A stretch of DNA of 64,000 nucleotides from Gemmatales bacterium (GTDB taxonomy: Bacteria; Planctomycetota; Planctomycetia; Gemmatales; HRBIN36), in NCBI GenBank assembly GCA_041640595.1, contig JBEPZY010000002.1:532651-596650 (forward strand), written 5' to 3'. The notes below the pieces were generated by a model. That model made no database searches, was not told where the DNA came from, and was given only the letters and a program-made list of their open reading frames with translations. Positions within the stretch are counted from its first letter, which is position 1. Each line of letters begins with the position of its first letter. Positions 1-64,000 of the stretch are shown piece by piece. The position numbers and the translations under genes were made by a program.

Positions 1-2
1 CC

Positions 3-1079
3 TGGGCGTGGGCGGACTTGCGTCCGACAAAATTGCTGCCGCAGGTACGGCAAGCGGTGGAATTGCCCGGCGATGTGCCAATCGTGCACGTCTTTTTCGG
101 ACGTTATCTCGACCTGTTCTGGCGAGCGGAATATGTGTCCGCCTGGCTGACACTCGGGCAGCAAGGGGCACAATTGAGCGTGTACGTTCCGGCGGGATGG
201 AAAGGTTCGGCCCTGTCGGCACGGGCACAAACACCGGCCACGGGTGGGACCCGTCTTCCTCCGCCGCTCACCGTACCGGGCACCATCTACACGAGCAGTT
301 TTTATTTCGACCCAGCGTCGTTCTTGCATCACCGCGAAAAACTTTTGCGTCCCGATCAGCTCAAGGCTTTCGAGGAGCTGGATAGAAATTCGGCCAAGTT
401 TCTCCTGGGCAGTCGGCTCAGCGATCTGGTAGCCGGGCTGGGACAGTATCACCGACTGATCGTGGCCCAGCCGGATCGGCAGACGTATGCCTTTCGGCCC
501 GGCACGGCGATTCCGTCGTTTGCGGTGGTATTGCAACTCAAAGAGCCGGAGAAAATCGGCCCGAAGCTGGAAGCTATCCTGCGCGGAGCCGCTCTGCTGG
601 CCACGTTTCAAACCCGACTGGAACTGGTCGAGGAAAAGCACGGCGACGTGAAGCTGGTCGGCTATCGCTTCGCTGACAACGATGCCAATCGCGCGGTGCA
701 GAACGGCTTGCTGTTCAATTTCAGTCCCTGTTTCGCTCAGGTCGGCGACCAGTTTATGCTCTGTTCGACGCTGGAACTAGGCCGGCAAATTGTCCGGGCG
801 TTGCAGAAGGAAAAGGCGTCGCCTGGCGGCAGTGCTGGCCTGGTCTTTAGCGATGTGTTCAGCTGGGAGGGAATCGTGGATTTGTTGCGAGCGGCGGATG
901 ATGAACTGCTGGTGCAATTCATGCTGGAGCGCGTGCAAGCTCTGGAATCGGCACGGACGCAGGTGAAGCATTTGCTCGAACTGGTCGCTAGCCTGGGCCG
1001 CATTGAAGCGCACCTGCAGATGGCGGAAGAAAAGTCCCAGCTTGATCTTCGCTGGCAATTGGCGCCAGAACGGCGATAG
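3..1079 (+). CDS. Hypothetical protein, 5'-truncated by the window edge, upstream of the DUF1800/DUF1501 pair
   Basis: Frame is open from base 3 to TAG at 1079, has genome-typical codon usage and is co-oriented with the downstream operon. Confidence 0.7.
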   Translation, partial: WAWADLRPTKLLPQVRQAVELPGDVPIVHVFFGRYLDLFWRAEYVSAWLTLGQQGAQLSVYVPAGWKGSALSARAQTPATGGTRLPPPLTVPGTIYTSSFYFDPASFLHHREKLLRPDQLKAFEELDRNSAKFLLGSRLSDLVAGLGQYHRLIVAQPDRQTYAFRPGTAIPSFAVVLQLKEPEKIGPKLEAILRGAALLATFQTRLELVEEKHGDVKLVGYRFADNDANRAVQNGLLFNFSPCFAQVGDQFMLCSTLELGRQIVRALQKEKASPGGSAGLVFSDVFSWEGIVDLLRAADDELLVQFMLERVQALESARTQVKHLLELVASLGRIEAHLQMAEEKSQLDLRWQLAPERR

Positions 1080-1129
1080 CGTAGCGCAATTCCACGCATC
1101 GAGGGTTTGCCGGAGCAACGGGAGGAAAC

Positions 1130-2563
1130 ATGGTGCGGCAGAACAACGGCATAGCCAACGGACAATCCGGGAAACAGCTCGATCCGCAATGGGCCTGGCA
1201 ACCCTATCAGCCCGACGCTCATCGGCCCTGGAATCTCCAGCGGGCCGGGCATCTGTATCGGCGAGCGGCGTTCGCTGCGAACTGGTCGGAGTTGCAACGG
1301 GCGGTGCAGGATGGGCCTCAGAAAACCGTCGAACGCCTGCTGACTCCGGGGCCGGACTATGAGGCATTCGATCGCGGCATGGACGAACTGGCAGCTCGCA
1401 TCGCCAAAGGTAACAACACCGTTCATCTGCGTGCCTGGTGGCTGGCGCGGATGATCCGCACGCCGTTCCCGCTTATCGAGAAAATGACGTTGTTCTGGCA
1501 CAATCACTTCGCCACCAGCAACGCCAAAGTGAACAACGTCGGTTACATGCTCCAGCAGAACCAGACGTTGCGGCGTTTTGCCCTGGGCTCGTTTGCGGAA
1601 ATGTTGCAGGCGATTTCCAAAGACCCGGCCATGATGGTCTGGCTCGACACGAATTTGAGCAAGAAAGGCCGGCCCAACGAAAACTACGCCCGCGAACTGA
1701 TGGAGCTATTCAGCCTGGGCATTGGCAACTACACGGAGCAGGATATCCGCGAAGCTGCCCGTGCGTTTACCGGTTGGGAAATCCGCCAGGGCAAGTTTCA
1801 CTTCAACGCGGCCGAGCATGACGACGGCGAAAAAACTGTGTTCGGTCGCACTGGCCGCTGGCAGGGCGAAGACATTGTCCGCATGTGTCTGGAACACCCG
1901 GCCTGTGCGCGGTTTATAGCACGGAAACTGTTTCGCTATTTTGTGAGCGAAACGCTGGAACCAAATGCCGAACTCCTCGAACCGCTTGCCCAGTGCCTGC
2001 GACGCAACCAGTACCAGATTGGGGAAGCGGTGCGGATGATTTTGACCTCGAATATCTTTTATTCGGAACACGCTTACCGGGCCCGCGTAAAATCGCCGGT
2101 GGAATTTGCCGTCGGCATCATCCGAGCGCTGGAAGGACAGCCGAACGCGATTGCACTGGCTAACGCACTGGAAAATGTTGGCCAGCGGCTGTTTTACCCG
2201 CCGTCCGTGAAAGGGTGGGACGGAGGCCCAGCCTGGCTGAATTCGACGACGCTACTGGCACGCAACAATCTGGCGCAGGCGCTGGTCTCGGGCGAGGACC
2301 CGCAGTTCGGTTCCCGCTGTGATCCCGTGCTGGTACTGCGAAAGTACGGACGCGAGTCCGAGGAGCAGGCGCTGGCGTTCTTCCTCGATTTATTCCTGCA
2401 AGGAGACCTCGCCCCGGAGGCGCGACAAGGTCTGGCCGGCTACCTGCGTGAGTCCGAGCAATTTCGCTGGCCCGTGTACTGGACCGAGCAGGACCGGCAC
2501 GAACATCGCCTGCGGGCAGTATGCTACCTGGTGCTGACCCAACCGGAATTTCAACTCGATTGA
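1130..2563 (+). CDS. DUF1800 family protein
   Basis: Motifs HLYRRAAF, EKMTLFWHNHFATS, DPAMMVWLD, PNENYARELMELFSLG, PPSVKGWDGG and terminal PEFQL; RBS GGAGG upstream. Confidence 0.92.
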   Translation: MVRQNNGIANGQSGKQLDPQWAWQPYQPDAHRPWNLQRAGHLYRRAAFAANWSELQRAVQDGPQKTVERLLTPGPDYEAFDRGMDELAARIAKGNNTVHLRAWWLARMIRTPFPLIEKMTLFWHNHFATSNAKVNNVGYMLQQNQTLRRFALGSFAEMLQAISKDPAMMVWLDTNLSKKGRPNENYARELMELFSLGIGNYTEQDIREAARAFTGWEIRQGKFHFNAAEHDDGEKTVFGRTGRWQGEDIVRMCLEHPACARFIARKLFRYFVSETLEPNAELLEPLAQCLRRNQYQIGEAVRMILTSNIFYSEHAYRARVKSPVEFAVGIIRALEGQPNAIALANALENVGQRLFYPPSVKGWDGGPAWLNSTTLLARNNLAQALVSGEDPQFGSRCDPVLVLRKYGRESEEQALAFFLDLFLQGDLAPEARQGLAGYLRESEQFRWPVYWTEQDRHEHRLRAVCYLVLTQPEFQLD

Positions 2564-2644
2564 TCGCCGGGCCTCGCTGCTGCAATGGCAACACGGAGCA
2601 CACGCCCCCGCGGCTGGGGGATGAACCTATCGGAGGGCAAAACC

Positions 2645-3880
2645 ATGCTGAATCGCCGCGAATTTTTAGCGACATCGCTTGTCGGTTCGAGTCTGGTGGC
2701 GCTGCGCGGATGGGGGCCAGGATTTCTGGCGCGAACGGCCCTGGCAGCTCCCACCGCCGACTCTCCCGGAGCCAAGGATACCATCCTGGTCGTCATCCAG
2801 CTGACCGGCGGCAATGATGGTTTGAACACCGTTGTGCCCTTTAAAGACCCGCTGTATGCCAAATATCGTCCCACCTTGCAGTTGCCCCGGGCGCAACTGC
2901 AGAAGGTCAACGACGAAATCGGCCTGCATCCGTCCATGAATGGTTTTGCCGAGTTGTTGCAGGACGGGGCGTTGTGCATTGTGCAAGGGGTCGGCTATCC
3001 GAATCCCAGTCAGTCGCATTTCCGGAGCATGGATATCTGGCACGCTGCCAGCACTCGAGAAACCCTGACCGAGGGCTGGCTCGGTAAAGCACTGCATCGG
3101 CTGCCGCAAACTGGAGCGTTTCACGTAGCGATGGCTAACGAACCGAACTGGCTGGCGTTGCAGGGGGCACCGTTCAAAGTCCCGGCCCTGACCAGCCTGG
3201 AAGATTTTCAACTGCGAACACCGGCGGCCAGCGGTAGCGATCAGCGTTCGCAACGCCAGGTGCTCGAAGCATCTGTCAAGCGGCCAGCCGATAACCCCTT
3301 GCTGAGCTTTGTCCAGCAAACCGCTCTCAATACCTACGAGAACACCCGCCGACTCCGCGAAATTGGCCGAAATTATCAGCCCAAAGTTCCCTATCCGCAG
3401 ACCGGTCTGGCGAATCGGTTGCGGCTGGTGGCTCAGCTCATCGAAGCCAATCTGGGTGCTCGCATTTACTACGTCTCGCTGGACGGCTTTGATACCCATG
3501 CCTCGCAGGCAAACACTCACGCCAATCTGCTCGCCGAATTGTCCGGTGCGGTAACGGCATTCTTCAAAGACATGGCGGCCCGCGGCCATCGCGATCGGCT
3601 GTGCATTATGACCTTCTCCGAATTTGGCCGAAGGGTGCAGGAAAACGGCTCGCGCGGTACTGATCACGGCAGCGCTGCTCCGATGTTCCTCATTGGTGGT
3701 CGGGTTCGCGCCGGACTGGTCGGCGAACATCCCAGCCTGGAGAAACTCGAATTCGGCAACCTGAAACATCACACGGACTTCCGGCAGGTGTACGCCGCCG
3801 TTTTGGAAAAATGGCTCGGCATCCCCAGTCAGGGTATCCTGGACGGCCAGTTCAAGCCGCTTGACGTATTCCGCTCGTAG
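2645..3880 (+). CDS. DUF1501 family protein with Tat signal
   Basis: NRREFL twin-arginine motif; GGNDGLNTVVP, SHFRS, GFDTH, SEFGRR, GTDHG; start moved to ATG 2645 behind GGAGG. Confidence 0.92.
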   Translation: MLNRREFLATSLVGSSLVALRGWGPGFLARTALAAPTADSPGAKDTILVVIQLTGGNDGLNTVVPFKDPLYAKYRPTLQLPRAQLQKVNDEIGLHPSMNGFAELLQDGALCIVQGVGYPNPSQSHFRSMDIWHAASTRETLTEGWLGKALHRLPQTGAFHVAMANEPNWLALQGAPFKVPALTSLEDFQLRTPAASGSDQRSQRQVLEASVKRPADNPLLSFVQQTALNTYENTRRLREIGRNYQPKVPYPQTGLANRLRLVAQLIEANLGARIYYVSLDGFDTHASQANTHANLLAELSGAVTAFFKDMAARGHRDRLCIMTFSEFGRRVQENGSRGTDHGSAAPMFLIGGRVRAGLVGEHPSLEKLEFGNLKHHTDFRQVYAAVLEKWLGIPSQGILDGQFKPLDVFRS

Positions 3881-5038
3881 TCAGGGGCGGAAACGTACGC
3901 GGCCAGGATGCCAGTCTGGCTCGGCGACTGGCTGACCGGTCAGCAGGCGAACCAGCATTTCGGCCAGATTCTGCCGGCACAATTGCCGCTGACCCAGATA
4001 GGAAGTCGTCAGGCGTGGATTGATCTCGATGACGTAATCTTCCGTACCCCGCGAGTCGGGGCCAAGCACCAGGTCGATACCGACATAACCCCGCAATTTG
4101 GGAAATGCCGCGAGGGCAGCCTCGGCGAGCCGGCGTGCGCGATGTTCCAGATCCGATGGCAGCGGCAACTCACCGCCGAGATAGCGAAACTGACCATCGG
4201 CGCTCAGGATTTGATAACCGCCACGCAAGAATATCCGGCGATTTTCACCGCAAAGGCAAGCGATACTGGCGGCAGTGCCGGGAACGTAGCGTTGCCACAA
4301 CCACTTGGCCGACTCAAACTCCGTCGCCGTTGACGGTGCCAAAGAGGTATCCGGAGCGGCGGACGTTACTCCGTCGTGTTTTCCAACGCAAGAGTGCTGC
4401 GAGTTTTCTCGCCCTGATTCGGAATCGGTGGCGGCACAGTCCCCGTCTATCCTGAATTCGCAGGTGCTCCGGGAGTGACCGTCATCCTTCTGGTGCGGCG
4501 GTAAGGTCTGGCTGAGCAAACGCACCTGCCAGGAACCGGCACCGAAGCGCGGTTTACGTACCAGGGGAGCAATATCGCCCGGCTCAGTCAGCCAGGTTTC
4601 CGGCACAGGGACACCGCACCGGCGCAAACGCACATACTGCTGCCACTTGTCGGTCACTTCCACCAGCACCCGCACCGGTGTGCCCAGAAGGAATACGCCG
4701 CTCGACTCCACCCACTGACACCGCGTTGTCAAAATATGTTCCAGTTCGGGAGCGATAATCCAGGCCGCGTCGGCCTGCTGCAAACAGCGCAAAAATGCTT
4801 CCCGTTCATCCGTAACCTGGTCGCCGTCCAGGGTGATGACGTCGAAACCTGCGGCGCGGCAGTCGAAAGCGAGCGCGTCGCGCATAGCCCGGCCTTCACG
4901 GCGAATTGCTGCCGTGAGTGCCTGGCCCGGCGATGGATACGGGCCTGAGCAGGCATCTTTTGGGGCATTCGTAGCTGCGGCAGGAAACGATGGCCTTTCG
5001 GGTTGGGCGCAGGCGTATTCGTAAACGAAGATTCGCAT
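3881..5038 (-). CDS. ATP-grasp ligase, MfnD (tyramine-glutamate ligase)-like, probably methanofuran/C1 cofactor related
   Basis: IIAPE, KPRFGAGS, GYVGIDLVL and VIEINPRLTTSY motifs. Confidence 0.75.
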   Translation of the reverse strand: MRIFVYEYACAQPERPSFPAAATNAPKDACSGPYPSPGQALTAAIRREGRAMRDALAFDCRAAGFDVITLDGDQVTDEREAFLRCLQQADAAWIIAPELEHILTTRCQWVESSGVFLLGTPVRVLVEVTDKWQQYVRLRRCGVPVPETWLTEPGDIAPLVRKPRFGAGSWQVRLLSQTLPPHQKDDGHSRSTCEFRIDGDCAATDSESGRENSQHSCVGKHDGVTSAAPDTSLAPSTATEFESAKWLWQRYVPGTAASIACLCGENRRIFLRGGYQILSADGQFRYLGGELPLPSDLEHRARRLAEAALAAFPKLRGYVGIDLVLGPDSRGTEDYVIEINPRLTTSYLGQRQLCRQNLAEMLVRLLTGQPVAEPDWHPGRVRFRP

Positions 5039-5065
5039 GGCTGCGGCAAGTGTCCGATGCAGGCG

Positions 5066-6994
5066 TCAGATCATGTAATACCAGTCCGGCGGTTCGGTGG
5101 AAGTGTTGCGACGCGGACAACAGGGGCAGAGATCCTCGCCCAGTTCCGCATACGCCTGGCGAACTGCCTCAAGTGTGCTCGACCAGGTAGCCCTCGCTTC
5201 CAGAAACAGATATTTCTGGCCGAGCCGGCGTGTCAGACCGCACCGTTCAAAAGCGTCCGCCAGGTCTTTGCGCACACCGCAGAAATAAACGCGGATATTC
5301 CTTGCCTGCAAATCGGCGACAAACTCGTCCAGCAGCCGCAAGCATACCGCATCCGGATTACGGACACGCTTCATTCGCAGCACCACGATCCGCGCTAGCT
5401 GGCCACATTGTTTGCGAATGTGCTCCAGCTGCTGCTCCAGGTCCGCCGCCGAACCGAAAAATAGTTCGCCTTCCAGGTTGAAAATCAGCAGCCGAGTGCA
5501 CAGCGTATCGTTTGGCTGAGCTTCGCGAAGCACCCGTTCGGGTGTAAGTGTCAATCGAGTCATGTGAATCCGTGCCGCCCGCGGTACATAAAACACGAAG
5601 GAACAGAAGGTGCCGATCAAGATGCAAAACTCCACGGAAATAGCTACAGCGGAGATGGCGGTGATAAGCACAATGGCGGCATCGAACCGAGACGCTCGCA
5701 GGTGATAGAGCAAATCGTGGTACCGGATCATGCGAAAGGCCGTGACAAGCAGGATGCCCGACAGTGCTGCCCGCGGAACATACCGGGCGTACGGGGCGAA
5801 CAACACCATCGTCCCTGCCACTGCCACTGCGGCAATTACTCCCGACCACTGGCTAACCGCCCCGGCCATCTGATTGACTGCCGAGCGTGTGAGCGAGCCT
5901 GACCCAGGCATGCACTGGAAAAACGAACCACTCAGGTTAGCCACCGCTTCGCTGAGACATTGCTGATGGACATCAAGTTTCTGGCGAGTCTGAGCGGCAA
6001 TGGCTTTGGCCATGGCCAGCGCTTCCAGTAAACCGAGGATGGCAATCGCCAGAGCGCTGGGAGCAAGCTGCGTCATCAACCGCCAGTCCCACGGTGGCAC
6101 TTGCGGATGGGGCAGGTGCCGGGGAATTTCTCCAACGGTTCGCACCCCCTTTTCCTCCAACCCCAGCCAGTAGGTAACCGCTCCGGCAAGGAGAACAGTC
6201 AGAAGAAACTCCGGAATGCGAAACCGCCGCAATCCCAGCCCGCGATTGACCAGCATCAACAGGAGTATCCCGCCGATCGTTCCCAGTCCCACGGCCATGG
6301 TAGCCGGATGAATCCCACCTCCTTCCGTCCAGGTTCGCCAGAACCGCACCAGAAAATGCTCCTGCCCACTGCCCACGGAGCGCAGACCGAGCAAATGCTT
6401 GAGCTGGTCGAGCACCAGCATCAGGGATGCCCCGACCGTGAAGCCAACGATGACCGCGTGAGAAATGTAGCGTGTAAGATCGCCGAGCCGCAGCAGGGTG
6501 ATCGCCAGTTGTATCAACCCGACCAGGAAAGCCATCAAAACGGCTCCACGAACGAGGGTCTCGACATTGCCGTTATCAGCGACGGCCAGTGGCGCAAGTG
6601 CGCTGAGCAGAGCAATACTGATGGCGTTGGTCGGGCCGTTGATCAACTGCCGGGACGAATCCAGCAATGCCCCGACCGCTGTCATCACGATGGCTGTGTA
6701 CAGGCCGTATTGCGGCGGCAAGCCAACGATCATCGCATAAGCCATCGCCTGAGGCACAGCCAGAGCAGCCACCGACAAACCGGCAACCATGTCGCGCCAG
6801 GCCGACTCCCAGCTGTAGGTCCGTAACGCTTCCAGTGCCGGAATCCGTTTCAACAACCAGGTTTGCCAGTCCCAGCTTTCCCCGGCAGCAGCGGCGGTAT
6901 CGCCAGTGCCAGCTTCCAACAAACTGGCCTGAGTTACCTCCTCGCCGTTTACGCTGGGTACCAGAGTGGCAGGGCTTTCTTGCCGTTGTTCCAT
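5066..6994 (-). CDS. SulP/SLC26 family anion transporter with C-terminal STAS domain
   Basis: DMVAGLSVAALAVPQAMAYA, GLY, INGPT, GSLTRSAVN, many TM segments and STAS motif GELFFGSA. Confidence 0.93.
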   Translation of the reverse strand: MEQRQESPATLVPSVNGEEVTQASLLEAGTGDTAAAAGESWDWQTWLLKRIPALEALRTYSWESAWRDMVAGLSVAALAVPQAMAYAMIVGLPPQYGLYTAIVMTAVGALLDSSRQLINGPTNAISIALLSALAPLAVADNGNVETLVRGAVLMAFLVGLIQLAITLLRLGDLTRYISHAVIVGFTVGASLMLVLDQLKHLLGLRSVGSGQEHFLVRFWRTWTEGGGIHPATMAVGLGTIGGILLLMLVNRGLGLRRFRIPEFLLTVLLAGAVTYWLGLEEKGVRTVGEIPRHLPHPQVPPWDWRLMTQLAPSALAIAILGLLEALAMAKAIAAQTRQKLDVHQQCLSEAVANLSGSFFQCMPGSGSLTRSAVNQMAGAVSQWSGVIAAVAVAGTMVLFAPYARYVPRAALSGILLVTAFRMIRYHDLLYHLRASRFDAAIVLITAISAVAISVEFCILIGTFCSFVFYVPRAARIHMTRLTLTPERVLREAQPNDTLCTRLLIFNLEGELFFGSAADLEQQLEHIRKQCGQLARIVVLRMKRVRNPDAVCLRLLDEFVADLQARNIRVYFCGVRKDLADAFERCGLTRRLGQKYLFLEARATWSSTLEAVRQAYAELGEDLCPCCPRRNTSTEPPDWYYMI

Positions 6995-7144
6995 GACAGC
7001 GGAACTTCCTTCTTTCAAAAGTTATCCTCAGGCACGTGGCTGTCGAGGTTTACGAAGCAAGGCGTGCCATCCGTGACAGGCTGGGCCGCAGTTCCGGTCA
7101 AGGCATCCCAGGCGTTCGACCGGTGCCTTGTCATGTTTGTCGAG

Positions 7145-7163
7145 CATGATGATAATCATAATC
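7145..7163. promoter_or_regulatory. Fur-box-like operator (Fur/Zur/Nur family)
   Basis: CATGATGATAATCATAATC matches the 19-bp Fur consensus GATAATGATAATCATTATC at 16/19 positions; lies in a divergent intergenic region. Confidence 0.6.
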
Positions 7164-7178
7164 GTCAATGTCAGGGTG

Positions 7179-7187
7179 ATTATACCA
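7179..7187 (-). promoter_or_regulatory. Extended -10 promoter for the SulP gene
   Basis: Minus strand reads TGGTATAAT (TGnTATAAT). Confidence 0.55.
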
Positions 7188-7335
7188 GTCCAGGCAGCAC
7201 TTTGCTCGAAATTCCCGGGAAGCCAGAGAAGCCAAGCAGACTGTGACGGAACGGCAAGGATAAGCGTCTGTCATGCTGGGATGGGTCTTCGCCGGAACAC
7301 CGTTTTGGCCTCCTGAGCTGCGAGGGGTAAGCGGA

Positions 7336-8919
7336 ATGCCGCGGTGCCATATTGACACGGTGGGAAAGGTCGCGTTGGTCTGTTTTGCGGTGTGGGCAAT
7401 GGCGAGCACGGATTTTCCCGCCAGGCAGTATGCGGAAATCCGCGTGCTCGATGCCCAGACCGGTCGCGGTGTACCCCTGGTAGAACTGGAGACGGTGCAC
7501 CACGTCCGGTTTGTGACTGACAATGCCGGCCGGGTGGCGATCGCCGAACCGGATTTGCTCGACCGCGAGGTGTTCTTCACGGTTCGCAGTCACGGCTATG
7601 AGATTCCGGCAGATGGGTTTGGTTACCGGGGAGTGCGTTTGCAGCTTCGCGCTGGGCAGAAAATGGAAGTACGAATCCAGCGCCGACAGATCGCGGAACG
7701 ATTATGCCGACTCACTGGCGAAGGGTTGTATAGGGACAGTCTGCTGCTGGGCTATCGGGTGCCTGGCCCAGTAGATAATCGTGCTGCCGGCGATGGATTT
7801 CCGCGACAGGCTCGCGGCCAGGTAGCAGGGCAGGATTCGGTGCAGGCGGCGATTTACCGCAACCACATTTACTGGTTCTGGGGCGACACCAACCGCCTCG
7901 CCTATCCGCTGGGATTGTTCCGAACTGCCGGTGCCCGCACTCCCGTATTTCCGGAAACGTTCGATCCCGCCGACGGCATCCCGTATCAGTATTTCACGGA
8001 CGAAAACGGTTTTGTCCGCCCGATGATCCCGCTGCCGGAACGCAAAGAAGGTGTTGTTTGGATTGACGGCGTTTGCGTGGTACCGGATGAGCGAGGACAG
8101 GAGCGGCTGGTTTGCCATTACTCCCGACGCAAAGGGCTGGCGGAGGAATTGGAACACGGAATCGCCGTCTTCGACGATACGCGAGAGATTTTTGTGCCCG
8201 TGCGGACGTTGCCGTTAGCGGAGCGCTGGCGGCATCCGTCGGGCCATGCGACACCGTGGGAGGAGCAGGAAAAGCGTTACATACTGTTCGGCAATCCGGC
8301 CCCGGTGGTGCGAGTTCCGGCTCGTTATGAAGCGGTGCTCGACCCGCACCAGTATGAAGCGTTCAGTTGCGCCAGCGGTGAGCGCGACGGAAAACCGCTC
8401 CACCCGTTATGCGATGAGCAGGGAAAAGTGGTGTGGCGGTGGCAGAAACAACTCCCGCCTGTGGATGCCGCAACGGAATGGCGCTGGTTGCAGGCGAAAA
8501 AACTACCGGCCAACCAGGCACGCTTCTGCCCCGTAGATGCTGCCGGCAACGGGCAGCGGATCCAGTTGCATAACGGCACAGTACGCTGGAATAACTACCG
8601 GCAACGCTGGATTTTGATTACCGGTCAGGTGGGCGGCAAGGAATCATTCCTCGGCGAAATCTGGTATGCGGAAGCCCACCAGCCGACCGGACCCTTTACG
8701 AAAGCGGTCAAAATCATCACCCACGACCGTTATTCGTTCTACAACGTCTGCCACCATCCGTTTCTGGATCGCCACGACGGTCGCATCATCCATCTGGAAG
8801 GGACCTACACCGCGGAGTTTTCCGGCAATCCTGTGCGGACGCCCCGCTACGATTACAACCAGGTCCTTTATCGGCTCGACCTCGACCATCCCGGTTTGCG
8901 ACCCGCCCGACGCGAATAA
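7336..8919 (+). CDS. Secreted hypothetical protein, possibly beta-propeller/glycosidase-like
   Basis: Long ORF with N-terminal signal peptide; Trp/Tyr-rich with WFWGDT motif; start uncertain (7273 or 7336). Confidence 0.75.
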   Translation: MPRCHIDTVGKVALVCFAVWAMASTDFPARQYAEIRVLDAQTGRGVPLVELETVHHVRFVTDNAGRVAIAEPDLLDREVFFTVRSHGYEIPADGFGYRGVRLQLRAGQKMEVRIQRRQIAERLCRLTGEGLYRDSLLLGYRVPGPVDNRAAGDGFPRQARGQVAGQDSVQAAIYRNHIYWFWGDTNRLAYPLGLFRTAGARTPVFPETFDPADGIPYQYFTDENGFVRPMIPLPERKEGVVWIDGVCVVPDERGQERLVCHYSRRKGLAEELEHGIAVFDDTREIFVPVRTLPLAERWRHPSGHATPWEEQEKRYILFGNPAPVVRVPARYEAVLDPHQYEAFSCASGERDGKPLHPLCDEQGKVVWRWQKQLPPVDAATEWRWLQAKKLPANQARFCPVDAAGNGQRIQLHNGTVRWNNYRQRWILITGQVGGKESFLGEIWYAEAHQPTGPFTKAVKIITHDRYSFYNVCHHPFLDRHDGRIIHLEGTYTAEFSGNPVRTPRYDYNQVLYRLDLDHPGLRPARRE

Positions 8920-9167
8920 CCAAGCGACAAAACGGAGCCAGGGATAATCATTGAGGCTACGCAGGAGTGTGTTCGGCGGATGTTTCGTTGCCGCCGGAGC
9001 AGCTGATACTTGACGGTGGTTGGTGGAAAGGGGATAATGCACTCAAGCGCACCGTGAACGACGAAAACGCTGCCTGCCTGAGTCGGTAACCGCTCCCCTT
9101 CGGAACCGACCCGTATCTGCTCGCCTGCCGATCGAAGATTCTCGTATCCACCCTGGAGGTGTGTCGA

Positions 9168-12100
9168 ATGGCTCTCGATGGTCGGTGCTTTAAACGAGCA
9201 CAGTTGCGCATAGTTGGCGTGATAGGCGCAGGGCTGATGTTCATCCAGACCGCGGGGGTTCTCGCTCAGCTTCCACCGGAACAGCAAGCCCAGCAGCTGC
9301 TGGAGACGGCCCATCGAGCTTTGAACGAGCAGCAATACGACGTAGCCATTGCCCGTTATCGGGAGTTTCTGCAGCGCTTTGGCAATCACCCCCAGGCGAA
9401 CCAGGCCCGGTACGGTCTGGGCGTGGCGCTGGTGGAAGGCTCGAATCGCGATTACAAAGCTGCACTAGAAGCGTTGCAACCGTTGCTCGGTCAGGCGGAC
9501 TTTGCACTTCACCCCTGGGCGGTCTATTATTTCGCCTGGGCACAGCGGGGTCTGGGTCGGCAAGCGTTGCGAGAAGCCCACGGCAAGCCTCCCGATGCAC
9601 TGGCCAATGCGCAACGGGAAGCTCAGGCGCGCTTCGAACAGGCGGCCAAGTATTTTCAGCAGTCGGCCGAACTGTTTGCCAAACGAGTGGAATCAGTCCA
9701 GCCATCTGCCGAGAACAAAGCGGAAGCCAAACCGGGGGCACAAGCTCCGGGGGCAGCCGTTCCTCCTGCAGGTCATCTTCGGGATTGGCTAGCTCGGGCA
9801 CGGTGCGACCAGGCGGAAATGTTGTTGCAGGTGAATCAGCCCAAGGAAGCGCTGGCGGCTGTCCTGAGCCTGCTCAAGGACCCGGCACAGGCGAAATCGC
9901 CGTTTCCTTCCCTGGCCAGGTATTACGAGGGGCAGGCACGTCTGCTGCTGGGCGACTATGTCGGTGCCGGCAAAGCGCTGGCCGAACTCGCACCGTTCCG
10001 CCAGCCGGCTTTTGGTTTGCATGCGCGATATTTGCTGGCACGAGTGCACCATGAACTCGGAGATCGCGCAGAAGCCGCCGGGCATTACGAGCAGGTAATT
10101 TCCGGTTACGAAGCCCTGCGTCAGGATGCGGCTAAGATGTTGCAAAACCCGGCCAGTTTCCGCAACGATCCCGATGAACGCTGGCGATGGGAAATGCTGG
10201 CGAAACAGCCGCCGGAGTTTGTCTTGCGGGCGGGATTTTATCGTGGCTTGCTGTTTTACGAAGAGGGCCAATTTGCCGAAGCGGCCACGCGGTGGGAAGC
10301 ACTGCTCAAACAAAATCCGCCTGCCGCGCTACAGGCCGAGACGCAATTGCGTTTAGGCATGGCCCAGGTGCAGGGCCGACAATTCGACCAGGCGGTCAAA
10401 ATCCTTTCGCCGCTGGAGAATCATCCGGTTCTGGCAGAACAGGCGCTATGGTGGTTGGGGCGTGCTCATGCCGGCGCTGCCACCGCTACGGTGCCGGTTA
10501 ACGAAGGCCGATTGCAGTCAGCCATCCAGACCCTTCGCCGCGCCCTGGACCGCAATGCCCAGCGTGGCAACGATCCGGAAGCGCGATTGCGGCGGACGGA
10601 AATCCTGCTCGACCTCGGCGATGCGTTGCAATCAGCCCGGCAGTATAAGGAAGCGGCCAGCACTTATGCGGTCGTGATTCAGGAGAAAGTTCACCCGCAG
10701 CGGGTCGAAGAAGCTTGGGCACGACAGGCACTCGCCTTGCATCTGGCGGGAGCCTGGAAAGAATCGGACGATGTGTGTCGGCGTTTTCGAGAGGCTTATC
10801 CGAAAAGCGTGCTTTTGCCCGGTGTGCTTTTCTGTGCCGCCCAGAACAGTTATTTCCTCGCCTCGCAACTGGCCAAAGAAGCTAATAACCCGGAACGGGA
10901 AAAACAGCTCCGCGAATTGTTGCAGCAAACCATCGCCCGCCACCGCGAGTTGCTGGAGCAGTATCCGGAATTTTCGCAAAAAGCAGCGGCGTCTTTCACG
11001 CTGGGAGTTTGTCTGTATCGGTTGGGGGAATTCGCCAAAGCTCAGGAAGCCTTCGCCGCTATCCCACAAGCCGACCGCACCGGGGCGCTGTTGATGGCGT
11101 CGTACTATGAAGCGGATTGTCTCATTCGCCTGGCTCCCAGTGAAACCAGCGACGCCCTCAGTGCCGGTCGAGCACAGGAAGCGTTCACGCAAGCGGCGAA
11201 ACTTCTGGCGGCGTTTACCGAATCGGCCGGCAAAGCCTCTCCTTATACGCCGGAAGCTCTCCTCAAACTTGCCTACTGCTATCGCCGACTGGCAGAACTG
11301 ATCGTCGAGCCAAAAGAGCGCGCCACTTTTCTGCAACAAGCTCGCCAGACCTGCGAGCGATTCTTCCAGACCTATCCCAATCATCCGCTCCTGGGAGCGG
11401 TGGTGCTGGAACGGGCCAATTGCCTGTCGCTGCAGGGAGACACAGGCGGGGCCAGCAACGAATGGCAACGATTCCTCAACGATCCGCTGGCACGGTCGGA
11501 AGTCGCGCCGCTGGCACTGGTGCGCCTGGCACAGCATTATCGGAGTCAGAATCGTGCTGCCGATGCGGTCAAATTGCTGGAAACGGCTCGCCAGCGCTAC
11601 GAAGCCAGCCTGACCCAGGATTCCAGCAAACACGATTGGCTCGCTCAGTTGCTTTATCAGCATGGCCTGGCCTTGCAGGAAGCGAACAAATGGCCGGAAG
11701 CGCGAGCGGTTTTCGAGTCGGTAATCAAGCGGTTTGGTCATCGGCGTGAAGGTGTCGAGAGTGCCTGGCGTATCGGTCAGGTGCGACTGGCTCAGGCGAC
11801 CGCGAGCCTGAAACCAGCCCTGGCGGTTTTGAGCGATGCCAGCAGTAAACCGGAACAGCGTTCGACCGCTTTAGCCGCTGCCCAGAAAGCTGCCGGTGAA
11901 TTGCGGGAGACGGCAGCGTACTTTGTCCAGCTGGCCGGCGAGAAAACCGTGCAGGAAATCGCTCCCGATCTGGTGCCGCGATTGCATTACGAATCGGCCT
12001 GGTGCTGGCGTGAACTGATTCCGTTCGAGCGTGAACAAGCGCGGCAGCAACGGCTGGAAGTCTGGCAGAAAAAGCAACCGCCGCCAGCCAAAGACCGACC

Positions 12101-13040
12101 GGCACGCCGACCGCCCGACGTTTCCCTGGCCGACATCCCCTTGCAGCCCAGCGAACAGCAGGCACGTCAGGCTTACCAAACCGCGATTCAGTCCGCCGGT
12201 GACAGTCCGCTGGCACTGGAGGCCATGTTCGAACTCGCCGAACTGCTCGCCGAACGCCAGCAACACGAACAAGCGATTGCTCTGTTGCGGCAACTTTTCG
12301 ATCGCGAGCCGCCAGCGGAACTGGTTGAGAAAGTTCACCTGCGACTGGCAGCGTGTTTGCTTGCCAGTGGCGATGCGAAATCGGCCCTGCAGCACGCCCA
12401 AACCGTCCTGCAAAATCAGAAAAGCCCGCACGTACCCTGGGCACGCTATCTCGCTGCGGAATGCTACTTGCAGTTGGGAGGAAAAGAAAACGCGCAGCAG
12501 GCGGTTTCCCTGCTCAGCGGATTCCGCGATCACGGCCCGTGGCAGCAACTGGCCGGGCTGAGCGATCGGGCGTTGTTGCGGCTCAGCGCAGCTTACGCGG
12601 TGCTGGGTCAGTGGGGGCCGAGCCGACAGGCCAGCGAAATACTCATCCAGCGATTCCCGCAGAGTCCGCACCGGTCGGAAGCGCAATTCGCCATTGGCTG
12701 GGCCTGGCAAAATGAGAATAACCTTGACGCTGCCATTCAGGCCTATTCCCAGGTGCTGGGTCTGACTTATGCGGAACCGGCAGTGCGAGCGCAGTTGCAA
12801 ATCGCCCGCTGTCGCGCTTTGCAAAAGCGCTGGTCCGACGCTATCCAGGCGTATTTGCTGGTGCATCTGACCTACGATTACCCGGAACTGGCTGGGCAGG
12901 CCCTCTGGGAAGCTGCGGAAGCAGCCCAGCAAAATAAGCAGCCGGAACAGGCTCAACGCCTGTTGCAGCAATTGCTCAACGAATACCCGCAAACCAAAGC
13001 CGCTCAACTGGCCCGCCAGCGGCTCGAACGCAAGGATTAG
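9168..13040 (+). CDS. Large secreted tetratricopeptide-repeat protein
   Basis: Signal peptide followed by repeated TPR helices (ARYGLG, F...YP.S, AQFAIGWAW); RBS GGAGGT. Confidence 0.88.
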   Translation: MALDGRCFKRAQLRIVGVIGAGLMFIQTAGVLAQLPPEQQAQQLLETAHRALNEQQYDVAIARYREFLQRFGNHPQANQARYGLGVALVEGSNRDYKAALEALQPLLGQADFALHPWAVYYFAWAQRGLGRQALREAHGKPPDALANAQREAQARFEQAAKYFQQSAELFAKRVESVQPSAENKAEAKPGAQAPGAAVPPAGHLRDWLARARCDQAEMLLQVNQPKEALAAVLSLLKDPAQAKSPFPSLARYYEGQARLLLGDYVGAGKALAELAPFRQPAFGLHARYLLARVHHELGDRAEAAGHYEQVISGYEALRQDAAKMLQNPASFRNDPDERWRWEMLAKQPPEFVLRAGFYRGLLFYEEGQFAEAATRWEALLKQNPPAALQAETQLRLGMAQVQGRQFDQAVKILSPLENHPVLAEQALWWLGRAHAGAATATVPVNEGRLQSAIQTLRRALDRNAQRGNDPEARLRRTEILLDLGDALQSARQYKEAASTYAVVIQEKVHPQRVEEAWARQALALHLAGAWKESDDVCRRFREAYPKSVLLPGVLFCAAQNSYFLASQLAKEANNPEREKQLRELLQQTIARHRELLEQYPEFSQKAAASFTLGVCLYRLGEFAKAQEAFAAIPQADRTGALLMASYYEADCLIRLAPSETSDALSAGRAQEAFTQAAKLLAAFTESAGKASPYTPEALLKLAYCYRRLAELIVEPKERATFLQQARQTCERFFQTYPNHPLLGAVVLERANCLSLQGDTGGASNEWQRFLNDPLARSEVAPLALVRLAQHYRSQNRAADAVKLLETARQRYEASLTQDSSKHDWLAQLLYQHGLALQEANKWPEARAVFESVIKRFGHRREGVESAWRIGQVRLAQATASLKPALAVLSDASSKPEQRSTALAAAQKAAGELRETAAYFVQLAGEKTVQEIAPDLVPRLHYESAWCWRELIPFEREQARQQRLEVWQKKQPPPAKDRPARRPPDVSLADIPLQPSEQQARQAYQTAIQSAGDSPLALEAMFELAELLAERQQHEQAIALLRQLFDREPPAELVEKVHLRLAACLLASGDAKSALQHAQTVLQNQKSPHVPWARYLAAECYLQLGGKENAQQAVSLLSGFRDHGPWQQLAGLSDRALLRLSAAYAVLGQWGPSRQASEILIQRFPQSPHRSEAQFAIGWAWQNENNLDAAIQAYSQVLGLTYAEPAVRAQLQIARCRALQKRWSDAIQAYLLVHLTYDYPELAGQALWEAAEAAQQNKQPEQAQRLLQQLLNEYPQTKAAQLARQRLERKD

Positions 13041-13134
13041 CCACGGCATCCCAGGGGAACACTGATTTTCAATGGAACCGCCCTGGGTGTGACCAATTCG
13101 GACCAGGCTGCCTAGAGCCAATCGGAGGCCGACT

Positions 13135-15465
13135 ATGCACGCTTCTACTTGCCGCGTGTCGCCTCTCAGGACGCCAGGAAGGTGGATCACCGGTTGCCGT
13201 GTCGGTGTCTGCATCCTTGGGTTAGTTTGCCTGGCACTACCCTGGCCGGTTCATTCTTACGTCGAGGCACCGTACACGTTGGGGCGTGTGCTGCACGAAG
13301 CCACGAACATCCTGGTCATGCGCGTCGAGCAGGTGGATCGGGAACGCAACATCATCGTGTACCGCAAGGTCGAGGACCTCAAAGGCAAACACCCGACCGA
13401 GGTGATTCGCCACAACATTGGCCGAGGCGGTTTTCATCCCCGCGAATGGCAATTCATCATGGAATGGGCAGCGCCGGGTAAGGTGGCGGTGTTTTTCCAT
13501 AACGGCGGTGCCAGCGAGACCTGCATTGATATGTACTGGTATCAGTGCTACGGCGGTGGTGAGAACTGGAGCATGAGTCACGGCGAGCCGTTTTTACTCC
13601 GCAGTTATGCCGGTCGTGCAGATCGCCTGATTCCGTTGGTTCGCGCCATGCTGGCCGGACAGGAAGTCATCGCTCCGTGTATGGTGGATGGCGACAAAAA
13701 CGCGTTGCATCTGCGGACAGCGCGGATCATGCGGATGAAGGCCAGCCTGAAGCTCCTCGATTACAACCCGCAGCGGGACTTTGCCGGTTGGGGTGGCGTT
13801 GAAGAAATCCGTCCGCTGGCTGGTATGCCGGGTTTCAAACAGTTGGCGACACTGCCTCGGGTACCCGGAGTACGCGGTGTAGCCCTGGCCGATGTCAACG
13901 GCGACGGTAAACCCGATCTCTGCCTCTACGGCGACAGTCGTGTGGTGCTGGTGGTCAATGAAGGGAACGCTTTTACCGAAATGGCTTTGCCCTATCAGGG
14001 TCCCGCGCGGCACGCTGCCTGGGCCGATTATAACGGTGATGGCAAGCCGGATTTGCTCCTGGCTACGCCGACCGGCCCACGCATTTTCGCTAACGAAGGC
14101 AACGGCAAATTCCGCGAAGAGACCGCGGCATTACCGCTGGAAAATTACCCGGCGTGTCCCACAGCGGCCTGGCTCGATTACGACGGCGATGGCAAACCGG
14201 ACCTTTTGTGGGCGACCAGTTTTTCCGGCCTGCGGTTGTATCGCAACCTGGGCAGTCCGCCCACAACAACCGATGCGAAATTGCGACTGGACAAATGGTA
14301 TCTGATCGGCCCATTCGACAATTCCGACGGACGCGGATTCACTGCCGCTTATCCACCGGAGCGCGAAATCCAGCTCGACAAGGAATACGAGGGCAAGAAG
14401 CAGCAAAAAGTCCGCTGGCGAGAAATGCCGTTCCAGGATGGCCAGGTGCAATCGCTTCTGCCCCATTTCGCGGACAAAACGTTCGGCGTGGCATATCTGT
14501 ACCGTGCTATCCACGCCCCCGCGGCTATGCAGTTGCCCATTTCGCTGGGTAGCGATGATACGCTGACCGTCTGGCTCAACGGCGAGAAAATTCACGAGGA
14601 AAATGTTTACCGCGCCTGTGCGGCGGATCAGGTGCGGCTGACGTTGTCGCTGCGGCCCGGCGTGAATCATCTGCTGCTCAAAATCTGCCAGGGCGATGGG
14701 GAGTGGGCCTTTTACTTCCGTGCCGAACCACCACCGGCCATCGTTACCCACCGCTTTGAGGATGTCTCTTCCGCCGTCGGACTCGGGCCGACTGGCACGA
14801 TCGGTCAGGCACGGGGCGAATATCTACTGGTAGCTGATTTCGACGGTGATGGCCGGCAGGATGTGCTTTTCTTTGTTGAAGCGCCCATCCTGCTGCGGGA
14901 CAGCCTGGTCGGCTGGCAAACGGTCCCCGTCCTGCTGCGGAACACTCCGACCGGTCTGCAAACGGTTTCGGTTGCCGGTCTGGAATGTCGTCGCATCGTT
15001 TCCCAGCCGATCGTGGCCGATCTCGACGGCGACAAACTGCCCGATCTGATCGTGCCGCAGGCGGATGGTTGCCGGGTCTTTCGCAATCTCGGTCAGGCAC
15101 GCTTTACGGATGTTACCGCCCAAACGGGAGCACTGGCACAGTTACGCCAACCGATTTCGGCTTTGGCTCTGGCTGAGTGGAGCACGCGCGGTCGCCCGGA
15201 TTTGTTTGTGGGCTGTCTCGGTATGCCCAACCGCATCTTACGCCAGGAGGCGACGCTGCGGTTTGTGGACATTTCCGATGATTTGCGTCTCTATCAGCGG
15301 ATTTTCAACACCCGTGCCTGCGCGGTCGCCGACCTCAATGGCGATGGTTCTCCGGATTGGATTCTGCTGAATACCGGACACGAAAGTGTCGTGCTGTATT
15401 CCGATCCTGGTTACTGGGCCACGAAAATGGCTCAACAGCAAAACCGCTCCGCTGTGGGCGAATGA
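13135..15465 (+). CDS. Secreted FG-GAP/VCBS repeat protein with an inserted PA14-like beta-sandwich domain
   Basis: Multiple D-x-[ND]-G-D-G-x-x-D repeats; insert with WYLIGPF...GSDD...VWLNG...NHLLLK. Confidence 0.85.
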   Translation: MHASTCRVSPLRTPGRWITGCRVGVCILGLVCLALPWPVHSYVEAPYTLGRVLHEATNILVMRVEQVDRERNIIVYRKVEDLKGKHPTEVIRHNIGRGGFHPREWQFIMEWAAPGKVAVFFHNGGASETCIDMYWYQCYGGGENWSMSHGEPFLLRSYAGRADRLIPLVRAMLAGQEVIAPCMVDGDKNALHLRTARIMRMKASLKLLDYNPQRDFAGWGGVEEIRPLAGMPGFKQLATLPRVPGVRGVALADVNGDGKPDLCLYGDSRVVLVVNEGNAFTEMALPYQGPARHAAWADYNGDGKPDLLLATPTGPRIFANEGNGKFREETAALPLENYPACPTAAWLDYDGDGKPDLLWATSFSGLRLYRNLGSPPTTTDAKLRLDKWYLIGPFDNSDGRGFTAAYPPEREIQLDKEYEGKKQQKVRWREMPFQDGQVQSLLPHFADKTFGVAYLYRAIHAPAAMQLPISLGSDDTLTVWLNGEKIHEENVYRACAADQVRLTLSLRPGVNHLLLKICQGDGEWAFYFRAEPPPAIVTHRFEDVSSAVGLGPTGTIGQARGEYLLVADFDGDGRQDVLFFVEAPILLRDSLVGWQTVPVLLRNTPTGLQTVSVAGLECRRIVSQPIVADLDGDKLPDLIVPQADGCRVFRNLGQARFTDVTAQTGALAQLRQPISALALAEWSTRGRPDLFVGCLGMPNRILRQEATLRFVDISDDLRLYQRIFNTRACAVADLNGDGSPDWILLNTGHESVVLYSDPGYWATKMAQQQNRSAVGE

Positions 15466-15549
15466 CCGGCCCCCTGATAAATGGGTGGCTCATGGAGTCC
15501 AGATGTCACCAATCGCACCAGCAGAACGATAAGCATGGGAAACAGGGCA

Positions 15550-16971
15550 ATGAATAACCGCGTGATTTTGACCGGGCTGCTGGCCTGTCTGGTACTTATG
15601 CCGATCACGGCAGCCGATTGGCCTACACATCGCGGCAATGTCGAACGCACCGGATCGGCGACAGCAGCTACGGGTCCGAAGCAGCCGAAGGTCCTCTGGG
15701 TCTTTCGCAGCAACGAGCATTTCCTGGCTTCCCCTGTGCCGTCGGAAAAGCTGCTGCTGGTATCCGGTCTGGGAGCGTTCAACAGTCCGGTGATGCGTGC
15801 ACTGAGCCTGCAGGGCAACACCGCTGGTCAGGTTGTCTGGGCCAAGACGGTGCCCACCCTGAAAATGCCGGTGGTCAGTCCGCCAGCTGTCGTAAGCGGG
15901 CGTGTCATTTTCGGCGACGGTATGCATCAAACCGACGGGGCGACCCTGCGTTGCCTGGATGTCGAGTCGGGATTGCTTTTGTGGCAACGAACGTTTCCCG
16001 GTCGGCTGGTGCATATTGAAAGCGCACCGAGTGTGGTGGGTTCGCGGATCTATTTCGGGGCCGGTTCCGCCGGGGTCGTTTGCCTGGATTACTCGCGTGT
16101 AACGCTGCACGGAAAGGAAATGGATGAAGCCAGTGCTCGCCAGATGCTGCTTCAGCGCTGGAAGGAGCTGCAAGCCCGCTATGAGAGTGAACGCAAGAAA
16201 AATCCCGACGCTGCCGTTCCTCCGGGCGAGGAGCAATTGCCTGTTCCCGAGCCACATCTCGTCTGGCAGGCTGGCCAGGAGAAATGGCACGTAGATGCTC
16301 CAGTGGCGGCAACCGCATCGCAGGTTTTCGTTGGGTCGGCTTACTTAGACGCTGAAAAGATCGGTGCCCGCATGCTTCTGTGTCTCGACGCCCAGACGGG
16401 CCAGGTGCAATGGCAGGCGGAACTTCGTTACAATCCCTGGGCGGGGCCGACTCTCGCGGGCGAGACAGTACTGGTTGGCGGAAGCAACATCCGTTTCGAT
16501 ACACGGCTGGCCAAGCTGGCCAAGGGACAGGTGGCGGCTTTCCACATGCGTAACGGCAAGCCGCTCTGGCAGCGGGAAGTGCCTGGCGGCGTGCTCAGTG
16601 CAGTGGCAGTCCGCAAGGGGCTGGTGATTTTCACCGCTACCGACGGGCGTGTGCGCGCGCTGGACCTGGCCACTGGGCAACTCCGCTGGAGCTACGATGC
16701 TCAACAACCGTTCTTCGCGGGCCCGGCCGTAACCGATAGCGCGGTTTTCGCCGCGGATCTCACCGGTACGGTGCATGCCCTGGCTCTGGAGAACGGCCAG
16801 CGACTGTGGACTTTGAAGGTGGCCGAACATGAGGCTGTTAAAGCCCCGGGCCTGGTCTTTGGCTCGCCTGTGGTGGTCGGGGATCGGCTGTATCTGGCCA
16901 CGTGCAATCACGAAGGGCCATACGCCCGGCAACCCACTGTGGTGGTCTGTATTGGCGACGCTGGCTCGTGA
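15550..16971 (+). CDS. Secreted PQQ-binding-like beta-propeller protein (BamB-like)
   Basis: ADWPTHRGN start after signal peptide; repeated ALD..TG...W blades. Confidence 0.88.
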   Translation: MNNRVILTGLLACLVLMPITAADWPTHRGNVERTGSATAATGPKQPKVLWVFRSNEHFLASPVPSEKLLLVSGLGAFNSPVMRALSLQGNTAGQVVWAKTVPTLKMPVVSPPAVVSGRVIFGDGMHQTDGATLRCLDVESGLLLWQRTFPGRLVHIESAPSVVGSRIYFGAGSAGVVCLDYSRVTLHGKEMDEASARQMLLQRWKELQARYESERKKNPDAAVPPGEEQLPVPEPHLVWQAGQEKWHVDAPVAATASQVFVGSAYLDAEKIGARMLLCLDAQTGQVQWQAELRYNPWAGPTLAGETVLVGGSNIRFDTRLAKLAKGQVAAFHMRNGKPLWQREVPGGVLSAVAVRKGLVIFTATDGRVRALDLATGQLRWSYDAQQPFFAGPAVTDSAVFAADLTGTVHALALENGQRLWTLKVAEHEAVKAPGLVFGSPVVVGDRLYLATCNHEGPYARQPTVVVCIGDAGS

Positions 16972-17083
16972 CGCTTCTGCCCAGCGGAGTGCTTTCTCCC
17001 AGGGCTGAGCCGAGCCTTTCCTGCCACGACCGGGCTTACCTGAATTGGGAACGCTGACGAGGAAACAGGAAGGAGAATTTGCC

Positions 17084-17767
17084 ATGGCGGGACGAGTGAT
17101 GATGGCATATCTGGTCGGCTGGATGGTGATCAGCGGACTGATAGCTCAGCAGGCTGGTTCGTCTCCGCTGACGGTCAACCCGCAGGAACGCAGTATCATT
17201 CTCGCTTGTCGGATCGCCCCGCGCAAGTTGCCGCACCTGAACGAAATCTATCCGCTGGAAGTGGTGGCCTGCTATCCGCACGACGGCGACCCCAAAGGGC
17301 AAAAAGCTCACGAAACCGTGGTCGTCTTCAGTGGTGTCAAGCCCAGCGAGGTGCATAAGGCTCTGGAAAGTTTCGGACTCAAGCCCGGCAAGCCGGCCTA
17401 TGGCGAAGGCCAGAAAGCGGAAGGGCCGGAAGTGCGTATCTTCCTCGAAATTCCCTCACCGGTGGGCGGCTGGCAACGGTTACCCATCGAACGCTGCATG
17501 GTGGATCGCCGTACCGGTAAACCGCTCCCTCCGCTCAAGTGGTTTTTCACCGGTTCGGTTTACAAACAACCCGACCCGAACAAGCCGGACAAAGTCTATG
17601 CCGCCGACCTGACCGGTACTCTGATCGCGATCTTTCCGGTAACCAACGAAACCGTTATTCAAAGCGAACTGACCATGAAGGACGAGCCGGTGATCAAGCT
17701 GGAGTTGAGCAAATCGCTGCCGAAAGAAGGTACGCCAGCCCGACTCGTGATTGTCGTGCCCAAGTAA
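17084..17767 (+). CDS. Secreted hypothetical protein (YdjY-domain-like)
   Basis: RBS AGGAG and signal peptide; LEVVAC...KAHET...PSEVHKAL...G and WFFTGS motifs. Confidence 0.65.
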   Translation: MAGRVMMAYLVGWMVISGLIAQQAGSSPLTVNPQERSIILACRIAPRKLPHLNEIYPLEVVACYPHDGDPKGQKAHETVVVFSGVKPSEVHKALESFGLKPGKPAYGEGQKAEGPEVRIFLEIPSPVGGWQRLPIERCMVDRRTGKPLPPLKWFFTGSVYKQPDPNKPDKVYAADLTGTLIAIFPVTNETVIQSELTMKDEPVIKLELSKSLPKEGTPARLVIVVPK

Positions 17768-17856
17768 GCCCGAGGCCTTGCCGATACCAGCAAACCGCAT
17801 CGCCTAACCCCCAATCGCCGATTGCGGATCATTTTGGGAAGCAGCAGCGAATCGCA

Positions 17857-17892
17857 TCCCCAATTCCTGATTCCCCAATGCCTGATCCCGAA
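17857..17892 (+). repeat. Degenerate heptamer tandem repeat (TCCCCAA/TTCCTGA-type)
   Basis: tccccaa ttcctga ttccccaa tgcctga tcccgaa. Confidence 0.5.
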
Positions 17893-17930
17893 TGTCCGTA
17901 ATTGGCCTGCAGCAGGAAATGGAAATCAGC

Positions 17931-18587
17931 ATGAGCAGCATGGCTCTCGTGAAGCAAACCATCAGGCGAACTGTCCGAGCCAACGTCTGGGTAGCGGTTT
18001 TTTTGACCGCGATCCTTGTTCCTAGCCGTGTTGGTGGGCAAACGCCGGCAAGCCAACCGAAAATGTTGCCGTTCCCCGCCCTGGTTACCGAACCGGTCCC
18101 GGCCAGAACGCGACCGATACGCTTGAGCGAACCGACCCCGCGGGTCTGGTTGCCGCTGGCTGGCGAAATCCAGGTGCGCTCTTTTCCGCCGCGGGCAGCA
18201 CCGCTGGTACGTCCGTTGCCTGAACCGCTGGCCCTCGTGTGGAGCCCGCCGGAACCGATGCCGGCCCGCGACGCTATTCCGGTCGGCCCAAAAGCCCGCG
18301 CATCGGTTACGGATGTGAACGTTCCGCCGGTTCCGCCTTTGCTCACCGCCAGCGCGCTACCCGCATCAGGCCCGTCGGCTGCGGATACATTGTTCGCCGA
18401 TTATATCCGCCGCAGTATCGTTTACTGGCCGGAGCAACCGACGGGGCAGGAATTACCGGCGATTCCCGACCCGGAAGCTGAGATGCGGCAGGTGCGCCTG
18501 CGTGAATTTTTGCCGGAAGCTCCCTGGTTACCCCCAGGCCTGCTACAACCGTTGCGCCCGGCTTTGCCAGCACCCCCAGGCCGCTAA
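17931..18587 (+). CDS. Proline-rich secreted hypothetical protein
   Basis: Signal-like hydrophobic segment followed by very Pro-rich sequence; last gene of a co-oriented run. Confidence 0.6.
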   Translation: MSSMALVKQTIRRTVRANVWVAVFLTAILVPSRVGGQTPASQPKMLPFPALVTEPVPARTRPIRLSEPTPRVWLPLAGEIQVRSFPPRAAPLVRPLPEPLALVWSPPEPMPARDAIPVGPKARASVTDVNVPPVPPLLTASALPASGPSAADTLFADYIRRSIVYWPEQPTGQELPAIPDPEAEMRQVRLREFLPEAPWLPPGLLQPLRPALPAPPGR

Positions 18588-18593
18588 GCTCGG

Positions 18594-19676
18594 CTAAACG
18601 AATACGACCCGGGGCTGACCAGCCCGCACCTCTCCGATGATGTACGTCGGCACACGGTCTTCGCGCAGCTGCCGCTGGATGCTCTCCGCGTAATACGGAC
18701 TGACGATCATGACGAAACCGATGCCGCGGTTGAAAACGCGATCCATCTCCTCTTCGGGAATGTTACCGAGGCGTTGCAGCCAGGAGAAAACGGGAGGTTG
18801 CGGCCAGCTATTGCGGCGGAGCACCACTTCGCAATGCGGCGGCAGAATACGCGGAATGTTATCCACAAGCCCTCCACCCGTGATGTGGGCCATCCCGCGA
18901 ATGACCCGCTTGACCTGGTAGTATTGCAGCACGTGCTTGATAGGGCGAACATAAATCCGCGTCGGTTCGAGCAAGGCCTGGCCGACGGTTTGCTGCAATT
19001 CCGGAACGTACTTGTCCACATCCAGACGGGCGTGCTGGAAAACGACCTTGCGGGCCAGGCTGTAACCGTTGCTGTGCAATCCCGTGCTGGCCAGTCCCAG
19101 TACCAGATCGCCAGGGCGGATGCTTCTGCCATTGACAATGCGGTGTCGTTCAACCACACCGACACAGAACCCGGCCAGGTCATATTCGCCCGGCTGGTAA
19201 AAGTCGGGCAGGATGGCTGTTTCTCCGCCCACCAGAGCACACTCCGCTTCCATGCAGCCGTCGCTGATCCCTTGGACGATTTCCCGCGCCAGGATGGGAT
19301 CATCACGCTGCATGGCCAGGTAATCGAGAAAGAAAAGCGGTTCGCCACCGCTGCACAAACAATCATTGACGCACATGGCCACCAGGTCTATGCCGACGGT
19401 GTCGTGTTTGCCCATCATCATGGCCACTTTCAACTTGGTACCGACGCCATCGGTGCAGGCTACCAGTACCGGATGGCGGTAATTTTTGGCGAATAACCGC
19501 GCGTTGTAATCGAGACTGAACAGGCTGGCGAATCCGCCGAAGCCATCCAGCACCCGCGGCGTATGGGTCCGCAGTGCCAGTGGCCGGAGCATTTCCAGCG
19601 TCTGTTCGTAAACATCCAGATCGAGACCAGCGTCGCGATAGGTCAGACCTTTCTCTGCCGACATGATTTCGTCCAT
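18594..19676 (-). CDS. purM: Phosphoribosylformylglycinamidine cyclo-ligase (AIR synthetase)
   Basis: TYRDAG, GFGGF, TDGVGTK, GGETA, GLHSNGYSL and AHITGGG. Confidence 0.97.
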   Translation of the reverse strand: MDEIMSAEKGLTYRDAGLDLDVYEQTLEMLRPLALRTHTPRVLDGFGGFASLFSLDYNARLFAKNYRHPVLVACTDGVGTKLKVAMMMGKHDTVGIDLVAMCVNDCLCSGGEPLFFLDYLAMQRDDPILAREIVQGISDGCMEAECALVGGETAILPDFYQPGEYDLAGFCVGVVERHRIVNGRSIRPGDLVLGLASTGLHSNGYSLARKVVFQHARLDVDKYVPELQQTVGQALLEPTRIYVRPIKHVLQYYQVKRVIRGMAHITGGGLVDNIPRILPPHCEVVLRRNSWPQPPVFSWLQRLGNIPEEEMDRVFNRGIGFVMIVSPYYAESIQRQLREDRVPTYIIGEVRAGQPRVVFV

Positions 19677-19698
19677 CCGACTGGTCGGCCCAATTGGC

Positions 19699-19785
19699 TG
19701 GGAATTCGGGTCGGGATTGGAGATTAGGGAAAGCAGTTTGCCGTTGGCTCCGAAAATCGTTGGGAGTCGGGAATTCGGAATCGGA
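19699..19785 (-). repeat. Degenerate heptamer repeats (GGGAATT/GGGAGTC/GGAGATT on +)
   Basis: Two short runs that are the reverse-complement type of the 17857 repeat. Confidence 0.45.
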
Positions 19786-19859
19786 CAAGGAGTGTGCCGA
19801 TGGGTCGTTTGGCTTACCGGGGCACGTCAGGGGCAGCTGGTTTCTCTGGACGATAGCGG

Positions 19860-20399
19860 TCAATCCGGTCGGGCCGGTAACATGCCGGCGCAATTGAGAC
19901 CGAGACGTTCTTGCACACGCCGTTGCACGAGTGGTATCAGTTCCGCGGGCAAGAATCGGCTCAGATCGCCTCCAAAAGCTGCAATTTGCCGGATCAGCGA
20001 GCTACTCAGGTGCGAGTATTCTACTTTGGACATCAGGAACACCGTCTCGATTTCCGGGTCGAGCGTCTGGTTGGTCAGCGACATGCTGAATTCGTATTCC
20101 ATATCGCTGACGGTGCGCAGTCCGCGGAGCATGACGCCTGCCCCCAAAGACCGCACGAACCGTACTGCCAGGCCGTTGAACGACCGCACTTCAACATTGG
20201 CAAACCGGCGACAAACAATCTGCAACATTTCCATCCGCTCCTCGACGGAGAAAAAGGGGGTTTTTTCCGGATTGATGCCCACGCCGATAATCAGACGGCG
20301 AAAAATCCGGCTCCCCCGTTCGATAATGTCCAGGTGACCGAGATGCACGGGGTCGAAAGTACCGGTATAGACGGCCAGTTGCGGGTCTGCAGCAGGCAT
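19860..20399 (-). CDS. coaD: Pantetheine-phosphate adenylyltransferase
   Basis: YTGTFDPVHLGH, RGLRTVSD.EYE and SSSLIR. Confidence 0.97.
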   Translation of the reverse strand: MPAADPQLAVYTGTFDPVHLGHLDIIERGSRIFRRLIIGVGINPEKTPFFSVEERMEMLQIVCRRFANVEVRSFNGLAVRFVRSLGAGVMLRGLRTVSDMEYEFSMSLTNQTLDPEIETVFLMSKVEYSHLSSSLIRQIAAFGGDLSRFLPAELIPLVQRRVQERLGLNCAGMLPARPD

Positions 20400-20456
20400 G
20401 TGCGACTCCTGGGGCCCCGGAGCGATAGAGCGACACGAAAGCGGGCGTCGCTGGGG

Positions 20457-21596
20457 CTAGCCATCGTGGTGCTCGAGAAACTCGATCAGTCGGGTCAGTT
20501 CCTCTTCATTGTTGTAGCAATGGGGGCTGATGCGAAGCCGACCGGCGCGGTGATTGATAACGATTCCTTGCTGGCGTGCCAGTCGAACGAGCTGACGGGC
20601 CTGTTCCCGGCGTGGGACGACGGAGACGATACCGCTCTTTTCCGCAGGCAAGCGACTGCTGAAAATCTGCCAGCCCGCCTGGGCAAGCCTATCGCACAGC
20701 TCGTCGGTGAGGGCTTCGATGCGGTTCCAGATGCTGGCGATGCCCAGGCTCAGCAATAGCCGCAAACTGGCTCCGAATGCCAGCAGAATTCCTGCACTCA
20801 GGGTGCCGTTCTCCCAGCGCAATGCCGAGGGTTTCAGGCGAAAGTCCAGGGTGGTGAAATCCCAGTGCCGAACCACACTTTTCCAGCCAACGCTGACCGG
20901 ATACAGCAGGTCCAGGCATTCGGGGCGAACGTAGAAAATCCCGGCACCTACCGGGGCGAGCAACCATTTATGGCTCCCGGCCGCGAGAAAATCTATGGGA
21001 ATCTCCCGCACACTGAGCGGAATTGCCCCCAGTCCCTGAATGGCGTCCACAAAGACATGAATGCCCCGACTGTGGCAAAGGGAAACCAGATCGCCGAGCG
21101 GCACGCGGAAACCGGTAGCAAATTCCACAAAGCTGACCGCCAGCAGCCGCGTATGGCTATCCATCGCCTGACGTACATCGTCCAGCAAGACGCGCCCGGC
21201 TCGGCTGGGCACGAAACGCACTTCCACACCGCGAGCCGCCAGGTTTTGCCAGGGGTAAACGTTGGACGGATATTCATCGGCCGGCAGCACCACATTGTCG
21301 CCGGGTTTCCACGGGTAGCCTTCGGCAACGAAACCGATTCCCTCGGAAGTGTTTTTGATAAAAGCAATCCACTCGGGGGAAGTGTCGAGCAATTGCGCAG
21401 CCAGGGCGCGGATGTTTTCGATTTCTTTCTCCCATTCCGGTTCATGGACTTCGCCGTGATGAAGCACGTCGTCGGCCCAGGAGCACAAGGCAGCGTGGGC
21501 GGCCCGACTGATTGGCGAAACGGCAGCGTGATCGAAAAACGCCCAGTGCTGGGTAACCGGAAACTCCTGGCGCAGCTGTTGCCAATCAATGGACAT
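20457..21596 (-). CDS. Aminotransferase class V PLP enzyme (cysteine desulfurase/C-S lyase-like)
   Basis: FDHAA, NTSEG, VDAIQ, SHKWLL (PLP lysine) and LRISPHCYN. Confidence 0.88.
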   Translation of the reverse strand: MSIDWQQLRQEFPVTQHWAFFDHAAVSPISRAAHAALCSWADDVLHHGEVHEPEWEKEIENIRALAAQLLDTSPEWIAFIKNTSEGIGFVAEGYPWKPGDNVVLPADEYPSNVYPWQNLAARGVEVRFVPSRAGRVLLDDVRQAMDSHTRLLAVSFVEFATGFRVPLGDLVSLCHSRGIHVFVDAIQGLGAIPLSVREIPIDFLAAGSHKWLLAPVGAGIFYVRPECLDLLYPVSVGWKSVVRHWDFTTLDFRLKPSALRWENGTLSAGILLAFGASLRLLLSLGIASIWNRIEALTDELCDRLAQAGWQIFSSRLPAEKSGIVSVVPRREQARQLVRLARQQGIVINHRAGRLRISPHCYNNEEELTRLIEFLEHHDG

Positions 21597-21662
21597 GGAA
21601 GGGATCCCGGCGTGGCTGGCGAGACCGTCCGGCTATCTTAGTCGCCTGGAGAATCGGCGTGG

Positions 21663-22532
21663 CTAGTGGTCGGCATAGTAGGCTTCGACGGTCAGACCAG
21701 TGCGCTGGCGTACCAGTTCGGCGAGGCGATCTACTTCGGCGTCGCTCAAGGGTAAGGCTTGCGGCTCAGCCGGCGTGCGGGCGACGGTGTACACCTGCAC
21801 CAGACGAATTTGGCCACCCGATTCGACAACTTCGTTCAGGCGGTCGCAGTAGGCATTGATTTCCGCGTCCGAAGGTGCTTCCCCCTGCCAGCGCAAAAAC
21901 AGCGACTGGATAACAATGGGCCGCTGCTGGGCGGTGAGTTTCAAATTCGCCAGCACTCGCTCGAAAGGCACCTGGGTTCGCTCGATGAGATGAAAATAAG
22001 CAGGAGTGCCGGCATCGAGTTTCGCCCAGATTTCCCCCTGGTGGGCATCGAGAAGACGCAGAGCCTGTTGGACGCGCGGGCGGTGTAACAAAGTGGCATT
22101 GGTCAACACCAGGATTTTGATACCGTTGAGACCGTGAGCCTGTTTGAGCTCGCATACCAGCTGCACCGCTTCGAGGAATTCCTTAGCGGCGGTCGGCTCG
22201 CCATCGCCGCTGAAGGCAATGTCATTCCATCGCCGAAACGCTGCCGGTGTCGAGCAAAAACGCGGATGCTGGAAAATGGCACCGCTGGCTGCCAGTTCCA
22301 GCATCACTTCCAGTTCCTGGCGGAGGCGAGGCAAATCCACGCGCCGTACCACGGGGGGTGTTCGCCGATCCACCTGGCAGTAAACGCAATCGAAATTGCA
22401 GGCTTTGTCGGGATTGAGATTGATACCGATACTCAAACCGTGGCTGCGCCGCGAGATTACCGCATAAACGTAGCGGTTGCTTTCAAAATCGCGGCGATGA
22501 TCCTGAAACAATCGTGCCACTGCCACTTTCAT
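21663..22532 (-). CDS. Radical SAM protein
   Basis: CNFDCVYC cluster motif; FSGDGEPT. Confidence 0.9.
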   Translation of the reverse strand: MKVAVARLFQDHRRDFESNRYVYAVISRRSHGLSIGINLNPDKACNFDCVYCQVDRRTPPVVRRVDLPRLRQELEVMLELAASGAIFQHPRFCSTPAAFRRWNDIAFSGDGEPTAAKEFLEAVQLVCELKQAHGLNGIKILVLTNATLLHRPRVQQALRLLDAHQGEIWAKLDAGTPAYFHLIERTQVPFERVLANLKLTAQQRPIVIQSLFLRWQGEAPSDAEINAYCDRLNEVVESGGQIRLVQVYTVARTPAEPQALPLSDAEVDRLAELVRQRTGLTVEAYYADH

Positions 22533-22822
22533 GGAGAAGGTTCCAGCACTTCAATACGGGTGCGTTCGTCCACGACGATACTGCTCAGCTCGCCATTGTC
22601 CTTAATGAAGTGTATGGTGCGTGCGGAAACGATGTCATCCGGAGCCCGTTCGGTAGCCAGTCCGGTTACCAGCACCTGGGCTTCACGAAAAATGCCGGTT
22701 ACCGTTGTCGTCCAGCAATCGAGACCGACGCGAACGGTTTGAGTAATGCGAATACGTTGTCCGGGTCGGAGCTGGTGGTAGTCAGAGATGGGGACGGCTT
22801 TTTCGCGGGAGGTCGCGCTCAT
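22529..22822 (-). CDS. Small hypothetical protein
   Basis: Lies between ilvN and the radical SAM gene, with ATGA overlap to the latter; start chosen just after the ilvN stop. Confidence 0.65.
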   Translation of the reverse strand: MSATSREKAVPISDYHQLRPGQRIRITQTVRVGLDCWTTTVTGIFREAQVLVTGLATERAPDDIVSARTIHFIKDNGELSSIVVDERTRIEVLEPSP

Positions 22823-22830
22823 GGTGACGG

Positions 22831-23391
22831 TTACGCTGCTGAGGTGCTTTCGCTGCTGCACGATTCGTCTTCTTCCTGCCAGCTAGCCGCGGTCTTTTCA
22901 CCTCGGACTAAAGCGATGCGACCAGTGCGGGCCAGTTCCAGTATCCCGTAAGGCCGCATCAATTCGATAAACGCTTCCACTTTGGCTTCCGTGCCGCTAA
23001 TTTCGATCATCAGGGCACGATGGCTGATGTCCACGACCCGCCCGCGGAAGGTTTCGACGATCTGGAAGATTTCGTGGCGTCTTTCCGGCGGCGCCTGGAC
23101 TTTGATAAGCATCAAATCACGCTCGACGTAATTTTCCTTGCTGATGTCCAGCACCTTGACGACGGTGACCAGTTTTTCGAGTTGTTTGCGCACCTGCTCG
23201 AGGTTTGCGTCGGTTCCCATGACCACGAAAGTCATCCGCGAAAGGTTCGGGTTTTCGGTTTCGCCGACGGCCAGGCTATCAATGTTGAATCCGCGTGAGG
23301 CCAGCATCCCTGAAATATGGGCCAGCACGCCGGGCTGATTCATCACCAGCGCGGAAAGCACATGACGGCGAATCGGTTTGTCTTCGGCCAT
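22831..23391 (-). CDS. ilvN: Acetolactate synthase small (regulatory) subunit
   Basis: NQPGVL...RGFNIDSLAVG, KQLEKLV and ELARTG. Confidence 0.95.
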   Translation of the reverse strand: MAEDKPIRRHVLSALVMNQPGVLAHISGMLASRGFNIDSLAVGETENPNLSRMTFVVMGTDANLEQVRKQLEKLVTVVKVLDISKENYVERDLMLIKVQAPPERRHEIFQIVETFRGRVVDISHRALMIEISGTEAKVEAFIELMRPYGILELARTGRIALVRGEKTAASWQEEDESCSSESTSAA

Positions 23392-23688
23392 AGCTGTAGT
23401 TGCCTCGATGGCGGAAAGTTGTCTCGGCTCTTCTCGGCACGACCTCAGTCGCAACATTCAGGGAACTCCCTGGCAAATAATAGAATGCTTACCCGTCGGA
23501 TTCAATGGCGTTCTGGATCCTCGTGAACCGGGATTTCCAGCGAGCGGCCTACCGTGTACAATGGCAACACTTCGATCTGATCATCTGCTATTACCTATTT
23601 CCGGGTCGGCCGGTGGTACCGACCGACGGGCTGGCCAGGGCAAGTCCATCCCTGGCGGCAAGGCTCGAACCAACTGGGAACCCGACCT

Positions 23689-23931
23689 ATGCTCCTGGCT
23701 GCAGGTTTCTGGGCGGGACTATTGAATTTCCTGATCCTGCTGGTGAGCCTGTTTTTGATCCTGCTGGTGCTGATTCAGCGGGGTCGTGGCGGTGGTCTGA
23801 TCGGTGCACTGGGCGGAGCCGGGGGATACAGTCCCTTTGGTTCGCGGGCGGGCGAACCGATTACCCGTTTGACCATCGGCGTGGCTCTGGTCTGGATTGT
23901 GCTCATCATTCTGCAAATCAAGCTGCTTTGA
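23689..23931 (+). CDS. secG: Preprotein translocase subunit SecG
   Basis: TM-LIQRGRGGGL.GALGG...FG...TRLT-TM pattern. Confidence 0.9.
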   Translation: MLLAAGFWAGLLNFLILLVSLFLILLVLIQRGRGGGLIGALGGAGGYSPFGSRAGEPITRLTIGVALVWIVLIILQIKLL

Positions 23932-24025
23932 GAGCGGCGGTTGGCGAAACCAACGAGCCGTGCCCCAGTTGTGCCGCCGGGTGTAAGGACAGCTTCTTGC
24001 ACGGAGCACAGGAGGGATAGCTGCG

Positions 24026-24910
24026 GTGCTGGTGAGCATGACTGGTTTCGGGGCCGCCCGACACGACCAGGCCGGACTGAGTATCGCCGTCGAAATCCGT
24101 ACCCTGAACCATCGCTACTTCAAGCTGATTTTGCGGACTGCGGAACCGTACCAGCTCCTGGAACCGCAGATCGAACAGACGGTGCGCCAGACCGTCCGTC
24201 GCGGAACGGTGCTGGTGCAACTGGAGGTTTCCCGTCAACCGCGTGCCGAAGATTTTGTGCTCAACCGGATGGCACTGCTCGGCTATTATGAGCAATTGCG
24301 GCAGTGTTACCGCGAACTCAATCGTGCCGATGAACCGGAGCTGGAAGACCTTTTGCAATTGCCGGGCGTGGTGCAGAGTCCGCAAAGTCAGTTAGCTTCG
24401 CCGCATTCCGATTGGCCGATCATCGAGCCGGTGCTGCAACAGGCTCTGGCAGCATTGCAGCAGACCCGTTGCCGTGAAGGCGAGGCACTGATGCAGGAAC
24501 TGCGCCGGCTGGCATCGGCCATCCGCAACCAGGTGCAACGCATCCGCGAAGAATCTTCCGGCCTGGTGGAACGCTATCGGCAACGCCTGCAGGAGCGAGT
24601 GCAGCAACTCCTGGCTGACCAGGGTATTACCGTCCAGCCGGCCGACCTGCTTCGAGAAGTTGCCATCTTTGCCGAGCGTGTGGACATTGGGGAAGAAATC
24701 GTCCGCCTGGAAAGCCATCTCGATCAGTTCCTGCACACTCTGGAAGAGCCAGAAAGCTCCGGTCGCAAGCTCGATTTCCTCTGTCAGGAACTGGTCCGCG
24801 AAGCTAACACTATCGGTGCCAAGGCACAGGATGCCAGCATCGCTCAGGCAGTGGTCGAGATCAAAACGCTGGTCGAAAAGATTCGTGAACTGGTGCAAAA
24901 TATCGAATGA
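24026..24910 (+). CDS. yicC: YicC/YloC family endoribonuclease
   Basis: SMTGFG, EIRTLNHR, EEIVRL.SH, GRKLDF..QE..REANTIG and QNIE. Confidence 0.95.
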   Translation: MLVSMTGFGAARHDQAGLSIAVEIRTLNHRYFKLILRTAEPYQLLEPQIEQTVRQTVRRGTVLVQLEVSRQPRAEDFVLNRMALLGYYEQLRQCYRELNRADEPELEDLLQLPGVVQSPQSQLASPHSDWPIIEPVLQQALAALQQTRCREGEALMQELRRLASAIRNQVQRIREESSGLVERYRQRLQERVQQLLADQGITVQPADLLREVAIFAERVDIGEEIVRLESHLDQFLHTLEEPESSGRKLDFLCQELVREANTIGAKAQDASIAQAVVEIKTLVEKIRELVQNIE

Positions 24911-25494
24911 ATCCCACGGCAAGGCCTGGCCGACTGATTGTCCTTTCCGGGCCAAGCGGTAGCGGTAAATCCACAGTGATTGCCCGTGCCCTGGCAAGTG
25001 GTGATTTGCCGATCCGCCGGTCGGTTTCGGTTACCACACGACCGCCGCGTCCTGGCGAACAGGACGGCGTGGATTACTATTTCTGGACGCCCGAGCAATT
25101 TGACCAGGCATTACGGCAGGGTGAATTTCTCGAATGGGCCGAGATTCACGGTCACCGCTACGGCACACTCAAACGCGAGGTGGAGCGTCACCTCAACGAT
25201 GGTTACAGCGTATTATTAGAGATTGACGTTCAAGGTGCCCGACAGATTCGCCAGCTTTTCCCGGAGGCGGTGATGATATTTCTGCGGGCGCCGGACTTAG
25301 CAGACTATGAGCAACGCTTGCGGCAACGCGGTACGGAAGATGAGGCCAGTCTGCAACGCCGTCTCGCCGCGGCTTGTCAGGAACTGGCGGAGGCCCCGAA
25401 TTACCAGTACCAGCTGGTCAATCGCGACCTCGAGCAAACCGTCGCCGAATTCCGCGAGCTCCTGCGTAGCATCCTCGCTCAACCCGCGAAGTGA
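24907..25494 (+). CDS. gmk: Guanylate kinase
   Basis: GPSGSGKST, TTRPPRPGE.DG.DY.F and EIDVQGA. Confidence 0.97.
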   Translation: MNPTARPGRLIVLSGPSGSGKSTVIARALASGDLPIRRSVSVTTRPPRPGEQDGVDYYFWTPEQFDQALRQGEFLEWAEIHGHRYGTLKREVERHLNDGYSVLLEIDVQGARQIRQLFPEAVMIFLRAPDLADYEQRLRQRGTEDEASLQRRLAAACQELAEAPNYQYQLVNRDLEQTVAEFRELLRSILAQPAK

Positions 25495-25777
25495 TGCGGA
25501 AAACCTGCCCTATGGCGAGCAGAATGCCGAACCAGCGGAGAATCACTTTTCCCGTGCACTTGACACTGGCTATTAGAATAATTGCTTGCCGACACGTGGA
25601 ACTTGCTGCTTGCCTTCGCGGAAAAAGAAACGGTCTGCCTCTTTGTTTTTCCAATGACAGCAGCCAATAATGGCAATCGGCTGACAGCGGAGTGACTCCA
25701 GCAGCGTAAGAGAATCAGTTAGCAAGCCGGCTCGGACAAAACCTGCGGCCACACAAGGAATCGGAGGAGCGGACACG

Positions 25778-26065
25778 ATGATCGAAGACCTGAAAGAAGA
25801 GGAAATCGTGCGGCGTGTGGGTGGGCGATTTAAACTCGCCACCTTATTGCAAAAACGCATGTTGCAGTTGCTTTTCGGTGGGCGACCCCTGGTCGAGACC
25901 AAAACCAAAAACCTCGCCCAGATCGCCATCGAGGAAATCAAGCAGAACAAAATCTATCTCGACGTGACCGGCCAGGTACGCGAGGTGATCAATCCGCCCC
26001 CGTTTGAAGCCACGATTCGCAAAGCCATCCCCCGCGGCGAACACGTCCAGCCCGGCGAAGACTAA
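25778..26065 (+). CDS. rpoZ: RNA polymerase omega subunit
   Basis: GGRFKL..L.QKR and IAIEEI; follows gmk; RBS GGAGG. Confidence 0.88.
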   Translation: MIEDLKEEEIVRRVGGRFKLATLLQKRMLQLLFGGRPLVETKTKNLAQIAIEEIKQNKIYLDVTGQVREVINPPPFEATIRKAIPRGEHVQPGED

Positions 26066-26746
26066 TTGTTTCTCAGCGACCCGCGACGACCTACGCTCCT
26101 TGATCCGTCGGGGTGTCCGGCGGTTGGGTACCCGACCAATATCGTTTCAGTGATGGGCGAGATCGAACCATCCTGGATGCGGCCGGGTACCTGCCACGGT
26201 ATCCGTTGCCGGGGCGCTGGCGTTGTTTGTCGCGCGTGCGCCGAACCGGCTGAACGAAGATACCGACCACCACAGGCGACGCTGGTTGCGTTGACGTAGT
26301 GCGTTGCGCGTCTGCCTATCCGCGACTGCTCCTCGTACAGGATCGTAATTGGCTATGCGTACTCCCGAAGGTCGTCGTAAACCTGACCGTTGCGGCTAAC
26401 TACTCGTACAGGACCGCAAGTTGCAATGCGGTTTACGGGCCTACCGCTCTGGTTCGGTCTGGCGGGACAGGTTGCCGAAGGTGGGTCGTTGCACGTTGCT
26501 GTTCCGGTCTTTTTCACGGAAACTTACCCGGCGCAGGTGCACGGTGAGTTGGCTTGCTTGGCGAGTGCGCATACAACACGCCTGACCGGCAGGCCGGTCT
26601 GCTTCAGCAATCGCTTGGCGCGATGCGCCCCGGCATGCTCCGGCTGAGACTGGCGGGCACGGGCTTTCGTGCCGGAATTGGGGCATTCGGTCGTCCTTGC
26701 AGTAATGGGTGCTGCGAGCCTATTTTCTCGAACACAGGAGCCAGGC

Positions 26747-27946
26747 ATGACCCGAACGGTTAGCGAATTGCGTCCTTCACCACGTATCCTTATGGGGCCG
26801 GGACCGAGCGATGTTCATCCCCGTGTGTTGCGAGCGATGGCTACGCCTCTGGTGGGCCATCTTGACCCGGAGTTCCTGAGTTTGATGAACGAAACGCAGG
26901 AGTTGCTCCGCTACGTTTTCCAGACGCAGAACCAGCTTACCTTTGCCGTTTCCGGAACCGGCAGCGCAGGCATGGAAACCTGCGTCGTCAACCTGATTGA
27001 ACCAGGGGATCGAATGATTGTGTGCGTCAATGGCGTGTTCGGCCAGCGTATGGTGGATGTGGCACGGCGTGCCGGTGCCGAAGTTACGGTGCTCGAACGA
27101 CCGTGGGGAGATGTCTTTCCGCTCGACCAGATTCGTGAGGCTCTGCGGCAGGTGCGTCCCAAAGTGCTGGGGATCGTCCATGCGGAAACTTCCACCGGTG
27201 CGTGCCAGCCGATGGAGGGACTTGGTGCTCTTTGCCACGAGTTCGACACGCTGCTTCTGGTGGATACGGTTACTTCTCTGGGCGGTATTCCCGTCGAGGT
27301 GGATCGCTGGCAGGCGGATGCCGTCTATTCAGGCACGCAGAAATGCCTGAGTGCTCCTCCGGGGTTGGCACCGGTTACCTTTAGCCCGCGGGCAGTTGAA
27401 GTGATCCACCGCCGGCGTCAACCCGTCCAGAGCTGGTATCTGGACGTCACCATGGTGGAACGGTACTGGGGCCAGGAGCGGTTCTACCATCACACCGCCC
27501 CGATTACGATGATTTACTCGCTGCATGAAGCGTTGCGGCTGGTGCAGGAGGAGGGGCTGGAAAACCGGTTTGCCCGGCACCAACTGCACCACCGCGCGTT
27601 GAAAGCAGGGCTGACGGCTCTGGGAATTCGCTACGCCGCTGTCGAAGGTCATCAGCTGCCACAACTCAACGCGGTCTGGATTCCTGCCGGCGCGGACGAC
27701 GTGGCAACACGCAAAATGCTGCTGGAACGTTTCGGTATCGAAATCGGTGGCGGACTGGGAGAGTTCAAGGGTCGCGTCTGGCGAATCGGATTGATGGGCT
27801 ATTCCTGTCGTGCCAACAACGTGCTGTTGTTCCTGGCGGCACTGGAACAATGCCTGCTCGCCCAGGGTGTGCGGATCACCGAAGGAGCAGCCGTTGCCGC
27901 TGCCAATCGCGTTTACCTGGAATCCGCCCCGTCCTCATCGCGCTAA
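26747..27946 (+). CDS. Alanine-glyoxylate/serine-pyruvate aminotransferase family protein
   Basis: [38 protein letters not shown] and RIGLMG; RBS AGGAG before ATG 26747. Confidence 0.93.
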
Positions 27947-28188
27947 TAAACGCAGTAGCGCATGCGAGACGCAGTGCTCGCCTGCTCGGGCGTTCAAAAC
28001 TGCCGCGGACCTGCACCGCAACCCTTGCCCATAGTCGCGGCGAAACATTCCTGTAGAATACGGCTCTGTCGCAAACTGGTGCTGCTGGGTATCTCGAAGC
28101 CCAAACACCAGGCCAGTGCTCAGACGGGAGCACCACACGAGCGCTCAAACGGGCGGTGAATCGCCGGGAGTAAAAAGGAGGCAAAACC

Positions 28189-29640
28189 ATGTGGGAGCGG
28201 GGAACTCTGTCGCGGCGTGGCTTTCTGCAACGCACTGCCAGTGCTCTGATGGCAGCGGGTTTGCCAGGCTGGTACGCCCAGGAACTCGCTTATGCTCAGG
28301 AGAAACAACAAGCGGCTCGCCGACCTCAGGACGTGTTGCGATTCGGGATTGTCGGTGTGGGGAGTCCGGCCAGTCGGGGCTTGCAACTAATCAATGCTTC
28401 CCGACCCAGCGTGCAATCCGGACAGATCACGTATGTTCTCGGTTGCGACGTAGATGCACGGCATCGTCGCCGCGCAGTCGAGGTGGTGCGCCAGCAGGGA
28501 TTCAAGGAGTTCGACGCTCCTTACGGCGATTACCGCGAATTGCTGGCACGCAAGGATATTGATTGCGTGGTCATCGCCACGCCCGACCACTGGCATGCTC
28601 AGATTGCCATCGAGGCGATGAAAGCCGGCAAGGACGTTTATTGTGAAAAGCCGCTCACACTCACCGTCGAGGAAGCATTAGCCGTCGAAAAAGTGGCTAA
28701 AGACACCGGTCGCGTGTTGCAGACCGGAAGCCAGCAACGCACCGAATACGGCGGCATGTTCCGTCTGGCAGTGGAAGCGGTTCGCGCCGGGCGTATCGGT
28801 CGCGTGAAGCTGATCGAATGCCGAATCGGCGACAATCCCACCAGCGGACCGATCCCGGAAGCACCGGTACCGGAAGGGTTGGATTGGGATTTCTGGCTCG
28901 GCCCGACGCCTAAGGTTCCTTATCGCTACAAGGATGGCAAAACCAACTGCCACTACGAATTCCGCTGGTGGTACGAATACAGCGGCGGTAAGATGACCGA
29001 CTGGGGCGCCCATCACATTGATATCGCGCAATGGGCCCTCGATAAAGATGGTTCTGGCCCGGTACTGGTGGAGGTCTTGCAGGCGGATCCGCCTTACCCC
29101 GGCAACGACGGCTACAATTGCCATCCGCGTTTCAAGGTGCAGTACACTTACGAAGACGGTACCCGTGTCATCGCCATGAGTGGCGGCGGTACCACGGTCA
29201 AAGGGCTGGTCAATGCCCGCGGCGAATTACCCACCCGCTTCCAGAAAGGCAAGCCCGTCGGGAAAGTGGAAGCCATCAGCGGTAACGAGAATGGCGTACT
29301 GTTTGTCGGCGAGGAAGGGACGATTTTCGTCAGCCGCGGTTTGCTGGTAGCCAGCGACGCGAAAATCCTCTCCGAACCGATCAAACTCAAACAGGAACTG
29401 TATCCGGGTCGGCCGACCAATCACATGCAGAATTTTGTGGACTGTGTGCGGAATCGTCAGCAGCCGATTTGCAATGCCACCGTCGGTGCCAGTTCGGTCA
29501 TCGTTTGCCATATCGGTGTCATTGCACTGCGGACCGGCAAAAAACTTCGCTGGGATCCCAAGACCCACCGCTTTGACGATGCTCAGGCCAATGAGATGCT
29601 TTCCCGACCGCGGCGTGCTCCCTGGAAATTGCCGGTGTAA
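28189..29640 (+). CDS. Tat-exported Gfo/Idh/MocA oxidoreductase
   Basis: SRRGFL; ATPDHWH, YCEKP, GSQQR and DWGAHH. Confidence 0.92.
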
Positions 29641-29746
29641 TCAGCTTCGGACTCCGGGTCGGTAAAGCGCTTGCTCTCCAACCGCAATCTTTGGGGGTGC
29701 AGGGGCCACCTCCACGATTGACTACTCAAACAACAGGGGGAAAACC

Positions 29747-30499
29747 ATGTGGGCCACGATGATTCTGGCTTTGGCAATGTCTGCACCGGCAGCGCAGACG
29801 GCTTCGGGGCCGGTGTATGAACTCCGCATCTATCACGCCGCTCCTGGCAAAATGGAGGCGCTGCTGGCACGCTTCCGCCAGCACACCACCAAACTGTTTG
29901 AAAAGCACGGCATGACCAATATCGGCTACTGGGTGCCGGTGGACAAGCAGGATGAGCGGCTGATCTACATCGTCGCTTTCCCCAGTGCCGAGGCGCGCGA
30001 AAAGGCATGGAAAGAGTTTAGTGCCGACCCCGAGTGGCAACGGGTTCGGGCGGAAACGGAAAAGGAAGGACGGCTGGTTACCAAGGTGGAATCGTACCTT
30101 ATGCAGGCTACCGACTATTCACCGGCCATTAAGCCGGATAAAAGCGGTGGGCGTATTTTTGAGTTGCGCATCTACACCGCCGAACCGGGTCGGCTGCAGG
30201 CTTTGCACGAACGCTTCCGCAACCACACCATGAAATTGTTTGCCAAGCACGGCATGGTCAATCTCGCCTACTGGGGTTTGCTGCCGGGCCAGAAAGAGGC
30301 CGATCGGAAGCTGATCTACATGCTGGCACATAAAAGCGTGGAGGCGGCCAAGGAGTCATTCGCGGCGTTTGGTAAAGACCCCGAGTGGCAGCGCGTCCGC
30401 AAGGAATCGGAGGAAAAAGCCGGTGGACCGCTGGTCGTGCCCAAGACCGGTGTGATTTCAATTTACCTGAAGCCCACCGATTTCTCGCCCTGGCAATAG
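29747..30499 (+). CDS. Secreted protein with two tandem NIPSNAP domains
   Basis: Two ELRIY...RF..HT.KLF.KHGM...DPEWQRVR...TD[YF]SP units. Confidence 0.88.
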
Positions 30500-30543
30500 T
30501 CGGCTCGCCAGTGCCATCATCGGGCAGGGAACGGGAGCGAACC

Positions 30544-31245
30544 ATGTTTCGCGCCGCCGTGCTGGTCAGTGCTTGCCTGCTGGCTTTTTTCACCGTCGGG
30601 GCAGGCCAGGATAAATCGTCTTTGCCAGAAGAAGGTTTGCCCATCAGTGCCGCGGAAAAGCAAGCCGTCGCTCGCTTGCAACAAGCCGGCGTGCTGGTGT
30701 TGCGGCTGGCAATGAACACCAACTGGCTCTACGCCGATTTCAGCCTCCGCCATCAACCCGTGCGAGACGAGGAACTTGCCTGGCTCCAGGAAATTCCCAA
30801 TCTCGTCGAACTCAACCTGGCCGGTACCAATGTCGGTGACAGCCAGATGGCACTGCTGGCGAAATTGCCCCATTTGCGCGTGCTCAAGTTGCAGAAAACC
30901 GCCGTTACCGATGCCGGGCTGAAATCATTAACGGCCCTGCGGCATTTGGAGGTGCTCAACCTGTATGGCACTCAGGTAACTGACCAGGGCCTTATGGAAC
31001 TGGCTCAGCTCAAGACCCTGCGGCGATTGTATGTCTGGGACACGAAGGTGACCGAAGCCGGGGCCAGGAAACTGCAGGCTGCTGTGCCCGGTCTGCACGT
31101 CGAATTGGGACTGGCGAAGGAGCCCGAGAAAACGCCGCCCACCGAATCCAAGCCGCCTGCTCCATCGGGAGCCAAACCGGCAGAACAGAAGCCGGTTATT
31201 AAACCCGCTAAACCGCCTGACAAGTCTCCGCAAAAGCCAGGGTAG
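30544..31245 (+). CDS. Secreted leucine-rich-repeat protein
   Basis: L..LNL.GT.VTD.GL repeats; signal peptide; Pro/Lys-rich tail. Confidence 0.85.
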   Translation: MFRAAVLVSACLLAFFTVGAGQDKSSLPEEGLPISAAEKQAVARLQQAGVLVLRLAMNTNWLYADFSLRHQPVRDEELAWLQEIPNLVELNLAGTNVGDSQMALLAKLPHLRVLKLQKTAVTDAGLKSLTALRHLEVLNLYGTQVTDQGLMELAQLKTLRRLYVWDTKVTEAGARKLQAAVPGLHVELGLAKEPEKTPPTESKPPAPSGAKPAEQKPVIKPAKPPDKSPQKPG

Positions 31246-31337
31246 CTTCTGGTTGCCTGAGAATCGCAGGTCGGCTGCAATTGCCCGGAGGCCGCCGTAT
31301 CCTGACGAACTTCCCCTTAGCGACGCAGGAAGCCGAG

Positions 31338-32573
31338 GTGGATGCCGAAACCCGTGCTTTGTTGACCTTGCGTTTGGTTGCTGGTCTGGGTCCCCGCTTG
31401 ACGCGGGCACTGATAGAACATTTTGGTTCGGCGCAGAAAGTGTTGCAAGCCAACGCCGAAGCATTTGCCCAGGTGCCACGTCTGCCGAAGAAACTCGCGG
31501 ATGGACTGCTTTTGGCGTTCGAACGAGCACCGCTCGAACAGGAACTGGCCGACATCACCTCCGCCGGGGTACAGGTAATCGGCTGGCACGATCCGGATTA
31601 TCCTGAGGCGCTGCGACCCTTACCCGATGCCCCGCCGCTACTGTACGTGCGTGGCCAGCTCATGCCGAACGAGCCGTGCATTGCGGTAGTCGGCTCGCGT
31701 CTGTGTACCGATTACGGTCGGCGGATCGCCCAGCGCCTGGTCGCCGGTCTGGTGCAGGCAGGTTATACCATTGTCAGCGGACTGGCACGAGGCATTGACG
31801 GCATCGCTCATCAAACCGCCCTGGATCACGGTGGCCGCACGATTGCCGTGTTTGCCGGCGGGCTATTATGCGTTTATCCGCCGGAACACAAAGAACTGGC
31901 GGAACGCATCGTCCGGCAAGGTGCACTGATCAGCGAACAACCCATGCGAATGCCACCGGAACGGGAAATGTTCCCGGCCCGCAATCGGCTCATTAGCGGG
32001 TTGTGTCAGGCCGTCGTGATAGTCGAAGCGGGAGAGCGTAGCGGAGCGTTGATCACCGCTCGACACGCGGCAGAGCAAGGCCGGGAAGTGTTTGTTGTGC
32101 CGGGCCCGGTAGATAGCCCGACCGCAGGCGGCATCGTGCATTTATTACGCCAAGGTGCCACTCCTGTCCGGGATGCTGGCGAAATTTTGGAAATACTCCG
32201 ACAAAAACCGATCGGCGATCGCCAGGGCATTTTGTTTGTCTCGGCGAGCAGCGGCTCGTCCGCCGCAACGTCTCGGAGCACGGTGGGTGTCAAACCGAAT
32301 ACAGGCGCTGCTCTCACCGGCATGAGCAACACCGAACCCGCCAGTGCCCCCCAGGTTGGGGCTAGGCCGAGTCCGAATGCTTCTCTGCTCGCGGGTCTGC
32401 CCGACTATGCACGGAAACTGTACGACGCTTTGACTGCGGAACCGCAGGACGCCGATGGTTTGGCCGAGAAAACCGGCCTGTCTGCTCAGGAGCTTGGTCG
32501 GGCAGTGGTGCAACTCGAATTGCTCGGCTTACTGCGACGCTGGCCAGGAAACCGGCTTACTCGCTTGCCGTGA
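31338..32573 (+). CDS. dprA: DNA-processing protein DprA
   Basis: AVVGSR, IVSGLARGID, FPARNRLISG, EAGERSGALITA and a C-terminal winged helix. Confidence 0.95.
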   Translation: MDAETRALLTLRLVAGLGPRLTRALIEHFGSAQKVLQANAEAFAQVPRLPKKLADGLLLAFERAPLEQELADITSAGVQVIGWHDPDYPEALRPLPDAPPLLYVRGQLMPNEPCIAVVGSRLCTDYGRRIAQRLVAGLVQAGYTIVSGLARGIDGIAHQTALDHGGRTIAVFAGGLLCVYPPEHKELAERIVRQGALISEQPMRMPPEREMFPARNRLISGLCQAVVIVEAGERSGALITARHAAEQGREVFVVPGPVDSPTAGGIVHLLRQGATPVRDAGEILEILRQKPIGDRQGILFVSASSGSSAATSRSTVGVKPNTGAALTGMSNTEPASAPQVGARPSPNASLLAGLPDYARKLYDALTAEPQDADGLAEKTGLSAQELGRAVVQLELLGLLRRWPGNRLTRLP

Positions 32574-32712
32574 AGCAGGAAGCTTCACGCAACCGACTGG
32601 CACGGGAAGGCTCACACAGTAACCTGCACATGGAAGCGACGGGGATTTACGATGCCGACCAGCAGGCACAGAAGACTTACGCTTCCCGCTCTGAACACGA
32701 TGCAGAATTCTT

Positions 32713-33924
32713 ATGCCTAGCGTTGGTGCTCGCTGGCTGTTTGACGGTCTAGAGCGCGTCATCCAGGACGCTTTGCTGGTTTGGGAACAGGAGCGGATCG
32801 TAGGAGTTTATCCAGGGCAACGCCGATTGGCCCAGCGCGACCTTGGCGACGCCATTCTCCTGCCCGGTCTGGTCAACGCCCACACTCACCTCGACCTCTC
32901 CGCCATGCAAGCCGGGCAGTTTCCCGGTGACGCCTGGTCCTGGTTGAACCGTGTGATTGAATATCGCCGCCAGTGCTCGCCGGAAAGTGTGAGGCAAGCG
33001 GTGCAGCAAGGCATCACCGAATCACTGCGGTATGGCGTAACTCTGGTCGGCGACATTGCTGCCAGTGGCGAAGCAGTCGCTACCCTGGCCCAATCGCCGT
33101 TACGAGCGACCATCTTTTGCGAAATTCTCGGCCTGTCGAAAACTCGAGCCCGCCAATCCTGGCAGCACGCGAAAACCATCGTATCGCAAGCCGTGGTCAG
33201 TACCCAGTGTCGTTACGGATTGAGTCCGCACGCTCCCTATTCGACCCGCCGAGGTTTATTCCGACTGGCCGCGCGACAGAATCTTCCCGTGGCAGTGCAT
33301 CTGGCCGAGTTCCGCGAGGAGCAGTCGTTACTGGAATCGCGAAGCGGGCCGTTTCGCCACTGGCTCGAACAACTCGGCGTCTGGGACGCAGGCGGTCTGT
33401 GCGCTGGCTATGGGCAAATCCTGGACATGCTGCGATCGGCACCACGAGTGATTTTCATTCACCTCAACTATCCCACCGGGGAGTTACTGGAGCGACTGGC
33501 CAACTGGTCGGGCCGGGCGGGTGTCGTGTTTTGTCCGCGCACCCATGCATACTTCGGACATGCACCGCATTCCTGGCCGGAGTTACTCCGTCGCGGTATT
33601 CCCGTAGCCATCGGCACCGATAGCCGTGCTTCCAGTCCGGATTTGAGCATTTTGGGAGAACTGCGTTTTGTCTGGCAAAACTCACCGACAGTGCCCGCCT
33701 GGCAGTTGTGGCGTCTGGCCACTTCCGAAGCAGCGGCAATGCTCGGCTGGCCGGAAACCGGTGCCCTGGTTTCCGGTCGCCTTGCCGATTTTATTGCCAT
33801 TCCGCTCCATTGTCGCACTGGCGCCGACCCGTTACAAACGCTTCTGGAAACGGACACCCTTCCCAGCCTGGTGTGCATCAACGGTAGAATCATTTTCGAT
33901 GCCGCGGGAGCTGGTATCACCTAG
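32713..33924 (+). CDS. Metal-dependent amidohydrolase (deaminase-like)
   Basis: PGLVNAHTHL, SPHAPYS, HLAE and GTDS motifs. Confidence 0.88.
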   Translation: MPSVGARWLFDGLERVIQDALLVWEQERIVGVYPGQRRLAQRDLGDAILLPGLVNAHTHLDLSAMQAGQFPGDAWSWLNRVIEYRRQCSPESVRQAVQQGITESLRYGVTLVGDIAASGEAVATLAQSPLRATIFCEILGLSKTRARQSWQHAKTIVSQAVVSTQCRYGLSPHAPYSTRRGLFRLAARQNLPVAVHLAEFREEQSLLESRSGPFRHWLEQLGVWDAGGLCAGYGQILDMLRSAPRVIFIHLNYPTGELLERLANWSGRAGVVFCPRTHAYFGHAPHSWPELLRRGIPVAIGTDSRASSPDLSILGELRFVWQNSPTVPAWQLWRLATSEAAAMLGWPETGALVSGRLADFIAIPLHCRTGADPLQTLLETDTLPSLVCINGRIIFDAAGAGIT

Positions 33925-34031
33925 GCGGAATGTCTCGCAACAGCGCCAGGCTATGCAAACGGACGTGATTGTCCCTATGATACCACGGGAAAGCTGCCTG
34001 GTTGGGCCTGGTAATTTCGGGAGTCGTAACC

Positions 34032-35375
34032 ATGACCATGAGCTTGAAAGGAAACGCTATCATCGCGCAATCGGGCGGGCCAACCGCTGTGATTAATGCC
34101 ACCGCTTATGGTATTCTGACGCAACTGCGGCAATACGATTGCGTGCGGACTATTTATGGGGCAAGCCACGGCATTTTGGGAGTGCTGCGGGAGGAATTGT
34201 TCGACTTTTCCTCCGAGTCGCCCCAGGCCATCGAAGCGCTGGCCTGGACGCCGGCAGCGGCTATCGGGTCGTGCCGCTATAAGGTGCGGGAACGCGATTA
34301 CAATCGCATTCTGGAGGTATTTGCGGCCCACGACATCCGTTATTTCTTCTACATCGGCGGTAACGATTCGGCGGACACGGCTTTGCAGGTGCACCAGCTG
34401 GCCCGAAACCGCGGTTACGATCTGCGTGTGCTGGGCGTGATGAAAACCATTGACAACGACCTGATGGAAACTGACCACTGTCCAGGCTACGGTAGCGCTG
34501 CCAAATATGTGGCAACAGCTGTGCGTGAAGCCGGACTCGATGCCGAAGCTATGTGTACGCAGCACCAGGTGGTGCTCGTCGAAACCATGGGACGGAATGC
34601 CGGCTGGTTAGCTGCTGCCGCAGGCCTGGCACGCACCACCGACGAAGAAGCACCCCATCTCATTCTGTTTCCCGAACGGCCTTTCCAGCTGGATCGTTTT
34701 CTGGGCGATCTGGAAAAGGAATTGCGCCGCCGACATGTAGTCTTTGTGGCCGTCAGCGAAGGGCTTCGCACGGAGAATGGTCAGTACCTGTCGGAAATGT
34801 TCGCGCAGCTGCTCAGGGACAGCGAAAGACCCGAGACGCAGAAAGATCATTTCGGTCACATTCAACTCGGTGGAGCCGCTGCTTATCTCCACTATCAGAT
34901 TCAGCAAAGGCTGCGAATCGCCAGCACTCGCGTTTTCACCGCCGGGCTGTACCAGGGCAAAGCAGATGACCCTGTGCGAAGCCGTTACAACCTGCCGGGC
35001 ACCCAGCAGCGAAACGCGGCACACTGGATGTCGCTTACCGACCGCGATGAGGCTATGCGATGCGGTCAGGCGGCAGTGGTTTACGCTATCGAGGGGCAGA
35101 GCGGCTACACTATTGGCCTGAAGCGGATCAGTGACGATCCTTATCGGGCAGAGCCGACGCTTATCGAACTCGGCAAGGTGGCGAACCTGACACGCCGCTT
35201 GCCCGAGAATTTCATAGACGCCAGCGGGTACTTCATCAGCGATGCTTTTCGACGTTATGCCCGGCCGCTGTTGCAGGGGCGCGTGGAGGTCCCAGAGGAT
35301 GAGTACGGTTTGCCCCGCTATGCTCGCCTGGAAAAAAGGCCAATCGCCAAGAAATTACCGCCCTGGCAGGTGTAA
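34032..35375 (+). CDS. pfp: 6-phosphofructokinase, probably PPi-dependent
   Basis: QSGGPTAVIN; GGND and KTIDND carry the PPi-type Asp/Lys signature; ETMGR. Confidence 0.85.
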   Translation: MTMSLKGNAIIAQSGGPTAVINATAYGILTQLRQYDCVRTIYGASHGILGVLREELFDFSSESPQAIEALAWTPAAAIGSCRYKVRERDYNRILEVFAAHDIRYFFYIGGNDSADTALQVHQLARNRGYDLRVLGVMKTIDNDLMETDHCPGYGSAAKYVATAVREAGLDAEAMCTQHQVVLVETMGRNAGWLAAAAGLARTTDEEAPHLILFPERPFQLDRFLGDLEKELRRRHVVFVAVSEGLRTENGQYLSEMFAQLLRDSERPETQKDHFGHIQLGGAAAYLHYQIQQRLRIASTRVFTAGLYQGKADDPVRSRYNLPGTQQRNAAHWMSLTDRDEAMRCGQAAVVYAIEGQSGYTIGLKRISDDPYRAEPTLIELGKVANLTRRLPENFIDASGYFISDAFRRYARPLLQGRVEVPEDEYGLPRYARLEKRPIAKKLPPWQV

Positions 35376-35564
35376 GAGACGTGCAGGCGGAAATCCTATC
35401 GCTTGCCGTTGGACCTGCATCTAACACTTTTTTTGAGCGTTTGCGATTGCATCGGGCTTGGGTAAACTCTATAGAAACACAGACGATTCCAGCATTGCGG
35501 TAAGGCCAGAGAAAGTCCTCTTTTACCAGAAGCGCCGGGCTCGCCGACTACAAAAGGAAGGTAC

Positions 35565-37040
35565 ATGAAAGAACTGCGATTTCGGCTACCGGCGAACTTG
35601 CCGTCGGCAGCACGTTCCGGGCTTCAGCACGCTTATCTGACGTATGGTGCGGAAAGTTACCCGATTCCCAGCCGTGCTGAGGTTACCGAGGGAGAACTGG
35701 TTTTGCGGACAGCGGAACGAATCGCTCCTTTCAGCGCTTGCATTCCCTGGTCGGCGATGGGCGAAGTGTGGATGTTGAGTACCACGACGTTACTTCCTTC
35801 GCCTCAACCTTACGATTTGCTCCGAGAACTGGCTCGTGGTCAGTTGTACCGGATACGTGAGGCCATCGAGGATTGGAGCGAAGTGGAACCGGAGCTGATG
35901 GCGGAATTGCGCACCCGGTTACGGCAGGGAGTAAGCGAACTGCTGCTTTCTGCCGAGCCGCATTCCGAGGCTTCTCAGGCGCTTGCAGAACATGCTCTGA
36001 TGACCGCGCTGGAACTCAGTCGGGAGTGGACGCTGAAGGTATCCCAGCGGCTCACGCCCATCCGTCAGCAACGACGACCGGTGCCGTTTTATCTGTGCTG
36101 GTCGGCTCGGACACCACCGGCCAAGGAGTATGAGCAGCTACGCGAAAGTTTCCAGGGTGTGCGGATACCGATTCCCTTCAATCCTTCCCTGCTGGAAAGC
36201 GAGGACTTCTGGCGTCAGCAGGAGCGGCTAATCGCCTGGTGGCAACAACAGGGTTGGCCTGTGTGCGTGGGGCCGCTTTTCGATTTTGCCTCCGATTCCT
36301 TTCACAAACACTGGTGGTCGGACAATCCAGCACATGGAACCGTGCTGGAGCGGGCGATCTGGTTTTTGACTCGGGCAGTGCATCGCTGGGGCGAGGCGGT
36401 GCAGGATTGGTATGTCGTCGCGTCGGCCAACTTTTTGCCTTCCGCTCGCAGTCTCGAAGACGGCCTGGCTGTTCTGGAGCAGTTGTTACGCCCGGTGCGA
36501 CGACTGCTGGCAGGCAAACGTGTCCGTCTGGGTCTGGCGCAACCCTGGGGAGAGCGAGCCGCTCGATTTCCAGAACAGCCCATACCGCTGCTTCTGGCTG
36601 ATTGGATTGCTCGTGCCGATACGGGCATCACCACCATAGACCTGGAAGTGATCTTTGGCTGCGAACCGCGTGGAACCTGGTTGCGTCCACCTGTGAGCAT
36701 CCAGCTTCTGCTGGAGCGATTTGCAGAAGTGCCCCTCGAACTGGAGATTTCTTTCGGACTACCCGCAGCGACCCAGACCGATCCACTGGCCGATCCGCCT
36801 GACCAGAACATTTTTGAACCAGCCTCGGAGTCCTGGCAAGCGGCATGGGCGGGGACATTACTTGACCTGGGATTGGCACAACCGAAAGTGCAGCGAATCA
36901 CCTGGTTGGATGCCAGCGATACCGCACCCCATCTGGTGCCGCACGGCGGTTTGTTCGATGCTCATGGGCAACCGCGACCGGTGCTGGCGGAGTTTCGCCG
37001 GCGCCGAGCTGGCATGAACCCTTCCAAAGTGCCAGCATAA
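35565..37040 (+). CDS. Hypothetical protein, weakly GH10/TIM-barrel-like
   Basis: 491-aa ORF with RBS AAGGAAGG; ELARG.L and GLFD..G.PRP are reminiscent of planctomycete GH10-like proteins. Confidence 0.6.
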   Translation: MKELRFRLPANLPSAARSGLQHAYLTYGAESYPIPSRAEVTEGELVLRTAERIAPFSACIPWSAMGEVWMLSTTTLLPSPQPYDLLRELARGQLYRIREAIEDWSEVEPELMAELRTRLRQGVSELLLSAEPHSEASQALAEHALMTALELSREWTLKVSQRLTPIRQQRRPVPFYLCWSARTPPAKEYEQLRESFQGVRIPIPFNPSLLESEDFWRQQERLIAWWQQQGWPVCVGPLFDFASDSFHKHWWSDNPAHGTVLERAIWFLTRAVHRWGEAVQDWYVVASANFLPSARSLEDGLAVLEQLLRPVRRLLAGKRVRLGLAQPWGERAARFPEQPIPLLLADWIARADTGITTIDLEVIFGCEPRGTWLRPPVSIQLLLERFAEVPLELEISFGLPAATQTDPLADPPDQNIFEPASESWQAAWAGTLLDLGLAQPKVQRITWLDASDTAPHLVPHGGLFDAHGQPRPVLAEFRRRRAGMNPSKVPA

Positions 37041-37115
37041 TGTCACTCGGCACAACCCTCTCCATGAGGCAAAGGAAGGTCAGGAAGGCTGCTGCTTTTG
37101 GTTCAGGAGGACGCG

Positions 37116-37598
37116 ATGCGGGCGATGGCTTTCGTCCTGGCCGGGCTGCTCTCCGGTATCCTGAGCGGATTATTCGGCATTGGCGGCGGAATTTTGCTCA
37201 TCCCGATTCTGATTTACATATTCGGTTTCAATCAGCACGAAGCCCAGGGGACAACGCTGGCGGCGATGATTCCGCCTATCGGTTTGTTTGCGGCGATTGA
37301 ATACTATCGCCACGGCCAGATGCGGCTGGAGGCGGTGCCCGGGATCATCCTCGGTTTTGCCGTGGGAGCTTACCTGGGTGCCGTGTTGGCGCCGCAGATC
37401 GCGGGGGTGTGGTTGCGGCGTGGTTTCGGTTTGCTGTTATGCTATGTCGGCATAGATTTCCTTTTGACCGACCTGTTGCCGGGGCGGTTCTGGCCAGCGG
37501 CATTGGTGACCGCAGTGCTGGGCCTGGTGGCTGGGAAATGGTGGCGCCACCGCGGGTCACCTACTCCCTCAACTTCTCACACGCCACCTCAAGAGTAG
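37116..37598 (+). CDS. TauE/SafE (TSUP) family membrane protein
   Basis: GILSGLFGIGGGILLIP and AQGTTL; RBS AGGAGG. Confidence 0.85.
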   Translation: MRAMAFVLAGLLSGILSGLFGIGGGILLIPILIYIFGFNQHEAQGTTLAAMIPPIGLFAAIEYYRHGQMRLEAVPGIILGFAVGAYLGAVLAPQIAGVWLRRGFGLLLCYVGIDFLLTDLLPGRFWPAALVTAVLGLVAGKWWRHRGSPTPSTSHTPPQE

Positions 37599-37660
37599 CT
37601 GGCCGCGTTTTTTCACCGTCCGCAACCGGGAGGAACTTCCGCCTCGCCCGACCGGCCAGC

Positions 37661-38698
37661 TCAATTGAATAAATCGCCCTGGGATTGGGGCGATCTTTCG
37701 CCGGGAAGCGGTCGGCCAAGATGGGCGTATGCCTTGGGCGTAGCCAGTCGGCCGCGCGGTGTCCGCACGATAAACTGCGCCCGCAGCAGATACGGTTCGA
37801 TCTCTTCCGCCAGGGTATCCTGAGCCAGATTGAGTGTGGCGCTGAGCGCTTCGACCCCTACGGGTCCACCACCGAACACGTCCAGCAACACTTCCAGGTA
37901 GCGTCGGTCCTGGCGGTCGAGTCCGGCAATATCAATTTCAGCCATTTCCAGCGCAGCGCGGGCAATGGATAAAGTAATGGCTCCTTCATGTTCGCTGGCG
38001 GCATAGTGGCGTGCCCACCAGAGTCGGGCATTGGCCAGACGGGGTGTGCCTCGACTGCGGCGGGCGATTTCCCAGGCGGCTTCTTCTTCAATGGGCGTTT
38101 GCAATTTGCGAGCATTAATGCGGATAATCTCGGCCAGCTCGTCGTCGCTGTAAAATTCGAGATGCTCGTGCATCTTGAAGCGGTCTCGTAAAGGCCCGCT
38201 GAGCATACCGCTGCGGGTGGTGGCACCGATCAGCGTGAACCGTTTCAGCGGCAAGGACACCGTTCGCGCATGCAAACCTTCGCCCAGCACCAAATCCACA
38301 CGAAAATCCTCCATCGCCGAGTAGAGGAACTCTTCGACCACGCGCGGCAAACGGTGGATTTCGTCAATGAACAGGATCGAGCCTTCTTCAGCATTGGTGA
38401 GGTAGGGCATCAGATCGGCCGGTTTCGTCAGTGCCGGGCCGGAGGTCATCTGAATCGTGGTGCCCAGTTCGTTAGGAATGACCGTAGCAAACGTGGTTTT
38501 GCCGAGGCCAGGCGGGCCATCGAACAGAATATGCGAGAGCGGCTCGCCCAGTTTTTTGCAGGCGTTGATGGCGATGCGGAGACGTTCCACCACCGCTTTC
38601 TGGCCGATGACTTCGCTCAGCCGTCTTGGGCGTAGTGCATCGTCGCGGGCTCGGGTTTCGGCATCGAGACCGCTTTTCAAGATCGGTTCGCGGGGCAT
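37661..38698 (-). CDS. ruvB: Holliday junction branch migration helicase RuvB
   Basis: LRP..L.E.IGQ, GPPGLGKTT, FIDEIHR, GATTR.G, SRGTPR and RTPRGR. Confidence 0.97.
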   Translation of the reverse strand: MPREPILKSGLDAETRARDDALRPRRLSEVIGQKAVVERLRIAINACKKLGEPLSHILFDGPPGLGKTTFATVIPNELGTTIQMTSGPALTKPADLMPYLTNAEEGSILFIDEIHRLPRVVEEFLYSAMEDFRVDLVLGEGLHARTVSLPLKRFTLIGATTRSGMLSGPLRDRFKMHEHLEFYSDDELAEIIRINARKLQTPIEEEAAWEIARRSRGTPRLANARLWWARHYAASEHEGAITLSIARAALEMAEIDIAGLDRQDRRYLEVLLDVFGGGPVGVEALSATLNLAQDTLAEEIEPYLLRAQFIVRTPRGRLATPKAYAHLGRPLPGERSPQSQGDLFN

Positions 38699-38881
38699 GA
38701 GCGTGTGCCTCCTTCGGCGCTATTGTAGTGCCCGTGAGCCATGGACTGGGCAACATGATCTCCGTCGGCAATCTGGCCGGAAGCGTTGCTTTCCGTATCT
38801 TCACGCCAGAAGTGGCGGGACCAGGCCAAGCATGGCCGCTCGATTTCACCAGTTCCCGCAACAACACCAGGAGCTTCCACC

Positions 38882-40000
38882 ATGTCGAAGGCACCTGATT
38901 TTAGCCAGAGCACTTCGCGCCTGGCCTGCCGCTCCAGCCGCGAAGTGCCATTGCTGCCCGACCGATTCGATCGCCGGCGTTTCCTGGCCGCCGGTCTGGC
39001 CTTTGTGGGAGGAATGGTAATGGGACGCGATTACGGCCCCAACGCTCCACCGGTGCGCTATCCCGATCCGGACATCGTCGTGCTCGACAAACGCTTCGCC
39101 AGGTACAAGATCGGCAACACGGCCATTCAACGCCTCTGCACGGGCATGCTCTGGGCGGAAGGCCCGGCCTGGAACGGTGTCGGCAAGTATCTGGTCTGGA
39201 GCGATATTCCCAATGATCGCCAGTTCCGCTGGCTCGACGAAGACGGTCACGTCAGCGTTTTTCGCAAGCCCGCTGGTTATAGCAACGGCAACACCTTCGA
39301 CTACCAGGGCCGGCAGATTTCCTGCGAACATGGCAATCGCCGCGTGGTTCGCTATGAGTACGACGGCACGGTCACCGTCCTGGCTGACAAATTCCAGGGC
39401 AAACCCCTCAACGCTCCCAACGACGTGGTTGTTCATCCCGACGGCGGCATCTGGTTTACCGATCCCGGTTACGGCAGCCTGATGAACTACGAAGGGCACA
39501 AGGGCGAACTCCTGCTCAAGGAAGCCATCTACCGCATTGACCCGCAGACCGGCAAAATCGAAAAAATGACCGACGAAATGTACAAGCCGAACGGATTGTG
39601 CTTCTCGCCGGATTACAAGCTGCTCTACGTGGCGGAAACCGGAGCATCGCATTATGAAAAAGCGCCCCGCAACATCATGGTGTTCGAGGTCAAGGACGGA
39701 AAAAAACTCGGCAAGGGACGTGAGTTTGTCTCGATGGAAATGGACGGCAAAGCGGGTTTGGCCGACGGTATTCGCTGCGATATTGATGGCAACGTCTGGG
39801 CGTCGGCTGGCTGGGTGGGCGAGGGTTACGATGGCGTACACATTTTCGCTCCCGATGGCACGCGCATCGGTCTGATTCGCCTGCCGGAAATCTGCAGCAA
39901 TGTCTGTTTCGGCGGACCGAAACGCAACCGCTTGTTCATGACCGCCAGTCAATCGCTTTATGCCGTTTACGTAGAAACTCGGGGCGCCCATATTTGCTGA
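38882..40000 (+). CDS. SMP-30/gluconolactonase family protein, Tat-exported
   Basis: RRRFL; WAEGPAW, NAPNDVV, PNGLCFSPD and DGIRCD; start uncertain. Confidence 0.9.
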   Translation: MSKAPDFSQSTSRLACRSSREVPLLPDRFDRRRFLAAGLAFVGGMVMGRDYGPNAPPVRYPDPDIVVLDKRFARYKIGNTAIQRLCTGMLWAEGPAWNGVGKYLVWSDIPNDRQFRWLDEDGHVSVFRKPAGYSNGNTFDYQGRQISCEHGNRRVVRYEYDGTVTVLADKFQGKPLNAPNDVVVHPDGGIWFTDPGYGSLMNYEGHKGELLLKEAIYRIDPQTGKIEKMTDEMYKPNGLCFSPDYKLLYVAETGASHYEKAPRNIMVFEVKDGKKLGKGREFVSMEMDGKAGLADGIRCDIDGNVWASAGWVGEGYDGVHIFAPDGTRIGLIRLPEICSNVCFGGPKRNRLFMTASQSLYAVYVETRGAHIC

Positions 40001-40140
40001 CCGGTCGTTATGGCGCAAGGGCAGCGGAGGTCGCTCCGGCGAATCAGCACGAATCCGCTGAGGTAGCTGGCTCCCCCGAACTTTCGGCGCTGAGCGTCTG
40101 ACTAAAATCAGCGGCTAACCGCTCCGCTATACTAATCGCT

Positions 40141-40980
40141 ATGGTCGAGAATGCCCCTATCCTGACGCTGCAACACGCCGGCCTGACGATTGAAGGCTAT
40201 TCCCGGGCCGCGGTGCAAACTTACTGGCGAATCCCCGAATTGAAGATCGGCTTCGATCTGGGTGCCCAGCCGTGGGACTTCATGAACATGCCCACCTGGC
40301 TGATTACCCATACGCACCTGGATCACGCTGCCTGTCTGCCGGTGTATATAGCCCGACGGCGAATGATGCGGATGGAACCACCAGCAATTTATTTACCCGC
40401 GGAATGCCTGGAGTGGACACAACGCTTATTGCGGGTCTGGCAGCATCTGGATCGTGGTCGGCTCACCTGTCAGCTCCATGGCGTGTCACCCGGCGACGAA
40501 ATCGAATTGACACGCGAATATGTCATCGGCGTCTTTCGCACTGCCCACACTGTCCCTTCCGTCGGATACCTGGTCTGGAATCGCCGGCACAAGCTCAAAC
40601 CCGAATATCACGGCCTGCCCGGTGAGAAAATTCGTGATCTGCGGCTCAGCGGGGTGGAAGTGACCCGCGAGGTACGCACACCAGTACTGGCCTACACCGG
40701 CGACACCAGTCCGGAAGTCTTCGACCTCTACCCAACGCTCTACGACGCCAAAATCCTGATTACCGAGCTGAGTTTCATCCTGCCCTCGCACAAAAAGGAC
40801 AAGATTCACAAGTTCGGCCACATGCATCTGGACGACTTGCTGGAACGGGCAGACCGCTTCCGCAACGAAGTGATCATCGTCGGCCACTTCAGCACTCGTT
40901 ATCATCCCCAACAGGTGCATCGCTATCTGGAAAAACGCCTGCCCGATCATTTGAAAAGCCGCATCAAAATCTGGATATAA
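40141..40980 (+). CDS. Metallo-beta-lactamase-fold hydrolase (RNase Z-like)
   Basis: THTHLDH, H.VPS.GY, YTGDT and HFS.RY. Confidence 0.85.
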
Positions 40981-41190
40981 TTGCCGTTCCGATCGTGGAA
41001 AGGAATCCGCATGTCCTTCCTGCCCACGGATGAGCCAATACCGATCTTCAGTGCAGATTCGGCACAATACCCGGCACCGTTTCCGTTCAGCGAGTTCGGG
41101 GATCAGTCACTTGCGCCTCAATCGGCTGAATCCGACTGGTGCGAAATCGCCTTCGGGCCGCTGGAACGTCTGCACACTCTGGTAACACTC

Positions 41191-42147
41191 ATGGCACGCA
41201 TGCCTCGGGAACCTTCACCTCTGATGGTCGGCCGATGTCGGCTGGGGTTGTGCTGTTTGTTTGTAGGTGTGGCGGAGGTGCGTTTCCGGACGACCACTGC
41301 GACAATCCTCAGCAAATTACCCAGCGCTGCCGCATGGCACCGCTTATGCGCTCTGGCAGAGCACAATGCGAAGATGCTGCGGTTAGCACTGGGGCATTGT
41401 CAGCGGTTGGGCATTCGTGCCTTTCGTGTCAGCAGCGATCTGCTCCCGCTGGCTACTCACGAACAATTCGCCTATCGGTTGGCCGATTTGCCTGTGCGTA
41501 CTCGCCACCATCTGGCCGCGGCTGGGCGTTTCGCTGCCGAACACGGGATTCGGCTCAGTTTCCATCCGGATCAGTTCGTGCTGCTCAACAGTCCGCGACC
41601 GGAAGTGGTGCAGGCGGCGATTCGCGACCTGGTCATGCACGCTGAGTTAGCCGAGGTGCTCGGTGCCGACGTGATCAATATCCACGCTGGCGGCGCTTAC
41701 GGGGACAAAGCAGAAGCACTGCGCCGATTAGCCCATCACATCGAACGTCTGCCCGTATCCATTCGCCGGCGTTTAACGCTGGAAAACGACGACCATATCT
41801 ACACGGTGCGCGATCTGTTGCCGATTTGCCGGAGTTTGCAGATACCGCTGGTTTACGACGTACATCATCACCGTTGCAATCCGGATGACCTGAGCGTCGA
41901 GCGGGCGACCGAATTGGCCTGGAGCACCTGGGATCGTGAGCCGATTTTCCACATTTCCAGTCCCCGCGGCGGTTGGCGAAGCCGGGATCCCGCTCGTCAT
42001 GCCGATTACATCCAACCCGCCGATTTCCCTGCCTGCTGGCAACGCCTGGCCATGACGGTTGACGTGGAGGCCAAAGCCAAGGAGAAAGCGTTATTGCGTC
42101 TTGCCCGCGCTTACCAGTCCGGATCGGAGAAGTTGCGGTCAGGCTAA
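41191..42147 (+). CDS. uvsE: UV damage endonuclease
   Basis: FRVSS, SFHPDQF, IHAGG.YGDK, LENDD, DVHHH, HADY and VEAKAKE; start uncertain (41191 or 41224). Confidence 0.93.
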   Translation: MARMPREPSPLMVGRCRLGLCCLFVGVAEVRFRTTTATILSKLPSAAAWHRLCALAEHNAKMLRLALGHCQRLGIRAFRVSSDLLPLATHEQFAYRLADLPVRTRHHLAAAGRFAAEHGIRLSFHPDQFVLLNSPRPEVVQAAIRDLVMHAELAEVLGADVINIHAGGAYGDKAEALRRLAHHIERLPVSIRRRLTLENDDHIYTVRDLLPICRSLQIPLVYDVHHHRCNPDDLSVERATELAWSTWDREPIFHISSPRGGWRSRDPARHADYIQPADFPACWQRLAMTVDVEAKAKEKALLRLARAYQSGSEKLRSG

Positions 42148-42393
42148 TGGACTGGTCAGGCTCCTGGTCAGGTCGAGGCTCGCTTGTTACACTGGCAAGA
42201 GGGGAGCACCCCGACCGAGGGCAGCACATTGGCGTAAACCATGCTGCAATAACGCCGTCGGCAGGTCAATTTCTCACGATTTGAGATCGGCAGATTGGTG
42301 CAAGCGAGGCAACCGGAAGCGTTAAGGTTGACAACAGACTAACCGCCACCTGCTGGCGATAGGCGGGCGTATGGCGCGAGTGGGAAGTCGAAG

Positions 42394-43392
42394 GTGATTG
42401 CGCTGAGCCGGAAAAGCCTGCGTGTATATCGCGGGCACAGTCTGACCGAATTGCTGGTGGTGCTGGCGATCATCGGGCTGTTGCTGGCCCTGCTATTGCC
42501 GGCCGTGCAACGGGTACGGGAATCGGCGAATCGGGTACGCTGTGCCCAGCACTTGGCCCAGATCGGTCTGGCTTTCCATACCGCCCACCAGGATTATGGC
42601 GTGTTTCCCACCGGCGGAGCTGGATTTTATCGCACCTGGATAAATGGCCAACCTGCCGGGCCGATTGACCAGGATTGGAGTTGGGCTTACCAGATACTTC
42701 CGTACCTGGAGCAGGGAGCTTTGCATGCCACGCCGGGAGAGCCTCTGATCTGTTACGACACAACGCACCCATTACCGACCACGCCGATTCCGGTGTATTT
42801 CTGCCCGAGCCGACGCCGTCCCGGTCGGAAAAGTGATGGCCGAGCCGGGATTGATTATTTCGCCAATGGTGGCGTGAACGGGCCATTTGTGCCTCCGGGG
42901 CAATCCAGTAGTTACACCTCGCCTCCCTGGGGGGATTGGACTGCGAGCGGAGCGGTAATTCGTTGCGGCCCTGCCTACCCGCCGGCCTGGCGTGAGCGCC
43001 GCGGTGTCAGTCTGGAGAACGGTTTGCCAGACGGCACCAGCTGCACCTTGCTGATTTCGGAGAAAAGCTTTCATGCGGGCCTGGTGGGTCAGAGTGCCAA
43101 CTGGTACGACAACGAGTCCTATGTCGGTGCCTGGCATAACAATCACTGGCCCGATACCGTCGGCACAGCCGCTCTCGCACCGGCACAGGATACACGCACC
43201 GACCCGCCCACAGCCGATTATCCCGATGGCAGCAAGCTCTACCGCTTCGGTTCGGCACACCCCGGAAGCATGAATGCGGTGTTCGCCGATGGTTCGTTGC
43301 GGCCAATCCGGTACAGCATCCCGCTGGCCGTTTTCCAATCCCTGGCCGTGCGGGATGACGGTGCGATTGTCGCTGCCCACTGGCGGGACTAA
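42394..43392 (+). CDS. DUF1559 prepilin-type N-terminal / H-X9-DG domain protein
   Basis: G-HSLTELLVVLAIIGLL.ALLLPAVQ.VRE.A.R..C, SW.YQILPY.EQ, CPS and H.G.MN.VFADGS. Confidence 0.93.
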   Translation: MIALSRKSLRVYRGHSLTELLVVLAIIGLLLALLLPAVQRVRESANRVRCAQHLAQIGLAFHTAHQDYGVFPTGGAGFYRTWINGQPAGPIDQDWSWAYQILPYLEQGALHATPGEPLICYDTTHPLPTTPIPVYFCPSRRRPGRKSDGRAGIDYFANGGVNGPFVPPGQSSSYTSPPWGDWTASGAVIRCGPAYPPAWRERRGVSLENGLPDGTSCTLLISEKSFHAGLVGQSANWYDNESYVGAWHNNHWPDTVGTAALAPAQDTRTDPPTADYPDGSKLYRFGSAHPGSMNAVFADGSLRPIRYSIPLAVFQSLAVRDDGAIVAAHWRD

Positions 43393-43645
43393 CGGCGTTT
43401 AATTGCAACAGCAGTTCGCCGCTTACAGTTCTGCCAGCGAAAACCCCTGCGATTTGGCCCAGTTTTATTGCAACAGCGGTTCGCTGCTTGCGCCCAGCTG
43501 GCCGAATCGGATCGTCAAGCAAGCACCGCCACCGTTCCCCACTAACGGCTCCGAAAATCTCATTGTCAGCAGGCGAATTGGTGGGTACACTGGAATTGGA
43601 CAAATTTATTTCTGGACCGGTCGCTCAGGGAACGGGTTATTCACT

Positions 43646-44329
43646 ATGGAAGCCTTCCTGAATTTCGTACGCGACCACTGGCATTTTGCGATCATCATGT
43701 TCGGCATGTCCTTCGCGGCAGTGGTGCTGCTGATCTGGCGCATCCTGCTCAACATCCACAGCAAGACGGACATGGACAAATTCCTGCCACTGTTGCAGGA
43801 GGCGTTGAACAAAGGCGGAATCGAGGCGGCCTTGAAGTTGTGCAAAGCCCAGCCCAAAAGCCAGGTGATTCCGACCCGGCTTTTTGTCGCCGGACTGGAA
43901 AACGCCAGGCAAGGCACTGCGGCGATGCGACGGGCAATGGCTGCCGCAATCGAGCTGGATATTTTGCCACGGCTCAACTTCCTGCTGCCCCCAATCCTGG
44001 CCATCGGCAAAATCGCCACCATGGTTGGTTTGCTGGGGACAGTGCTCAGCATGATCGGCACATTCCAGACGCTGGCCCAATCCAGCGAGGGTCAGGCAGC
44101 TATGTCGCATGCGACGCGGGAAATCGGCCTGGCCCTATTTGCTACCGCACTCGGTCTGCTGACGGCCATTCCGTTGGTGTTTGCTTACGTGCTGTTCAAA
44201 GCCTGGGTGCAGAATTTCGAGACGCAGATGAAAGCCCACGCCCAGAAACTCATCTTGCTCGTGCAGGCTTACAAACAGGGGAAGCCCGCTCGACCCGATG
44301 CCCGCTCGGCCACACCGACTACGGTCTAA
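43646..44329 (+). CDS. MotA/TolQ/ExbB proton channel protein
   Basis: Three TM segments; GLLGTV and IGLAL.ATA.GL..AIP. Confidence 0.9.
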   Translation: MEAFLNFVRDHWHFAIIMFGMSFAAVVLLIWRILLNIHSKTDMDKFLPLLQEALNKGGIEAALKLCKAQPKSQVIPTRLFVAGLENARQGTAAMRRAMAAAIELDILPRLNFLLPPILAIGKIATMVGLLGTVLSMIGTFQTLAQSSEGQAAMSHATREIGLALFATALGLLTAIPLVFAYVLFKAWVQNFETQMKAHAQKLILLVQAYKQGKPARPDARSATPTTV

Positions 44330-44436
44330 AACGGCAATTATGTTGCATCTGGCCAGCAAGACCTGCGTAACGATTCCGGACACAAGATGCCCGATCTAGA
44401 CGCTGCGGTGTTGACGGAGCCGGAAAGGACACAACC

Positions 44437-45156
44437 ATGAGCACGGCAGCAGAAACCTGGGACCTCTGGCTGACCGCCGATCGCACGGTGTATCCAGCCG
44501 TGCCTTATAGCGTCGTCTGCGATTGGATCGTGGACGGTCGGTTGTTGCCCGAGGATCGGGCCAGGCCGTCGGGAAGCGGCTCAGCTGCCTGGTTACCGTT
44601 GCCGCGGTACGAATGGTTCGCGCCTTACTTCGCCGCCCAGGCTTCCCCGACCACCGCTGAAGATGCCGCCGAAGCTCACGAGGCTGTCGAACTTGGCCTG
44701 GACAGAAAGAAGCACGACGAAGAAGAAAGCGAAGTGGATTTGGTGCCGCTTATTGACATCAGCATGGTGCTGCTGATTTTCTTCACCATGATGCGGCTGA
44801 TGAATGCGGCTGGTGGTGGCCCATCGCGTGCAGCGATCCCCACGCCCGAAGCGGAAAACGGTTATGTCCTCGAAAAGGCCGAGATGATTTCCATCGGTCT
44901 GAACCTCGACGAGAAAACACAGTTGCTGCAATACTACGTCAACGAGGAGCCGGTTAATCCCAACACCGAGGAACAGATGCTTTACCAGCTACGCTTGCTT
45001 TTGGAAAAGCAGCCGGGCGAGCCTCGCGTCATTCTCCGCGCTCATCAGGACATTCCTACCGAGACGGTCAAAGCCATTCTGGCTCGTTTGCAGGAGCACG
45101 GGATTAAAACCATAGCCGGAGAAGTCCGCGATAAATATCGCAAGGCACAACCATGA
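44437..45156 (+). CDS. ExbD/TolR family protein with N-terminal GYF_2-like extension
   Basis: VDLVPLIDISMVLLIFF TM with conserved Asp; VILRAH; ~95-aa N-terminal extension. Confidence 0.85.
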   Translation: MSTAAETWDLWLTADRTVYPAVPYSVVCDWIVDGRLLPEDRARPSGSGSAAWLPLPRYEWFAPYFAAQASPTTAEDAAEAHEAVELGLDRKKHDEEESEVDLVPLIDISMVLLIFFTMMRLMNAAGGGPSRAAIPTPEAENGYVLEKAEMISIGLNLDEKTQLLQYYVNEEPVNPNTEEQMLYQLRLLLEKQPGEPRVILRAHQDIPTETVKAILARLQEHGIKTIAGEVRDKYRKAQP

Positions 45157-45773
45157 CCTGGCAGGTACGTCATGCCGGTTCGCCAAGCAGCGTAACGCTT
45201 TCCACCGCCGCGCTGGTCGAAGCCCTGCGCGATGGCGTGTACGAGACCAGCGACGAAATCTTCGACCTTCAGGAACGGTGCTGGATTCCCATCGAGGAAC
45301 ATCCGGAATTCGCCGAACTGGTGGAGGAACTCGATTCCCTGGGCGAAAGTCATCACGAGGAAGAAGACGCCAGCCCGGACATGGTGCCACTCATTGATGT
45401 TTGCCAGGTGCTGCTGGTGTTTTTCATCTTGACCATGACGTATCTGGAGCTGAGCAAGGCGTTGATGCTGCCCCAGGTGCCCACGGACACGCCGGAAGCT
45501 ATTCCTCGCGTCAGTCGGCAACAGATTGCCCAGACGATGATCATCGTTCGCGCTGAGCGGCAGGCAGGGCAGGATCGCGTGTTTGTGGATGGCGAGGAAG
45601 TGCCGATCAGCGAACTGGCGAACGTATTGGCTCGCGTTGCCCGCCAGACTCGCAAAAACGAAATCCTGCTGCAAGACCGCGGCGTGAGTTGGGGCACTAC
45701 CGTCAAGATCATTGATGCCGCCACCGGGGCCAATATCCGTAAAGTCCATTTCACCGCATCCAGCGGGCCGTAA
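45153..45773 (+). CDS. Second ExbD/TolR family protein with N-terminal GYF_2-like extension
   Basis: PDMVPLIDVCQVLLVFF; LLQDRGVSWG.TVKIID; ATGA overlap with the previous gene. Confidence 0.85.
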   Translation: MTWQVRHAGSPSSVTLSTAALVEALRDGVYETSDEIFDLQERCWIPIEEHPEFAELVEELDSLGESHHEEEDASPDMVPLIDVCQVLLVFFILTMTYLELSKALMLPQVPTDTPEAIPRVSRQQIAQTMIIVRAERQAGQDRVFVDGEEVPISELANVLARVARQTRKNEILLQDRGVSWGTTVKIIDAATGANIRKVHFTASSGP

Positions 45774-46037
45774 GTAGCGTCTCGCGCTTGCACAACGGCC
45801 TGACGTCCGCCGCTGCTGCGACTGCGTGTGTTCGTGCCAACAAGGTACGCGTGTTCGCGCTGACCATATCGCCAAGTCGGTCCGTATGAACGTCGTGCAA
45901 CCGGAAGCGGCTGGTTGAGCCAATCGTAGAAAGCTGACGCCGTTGCAATTGCATTACCGACGACGGCGGGCTAGCGCGGCTTCGGTACCTCACCAGTGTA
46001 GCACGCCTCTACCGTTTGCGATTATGCTCTCAAACCA

Positions 46038-46057
46038 CGGCGGGCTAACGCCCGCCG
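46038..46057. repeat. REP-like palindrome
   Basis: Perfect hairpin CGGCGGGC-TAAC-GCCCGCCG; partial copy ACGGCGGGCTA at 45963-45973. Confidence 0.55.
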
Positions 46058-46476
46058 CTCCTGGCAGAGCCGTTGACGGAACTCACCGCATCCCGCACAC
46101 TAAATGACGATCCCCGCCACCAACACTGGCGAGCTTACGCTTTCCTGTCTCGCCGCAGATCGCCCGCCTGGAGAACTTCGCCTGCTTGCTGAACGCCAGC
46201 ATTCCAGTGAACATTGGTGCAAAAATCGTGGCCAGGGACACGCTTCCAGTTCAGGAGAACCGCATGCCGGCAGCACTACCATCGGAGCATGAAAACGCGG
46301 CAACGGACAAACACGCAAACGCCGGGAGCGGCGTGGCTCCGCGCGAAGGAGATGGGATTCCGGATTCGTTTCCCGCTGCTTCAACTCGACCCGGCTGCCG
46401 ATGTCGGCTTCCCGGTTCGGATGCGTTTCCGCAGCCCGTTTTTCCCGTGCTCTACCGAAACGAAGATGCCAGGCGA

Positions 46477-49308
46477 ATGGCAGGTTCCGCAGTAGCATTG
46501 TGGGCCAGTGTCATCATGCTGGCACTGATTGGACTGGCCAGTTCCGCGGCGCAAAACCCCGCCAAACCGTCGCCGACACGGGAGCTGGCCGGCCACACCG
46601 AACTGGTGTATCAGCTGGCGTGGAGTCCGGATGGGCGAATGCTCGCCAGTGCCGGTTTTGACGGCAAGATACTGCTGTGGGATGTGGAAGGTGGCAAAGT
46701 GCTCCGTACCTTCGACCCGCCGGAATCATCTACCCGGACGGTGCTCGGACTGCACGTTGCGTTCAATCCGAACGGCCAACTCCTGGCGGGCAGCTATTCG
46801 ATCAATCACGTGCGGCTGTGGGATGTGCCCATCTCTTCGCCCATACGCAGCCTGGAGGGAGCCGCTGAACCGCTCTTCGCCCTGACCGTTTCGCCAGACG
46901 GAAACCGTCTCGCCGCGGCTGGGCAGGACCGAACTATTCGCATCTGGAATATCGCCGACGGCAAAGTCATTACGACGTGTGCAGGCCATACGGCAACGGT
47001 GACCGGATTGGCGTTCAGCGGCAATGGTCAGTTCCTGGCCAGTATCAGCGAAGACCAAACCTTGCGGGTCTGGAACACCGCGGATGGCAAACCGCTGGCT
47101 GTGCTCGGTGCTCATACCAGCCGCCCGAATGCGGTCGCGTTCCACGTCAACAATCAGGCGATTTACACAGCGGATGCGGAGGGCGTGCTGAAGTTGTGGA
47201 CCTGGCCAGTTCCTCCGTCGCGGATGGTTCCGGCTGCGGAAGGAGTGATCCAGGCAACGGCAGCACTGGATGGCAGCCGGGTGGTCGTAATCGGCAACGA
47301 TCGTGTTCCGCGTGTCTGGAATGCCGGTTCTGCGCAAATGGAATTCGCCTTGCCGGCACTGCCACAGACCCCGCGAGCAATCGCCTGGAGTCCGAAGGGA
47401 ACGCATCTGGCGATTGCCCTGGCCGATCGCAATTGCCGCATCTTCGATTTGTCGTCGAGGAAGGAAATCGCGGTTCACGACAAACTGCCGGCCGACATCG
47501 CCGCAATAGCCATTTCGCCTGATGGCGGGCAGCTATTGCTTGGTCTGGCCGATGGTTCAGTACATCAGCACCAGCTCGCCGATGGCAAACCGCTACGCTC
47601 CTGGCTAGCGCATCCGGGCGGTGTGCTCGCGGTGCAGTATTTGCCGAATACCCAGATCGTCAGCGTGGGTGCTGATAAGACCCTGCAACTCTGGTCTGCC
47701 GATGGCAAAAGCCAGCGGAAGATCGAAATCGCTGACACTCCGATGTCACTGGCTGTGAGCCGCGATGGTAACCGTGTAGCGGTCGGTCTGGCGAAAGCGG
47801 TGCGGTGGTGGAATCTTGCCGACGCCAAAGAAATGCCCAGCCTGACGCAACACGCCGCAGCGATCGCCACGCAATTCTCCGGCGATGGTACCCGTCTGGC
47901 GGTGGGACACGCTGACGGGCGATGTGTTGTCTGGGACCTGAACAGTGCTCGCCCGCTGCAATTTTTCTCGCTCGACGGTGCCGTGCGGCAGCTGGCATGG
48001 ATGGGTAACAATCCGACCGTGCTGGCCAGCACCGAAAAGACGGCACTGGCGGTTCTAGGTCTGGCCAATGTGCGACTGGTGCCGGCTCATGCCCAGGCGA
48101 TTCATGCGTTCGCCCTGACACCGAACCTCAGCCACGCTCTCACCGCGAGTGCCGATGGTACCGTGCGTTTCGTCAATCTCGCCAACGGTGCACTCGAACG
48201 CCAGCACGCCACGCCGCACGGCGCGGTTACCGCAATCACCATCGCTCGCAATACGGCGTACTTTGCCACCGCCGGAACCGACAAATCGCTGCGTTTCTGG
48301 AACTTTGCAGATGGCAAAGAGCTGAAAACTCTCCCAATGCCGGCGGTGGTACGTGCACTGGCGATTTCGCCGAACAATGCCGTGCTGTTGGCGGCTCTGG
48401 AAAACGGTCAGGTACAGGCTCTCGATGTTACCTGGCAACCTGGTCAGCCGCTGCCCGCTGGTTTTGCCAGCGTGTTGCAGCAATACCAGCAACCGCCCAG
48501 CACAGCTCCGGCCATCGCGTTTCATCCCACCGACAATGCGGTCTGGTTCAGCGTCAGCGGAGACAGATTGCCGCGTATCTGGCGGATTGCCTCTGTCCAG
48601 CCGGTGCGGCTTTTGCAGGGCCATGTCCAAATGGTGGACGCAGTGGCTTTCGGTCCCGATGGTCAGCAACTGGCCACGGTGAGCCACGATGGTACGCTGC
48701 GCTTCTGGGAAACTGCCAGCGGTAAGCTCTTGCGAACAGTCAACCTGGCGGTGCAACCGCAACCGCAGCCGCTCTATGCTGTCGTCTGGACACCCGATGG
48801 CAAACAGGTACTGGCGACTGGCTTGAATCGCAAAATCTGGCTGGTGGATGCGGCCAGCGGCAATATCGTCCGCGAGTTCCGTGGCTACGACGAAAAGGAA
48901 TTTCCGCGCGGTCATCGCGACAGCGTTTTCACCCTGGCGGTGTTGCCCGGAGCTTCGCAATTTCTCAGCGCTGGTGCCGACGGACAGATCAAGCTCTGGG
49001 ATATAAGCAACGGTCAGGTCGTGCACGATTTCACCGACCCCGAGGTGCCGACGAAAGGTTCTTCCTGGCCGAGAGCCCACGCCGATTTCGTGAGCCAGAT
49101 TCGTTTGTCCCCGGATGGCAAATACCTGCTCAGCGTGGGTAGCGGTGGCTGGGTCAAAATCTGGAAGCTGGAAACCCGCCAGCCGGTCTATCGGCAGCAA
49201 ATAGGCCAAACCTGTTATGCGGGGGTCTGGTCGCCGGATGCCAAACAGCTGGCGATCAGCACGCACGATGGCCGAGTGTTGCTCCTATCCACTCCGCCCT
49301 TGCCATAA
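46477..49308 (+). CDS. Secreted WD40-repeat protein (~21 repeats)
   Basis: Signal peptide and GH...W[DN] repeats throughout; start moved to ATG 46477. Confidence 0.9.
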   Translation: MAGSAVALWASVIMLALIGLASSAAQNPAKPSPTRELAGHTELVYQLAWSPDGRMLASAGFDGKILLWDVEGGKVLRTFDPPESSTRTVLGLHVAFNPNGQLLAGSYSINHVRLWDVPISSPIRSLEGAAEPLFALTVSPDGNRLAAAGQDRTIRIWNIADGKVITTCAGHTATVTGLAFSGNGQFLASISEDQTLRVWNTADGKPLAVLGAHTSRPNAVAFHVNNQAIYTADAEGVLKLWTWPVPPSRMVPAAEGVIQATAALDGSRVVVIGNDRVPRVWNAGSAQMEFALPALPQTPRAIAWSPKGTHLAIALADRNCRIFDLSSRKEIAVHDKLPADIAAIAISPDGGQLLLGLADGSVHQHQLADGKPLRSWLAHPGGVLAVQYLPNTQIVSVGADKTLQLWSADGKSQRKIEIADTPMSLAVSRDGNRVAVGLAKAVRWWNLADAKEMPSLTQHAAAIATQFSGDGTRLAVGHADGRCVVWDLNSARPLQFFSLDGAVRQLAWMGNNPTVLASTEKTALAVLGLANVRLVPAHAQAIHAFALTPNLSHALTASADGTVRFVNLANGALERQHATPHGAVTAITIARNTAYFATAGTDKSLRFWNFADGKELKTLPMPAVVRALAISPNNAVLLAALENGQVQALDVTWQPGQPLPAGFASVLQQYQQPPSTAPAIAFHPTDNAVWFSVSGDRLPRIWRIASVQPVRLLQGHVQMVDAVAFGPDGQQLATVSHDGTLRFWETASGKLLRTVNLAVQPQPQPLYAVVWTPDGKQVLATGLNRKIWLVDAASGNIVREFRGYDEKEFPRGHRDSVFTLAVLPGASQFLSAGADGQIKLWDISNGQVVHDFTDPEVPTKGSSWPRAHADFVSQIRLSPDGKYLLSVGSGGWVKIWKLETRQPVYRQQIGQTCYAGVWSPDAKQLAISTHDGRVLLLSTPPLP

Positions 49309-49482
49309 TCCATTCCGAATATCCGCTGCCTGTTTGGGCGATGGGAAATAAAATACATTGGGTGCAAATCGCAGCACGTATTGGGATGCGGTCAGGAGTG
49401 CTGAAAGACTCGGCCAGGCAACTCTTCCCAGCCGGAGCACAAACGGATGGCCCTTCCCAGATGCTGAAAGTGAGGTGTCATC

Positions 49483-49965
49483 ATGGCCACGACGGTACGC
49501 GAATTTTCGGTGTTTCTCGAAAACAAGCCCGGACGCATGGCTCAGGTTTGCACTGCCATCTCCCAGGAGAAAGTCAACATCACCGCCCTGGCCGTTACCG
49601 AACGCAAAGAACGCAGCGCACTGCGTCTGGTCACCGAGGACGCGAACAAAACCCGCCAGGTGCTCAAAAACCTCAACCTCCCTTTCGACGAACATGACGT
49701 GCTGCTGGTCGAAATGCGTAATCAGCCGGGAGCGGTTGCCCAGGTCTGTGAGGCTCTCGCTGAAGAACACATCAACATCGAGTACGCTTATTGCAGTGCC
49801 GGCGCGAAAAACGGTAAAGCGATCGGCATCTTCCGTGTCTCCAACCTGCCGAAAGCCCTGAAGGCGCTGGCAGACAATTCCGTCCGCCTCAAGCGCAAGG
49901 CTCACGGTGCCCGCGGCTGGGTCAACTCACCGCGACGCGGACCGGCTGCACCGGTGGTAGAATAG
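49483..49965 (+). CDS. Tandem ACT domain protein
   Basis: SVFLENKPG...VNI and NQPG...INIEYAY; RBS GAGGT. Confidence 0.9.
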   Translation: MATTVREFSVFLENKPGRMAQVCTAISQEKVNITALAVTERKERSALRLVTEDANKTRQVLKNLNLPFDEHDVLLVEMRNQPGAVAQVCEALAEEHINIEYAYCSAGAKNGKAIGIFRVSNLPKALKALADNSVRLKRKAHGARGWVNSPRRGPAAPVVE

Positions 49966-50076
49966 CAGGCCCGGCCTCCAGTCTCAGTTGCTGCAGGAAC
50001 CAGCGTGTCCGCGCCCTGTCGGGTTCGACGCCAGCCCGGCGCTTTGTGGAAGCTAGATGCGGGTCGCCGGCAAACG

Positions 50077-51219
50077 CTAGCCCACTTCGACCCATTGCCC
50101 GGTGCGACCACTTTCGAGAACCGCATCGCAAACCTTCTGCGTCTGCAAAGCGGTGCGGAAAGTGGGTTCGGCCAGCTCACCTTTGCCCAGAGCCGTCAGG
50201 AAGTCCGCCACCTGATGGATGAAAGTGTGTTCGTAGCCAATCTGCAAACCGGGCACCCACCACCTGTCCATGTACGGATGTTCGCCGCCGTGATCGGTCA
50301 CGTGAATCGAACGCCAGCCGCGAAGTTTGCCTTCATCGCGATGGTCGAAATAAGACAGCCGGTGCAGGTCGTGCAAATTCCAGGCAATGGAAGCATGTTC
50401 GCCATTGATCTCGAACGTGTATAGCGCTTTGTGACCGCGAGCATAGCGGGTAGATTCAAACACCGCGAGCGACCCGTTGGCAAAGCGGGCCAGAAAAGCG
50501 CAGGCGTCGTCAATCCCCACCGGTTCCACTTTGCCGGTCAGTGTGTGTTTGCGCTGTTTGACGAAAGTCTCCGTCATGGCCGAGACGCGGGTGATCGGGC
50601 CATTGAGCCATAGCGCTGTGTCAATGCAATGCGCGAGCAGATCGCCGGTCACCCCACTGCCCGCCGCCTGCACATCCAGCCGCCATAACGCTGTGCCTCC
50701 CTGCGGCACTTCGGGATTGATCGTCCAGTCCTGCAAGAACTGAGCCCGATAATGGAAAATCCGACCGAGCCGACCTTCCTCGATGAGCCGTTTCGCCAGC
50801 GTTACCGCAGGCACACGCCGGTAGTTGTACCAGACCATATTGGCCACGCCCGCTTTTTCCACGGCCTCGACCATCCGCTGCCCTTCGGCGGCGTTCATGG
50901 CCAGCGGCTTCTCGCACAACACCATCTTGCCGGCCTCGGCTGCGGCAATCGCTATCTCCGCGTGCAGGTTGTTCGGGACACAGATGTCCACCAGGTCTAT
51001 ATCCGGCCGTTCGATCAACTTCCGCCAATCGGTCTCGAGAGATTCGTAGCCCCATTGCTCGGCAAACGCTTTCAACTTTTCCACGTTCCGCGCACACGCC
51101 GCTTTCAGCACCGGTCGAAACGGCACGTCGAAAAAGTGGTTCACCTGACAGTATGCATTCGAATGCGCACGCCCCATAAAGCCGTAGCCAATCATCCCCA
51201 CATTCAGCACTTTCGCCAT
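50077..51219 (-). CDS. Gfo/Idh/MocA oxidoreductase
   Basis: [20 protein letters not shown] and GDLLAH. Confidence 0.92.
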
Positions 51220-51630
51220 GTCCGCTTCTCCTGATGGCTTCCAGAAAGGCTAGATTTCGGTGCTCATGACGCACCTTCTTTTGCGGCAACGCTTCAGACG
51301 AGAATCGCCCAGCAGCGATTCCTGTTCGGTCTCCTTCCTGGCAAACATTATGGCAACTGCCAATGCGATCGGCAAAATTAACCGCCGCGACCCTTAGGCT
51401 GACGAGTGCTAATTTCCCGACCTGTGAGCGTCTCGCTCTGGCCCATAAGCAGCCATTTGTTCCTGACGTGCATTGAAATCCTGGCGATTGCTTATGCTCG
51501 CAGACTTGCCGACCAGTTCACCAGCTAATCGTACCGCGTTACCCCGACGGTTTCGCATCCGCTAAAATCTTTTCTGCCCCTGGACGAGATCCCGAATGCC
51601 CTGGTGAGGCCTTTTATGGTTTCGCGTTCA

Positions 51631-51680
51631 CAAAAAATTTTTTCGCCCCTCTTGACGCTTCCCTGGCCGCCGGATAAGCT
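51631..51680 (+). promoter_or_regulatory. Sigma70-type promoter with UP-like A/T tract
   Basis: TTGACG (51652-57), 17-bp spacer, TAAGCT (51675-80), preceded by CAAAAAATTTTTT. Confidence 0.65.
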
Positions 51681-51692
51681 ACCTGTAGCGGG

Positions 51693-51729
51693 ATAGAGTT
51701 GAGGAGGACAAACCGGAATAGAGTTGAGG
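51693..51729 (+). repeat. 12-bp direct repeat ATAGAGTTGAGG, period 25
   Basis: Exact copies at 51693-51704 and 51718-51729, just downstream of the predicted transcription start. Confidence 0.75.
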
Positions 51730-51782
51730 CGCGGCGGAACCAGTACCATTTCTCAGGGGTCTTTCCAGAAAGGAGGTGTGTC

Positions 51783-51949
51783 ATGCGGAAGCTGAAGACA
51801 CACACACACACAGGGGTATTTTGCGCTCTGCTTTAGACCTGTGTGTGGGCTGGCTGCACCGTCCGGCCAGGTCTCGTCCACGTCAGCCTGAACCCGCCCG
51901 ATTGCAGTTCGACTTGTTGGAGGACAGAACCGTGAAATGGGTGCCATAG
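51783..51949 (+). pseudogene. Frameshifted, internally deleted remnant of a LEDR-leader (planctomycete extracellular) protein gene
   Basis: AGGAGGT RBS and ATG 51783; stops at TAG 51834 as written; removing one CA gives MRKLKTHTHRGILRSALDLCVGWLHRPARSRPRQPEPARLQFDLLEDRTVKWVP*. Confidence 0.6.
51798..51812 (+). repeat. (CA)7 dinucleotide microsatellite five codons after a start codon
   Basis: ACACACACACACACA; no comparable tract was noticed elsewhere in the window. Confidence 0.9.
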
Positions 51950-51984
51950 GTCAAACTGCGGGGGCAGAATAGGAGGAGATCAAC

Positions 51985-52458
51985 ATGCGATATCTGGCCG
52001 TGATCCTAACTCTTGCACTAAGCATCCCGTTACTTGCTTGCCTTGGGCAGGATAGACGCACCGAACAGGAGCAAAAACTCCTTCGCCGGCTACAAGGGCT
52101 ATGGCGTTTGACGGAAGCGGCGGGGAAAAGACCCGACGGTAAAGTCGACAAGACCGCTTTCGCCAAAGGGCCAATCTGGATGATTCACAAGAACTTTCTG
52201 TACTTTCATGATGACTATGGCAATCCACGCTCCATTCGGCTCGAAATTGACGCCTCGAGCGAACCTGTCAGGGTGGACCTGATCGAGCAGCCAGACTTAG
52301 AAAAACCGGCGTTTTGTCTGCTAGGCATTCTTTCGCTGGAGAAAGACCGACTATACATATGCTATCATCATAAATTGCGCCCTCAGAGCTTCGACCTGAA
52401 GGATGAGGCTGACTTCACCCGAATGTGGATTTTCGAGAGATTCAAAGAGCAGGATTAG
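51985..52458 (+). CDS. TIGR03067-like domain protein, predicted lipoprotein
   Basis: LQGLW...IDASSEP..VD...GI.SLEKD.L.IC...RPQSF...FER; lipobox LLAC; RBS AGGAGG. Confidence 0.8.
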   Translation: MRYLAVILTLALSIPLLACLGQDRRTEQEQKLLRRLQGLWRLTEAAGKRPDGKVDKTAFAKGPIWMIHKNFLYFHDDYGNPRSIRLEIDASSEPVRVDLIEQPDLEKPAFCLLGILSLEKDRLYICYHHKLRPQSFDLKDEADFTRMWIFERFKEQD

Positions 52459-52700
52459 TTGAATGCCACACATGAGTGGGGAAAGACTGCCTGAACTGCA
52501 ATTCGATCAACAACGCGTGTTTCGAGACGTGGGCCCATCGGGATATCCCTGTCCGGTTTTAGCCGGACTTAGAAAGAGCGAGTTGTCAGGCCACGGAGGC
52601 ACTGGGACCGTCAGCCGATCAAATCGGTGAAGTCAATGCTGCTCATGAAAAGAATCAGCATTTCTGATCACCGTCGGGCCAAGTGTGGGAGGAGATAGCT

Positions 52701-53162
52701 ATGCTGACTACGTGCTGGGCCATCTGCTGGCTTGCGGAGCTGACCTTGGCGCGGTTGGATCCGATTAGGAGTAAGTACTACACAGACCTGCAATTGATGC
52801 AGGGCGAATGGGAGTTAGTAACTATGGAACCCGAGTTTCAGAAGGAGCTGTTTAAGGGGATGCGCCTGACCGTCAAGGGGAACACAATGATCAGCCGGTT
52901 CGGCAGAGGTACTTCAAAGAGAGAGATAGAGTTCCGCTTTATCCTCAGGCCGCAACTTTCGCCCAAGGGAATAGACTCCTTTGACCCCGATCAGCGCGAC
53001 TCGCCGCCAGGCGTGGCCATTTACGAAGTCACCGAACATCTCCTGATAATCCTCGACCATGCAAAGGTCGGGGAGGGTCGGCCAAAGGATTTCTCTTTTC
53101 CCGACCCAGATGACAATGATTACTACTTTTACTGCTTGATGGTCTTTCGCCGGGTGAAATGA
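52701..53162 (+). CDS. TIGR03067-like domain protein
   Basis: MQGEW...LTVKGN...SPKGID...AIYEV...RPKDF...VFRRVK; hydrophobic N-terminus; RBS GGAGG. Confidence 0.8.
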   Translation: MLTTCWAICWLAELTLARLDPIRSKYYTDLQLMQGEWELVTMEPEFQKELFKGMRLTVKGNTMISRFGRGTSKREIEFRFILRPQLSPKGIDSFDPDQRDSPPGVAIYEVTEHLLIILDHAKVGEGRPKDFSFPDPDDNDYYFYCLMVFRRVK

Positions 53163-53277
53163 AGCTGCGGCCCAGGAAAGGTGATGCTGCTAAGCTGCTA
53201 CAGGGGCAGCAAGAGTTGGCAAGACACGACTGCTTGTACGAACCCTGAGCCGTGAACTAGGTGCATGCTGTAAACGC

Positions 53278-53968
53278 ATGGCAGAATCAGTAACCAGGGT
53301 CTATTCGTCGGAATTGGCCGGACCGCCTACGCGCCTCGAACTCCCGAGAGCGGGCGAAGTGGACGCCAACGGGGAAGCCGTGATTCGCGGAACGATTCAA
53401 CCGCACGGTGCCGACGAAGCTACGCAGTATTACCTGCCGCGTTTCCGTGCTTGGGATGATGCCGGCTCGAACGCGCTGTCGCCGTTCGTACAGCTCGCCG
53501 CCACGGATTTCAAAGTGAGTGACGGTGGTCTCCATACGGCCGGTCGGTACATTTCGCACGGCCTCGGACGGAGCCGTCTTGCTCAAGGAGGGAGACACGC
53601 TCAGCTTCGACGTCTGGATTGGGGGTGTTGGCGGCGGTGGCTCCATGCCTGGCTGGGACGGTAATATTCGGTGGGGAGTATTTGACGATGACCCGGGATA
53701 CGACGACCTTATCAAGGACTACTCTTCCGTAACACCCGATCTGTTGGCTCATCCGAATCCGACAGGTGCCTGGCAGGTTAATGCAGGGACTTTTACGCTT
53801 CGAGCGAGCCGCGGTGAGATTTATGGGGACGCAGGGGTCGGGTTAGGTGTCGGCTGGAAAGGCGATATTGAAGTCTATGTTCATATCTGGTGGTACTGCA
53901 ACTGTCCTTGTTGCTGGGGCGGGTACGACTACAGATCGTATATAGTTCGCGTGAGGTATGAGCCCTAG
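53278..53968 (+). pseudogene. Orphan C-terminal module of a secreted protein, frameshifted by a 4-bp duplication
   Basis: ORFs 53278.. and 53519..53968 join in frame (…DFKV-TVVSIR…) if one GTGA of GTGAGTGA (53515-53522) is removed; no RBS or signal peptide. Confidence 0.6.
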
Positions 53969-54018
53969 AGTTAGAACTCGCTGCTTGCGATCGGTGGCAA
54001 CGGGCGGAGGGACTAAGC

Positions 54019-54495
54019 ATGAGCTCGAAAGTAAGGCTATTAGCTATTCGAGCCATCAAGATTTCGATGGTAGTCTTGCCCTTATGTCTTGTTGTTTTCG
54101 TCCTGGGAAGGGTGGAGCGATACCAGGCTATCCAAGGTAAATGGCAACTGGTCGAAGTACGCGGCAAGAGTGGCGACGAAATTTTGACGAGGCCAGGACC
54201 ACAGGGGACAGGTTTTTGGATCGTCGGCAACTGGATAAAGCCGTATGGCCACGGCTGCGAGGAGTGGGGACTGGGAGCTTTGCTGGTTTTGCACGGTAAC
54301 CCAAACGAGCAATGTTGCGACGGCCATATCGTATTCCCGCACTTGCTGGGAATCTATAGTACGCCAACCCTACTGGCTTTCGAGAACGATAAACTGCTCA
54401 TCGGCATTCGCGGGGGCGGACAACATCCGAGAACATTAGATTTGCAAAATGCGCCGGACGGCACCAGAATATGGGTACTAAAGCGTGATCGCTAG
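54019..54495 (+). CDS. Divergent TIGR03067-like domain protein
   Basis: N-terminal TM/signal; IQGKWQLV...FENDKLLI...HPRTL...WVLKR; RBS GGAGG. Confidence 0.65.
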   Translation: MSSKVRLLAIRAIKISMVVLPLCLVVFVLGRVERYQAIQGKWQLVEVRGKSGDEILTRPGPQGTGFWIVGNWIKPYGHGCEEWGLGALLVLHGNPNEQCCDGHIVFPHLLGIYSTPTLLAFENDKLLIGIRGGGQHPRTLDLQNAPDGTRIWVLKRDR

Positions 54496-54602
54496 TAACC
54501 TTGTCGAATATAGTGCTTAGCGCAGAAGGCTTGCCTAAACTGGGCCGGGAGCGGCGGTGTTGCAGCAGCCCGGGCGGTGGGAACGGATGCGAGGGGTGGT
54601 GG

Positions 54603-55178
54603 TCACGGCTGGGCGAGGGTGGCGGCGCGTTGCTGAACGAGCTGGCTGAAGCTTTTGAATTCTGGAGAACCCGCTTGACGGAGCCATTCAAAGCCTACCG
54701 TTTCAACAGTGGTCAGGATAGCGCCAAGGCGTTCGAGTCGGCGTAAGGCGGTTTCGTGGTCTACGGCAAAACGCGAAGCCACGGCGTCAACGGGCAGATG
54801 TACCTGGAATCCCTCCGTGAGCAAATCGAGCACGGTTTGCAATACGCACACATGGGTTTCGATGCCGAGGACAACAATCTGACGACAATCCTGCTGGCGA
54901 AAGCTGGCGACGATCTGGGGCAGGGCACAACAGCTGAAGTCGAGCTTCTCGGGTCGCGTGGGCAAAAGTTCGGCCAGTTCGGAAACAGTAGGCCCGAGGC
55001 CTTTCGGATACTGTTCGGTGGCCTGCACGGGTATTTGCAGGAGCTGAGCCACCTGGAGGAGGAATCGGATATTGTTCACCAAGCGCTGGTTGTTCGGGAT
55101 CAGCCGAATTAGCTTTTCCTGGACGTCCACCACGAGCACGCCGCTACGCTTACGGTCGAGAAGAGTCGGGTGGGGCAT
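54603..55178 (-). CDS. Isochorismatase-family hydrolase (YcaC/ISOC-like)
   Basis: VVDVQEKL, TEQYPKGLG.TV, K..FSC and GIETHVCV.QT. Confidence 0.92.
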   Translation of the reverse strand: MPHPTLLDRKRSGVLVVDVQEKLIRLIPNNQRLVNNIRFLLQVAQLLQIPVQATEQYPKGLGPTVSELAELLPTRPEKLDFSCCALPQIVASFRQQDCRQIVVLGIETHVCVLQTVLDLLTEGFQVHLPVDAVASRFAVDHETALRRLERLGAILTTVETVGFEWLRQAGSPEFKSFSQLVQQRAATLAQP

Positions 55179-55387
55179 CGGCAGGGTTCCTGGGGCGTTG
55201 TGAGTAATGCCAGCGGTCTGGCGTGATCACAGCCGAGGAAATTCGAGCCAGAGCGGGTCAGGTGCAAAAGCTCCAGGAATGTGCTCTGGCATCCGGGACA
55301 TTCGCCCGCGTTGACCGAGGGTCAGATTTTATCGAATCGCAAATGGTTATCGAAGCGGTCTGAAGTGCGGAGAGTTCGCGGGAAGTT

Positions 55388-57826
55388 TCAGGAGCCGGCA
55401 GCATTCGGCGACGGTTGCAGTTGCTCGATAAATTGCCGCAGGTGCGACAGTTGTTGTTGCAATTGAGAGAGTTCCTGCTCGGCGGGCGGTTGCTGGGCGA
55501 AACGGTAGCGGTAATACAGTTCGGTGATGCGTACCGGTAAACGAGCCAGTTCGGAACTGGGGCAGCCGTGCTGGGAGAGCCAGCTCTGAGCGGCAGCGGC
55601 GTATTCGAGCAGAGATTGTGCGGGCGAGCGTGGCGGGAGAATGCGAGCCAGCAACTGGAGCAGTGCCTGTTGCCAGGGAGCGATGGGTCCGGCTAAGGAA
55701 GTTCGGGGAGCGTCGCGGCGGGAGCGCAATCGCCGCCAGACTACGAAGGCAGCCCCAGCCAGGGTGATGCCGCCCAGGGCCCGGCCTAACGCCCAGAGTA
55801 ATTCGCGATCGGTAACGTCGGCGAGATGCAGCTTGTCGAGCAAAGCGTTCACCGTGCCGAAAGAGCGAAAACCTTGCCCGGTACTGCCGTCCAGCACCAC
55901 GAGGTCCCACAGGTACCGTAAATCGTCGGCGAGCATTTTCCACCAGGGAGCCTGGCGATAAAGCCGAGTGCTGATAGCGGCACCGGGAGTCGGATCGAAC
56001 ATTCGCCACGAACCGCGGCGGATGGTGCCGTCAGTTTCACGTGGGCCGATCAAGGCTTCGACCCAGGCGTGGGCGTGGTAGGCACGCACTTCATGGGTTT
56101 TCCAGGTCGGGTTCCAGTCAGTCCCGCGAAAGCCGAGCACGATGCGGGCGGGGATGCGTTGCGACCGCAAGAGCAACGCCAGGGCAGAGGCATAGTGCTG
56201 ACACCAGCCCGCCTTCTTACCATCCTCGGTGACCGGCACGAGCAGGAATTCCTCGGTGGGATCGAGTTCGGGGTTTTTGCGAGTGCGGCTCAGCGTGTAA
56301 ACGAATTCGTCTGGGTTGTTGGCGAGGTAGTGCTCAAGAATTTGCGCTTTGGCGAGCACCTGGTCGGCACTTTCGCCCGGGATCGGTTCGGCAGGTAAGC
56401 GATGCCGCTGCAACACTTTGGCCGCCAGCTGGCTGATGCGTCGGCTCCAGAGCAGTTCAGCGGGAAGCTCATCCAGTCGCTGCCTCGATACACCAGGCAC
56501 AGCAAAGCTCGGCAAAACATTAGGCGGAAACAGGGGTCGGACAGACGGAGGCACTGCTACACTGCTTTCCCGGTGACTTTCGGGGACGGGCAAATGGGGA
56601 TCGTAGAGTTGTTCGTAACGCAGAAGGCGACTGCCCGCCAGCAACGCTGCCCACAGACTCGGTTCGCGTAAACGCAAAGCCACTCCTGCCAGCTCTGCAT
56701 CCGAATAGAACCAGATACCACCCGGGCGAACCAGTCCCGGATGCGGTTCTGCCAGAATCAAAGGCAGGCGCGTTCCGGTTTGTAGTTCTTCCAGTTCGCC
56801 GCTGTTTTCCAGCCAGACCGCGGAGGGGAGTTTCGTCAGGTCCACCTGAAATTGCAAACGATACTGCCCGCCCTGCAGTTGGATCGGATAGCGGAAGGGA
56901 ATGTAGGTAACGTCCGACTCCGAACTAGGTCGCCACTTTCCGTGGTCATAAACACTGCACGTCAGCACCCGTAACCGCAGATGGTCTCCTAACCAGACGC
57001 GGTTTCCCTGAGCGTCGAGAGCATCCATGCGTGCGACCAGTTCATCGCTCAGACGCAAGGAAGCTCCTGAGGTCAAATCAATGCCGGCAGATAATCCGGT
57101 CAGGTAAACCGAAGCGGTTCCGCCCGTCCACCAGGCTGGCACGCCGCGGCTGCCGATCCGCGGAACGCTCAGAAACAAAATGACTGCCAGGATCACTCCC
57201 AGCCCGGACCACCAGGCAGCGGTGGTCAATCCCGTGGACGAGAAACGCCACACTCGCGGCGATGTTCGCACGGCCGGATCGCCAGAACCGGTCTCGCTCC
57301 ACCTGTGCAAAACCACCAGAGCCCAGACCCCGCTCACCAGGTATGCCAGCAGTAGCCCGGGGAACAGCCGATAGCCGAGGTCTTCTGGCCGAGCTATCAG
57401 GGTGGCGCAAGCCAGCACCACCTGCACCAGGGCCAGAGCATGCATCATCCAGTAATCGCCGGCAGTGCGTGGCCGTAACCACTTAGCCAACAGCAGCAGC
57501 GCAAGAAGCGTTCCGCCGCGAAGAAAACCCACCCGGAGCCAGTCATCGCCAACCGCCAAACCTTCGATTTCCTGACGGTAAAATTCCGAGCCCACCCACG
57601 TCAACCACAATCCCATCAACATCAGCCCAAACAAATTCGCCAGCGTCGCGTTGAGATGCCAGCGCCTGGGGAAAAACATAAGCAGGGTCAAAACTCCCAC
57701 CAGCGTCGGGTACAGCCAGCCTGGCACGGCTGTGTCCACCACCGCCAGACAGGCCAAGGCGAATGTGAAGGTAAGCCAGTGACTCAGGAGGAAAGTCCAG
57801 TGCATGCTCGACACCAGCCGATGCAA
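55388..57826 (-). CDS. Membrane transglutaminase-like protein (DUF3488/TgpA type)
   Basis: Multiple N-terminal TMs; catalytic triad motifs GWCQHYASA, HAW and FDPT. Confidence 0.9.
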   Translation of the reverse strand: MHRLVSSMHWTFLLSHWLTFTFALACLAVVDTAVPGWLYPTLVGVLTLLMFFPRRWHLNATLANLFGLMLMGLWLTWVGSEFYRQEIEGLAVGDDWLRVGFLRGGTLLALLLLAKWLRPRTAGDYWMMHALALVQVVLACATLIARPEDLGYRLFPGLLLAYLVSGVWALVVLHRWSETGSGDPAVRTSPRVWRFSSTGLTTAAWWSGLGVILAVILFLSVPRIGSRGVPAWWTGGTASVYLTGLSAGIDLTSGASLRLSDELVARMDALDAQGNRVWLGDHLRLRVLTCSVYDHGKWRPSSESDVTYIPFRYPIQLQGGQYRLQFQVDLTKLPSAVWLENSGELEELQTGTRLPLILAEPHPGLVRPGGIWFYSDAELAGVALRLREPSLWAALLAGSRLLRYEQLYDPHLPVPESHRESSVAVPPSVRPLFPPNVLPSFAVPGVSRQRLDELPAELLWSRRISQLAAKVLQRHRLPAEPIPGESADQVLAKAQILEHYLANNPDEFVYTLSRTRKNPELDPTEEFLLVPVTEDGKKAGWCQHYASALALLLRSQRIPARIVLGFRGTDWNPTWKTHEVRAYHAHAWVEALIGPRETDGTIRRGSWRMFDPTPGAAISTRLYRQAPWWKMLADDLRYLWDLVVLDGSTGQGFRSFGTVNALLDKLHLADVTDRELLWALGRALGGITLAGAAFVVWRRLRSRRDAPRTSLAGPIAPWQQALLQLLARILPPRSPAQSLLEYAAAAQSWLSQHGCPSSELARLPVRITELYYRYRFAQQPPAEQELSQLQQQLSHLRQFIEQLQPSPNAAGS

Positions 57827-57898
57827 TCGCCATCAGCCCGGGTGGATTCCGCGGACAGGGCCCTCGTCAAATCGTATCTGCGCTCGCCCGAAATCAAT

Positions 57899-59149
57899 TT
57901 ACGTCGCTCGAACCTGGTTGCCAGGGATAGGCGGATTGTACCAGCCAGCGAGGCGGGCCTGCTCAGCGGTTGTGCACAGGGCAACCGGCAAAGGCAGCTT
58001 GCTGAAATCCGGACACCTGGAGGCAGTTGTGACCCAGAGCACGGGAGCATGGCGAAAATAATACGGCAAGGCCAGACCAGGCCAGTCAGGAACTGAGCCG
58101 CCATTGCTGGTTGGGGAAGCGCCGACCGGCTGCGCATTGCCTTGCACCAGCGCCAGAGCATCGAGCAGGCGGCGCACGTCCGGCGTAGCGCTCTCGGCAA
58201 CAAAAGTACGGATTTCCTGTTCCAGTAAGACCAGAGCGATGCGACGGCCTGGCTGTTGATTCATCGCCAGGACAATGCTGGCCGCCAGGCTGATGGCTTG
58301 TTCGAGTGCCAGGTCAAAATTTGCGGCGTCGCTGGTCGTAACTGTTACCTGTGGTTGCCGGGCTTCCAGGACGAGCACCAAATCGTCGCTGGCTGGTGGT
58401 TCCATTTCACGGACCAGCAATTTGCCGGTGCGGGCGGAGCTTCGCCAGTGTACGTAGCGGGGACTGTCGCCGCTTCGGTATTCCCGCAAACCGTGGAACT
58501 CGAACTCCGCTCCGGGTAATGGTCGGTGCCAGGGTCGCGGAATGGCACTGTGGGAATGCTGCCACTCCAGGAGGGTTTGCAGATGCAGCAGGTTGACCTG
58601 ACCCACGGCGGGCCAGACGATTCGTTCCTCGCTGCATTCGTACCGGGCTTCTCGCCGACACAAGCCCAGCGGAAAACCCGTACTCACGCACAGATCCGAC
58701 CAGCGATACCGGCCCCGTCGCGGCAAAACATGCTGAACCCGTCGCACCAGGCGCTCGCCTCGGCGCAACTGCCCCACGTAATCGCACCACCGCAGTCGCA
58801 CTGACCCATCTGCGTGCCGGGCAGCCCGAATTTCCACGCGGTCTTCGAGCCGTAACCCGACCTGACGTGGTCCGGGATTTTGGATCTCCACCTCGACGAA
58901 AAATGGTTCCCCGGCCGCGATGGCTTCCGGAAGCCGTCGCGTGATTCGCAAGCGATTGAGCCCTCGCCGCAGGCCGACAATGTACAGCAAGTGCAACGCC
59001 ATCAGTCCAATCAGGAAAAAAGCAAGAAACGCCAGCAAACCGATGGAGCGATACCATCCCTGAGTCAACAGGACCGCCGCCAGCAGAATCCAGAACACTC
59101 CCTGCCAGGTGAGCCGAATGCGGCTACGGACTCGTTGCGGTTGGGCCAT
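57899..59149 (-). CDS. DUF58 domain protein
   Basis: RRG.Y, FPLGL and EFHGLREYR.GD.PR.VHWRSSAR.G.L.VRE. Confidence 0.92.
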   Translation of the reverse strand: MAQPQRVRSRIRLTWQGVFWILLAAVLLTQGWYRSIGLLAFLAFFLIGLMALHLLYIVGLRRGLNRLRITRRLPEAIAAGEPFFVEVEIQNPGPRQVGLRLEDRVEIRAARHADGSVRLRWCDYVGQLRRGERLVRRVQHVLPRRGRYRWSDLCVSTGFPLGLCRREARYECSEERIVWPAVGQVNLLHLQTLLEWQHSHSAIPRPWHRPLPGAEFEFHGLREYRSGDSPRYVHWRSSARTGKLLVREMEPPASDDLVLVLEARQPQVTVTTSDAANFDLALEQAISLAASIVLAMNQQPGRRIALVLLEQEIRTFVAESATPDVRRLLDALALVQGNAQPVGASPTSNGGSVPDWPGLALPYYFRHAPVLWVTTASRCPDFSKLPLPVALCTTAEQARLAGWYNPPIPGNQVRAT

Positions 59150-59327
59150 CCGATAGCTCCCACGGGTTCTGACTGGCGAATCGGAAAAGACTCCGGGTTG
59201 CTCTGATAAGGCCGGCATTCGTTATCATTTCCAGGGCGTTGCCTTGCAGGATAAACCGCATTTACGCGCTTCGGGTCATGCGTGTTGCAGGCGGTGCAGC
59301 GCCGTTGCCTTGCAGCATAAACCGCAT

Positions 59328-60266
59328 TTACACCGGCACAGGTGTGGCCTCGAGAATCTCCGCGATAATGCGTTCGTTGTTCTGGAGCTGGCCATTGTAA
59401 CGGTATCCGACGGCGAAAATACGGTGGGCCAGAACCGGGATAGCCAGACGTTTGATGTCTTCGGGAATCACAAAGTCACGGTTTTCGCAGTAAGCCAGAG
59501 CCTGAGCACAGCGGTAAAGGATCAACCCGCCGCGGATGCTAACGCCCAGCTGGATATCTTCACGATTCCGTGTTGCCGTTACAATGTCGAGCAGGTAGTC
59601 GTGCAGGCTATCTTCCATGCGTACCTGACGCACTTCGGCCTGCATGGCAAGGATGTCCTCGCGGCTAACTACGGGGCGTAACGATTCCACCGGCTCACCC
59701 GCACGATGCTGGGCGAGCACCCGGCGTTCGATCTGGCGATCCGGATAGCCCAGCCGCAGCCGCAGAGCAAACCGATCGAGCTGGTTTTCCGGCAGGGGAT
59801 AGGTGCCCTGGTACTCGTAAGGGTTCTGGGTAGCGACGACCAGAAACGGCGGTTCCAGGGGATAGGTAACACCATCTACCGATACCTGCCGATCGCTCAT
59901 CGCCTCCAGCAAAGCGCTTTGCGTGCGGGGTGTGGCACGGTTAATTTCGTCGGCCAGGACAATGTTGGCGAAAATCGGCCCCGGTTTAAACACAAATTCG
60001 TTGCTCGGCGGGTGAAACACGCTGGTGCCAATCACATCGCTCGGCAGAAGGTCCGGTGTGAACTGAATGCGGTGAAATACCCCGTCAATGCTCCGGGCCA
60101 GTGCTTTGGCCAACAAGGTCTTACCCACGCCGGGCACGTCTTCGATGAGGATATGCCCTTCGGCCAGCAAGGCGACGAGCGCCAGACGGACGGTTTCCGC
60201 TTTGCCTAAAAACACGCTGTTGATGTTGTCTTCCAGCGCGCGAAGTCGTTCGTGCAATCGGGTCAT
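59328..60266 (-). CDS. moxR: MoxR family AAA+ ATPase
   Basis: EDVPGVGKT, RIQFTPDLLPSD, DEINR, ATQNP and QLDRF. Confidence 0.95.
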   Translation of the reverse strand: MTRLHERLRALEDNINSVFLGKAETVRLALVALLAEGHILIEDVPGVGKTLLAKALARSIDGVFHRIQFTPDLLPSDVIGTSVFHPPSNEFVFKPGPIFANIVLADEINRATPRTQSALLEAMSDRQVSVDGVTYPLEPPFLVVATQNPYEYQGTYPLPENQLDRFALRLRLGYPDRQIERRVLAQHRAGEPVESLRPVVSREDILAMQAEVRQVRMEDSLHDYLLDIVTATRNREDIQLGVSIRGGLILYRCAQALAYCENRDFVIPEDIKRLAIPVLAHRIFAVGYRYNGQLQNNERIIAEILEATPVPV

Positions 60267-60431
60267 GGTTAAGGTTGGCGAAAGTCCTGGTGAATTCGTC
60301 CTGGCCGGAATTGTCCTCGCTGCTCATTCTACTCCGCCACTGGCGCCCGGGTTGCAGGCAAGCTGATTGGCTCGCGGGCTTATTCACCCGCGAGCACTCA
60401 GCGCAAGCCAATCACTGCGGGTACGGAAGGA

Positions 60432-61466
60432 CTACCGGGCCACGCGAATGACTATCTTGCCAAACATGCGACGCTGTTCCATGTATTCCTGAGCCTGTCG
60501 GGTTTGCTCCAGCGGAAAGATGGAGTCAATCACCGGCCGCAAGACTCGCCGATCCACCAGCTTGAGGCAGGTGAGCAAATCGTGTCGGCTGCCCATGTAG
60601 GCGCCGGTAACCACCAGTTGTTGCGTGAAGAAAAACCGCAAATCAAGTTCCACTTTCGGACCGGTAGTGGCACCGCAGGTTACCAGCCGACCGTTGCGTG
60701 CCAGGGATTTTAGAGCCGCTGCCCACATTGCCGAGCCGACATGCTCAAAAACAATGTCCACGCCGCGTCCGTGTGTGATTTTTCTCACCTCCGTCGCAAT
60801 GTCCTGCTGCGTGTAATCGAGAACGTAATCGGCTCCGAGTTGCTCTGCACGCCGGCACTTTTCCGCCCCACCGGCAACAGCAATCACTCGCGCCCCGGCA
60901 TATCTGGCGATTTGAACTGCTGCCACTCCCACTCCGCTGGAAGCTCCCATGACCAGCACGTCGTCTCCCGGTTGCAAACCAGCCCGCCGAAATAGCATGT
61001 TCCATGCAGTCAAAAACGTGAGCGGTACTGCCGCCCATTCTTCGAACGACCAGGCCTCGCTGATGGGAATAACATCGCAGGCTCGCGCTTTACTGAATTC
61101 GGCAAAACCACCCTGCGTCTGGTAGCCGTGAATGCGGTAGTCGGGGTCAAGGTGATCGAGACCCGCCGTGGTCCACTCACTGACACGGCGCGGCAATAAA
61201 CCTGGGGCAATAAGCACGCGCTGCCCGATGTTCAGTCCCTGGACTTTCGGCCCCAGAGCCGCCACTACCCCTGTCACTTCACATCCGCCGATGTGCGGCA
61301 TCGGTGCCACTCCCGGTAATCCCTGCCGCACCCAGAGATCGAGATGATTCAGTGCGCAGGCTCGCACTTCCACTAACACTTCGTCCTCATCGAGGCTGGG
61401 CAAAGGAACATCGCGTAGTTGCAATACCTCCGGCCCGCCATGTTGCTCGAAAATCACCGCCTTCAT
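60432..61466 (-). CDS. Medium-chain (zinc-type) dehydrogenase/quinone oxidoreductase
   Basis: HGGPEVL, CALNHLD, GASSGVG and FGKIV; ATGA overlap with meaB. Confidence 0.9.
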   Translation of the reverse strand: MKAVIFEQHGGPEVLQLRDVPLPSLDEDEVLVEVRACALNHLDLWVRQGLPGVAPMPHIGGCEVTGVVAALGPKVQGLNIGQRVLIAPGLLPRRVSEWTTAGLDHLDPDYRIHGYQTQGGFAEFSKARACDVIPISEAWSFEEWAAVPLTFLTAWNMLFRRAGLQPGDDVLVMGASSGVGVAAVQIARYAGARVIAVAGGAEKCRRAEQLGADYVLDYTQQDIATEVRKITHGRGVDIVFEHVGSAMWAAALKSLARNGRLVTCGATTGPKVELDLRFFFTQQLVVTGAYMGSRHDLLTCLKLVDRRVLRPVIDSIFPLEQTRQAQEYMEQRRMFGKIVIRVAR

Positions 61467-62428
61467 GGTGTTCTCCGTTCGCATTTCGCATGGACTGAAG
61501 CCAGCCGGTTGATGAGTTGACTGGCCACGTGCCAGTCGTCCCAGCCGGCACTCTGTGCTTCGTCTATCAGGCGTTGTACCAGGTCAGCATGTTCCTGGAA
61601 GCGCTCCGCTAGGATTTCCTGAGCCAATAACAGCAATCGCTGGCGCTTTTGTTCCGGCGTATGTCGGCGTCTGGGTTGCCCGGCAAGTTGTTGTAGCAGT
61701 TCGGCCAATCCGGAGCCTTTAGCCGCACTGATGAGCAAGACCGGCTTAGCGGGGAAACCGGGCAGGTTGAGCGTTTGCCGTAATTGCTCGGCCGTGCGCG
61801 AAGCTCCCGGTAAATCCCCTTTACTCACCACAACCAGGTCCGCCACCTCAAGCAATCCCGCTTTTTCCCATTGAATCTCGTCGCCGCTTTCCGGTTGAAT
61901 CAAGAGAACCAGGCAATCCACTAAATCACGGATGGCGACGTCGCTCTGGCCAACGCCTACGGTTTCCACAAGAATCCAGTCGAAAGCGAACCGCTCTAAT
62001 AGTGCGATGCACAGGTCTAAGTTTTCGGCCAGGCCCTGTCTCCCTGGAGGAGCAGCAAGACTACGAATATAGGTCCCCGTATCATCGGGGGTGGTCGGCA
62101 TGCGAATGCGATCTCCCAGTAAGGCCCCGCCTGTTAGAGGACTGCGCGGATCGCAGGCTAGTACGGCCACGCTCTGCCCACGCTCCCGAATCAAGGGTAT
62201 AAGCTTACCAATCAAGGTGCTTTTCCCTGCTCCCGGAGCGCCGGTAATGGCTACGACAAGTGCCGAGGGAGAAACAGCGGATAAGAGCCTGTATAAGTGT
62301 GCTCGATAGTCCTGTTCGCCGGCTAAAGTTAGCAAACGTGCCAGTGCCCTTCGCTCCCCGCGACTATAAGCCTGCCACAATTCTGTTAATACAGGCGGGA
62401 TATCCGACGGGGGACTAATTGCGCTCAT
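61463..62428 (-). CDS. meaB: MeaB/ArgK family G-protein chaperone of B12 mutases
   Basis: TGAPGAGKST, DP.SP.TGGALLGDRIRM, ETVGVGQS and KAGLLE. Confidence 0.92.
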   Translation of the reverse strand: MSAISPPSDIPPVLTELWQAYSRGERRALARLLTLAGEQDYRAHLYRLLSAVSPSALVVAITGAPGAGKSTLIGKLIPLIRERGQSVAVLACDPRSPLTGGALLGDRIRMPTTPDDTGTYIRSLAAPPGRQGLAENLDLCIALLERFAFDWILVETVGVGQSDVAIRDLVDCLVLLIQPESGDEIQWEKAGLLEVADLVVVSKGDLPGASRTAEQLRQTLNLPGFPAKPVLLISAAKGSGLAELLQQLAGQPRRRHTPEQKRQRLLLLAQEILAERFQEHADLVQRLIDEAQSAGWDDWHVASQLINRLASVHAKCERRTP

Positions 62429-62846
62429 GATCGCATTCGCTCTGAAAATACTGCACAATGTCTGCCAATGCCGAACCGGGACCGAAAACTTTATCCACAC
62501 CGCATGCTAATAGCGCAGGCACATCCTCTTCCGGGATAGTTCCGCCCACGACGACACGGACATGGGTAAGCCCTTGCTGGCGGAGCAGTTCTAATACGCG
62601 GGGCACTAACACTAAGTGTGCACCGCTCAGGATACTGATACCTAGCCAGCCAGCGTCTTCCTCGGCGACGACACGGACGACACTTTCCGGACTCAGCCAC
62701 AAACCGGGGTAAATAACTTCGAAACCGGCATCGCGCAGAGCCCGCGCGACCACTTTGATACCGCGGTCGTGCCCATCCAGACCAACCTTGGCCAGGACGA
62801 TGCGTCGAGTCTGGCTCTTCAGCTTACCAGGTGGGGGGACGTTCAT
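62415..62846 (-). CDS. Cobalamin-binding small subunit of acyl-CoA mutase
   Basis: [10 protein letters not shown] (DxHxxG), S.LSGAH and GG.IP; start uncertain. Confidence 0.92.
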
Positions 62847-64000
62847 AGCGACCAAAGACATCAGCAAGGGCTTGCATAGCTTCGCCAACACTTACCCGAG
62901 CACCGGCCGCTTCGATCAGCGCAGGCATAAGATTTTCACCTCGCTCCGCAGCCCGACGAATGGCATCTAGATGTCGCTGCACTTCCTCGTTATCACGCTG
63001 CGCCTTGATTCTTCGCAATCGCTCAATCTGCTCCGTTTCGATCGCCGGGTCGAGCCGCAAAATTTCTATGGGATGCTGCTCGGGCTCAATAAAGGCGTTG
63101 ACCCCGACGATAATCTTACGGCGAGCCTCGACCTCGCGCTGATAAGCGTAAGCGGATTCAGCAATTTCGCGGCGGAAAAATCCGTTTTCAATTCCGGCCA
63201 AGACTCCGCCCATCTCTTCGATGCGGTGAAAATACTCCTCTGCCTCTCGTTGCAATTGCCGGGTCAATGCCTCTACATAATAACTGCCACCCAGCGGGTC
63301 CACAGTGTTAGTTACGCCGGTTTCATAGGCCAGCACCTGCTGAGTGCGCAGCGCTAAGGTAGCAGCACGTTCCGTAGGCAGCGATAAGGTCTCATCTAAG
63401 CTGTTCGTGTGAAGGGATTGACAACCTCCCAGCACAGCCGCCAATGCTTGATAAGCGACGCGAATCAAGTTAACTTCCGGTTGTTGGGCTTGCAAGGTGC
63501 ACCCGGCGGTCTGGGCGTGGAAACGCAATTTCCAGGAGTTAGCGTTCTTCGCACCGTATCGCTCACGCATAGCGCGTGCCCACAGAACGCGGGCAGCCCG
63601 GTATTTCGCTACTTCCTCAAAAAGATCATTGTGGGCATTGAAAAAGAAACTCAAGCGGGGAGCGAATTCATCTATATTCAGTCCGCGCTCTAAGCTTTTT
63701 TCCACGTAATGAAAACCATCTGCCAGGGTGAAAGCCAGCTCCTGCACGGCGGTCGCACCTGCTTCGCGGATATGATACCCGCTAATCGAAACCGTATTCC
63801 ACTGCGGCACATACTTAGTGCAGAACTCGATCACATCTATCACCAGGCGTACCGAGGGTTCCGGCGGGAACACGAATTCGTTTTGGGCGTGGAATTCCTT
63901 GAGGATATCGTTTTGAATGGTGCCGCGCAGTCGCTTCCAGTCAAACCCGCGTTCGCGAGCATCGGCCAGGAAAAACGCCAGCATCACGATAGCCGGGGCA
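62824..64000 (-). CDS. B12-dependent acyl-CoA mutase large (substrate-binding) subunit, 5'-truncated by the window edge
   Basis: [38 protein letters not shown] and DPLGGSY. Confidence 0.93.

What the first reader, a model, noticed from the sequence alone, without database searches (positions are those of the whole stretch)
51631..54495. Candidate phase-variable polymorphic secreted-protein/TIGR03067 partner cassette
Seen: a lower-GC block (60-nt spot counts 42% at 52321 and 45% at 53101, versus 68% at 1261) between two housekeeping genes. Its order is promoter, LEDR-leader remnant ending ...TVKWVP*, TIGR03067-like lipoprotein, TIGR03067-like gene, leaderless module ending ...RVRYEP*, then a third TIGR03067-like gene. 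The three small genes share a fold pattern but are highly divergent, exported and have strong RBSs. Known: polymorphic toxin loci (Rhs, CdiA, MafB) consist of an exported protein, its immunity gene and orphan tip/immunity modules, and I know of no established function for TIGR03067. Inference: TIGR03067 proteins may be cognate immunity/partner proteins of variable C-terminal tips on LEDR-exported proteins. This would be a planctomycete-specific competition or kin-recognition system, here decaying.
Basis: partly seen in the sequence, partly recalled or inferred. Interest (0 to 1): 0.85.

Follow-up and report, generated by a model that had tools for sequence, protein, structure and literature searches.

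The report
Swappable Ig-tip/barrel-partner cassette array
A hot-spring planctomycete keeps here the disarmed remains of a cassette array in which a stalk protein ends in one of several interchangeable tips predicted to be antibody-like domains with no enzyme site, most tips followed by their own small barrel-protein gene; it likely works as a toxin-and-antidote system between strains, with a slippery AC repeat that likely switches the stalk gene on only rarely.

Summary

In other strains this site carries an intact LEDR-leader/Ig-stalk gene whose C-terminal tip differs between strains; one carries the window's own orphan tip. The window allele lost the head gene by deletion and has a 4-nt tip frameshift; the three partner genes are intact.

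The tip is a predicted Ig-like sandwich with no invariant catalytic residue. Partners are lipocalin-like barrels: g1 and g2 score just under the TIGR03067 cut-off, g3 matches only by profile. 19 of 26 tip sites are directly followed by such a gene, and tips and partners co-vary (rho 0.39).

Five sister loci share the repeat-bearing leader; three carry typical toxin modules. All 12 genome leaders checked are out of frame.

Against: most TIGR03067 genes stand alone (11 of 11 other loci), the tip also occurs as a PEP-CTERM surface protein, and binding and toxicity are untested (co-folding tool unavailable).

Not found in my paper searches or among the scan's earlier notes; the scan had noted TIGR03067 and repeat switches separately, on other DNA.

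The parts
51632..51680 (+). Candidate promoter: A/T tract, TTGACG (51652-51657), 17 nt, TAAGCT (51675-51680)
   Evidence: Read from sequence; below the consensus scan's threshold; TTGACG-17-TATGCT in sister species. Inferred.
51771..51836 (+). SD (51771-51776), ATG 51783 and the 17-codon out-of-frame peptide it opens; inverted repeat GTGTGTC (51776-51782) / GACACAC (51797-51803) around the ATG
51798..51811 (+). (AC)7 tract; leader frame is -1 to the ATG (6 or 9 units would be in frame)
   Evidence: One of only three dinucleotide runs of 12 nt or more in the genome; 8 units in L055 and run X16
51812..51934 (+). Planctomycete LEDR-type export leader up to LEDRTV
   Evidence: 38% identical to in-frame leaders elsewhere in the genome; no Pfam or NCBIfam hit; motif as in PMC8567305 section 19
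51935..51949 (+). Last codons (KWVP*) of a deleted head gene's tip; deletion junction after 51934
   Evidence: Intact alleles continue LEDRTV|PSC...; the L052 head tip ends YVKWVR* with matching DNA
51985..52458 (+). g1: intact TIGR03067-like exported protein, likely partner of the deleted head tip
   Evidence: E 4e-10, 39.9 bits; nearest partners (32%, 31%) follow tips of the ...FYVxWxP / FYVQVTP class
52701..53162 (+). g2: intact TIGR03067-like orphan partner with no tip in front of it
   Evidence: E 8.6e-10, 38.8 bits; 48% identical to the L053 partner that follows a different tip class
53278..53514 (+). Leaderless pre-tip stalk segment, shared by different tips (likely recombination handle); 4-nt insertion at 53514
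   Evidence: Same segment precedes other tips in L014, P0007, P0008, P0012; other tips join at 53510 and 53513 in run X9; insertion absent in X2 and X9
53519..53968 (+). Variable tip, predicted Ig-like beta-sandwich, no Pfam or NCBIfam family
   Evidence: intact alleles P0006, L054; on a full-length head in P0043
54019..54495 (+). g3: intact divergent TIGR03067-like lipocalin-fold barrel with N-terminal hydrophobic helix; likely cognate partner of the tip
   Evidence: its 59% homologue follows the 77%-identical tip in L053

Best explanation
This is the disarmed allele of a polymorphic cassette locus: an LEDR-leader Ig-repeat stalk protein, likely exported, carries one of several swappable tips predicted to be non-enzymatic Ig-like domains that likely poison non-kin neighbours by binding an envelope target, and the TIGR03067-like barrel encoded behind each tip likely binds and neutralises its own tip outside the cytoplasm. 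Shown: head gene plus downstream leaderless tip/partner modules, several tips on the same head and junction, linkage and co-variation of tip and partner, AC-tract length variation, and sister loci with the same leader and recognisable toxin modules. Inferred: export, tip-partner binding, toxicity, recombination as the swapping route, and slippage of the AC tract (in DNA, or by 2 nt during expression) as a mostly-off switch. In this strain the head is deleted and the spare tip frameshifted, leaving three intact partner genes, which would make it an immunity-only strain.
For: Same site with intact head and different tips: L052/L053, L055, P0043; G003:C41 array. Other tips at the same junction inside one run. 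Partner profile hit within 300 nt for 19 of 26 tip sites, 15 of 22 without redundant copies; 10 non-redundant adjacent partners also hit the curated TIGR03067 model. Mantel rho 0.39, p 4e-4, 15 pairs; nearest tip has nearest partner in 8 of 15. Sister loci of the same leader type carry RNAse_A_bac (E 9e-29) + CdiI_2 (E 1.2e-16), CDI_toxin_EC869_like (E 2.3e-14) and PT-HINT (E 2.1e-17), so the tip sits in the toxin slot. The partner fold ties at the top with potempin E (Z 9.5, rmsd 2.8, 89 aligned), a barrel lipoprotein that inhibits its co-transcribed partner (PMC9890683, passages). Partners stay intact after tip loss. 0 of 12 genome leaders are in frame, as expected for a costly gene.
Against: No catalytic fold and no invariant polar residue in the tip: the acidic D56/D58/D63 motif is in 12-13 of 20 rows and is missing in one tip class. 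The same domain occurs as a signal-peptide + PEP-CTERM protein (P0030, E 2.9e-4), at the N-terminus of P0033, and in tandem pairs not followed by a partner (L029, L050), which suits an adhesin. TIGR03067 genes mostly stand alone (11 of 11 other loci; 2 in the own genome). Co-variation would also arise from co-transfer of adjacent genes. L052 and L053 differ in the head tip's C-terminal loop while the partner is 99% identical. No in-frame tract allele of this locus was seen (7 contig-level runs with cover, 4 metagenome loci).
Confidence: 0.55

Rival explanations
1. Lock-and-key kin recognition without poisoning: the tip on its stalk binds the matching barrel on or in neighbouring kin cells and drives selective adhesion or a signal. 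Extra partner genes widen the set of strains recognised.
For: Tip resembles adhesion-type Ig domains (RbmA Z 8.7, ICAM-1 8.4, tied with generic sandwiches); PEP-CTERM-anchored version exists; co-variation; TIGR03067 also occurs fused to other domains and, by unchecked scan notes, to ECF sigma factors and kinases.
Against: Same leader type heads nuclease-type toxin-immunity loci; leaders are out of frame in 12 of 12 loci; partners carry ordinary N-terminal hydrophobic segments with no sign of surface display.
Confidence: 0.2
2. Variable adhesin with a dedicated chaperone: tips bind different surfaces or glycans, and the barrel caps or folds its tip during export, like a pilus chaperone.
For: Non-enzymatic Ig fold, partly conserved acidic motif, repeat-switched leader as for adhesins; loop swap with unchanged partner.
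Against: Partners are kept intact after their tips are lost (g1, g2; 100% identical in L054); stand-alone tip domains (P0030, P0033) show no need of a fused partner, though their neighbours were not seen.
Confidence: 0.15
3. No functional pairing: a hypervariable island collects small exported genes, and tip and barrel merely travel together.
For: TIGR03067 genes are common and mostly stand alone; linkage alone yields co-variation; 7 of 26 tip sites lack an adjacent profile hit.
Against: Strict tip-then-barrel alternation over five successive modules in L053, and the same pairing in two families.
Confidence: 0.1

Closest known systems
Polymorphic toxin systems with orphan cassettes (Zhang et al. 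2012, PMC3482391, passages seen; CdiA/Rhs/MafB orphan modules recalled)
   Same: Export signal + repeat stalk + variable C-terminal domain, adjacent partner gene, leaderless downstream modules sharing a pre-tip segment; sister loci carry RNAse_A_bac/CdiI_2, EC869-like and PT-HINT modules.
   Different: Planctomycete LEDR leader and He_PIG/Big_9 stalks instead of FilH or RHS repeats; tip has no known toxin fold; partner is an exported lipocalin-like barrel; repeat tract with inverted arms in the leader. The held text has 0 hits for Gemmata, lipocalin, cadherin or phase variation; its additional files were not seen.
NCBIfam TIGR03067 (Planc_TIGR03067)
   Same: g1 and g2 match over nearly the whole model; g3 matches cassette members by profile.
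   Different: Scores at or below the cut-off; most family members are not beside tips. No paper holds the term.
Potempins of Tannerella forsythia (PMC9890683, abstract and passages)
   Same: Small eight-stranded barrel, membrane-anchored, genetically linked to one secreted partner which it blocks specifically; Z 9.5 to g3.
   Different: Potempins lie upstream of peptidases; here the barrel lies downstream of a non-enzymatic Ig domain in swappable arrays. 16% identity; a shared fold shows no function.
Periplasm-acting T6SS effectors with lipoprotein immunity, Bte3/Bti3 of Bacteroides fragilis (PMC13402684, passages); BtaiB (PDB 9jdd, listing only)
   Same: Envelope-acting toxin with an exported immunity protein; BtaiB appears among g3's fold neighbours (Z 6.6, rmsd 4.2, 93 aligned).
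   Different: T6SS delivery; Bte3 ends in an open barrel; the BtaiB score is within background.
Dinucleotide-repeat phase variation in 5' coding regions (Helicobacter oipA/babA type; recalled, search listing only)
   Same: Tract just after the ATG sets the frame; length differs between strains.
   Different: Short tracts (3-10 units) with an inverted arm upstream, and no in-frame allele in 12 genome loci; only protein P0025 is in frame.

Membership tests
Polymorphic toxin system | N-terminal trafficking signal and stalk with variable C-terminal domain | tested here: met
   Same head with different tips; He_PIG/Big_9 repeats
Polymorphic toxin system | Downstream leaderless tip/partner cassettes sharing a pre-tip segment | tested here: met
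   L013, L014, L028, L053; alternative tips at 53510/53513
Polymorphic toxin system | Adjacent, tip-specific partner gene | tested here: met
   19 of 26 sites; Mantel rho 0.39. Genetic pairing only
Polymorphic toxin system | Tip is a recognisable toxin domain | tested here: inconclusive
   No family hit; generic Ig-like fold neighbours; sister loci do carry such domains
Polymorphic toxin system | Tip inhibits cells and partner binds and protects | not testable with these tools
TIGR03067 | Score at or above 40.15 bits | tested here: inconclusive
   g1 39.9 and 40.4; g2 38.8 and 39.4; g3 no hit at E<=1
TIGR03067 | Homology over the whole domain | tested here: met
   g1 model 4-107, g2 2-106; g3 by hhalign prob 97% over 120 columns to cassette members
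Planctomycete LEDR export leader (PF07595-like) | LxLExLExRxxP motif near the N-terminus | tested here: inconclusive
   LQFDLLEDRTVP in intact alleles fits the motif in PMC8567305 with substitutions; no Pfam hit for the window remnant
Repeat-tract phase variation | Tract in the 5' coding region sets the frame | tested here: met
Repeat-tract phase variation | Tract length varies between close strains | tested here: met
   7 units in L054 and six runs, 8 in L055 and X16
Repeat-tract phase variation | An in-frame state exists and switching is reversible within a clone | tested here: inconclusive
   No in-frame allele of this locus; one in-frame paralogue P0025; only contigs, no raw reads

The most novel reading that the evidence does not exclude
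Gemmatales planctomycetes run a cassette-swapped library of antibody-like single Ig domains on stalks, each with a matched lipocalin-like receptor: a non-enzymatic lock-and-key identity code built on a polymorphic-toxin chassis, whose genes are deliberately kept out of frame and expressed only through slippage at a hairpin-flanked dinucleotide tract.
Probability: 0.2. Interest if true: 0.9.

Novelty: new variant of a known kind. Interest (0 to 1): 0.7.

Why it matters
It gives a first testable role to part of the TIGR03067 family, which has no paper in the library searched. It defines an unannotated variable Ig-like tip family in the toxin slot. It also exposes a planctomycete polymorphic-toxin chassis: six loci in one genome with LEDR export leaders and out-of-frame repeat tracts. 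If the tip is toxic, it is a non-enzymatic binder toxin whose target would point to an essential part of the unusual planctomycete envelope. If it is not toxic, it is a recognition code of a new kind. Gene callers start these heads downstream of the true ATG (P0039, P0043), so the switch is hidden in annotations.

Tried and rejected

Searches that found nothing useful:
- The search for related loci with the tip alignment could not run; with P0013 it found nothing.
- Word-index search for longer proteins with the tip alignment: none among 8000 candidates, weak evidence.
- ESM Atlas: best scores 0.79 and 0.84, leads only.
- Rfam: no match. Promoter and terminator scans: at chance level.
- Foldseek nanobody hits have rmsd about 8-12 A and were not taken as homology. 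BtaeB-NTD (Z 7.7) and BtaiB (Z 6.6) hits are within background.
- No enzyme-toxin fold stood out in the fold lists, which does not exclude one.

Readings rejected:
- TIGR03067 as a general immunity family.
- Low GC as strong evidence.
- Assembly error as cause of the deletion: same junction in L054 and in runs X1, X2, X3, X5, X10.
- A fixed -1 programmed frameshift: both -1 and +1 alleles occur at this locus.
- The g1-g2 spacer as a tip remnant: it matches only L054.

Not claimed: positive selection on the tip (11 non-synonymous vs 2 synonymous changes against L054 is too few; omega 0.34 against L053). RNA-run contigs (X9, X16) do not show transcription; X17 laid nothing.
Full report
What is there. 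The block lies between a Gfo/Idh/MocA oxidoreductase and an isochorismatase. After SD and ATG (51783) comes (AC)7 (51798-51811). The ATG frame stops after 17 codons, while the -1 frame reads an LEDR-type leader ending LEDRTVKWVP*. g1 and g2 hit TIGR03067 (E 4e-10, 8.6e-10; 39.9 and 38.8 bits against 40.15). g3 does not, but its 4-sequence profile matches 8 cassette partners with probability 97%, E 1.2e-10. The GC dip is mild: 54.2%, and 12.7% of 4350 genome windows are as low. The runs that hold half or more of the words are labelled hot-spring or microbial-mat metagenomes. One tip-bearing protein is named as from a Gemmataceae bacterium by its source; that the host is of the order Gemmatales is my inference.

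The window is a deletion allele. A leader pattern found 4 metagenome loci. L052/L053 (sister species) and L055 (same species by the flanking gene) continue LEDRTV|PSC... into an Ig-repeat stalk and a tip; L054 has the window's layout with an intact tip. The L052 head tip ends YVKWVR* with DNA matching the window's KWVP* remnant. Runs X5 and X10 hold both the intact and the deleted junction, X16 the intact one. The 4-nt insertion at 53514 is absent in X2 and X9 and present in X1 (possibly the source) and X3. In the same genus the site holds an array in G003 and none in G001 or G002; G004 has none either.

The tip is swappable. P0043 carries the window's own tip on the head of this locus; L055 and L052/L053 carry other tips on it. 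P0006, P0007, P0008 and P0012 share the pre-tip segment and diverge at the ATDF junction, and run X9 shows two other tips joined at 53510 and 53513. The window and L054 are identical over 51301-53100 and differ by 3-10 bases per 200 across the module, which suggests exchange of the module. The family is narrow: 30 hits among 1.84 billion representatives, 6 of 267 genomes of the order, 4 of 401 in a class sample with the smaller profile, none but the own genome among 401 across the phylum.

Pairing. 19 of 26 tip sites have a partner-profile hit within 300 nt; without 4 redundant copies, 15 of 22. The 7 misses: L049 (partner starts 23 nt after the tip, lost on my overlap cut-off), L014 third module and L028 second module (barrel-like motifs by eye, no hit), L048 (one gene intervenes, then two TIGR03067 genes), L029 and L050 (tandem double tips, other neighbours), and a weak fragment in L031. 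That profile was built from cassette partners, so the count is partly circular. With the curated model, 10 non-redundant adjacent partners hit and 5 do not; L049 and L055 were not tested with it. For 15 pairs (copies, fragments and unpaired tips left out; the L014 motif-only partner kept) tip and partner identities correlate: rho 0.39, p 4e-4; the nearest tip has the nearest partner in 8 of 15. Co-transfer of neighbours would give this too. Eight listed members of the tip cluster share a longest-contig length with members of the g3 cluster (15 listed of 24 and of 28). The converse fails: 11 of 11 further TIGR03067 loci fetched from G235, G376 and G003 have no tip, nor do two in the own genome.

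Folds. The intact allele P0006 models as an all-beta tip (10-residue pLDDT 67-97 from residue 91). Best matches are Ig-like sandwiches in a tie: RbmA Z 8.7 (rmsd 3.3, 108 aligned), ICAM-1 8.4, PECAM-1 8.3. No column of the 20-row tip alignment is invariant; the best kept are Gly, Phe, Trp and Val, and the acidic motif is in 12-13 of 20 rows. g3 models as a helix plus barrel (pLDDT 87.6), closest to a lipocalin-like protein (Z 9.8, rmsd 2.8, 93) and potempin E (Z 9.5, 2.8, 89). Against L053, omega is 0.34 for the tip, 0.53 for g3 and 0.04 for the oxidoreductase at similar dS. The tip domain also occurs with a signal peptide and PEP-CTERM tail (P0030).

The chassis. Five more loci in the genome have the same leader type. 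C2:394-407 kb holds RNAse_A_bac next to CdiI_2; C3:561 kb holds a CDI EC869-like nuclease; C3:425 kb a PT-HINT head. So the Ig tip occupies the slot that toxins occupy in sister loci. That is the main ground for the toxin reading.

The switch. All three dinucleotide runs of 12 nt or more in the genome lie in these leaders. Most other LEDR leaders with an SD-ATG are in frame and have AC runs of 6 nt or less. All 12 array-type leaders in G000, G002 and G003 are out of frame, 5 at -1 and 7 at +1 (G003 C2 read); several are orthologues or paralogues, so they are not independent. Each shows inverted arms, GTGTGT..ACACAC or TCTCTC..GAGAGA; the AC pattern has 11 matches at 5 sites in G000 and 0 for the reversed control. 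At this locus the tract is 7 in six runs and L052-L054, 8 in L055 and X16. Only P0025 is in frame. DNA slippage with selection against the on state is my reading; a 2-nt slip during expression is not excluded.

Mechanism. Shown: architecture, swapping, pairing by position, tract variation. Inferred: a minority of cells export the stalk, the tip binds an envelope protein of neighbours, and the cognate barrel intercepts it (0.55). Rivals are non-toxic recognition (0.2), adhesin plus chaperone (0.15) and mere linkage (0.1).

Literature. 'TIGR03067': 0 papers. Polymorphic toxin + Planctomycetes + immunity protein + cassettes: 5 listed. PMC3482391, passages only: lists planctomycetes among toxin hosts, with no hit for Gemmata, lipocalin, cadherin or phase variation in the held text; supplements not seen and could list these loci. 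PMC8567305, passages and section 19: LEDR motif as export signal. PMC9890683 and PMC13402684: passages. Searches (listings only) showed no description of this system; one search returned 0. Most subscription papers are not searched. CdiA, Rhs, MafB and Helicobacter comparisons are recalled. The scan's notes hold TIGR03067 in other contexts and repeat switches in other planctomycetes, not this system.

Verdict. A real locus and a new variant of the polymorphic-toxin design, with an unannotated tip family, a proposed role for a subset of TIGR03067 proteins and an unexplained always-off leader. Interest 0.7.

Noticed in passing
L056 (G000:C2:394287-407600, - strand): Array with (AC)10 leader, He_PIG stalks, RNAse_A_bac tip + CdiI_2, helical modules with WD40-like partners, and two barrel-like genes after a different tip (one hits TIGR03067 at E 0.0013).
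   Followed up: partly
L057 (G000:C3:611001-617600, - strand): (AC)6 leader, Big_9/cadherin stalks, two unknown tips each followed by an unknown exported protein.
   Followed up: partly
L080 (G000:C3:561700-570450, + strand): (AC)5 leader, He_PIG head, CDI EC869-like nuclease tip with a small downstream gene, a further tip with an LRR protein.
   Followed up: partly
L081 (G000:C3:419400-425940, - strand): (TC)5 leader, 1698-codon PT-HINT head, orphan post-HINT module and small downstream genes; by eye CRISPR type III-like genes lie just downstream (not tested).
   Followed up: partly
L058 (G000:C8:40379-44000): Paralogue of the C2:407 kb head with (AC)4, intact 800-codon frame, unknown tip and partner.
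   Followed up: partly
window 51776-51803 and all array leaders: Inverted repeat with dinucleotide arms (GT/AC or TC/GA) at every leader; here it brackets the ATG. Role unexplained.
   Followed up: partly
L014:2304-4864: Exact 1301-bp tandem duplication of one tip/partner module in G003.
   Followed up: no
L052 and L053:10101-10658: Head tips differ almost only in the C-terminal loop while their partner is 99% identical; the head gene is frameshifted at the start of the tip in both.
   Followed up: partly
L049:8571-8590: (GT)10 run just after a TIGR03067 gene in G484.
   Followed up: no
P0030, P0033: Tip domain outside arrays: signal peptide + tip + PEP-CTERM, and signal peptide + tip + other domain. 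Neighbours not seen.
   Followed up: no
G000:C2:1-630 and C3:549440: Near-identical in-frame LEDR-leader genes with ELWxxDGT-type repeats (label recalled) and a shared upstream region.
   Followed up: no

Follow-up and report, generated by a model that had tools for sequence, protein, structure and literature searches.

A CA-dinucleotide tract ahead of a LEDR-type leader in a hot-spring planctomycete: a likely slipped-strand switch of a polymorphic surface-protein family

Start codon, tract and reading frames

The window analysed here is a stretch of 64,000 nt from a Gemmatales bacterium (HRBIN36; contig JBEPZY010000002.1, positions 532,651-596,650 of the forward strand), and its genome of 4.45 Mb is referred to below as G000. 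The features of the locus are collected in Table 1. A preliminary description of this DNA had read most of its start region correctly: the AGGAGGT sequence and the ATG at 51783 that it serves, the (CA)7 tract, the stop after 17 residues in the ATG frame and the off-frame LEDR peptide ARLQFDLLEDRTV, which sits in the -1 frame. The GTG at 51776, raised there as a caveat, is likewise present, overlaps the Shine-Dalgarno (SD) sequence and opens a 57-aa ORF in the LEDR frame, in which a second GTG, at 51845, lies as well. What had been overlooked is that the LEDR frame itself ends four residues past LEDRTV, as KWVP*, at 51949. Consequently, the window allele carries no passenger and, even when ON, would yield just 54 aa.

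Table 1. Features of the tract, leader and downstream array in the window (positions of the 64,000-nt stretch).
Feature	Position	Strand	Remarks
Candidate promoter: A/T run, TTGACG, 17 nt, TAAGCT	51632..51680	+	putative, picked by eye
Shine-Dalgarno sequence AGGAGGT	51771..51777	+	read in the sequence; AGAAAGGAGGTGTGTCATG kept in G003:C41 ortholog
GTGTGTC, complementary to GACACAC 51797-51803 (tract start)	51776..51782	+	paired in RNA and DNA folds
17-aa OFF-frame product of the SD-linked ATG 51783	51783..51836	+	MRKLKTHTHTGVFCALL*
A(CA)7 tract ACACACACACACACA, 15 nt	51798..51812	+	9 and 17 nt in other strains; 13 nt implied by P0030
Leader, -1 frame: Trp-containing hydrophobic stretch, Arg-rich linker, LQFDLLEDRTV (51902-51934)	51813..51934	+	
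CCTGTGTGTG, complementary to 51805-51814 (tract end)	51838..51847	+	RNA and DNA folds
Putative deletion joint: Val of LEDRTV fused to passenger end VKWVP*	51932..51949	+	488 codons missing relative to P0082
Partner gene 1, TIGR03067-like, hydrophobic N-terminus	51985..52458	+	39.9 bits (cut-off 40.15); 40.4 bits in a second search
Partner gene 2, TIGR03067-like	52683..53162	+	alternative allele joins at 53137
Orphan tip cassette: stalk junction and alternative tip	53278..53968	+	two frames here; single 256-codon frame in L003
Gene paired with the orphan cassette, remotely related to the TIGR03067-like partners	54019..54495	+	no family match

The tract is exceptional for its genome. Namely, it is the second-longest AC run in G000, only one AC/GT run in the 4.45 Mb exceeds 15 nt, and from the counts of 6-10 nt runs a geometric fit gives an expectation of 0.004 for runs that reach 15 nt. 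The top three AC runs of the genome (21, 15 and 13 nt) all lie within leaders of the window type. Elsewhere, the sole long TA tract of the genome, a 15-nt run, lies between CG repeats (G000:C13:19330). Further upstream in the window, the 5' untranslated region contains a 12-nt direct repeat, ATAGAGTTGAGG (51694-51729), of which the G003 ortholog has one related copy. The candidate promoter found no match in a consensus promoter scan; by eye, a similar arrangement, an A/T run and then TTGAC or TTGAG, can be seen ahead of the paralogous leaders.

Tract length among strains and related leaders

Eight runs were compared as contigs, seven of which bridge the tract (X11, which does not, was left out). 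A 15-nt tract is bridged without gaps in six of the eight, namely X2, X3, X4, X5, X12 (an RNA run, which contains solely this form) and X15; X2 is a possible source run of the window assembly, and the other five are not so marked. In X13 the tract is 9 nt long, at a depth of 27 of 27. A scan of metagenomes returned two matches, L003 with a tract of 15 nt and L004 with one of 17 nt, and the ortholog in G003, whose flanks differ, has 12 nt. One could argue that the repeat was simply miscounted in assembly, as the preliminary description had feared: repeats are prone to mis-assembly, and the two in-frame alleles P0030 and P0083 are known as protein only. However, 15 nt is found in X3, X4, X5, X12, X15 and L003 alike, which contradicts this doubt and makes a miscount barely conceivable.

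The DNA alleles of the same locus with 9, 15 and 17 nt (and the 12 nt of G003) are all out of frame. The in-frame state is represented by P0030, a natural protein of 551 aa that reads MRKLKTHTHRGIL...LEDRTVPSC; its sequence implies a tract of 13 nt, (CA)6, one of the two lengths that had been predicted to bring LEDR into frame. What is more, P0083 is an in-frame 54-aa version of the short allele, in which A replaces the first T of the tract. These in-frame alleles come from database proteins and not from DNA, and a protein search favours in-frame alleles. Invariance of the tract had been proposed earlier as the test of switching, and its outcome is divided: lengths do differ among strains (9/15/17 nt), but each of the seven bridging runs holds a single one, in contigs, which drop rare variants. 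Strains that differ at approximately 1-2% of sites have the same 15-nt OFF allele, so that switching may be slow, and possibly slow phase variation is also what one would expect from the intact mutS and mutL of the genome.

The search for paralogous leaders with variable tracts, suggested earlier, was rewarded within G000 itself, where four further ATG-(CA)n-leader loci have tracts of 21, 13, 10 and 9 nt; two of them have strong SD sequences and two degenerate ones. Three such loci are found in G003 and one in G002. None of the 10 DNA loci is in frame from its SD-linked ATG, with four at -1 and six at +1, i.e. there is no single fixed shift; at G003:C415 a second ATG, 5 nt ahead of the tract, is in frame. 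Six in-frame proteins (P0030, P0083, P0010, P0043, P0045 and P0084), spanning three of the four CA leader families, join the pre-tract peptide to the leader, a count that leaves aside P0085, whose frame is compensated, and P0046. The latter has a leader of the C2/C8 family, and an internal duplication around its tract restores the frame.

Would the conclusions be different if translation started at one of the GTG codons in the LEDR frame (51776 or 51845), the tract merely encoding a His-Thr repeat? Both GTGs do lie in that frame, and gene callers picked such codons for P0029, P0040 and P0041. That said, GTG 51776 overlaps the SD and has no SD of its own, it is out of frame at a tract length of 17 nt (L004, with an intact passenger), and the in-frame database proteins P0030 and P0010 start at the SD-linked ATG. 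Moreover, the pre-tract peptide of P0010, AFLNRCVS, agrees with what the out-of-frame homologues of P0010 encode in their ATG frames, and this speaks for initiation at the ATG. A GTG start therefore appears very improbable.

Long tracts are restricted to a subset of leaders. In G000, the LEDR pattern matches 29 times; in 26 cases the preceding 170 nt contain no CA run longer than 7 nt, and the other three are tract leaders. CA runs are at most 6 nt in all 16 additional leader matches. One of these 16, however, represents a fifth leader family, which has (TC)7 at the same position after the SD-linked ATG, again out of frame, with GAGAG directly 3' of it (L083, G003:C332). The copy of this family in G002 (L073, G002:C60), likewise out of frame, has only a short tract, and the one in G001 (L068, G001:C356) has lost the ATG. 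As for the nature of the leader, a profile trained on 25 leaders of the genome that lack tracts retrieved the window leader at E=0.0055 from a set of 86,378 targets; everything that ranked higher was either a training sequence or one of the tract family. By the curated models, on the other hand, the check proposed earlier turned out negative: Planc_extracel (PF07595) matched neither the 57-aa frame nor P0030 and gave P0010 11.8 bits against a cut-off of 25.5, and the NCBIfam leader models did not match the window-type leader. We infer that this leader works like an LxLExLExRxxP leader, without being a member of that family by curated score.

The distribution of the locus is narrow. Its named homologues belong to 'bacterium HR36' and a 'Gemmatales bacterium', and its DNA was found in hot-spring or mat metagenomes. 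A blastn search of 51301-54700 against its own genome returned the self match only, a DNA search in 41 relatives a single short match, in G003, and in G001 and G002 other genes adjoin the neighbouring oxidoreductase. An order-wide pattern search (267 genomes) found tract-bearing leaders in G000, G002 and G003, together with 15 matches in 14 other genomes as compared to 10 in a reversed control, judged from the first bases. At the level of the phylum (401 genomes) the pattern stayed at control level, which is a weak test since it recovered just one of the five own loci.

The passenger, its tips and the neighbouring array

In intact alleles, the passenger is a protein with an Ig stalk and exchangeable Ig-like tips, and TIGR03067-like partner genes come after it; tips of at least four kinds sit on near-identical stalks here (P0030, P0082, P0001 and L004). 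P0082, which begins LQFDLLEDRTVPSC, finishes with FYVKWVP; by comparison of the two sequences, the VKWVP* of the window is probably the passenger ending of a P0082-type allele, fused at the Val codon by an in-frame deletion of 488 codons. Indeed, in five of the eight runs (X3, X4, X5, X13 and X15) an alternative path departs at 51934 and reads CCCAGCTGC, that is, LEDRTV-PSC. In L004 this path is a 523-codon frame with a He_PIG domain, followed by a TIGR03067-like gene, and the same samples contain both short and long alleles. In other words, the window carries a shortened, derived allele that lost its passenger between two Val codons and has retained the switch and the partner genes. The string GTGAAATG occurs at the deletion joint (51932-51939) and again where the second partner gene ends (53155-53162). 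Further downstream, the tail of another TIGR03067-like gene joins at 53137 and, in several runs, a different continuation leaves at 53174; junctions of this kind indicate that the array is actively reshuffled.

A structural model of a homologous tip (pLDDT 89) is all-beta; the structures that it resembles are generic Ig-like sandwiches (best Z 8.9, rmsd 2.9, 111 aligned), with no enzyme fold among them, and Pfam gave no toxin domain in the tip at the window locus. An Atlas search with the tip gave leads that were all below 0.9, and a search for it on longer proteins returned four, each from the same family. The order of the genes fits cognate immunity; no immunity family in Pfam or NCBIfam matched the partners at the window locus. 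These partners look exported and lipocalin-like, the matches of a partner model to lipocalin-like barrels being weak (E>0.001), and a predicted complex of the tip with a TIGR03067 partner scored 0.17 (mark 0.32). A conserved stalk, variable C-terminal tips and orphan cassettes, by which polymorphic toxins are recognized, are all found here. Given an Ig-like tip with no enzyme match, we speak of a polymorphic surface protein at the window locus and not of a proven toxin.

The paralogous loci are more explicit in this respect. Four arrays in G000 (L035, L036, L037 and L038; C2, C3 and C8) combine LEDR leaders, orphan cassettes and diverse partner genes, with He_PIG or Big_9 stalks. One array has RNAse_A_bac followed by CdiI_2 and another CDI_toxin_EC869_like, so that domains of CdiA-type antibacterial toxins are found at two paralogous loci. 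As these toxin arrays lie behind the same switch, we regard the family preferably as a set of switchable proteins for competition or recognition.

Many genes of the arrays are broken by further frameshifts or stops, and one could regard the tract as no more than a mutation hot spot in dying toxin or adhesin arrays, its lengths being fixed strain differences with no switching role. The absence of a passenger from the window allele, the further damage to several arrays and the lack of a within-run mixture would all agree with such neutral decay. However, tracts are found solely between the ATG and the leader of these genes, and this in four families with CA and one with TC; intact frames of 500-800 codons follow out-of-frame tracts (L004, G000 C8); and in-frame alleles persist. 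We therefore consider neutral decay quite unlikely.

The proposed switch and its relation to known systems

The locus shows several of the features by which phase variation is generally recognized, namely a short-unit repeat between the start codon and a functional coding region, variation in length by whole units, and natural alleles both in and out of frame. Since the tract varies between strains in whole 2-nt units and sets the frame between the ATG and LEDR, it is likely that we are dealing with slipped-strand phase variation, similar to that of oipA, biased to OFF and possibly slow. The CA tract would gain or lose 2-nt units by replication slippage, and its length would decide whether the SD-linked ATG reads into the LEDR leader. 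An in-frame allele would then give a polymorphic, probably surface-exposed protein, presumably exported by means of the LxxExLExRxxP leader. Switching would be reversible within a lineage, with ON cells a minority. The idea of a contingency switch for a surface protein, put forward in the preliminary description, is thus strengthened by P0030, P0083, the 2-nt variation and the paralogous tracts. It is qualified in that the window allele itself encodes no surface protein, the leader misses the Planc_extracel cut-off, and no within-run switching was seen in the seven bridging runs.

A further feature of the leaders bears on how slippage might come about. All 10 aligned leaders have an invariant GTGTG upstream of the tract, a motif that the window family leaves untranslated and that the other families read in differing frames. 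Of the 40 CA runs of at least 9 nt in G000, those with GTGTGT or TGTGTG in the preceding 25 nt number five and are exactly those of the five leaders (background 0.4%), which, being homologous, are not independent cases. The motif pairs with the tract in eight of eight minimum-energy folds, with modest z-scores (-0.04 to -2.76); folded as DNA, the window segment reaches a z-score of -3.2, and the fold of the TC-tract leader is no better than shuffles (-0.32). The complementarity of CCTGTGTGTG to the tract end may, for its part, stem from its Cys/Val/Trp codons. We hypothesize that GTGTG acts in slippage of DNA or of RNA polymerase.

Taken to its extreme, this hypothesis would place the switch in transcription: upstream GUGUGU would pair with the nascent CA repeat, RNA polymerase would realign by 2 nt, and the length of the DNA would tune output and not gate it. 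The exclusive association of the motif with the five leaders, its variable reading frame, its consistent pairing and the dominance of OFF alleles with intact passengers in X3 and X13 all speak for this possibility. There is also a precedent in the nascent stem-loop of the Roseiflexus IS630 element (PMC5009743), which shares the inverted repeat immediately 5' of the slippery run. In the available part of that source, however, the documented case is a T5C5 homopolymer pair in invariant DNA, and not a dinucleotide repeat, whereas here the stem uses the repeat itself and the DNA varies in length. What is more, the leaders are not independent, the z-scores are modest, the DNA alleles occur in all three frames, and the RNA run X12 has 15 nt only. 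Transcriptional slippage as the main mechanism is, in our estimate, unlikely, and we retain slipped-strand variation of the DNA as the preferred reading. More speculatively, a hot-spring genus might keep a polymorphic toxin or recognition family on a hairpin-coupled dinucleotide switch, in which GTGTG raises DNA and/or RNA-polymerase slippage, most cells are OFF and a minority arms itself, the design having arisen at least twice (CA and TC); we offer this broader picture tentatively and consider it less probable than not.

Of the systems to which the locus can be compared, polymorphic toxins (PMC3482391; Neisseria MafB, PMC4287609; in the accessible portions of both) share the conserved N-terminal stalk and a C-terminal tip that varies, with a small gene directly behind each tip, as well as orphan cassettes, and RNase A/CdiI_2 and EC869-like domains are present at the paralogous loci. 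In contrast, for the tip at the window locus an Ig-like sandwich is predicted and no enzyme was matched; the partners are exported-looking and lipocalin-like. The terms 'phase variation' and 'slippage' have no match in the first 300,000 characters of PMC3482391 (Zhang et al. 2012), and no report of repeat-switched polymorphic toxins was found in the open-access literature (titles and abstract openings) or in the accessible portions of PMC3482391, PMC3711429 and PMC4287609.

The leader, in turn, resembles that of the Planc_extracel family in that LQFDLLEDRTVP of the intact alleles lies in the N-terminal part, between an Arg-rich stretch and Ig-like repeats. It differs in scoring below the Pfam cut-off, in having F and D for the consensus L and E, and, in the window allele, in lacking the final Pro. 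For the LxLExLExRxxP motif of Tuwongella, a role as export signal is only proposed (PMC8567305, available excerpt), and the natural ON/OFF pairs described here provide material for testing the planctomycete LEDR leader in this capacity. An out-of-frame tract is also the reason why such genes get annotated without their leaders.

The closest parallel is oipA of Helicobacter pylori, with its CT-dinucleotide phase variation within the region coding for the signal peptide (PMC10564699, available excerpt). In both cases a 5' coding dinucleotide tract sets the frame of an export signal and a surface protein, and ON and OFF alleles occur among strains. The differences are that our host is a free-living hot-spring planctomycete with intact mutS and mutL, that the unit is CA, that the leader is a planctomycete one and not a Sec signal peptide, that a GTGTG complement lies beside each CA tract, and that we compare alleles between strains and not clonal switching. 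In this sense the mechanism is known and the setting is new, the planctomycete case having no earlier report that we found in the open-access literature (titles and abstract openings), in line with what the preliminary description had surmised.

Dinucleotide contingency switches have mainly been described in host-dependent pathogens. Long simple repeats tend to go with a lifestyle dependent on eukaryotic hosts (PMC4060949, available excerpt), whereas here the switch is found in a free-living thermophilic planctomycete, ahead of arrays of polymorphic surface proteins and antibacterial toxins, which suggests bet-hedging in microbial competition or in phage or kin recognition.
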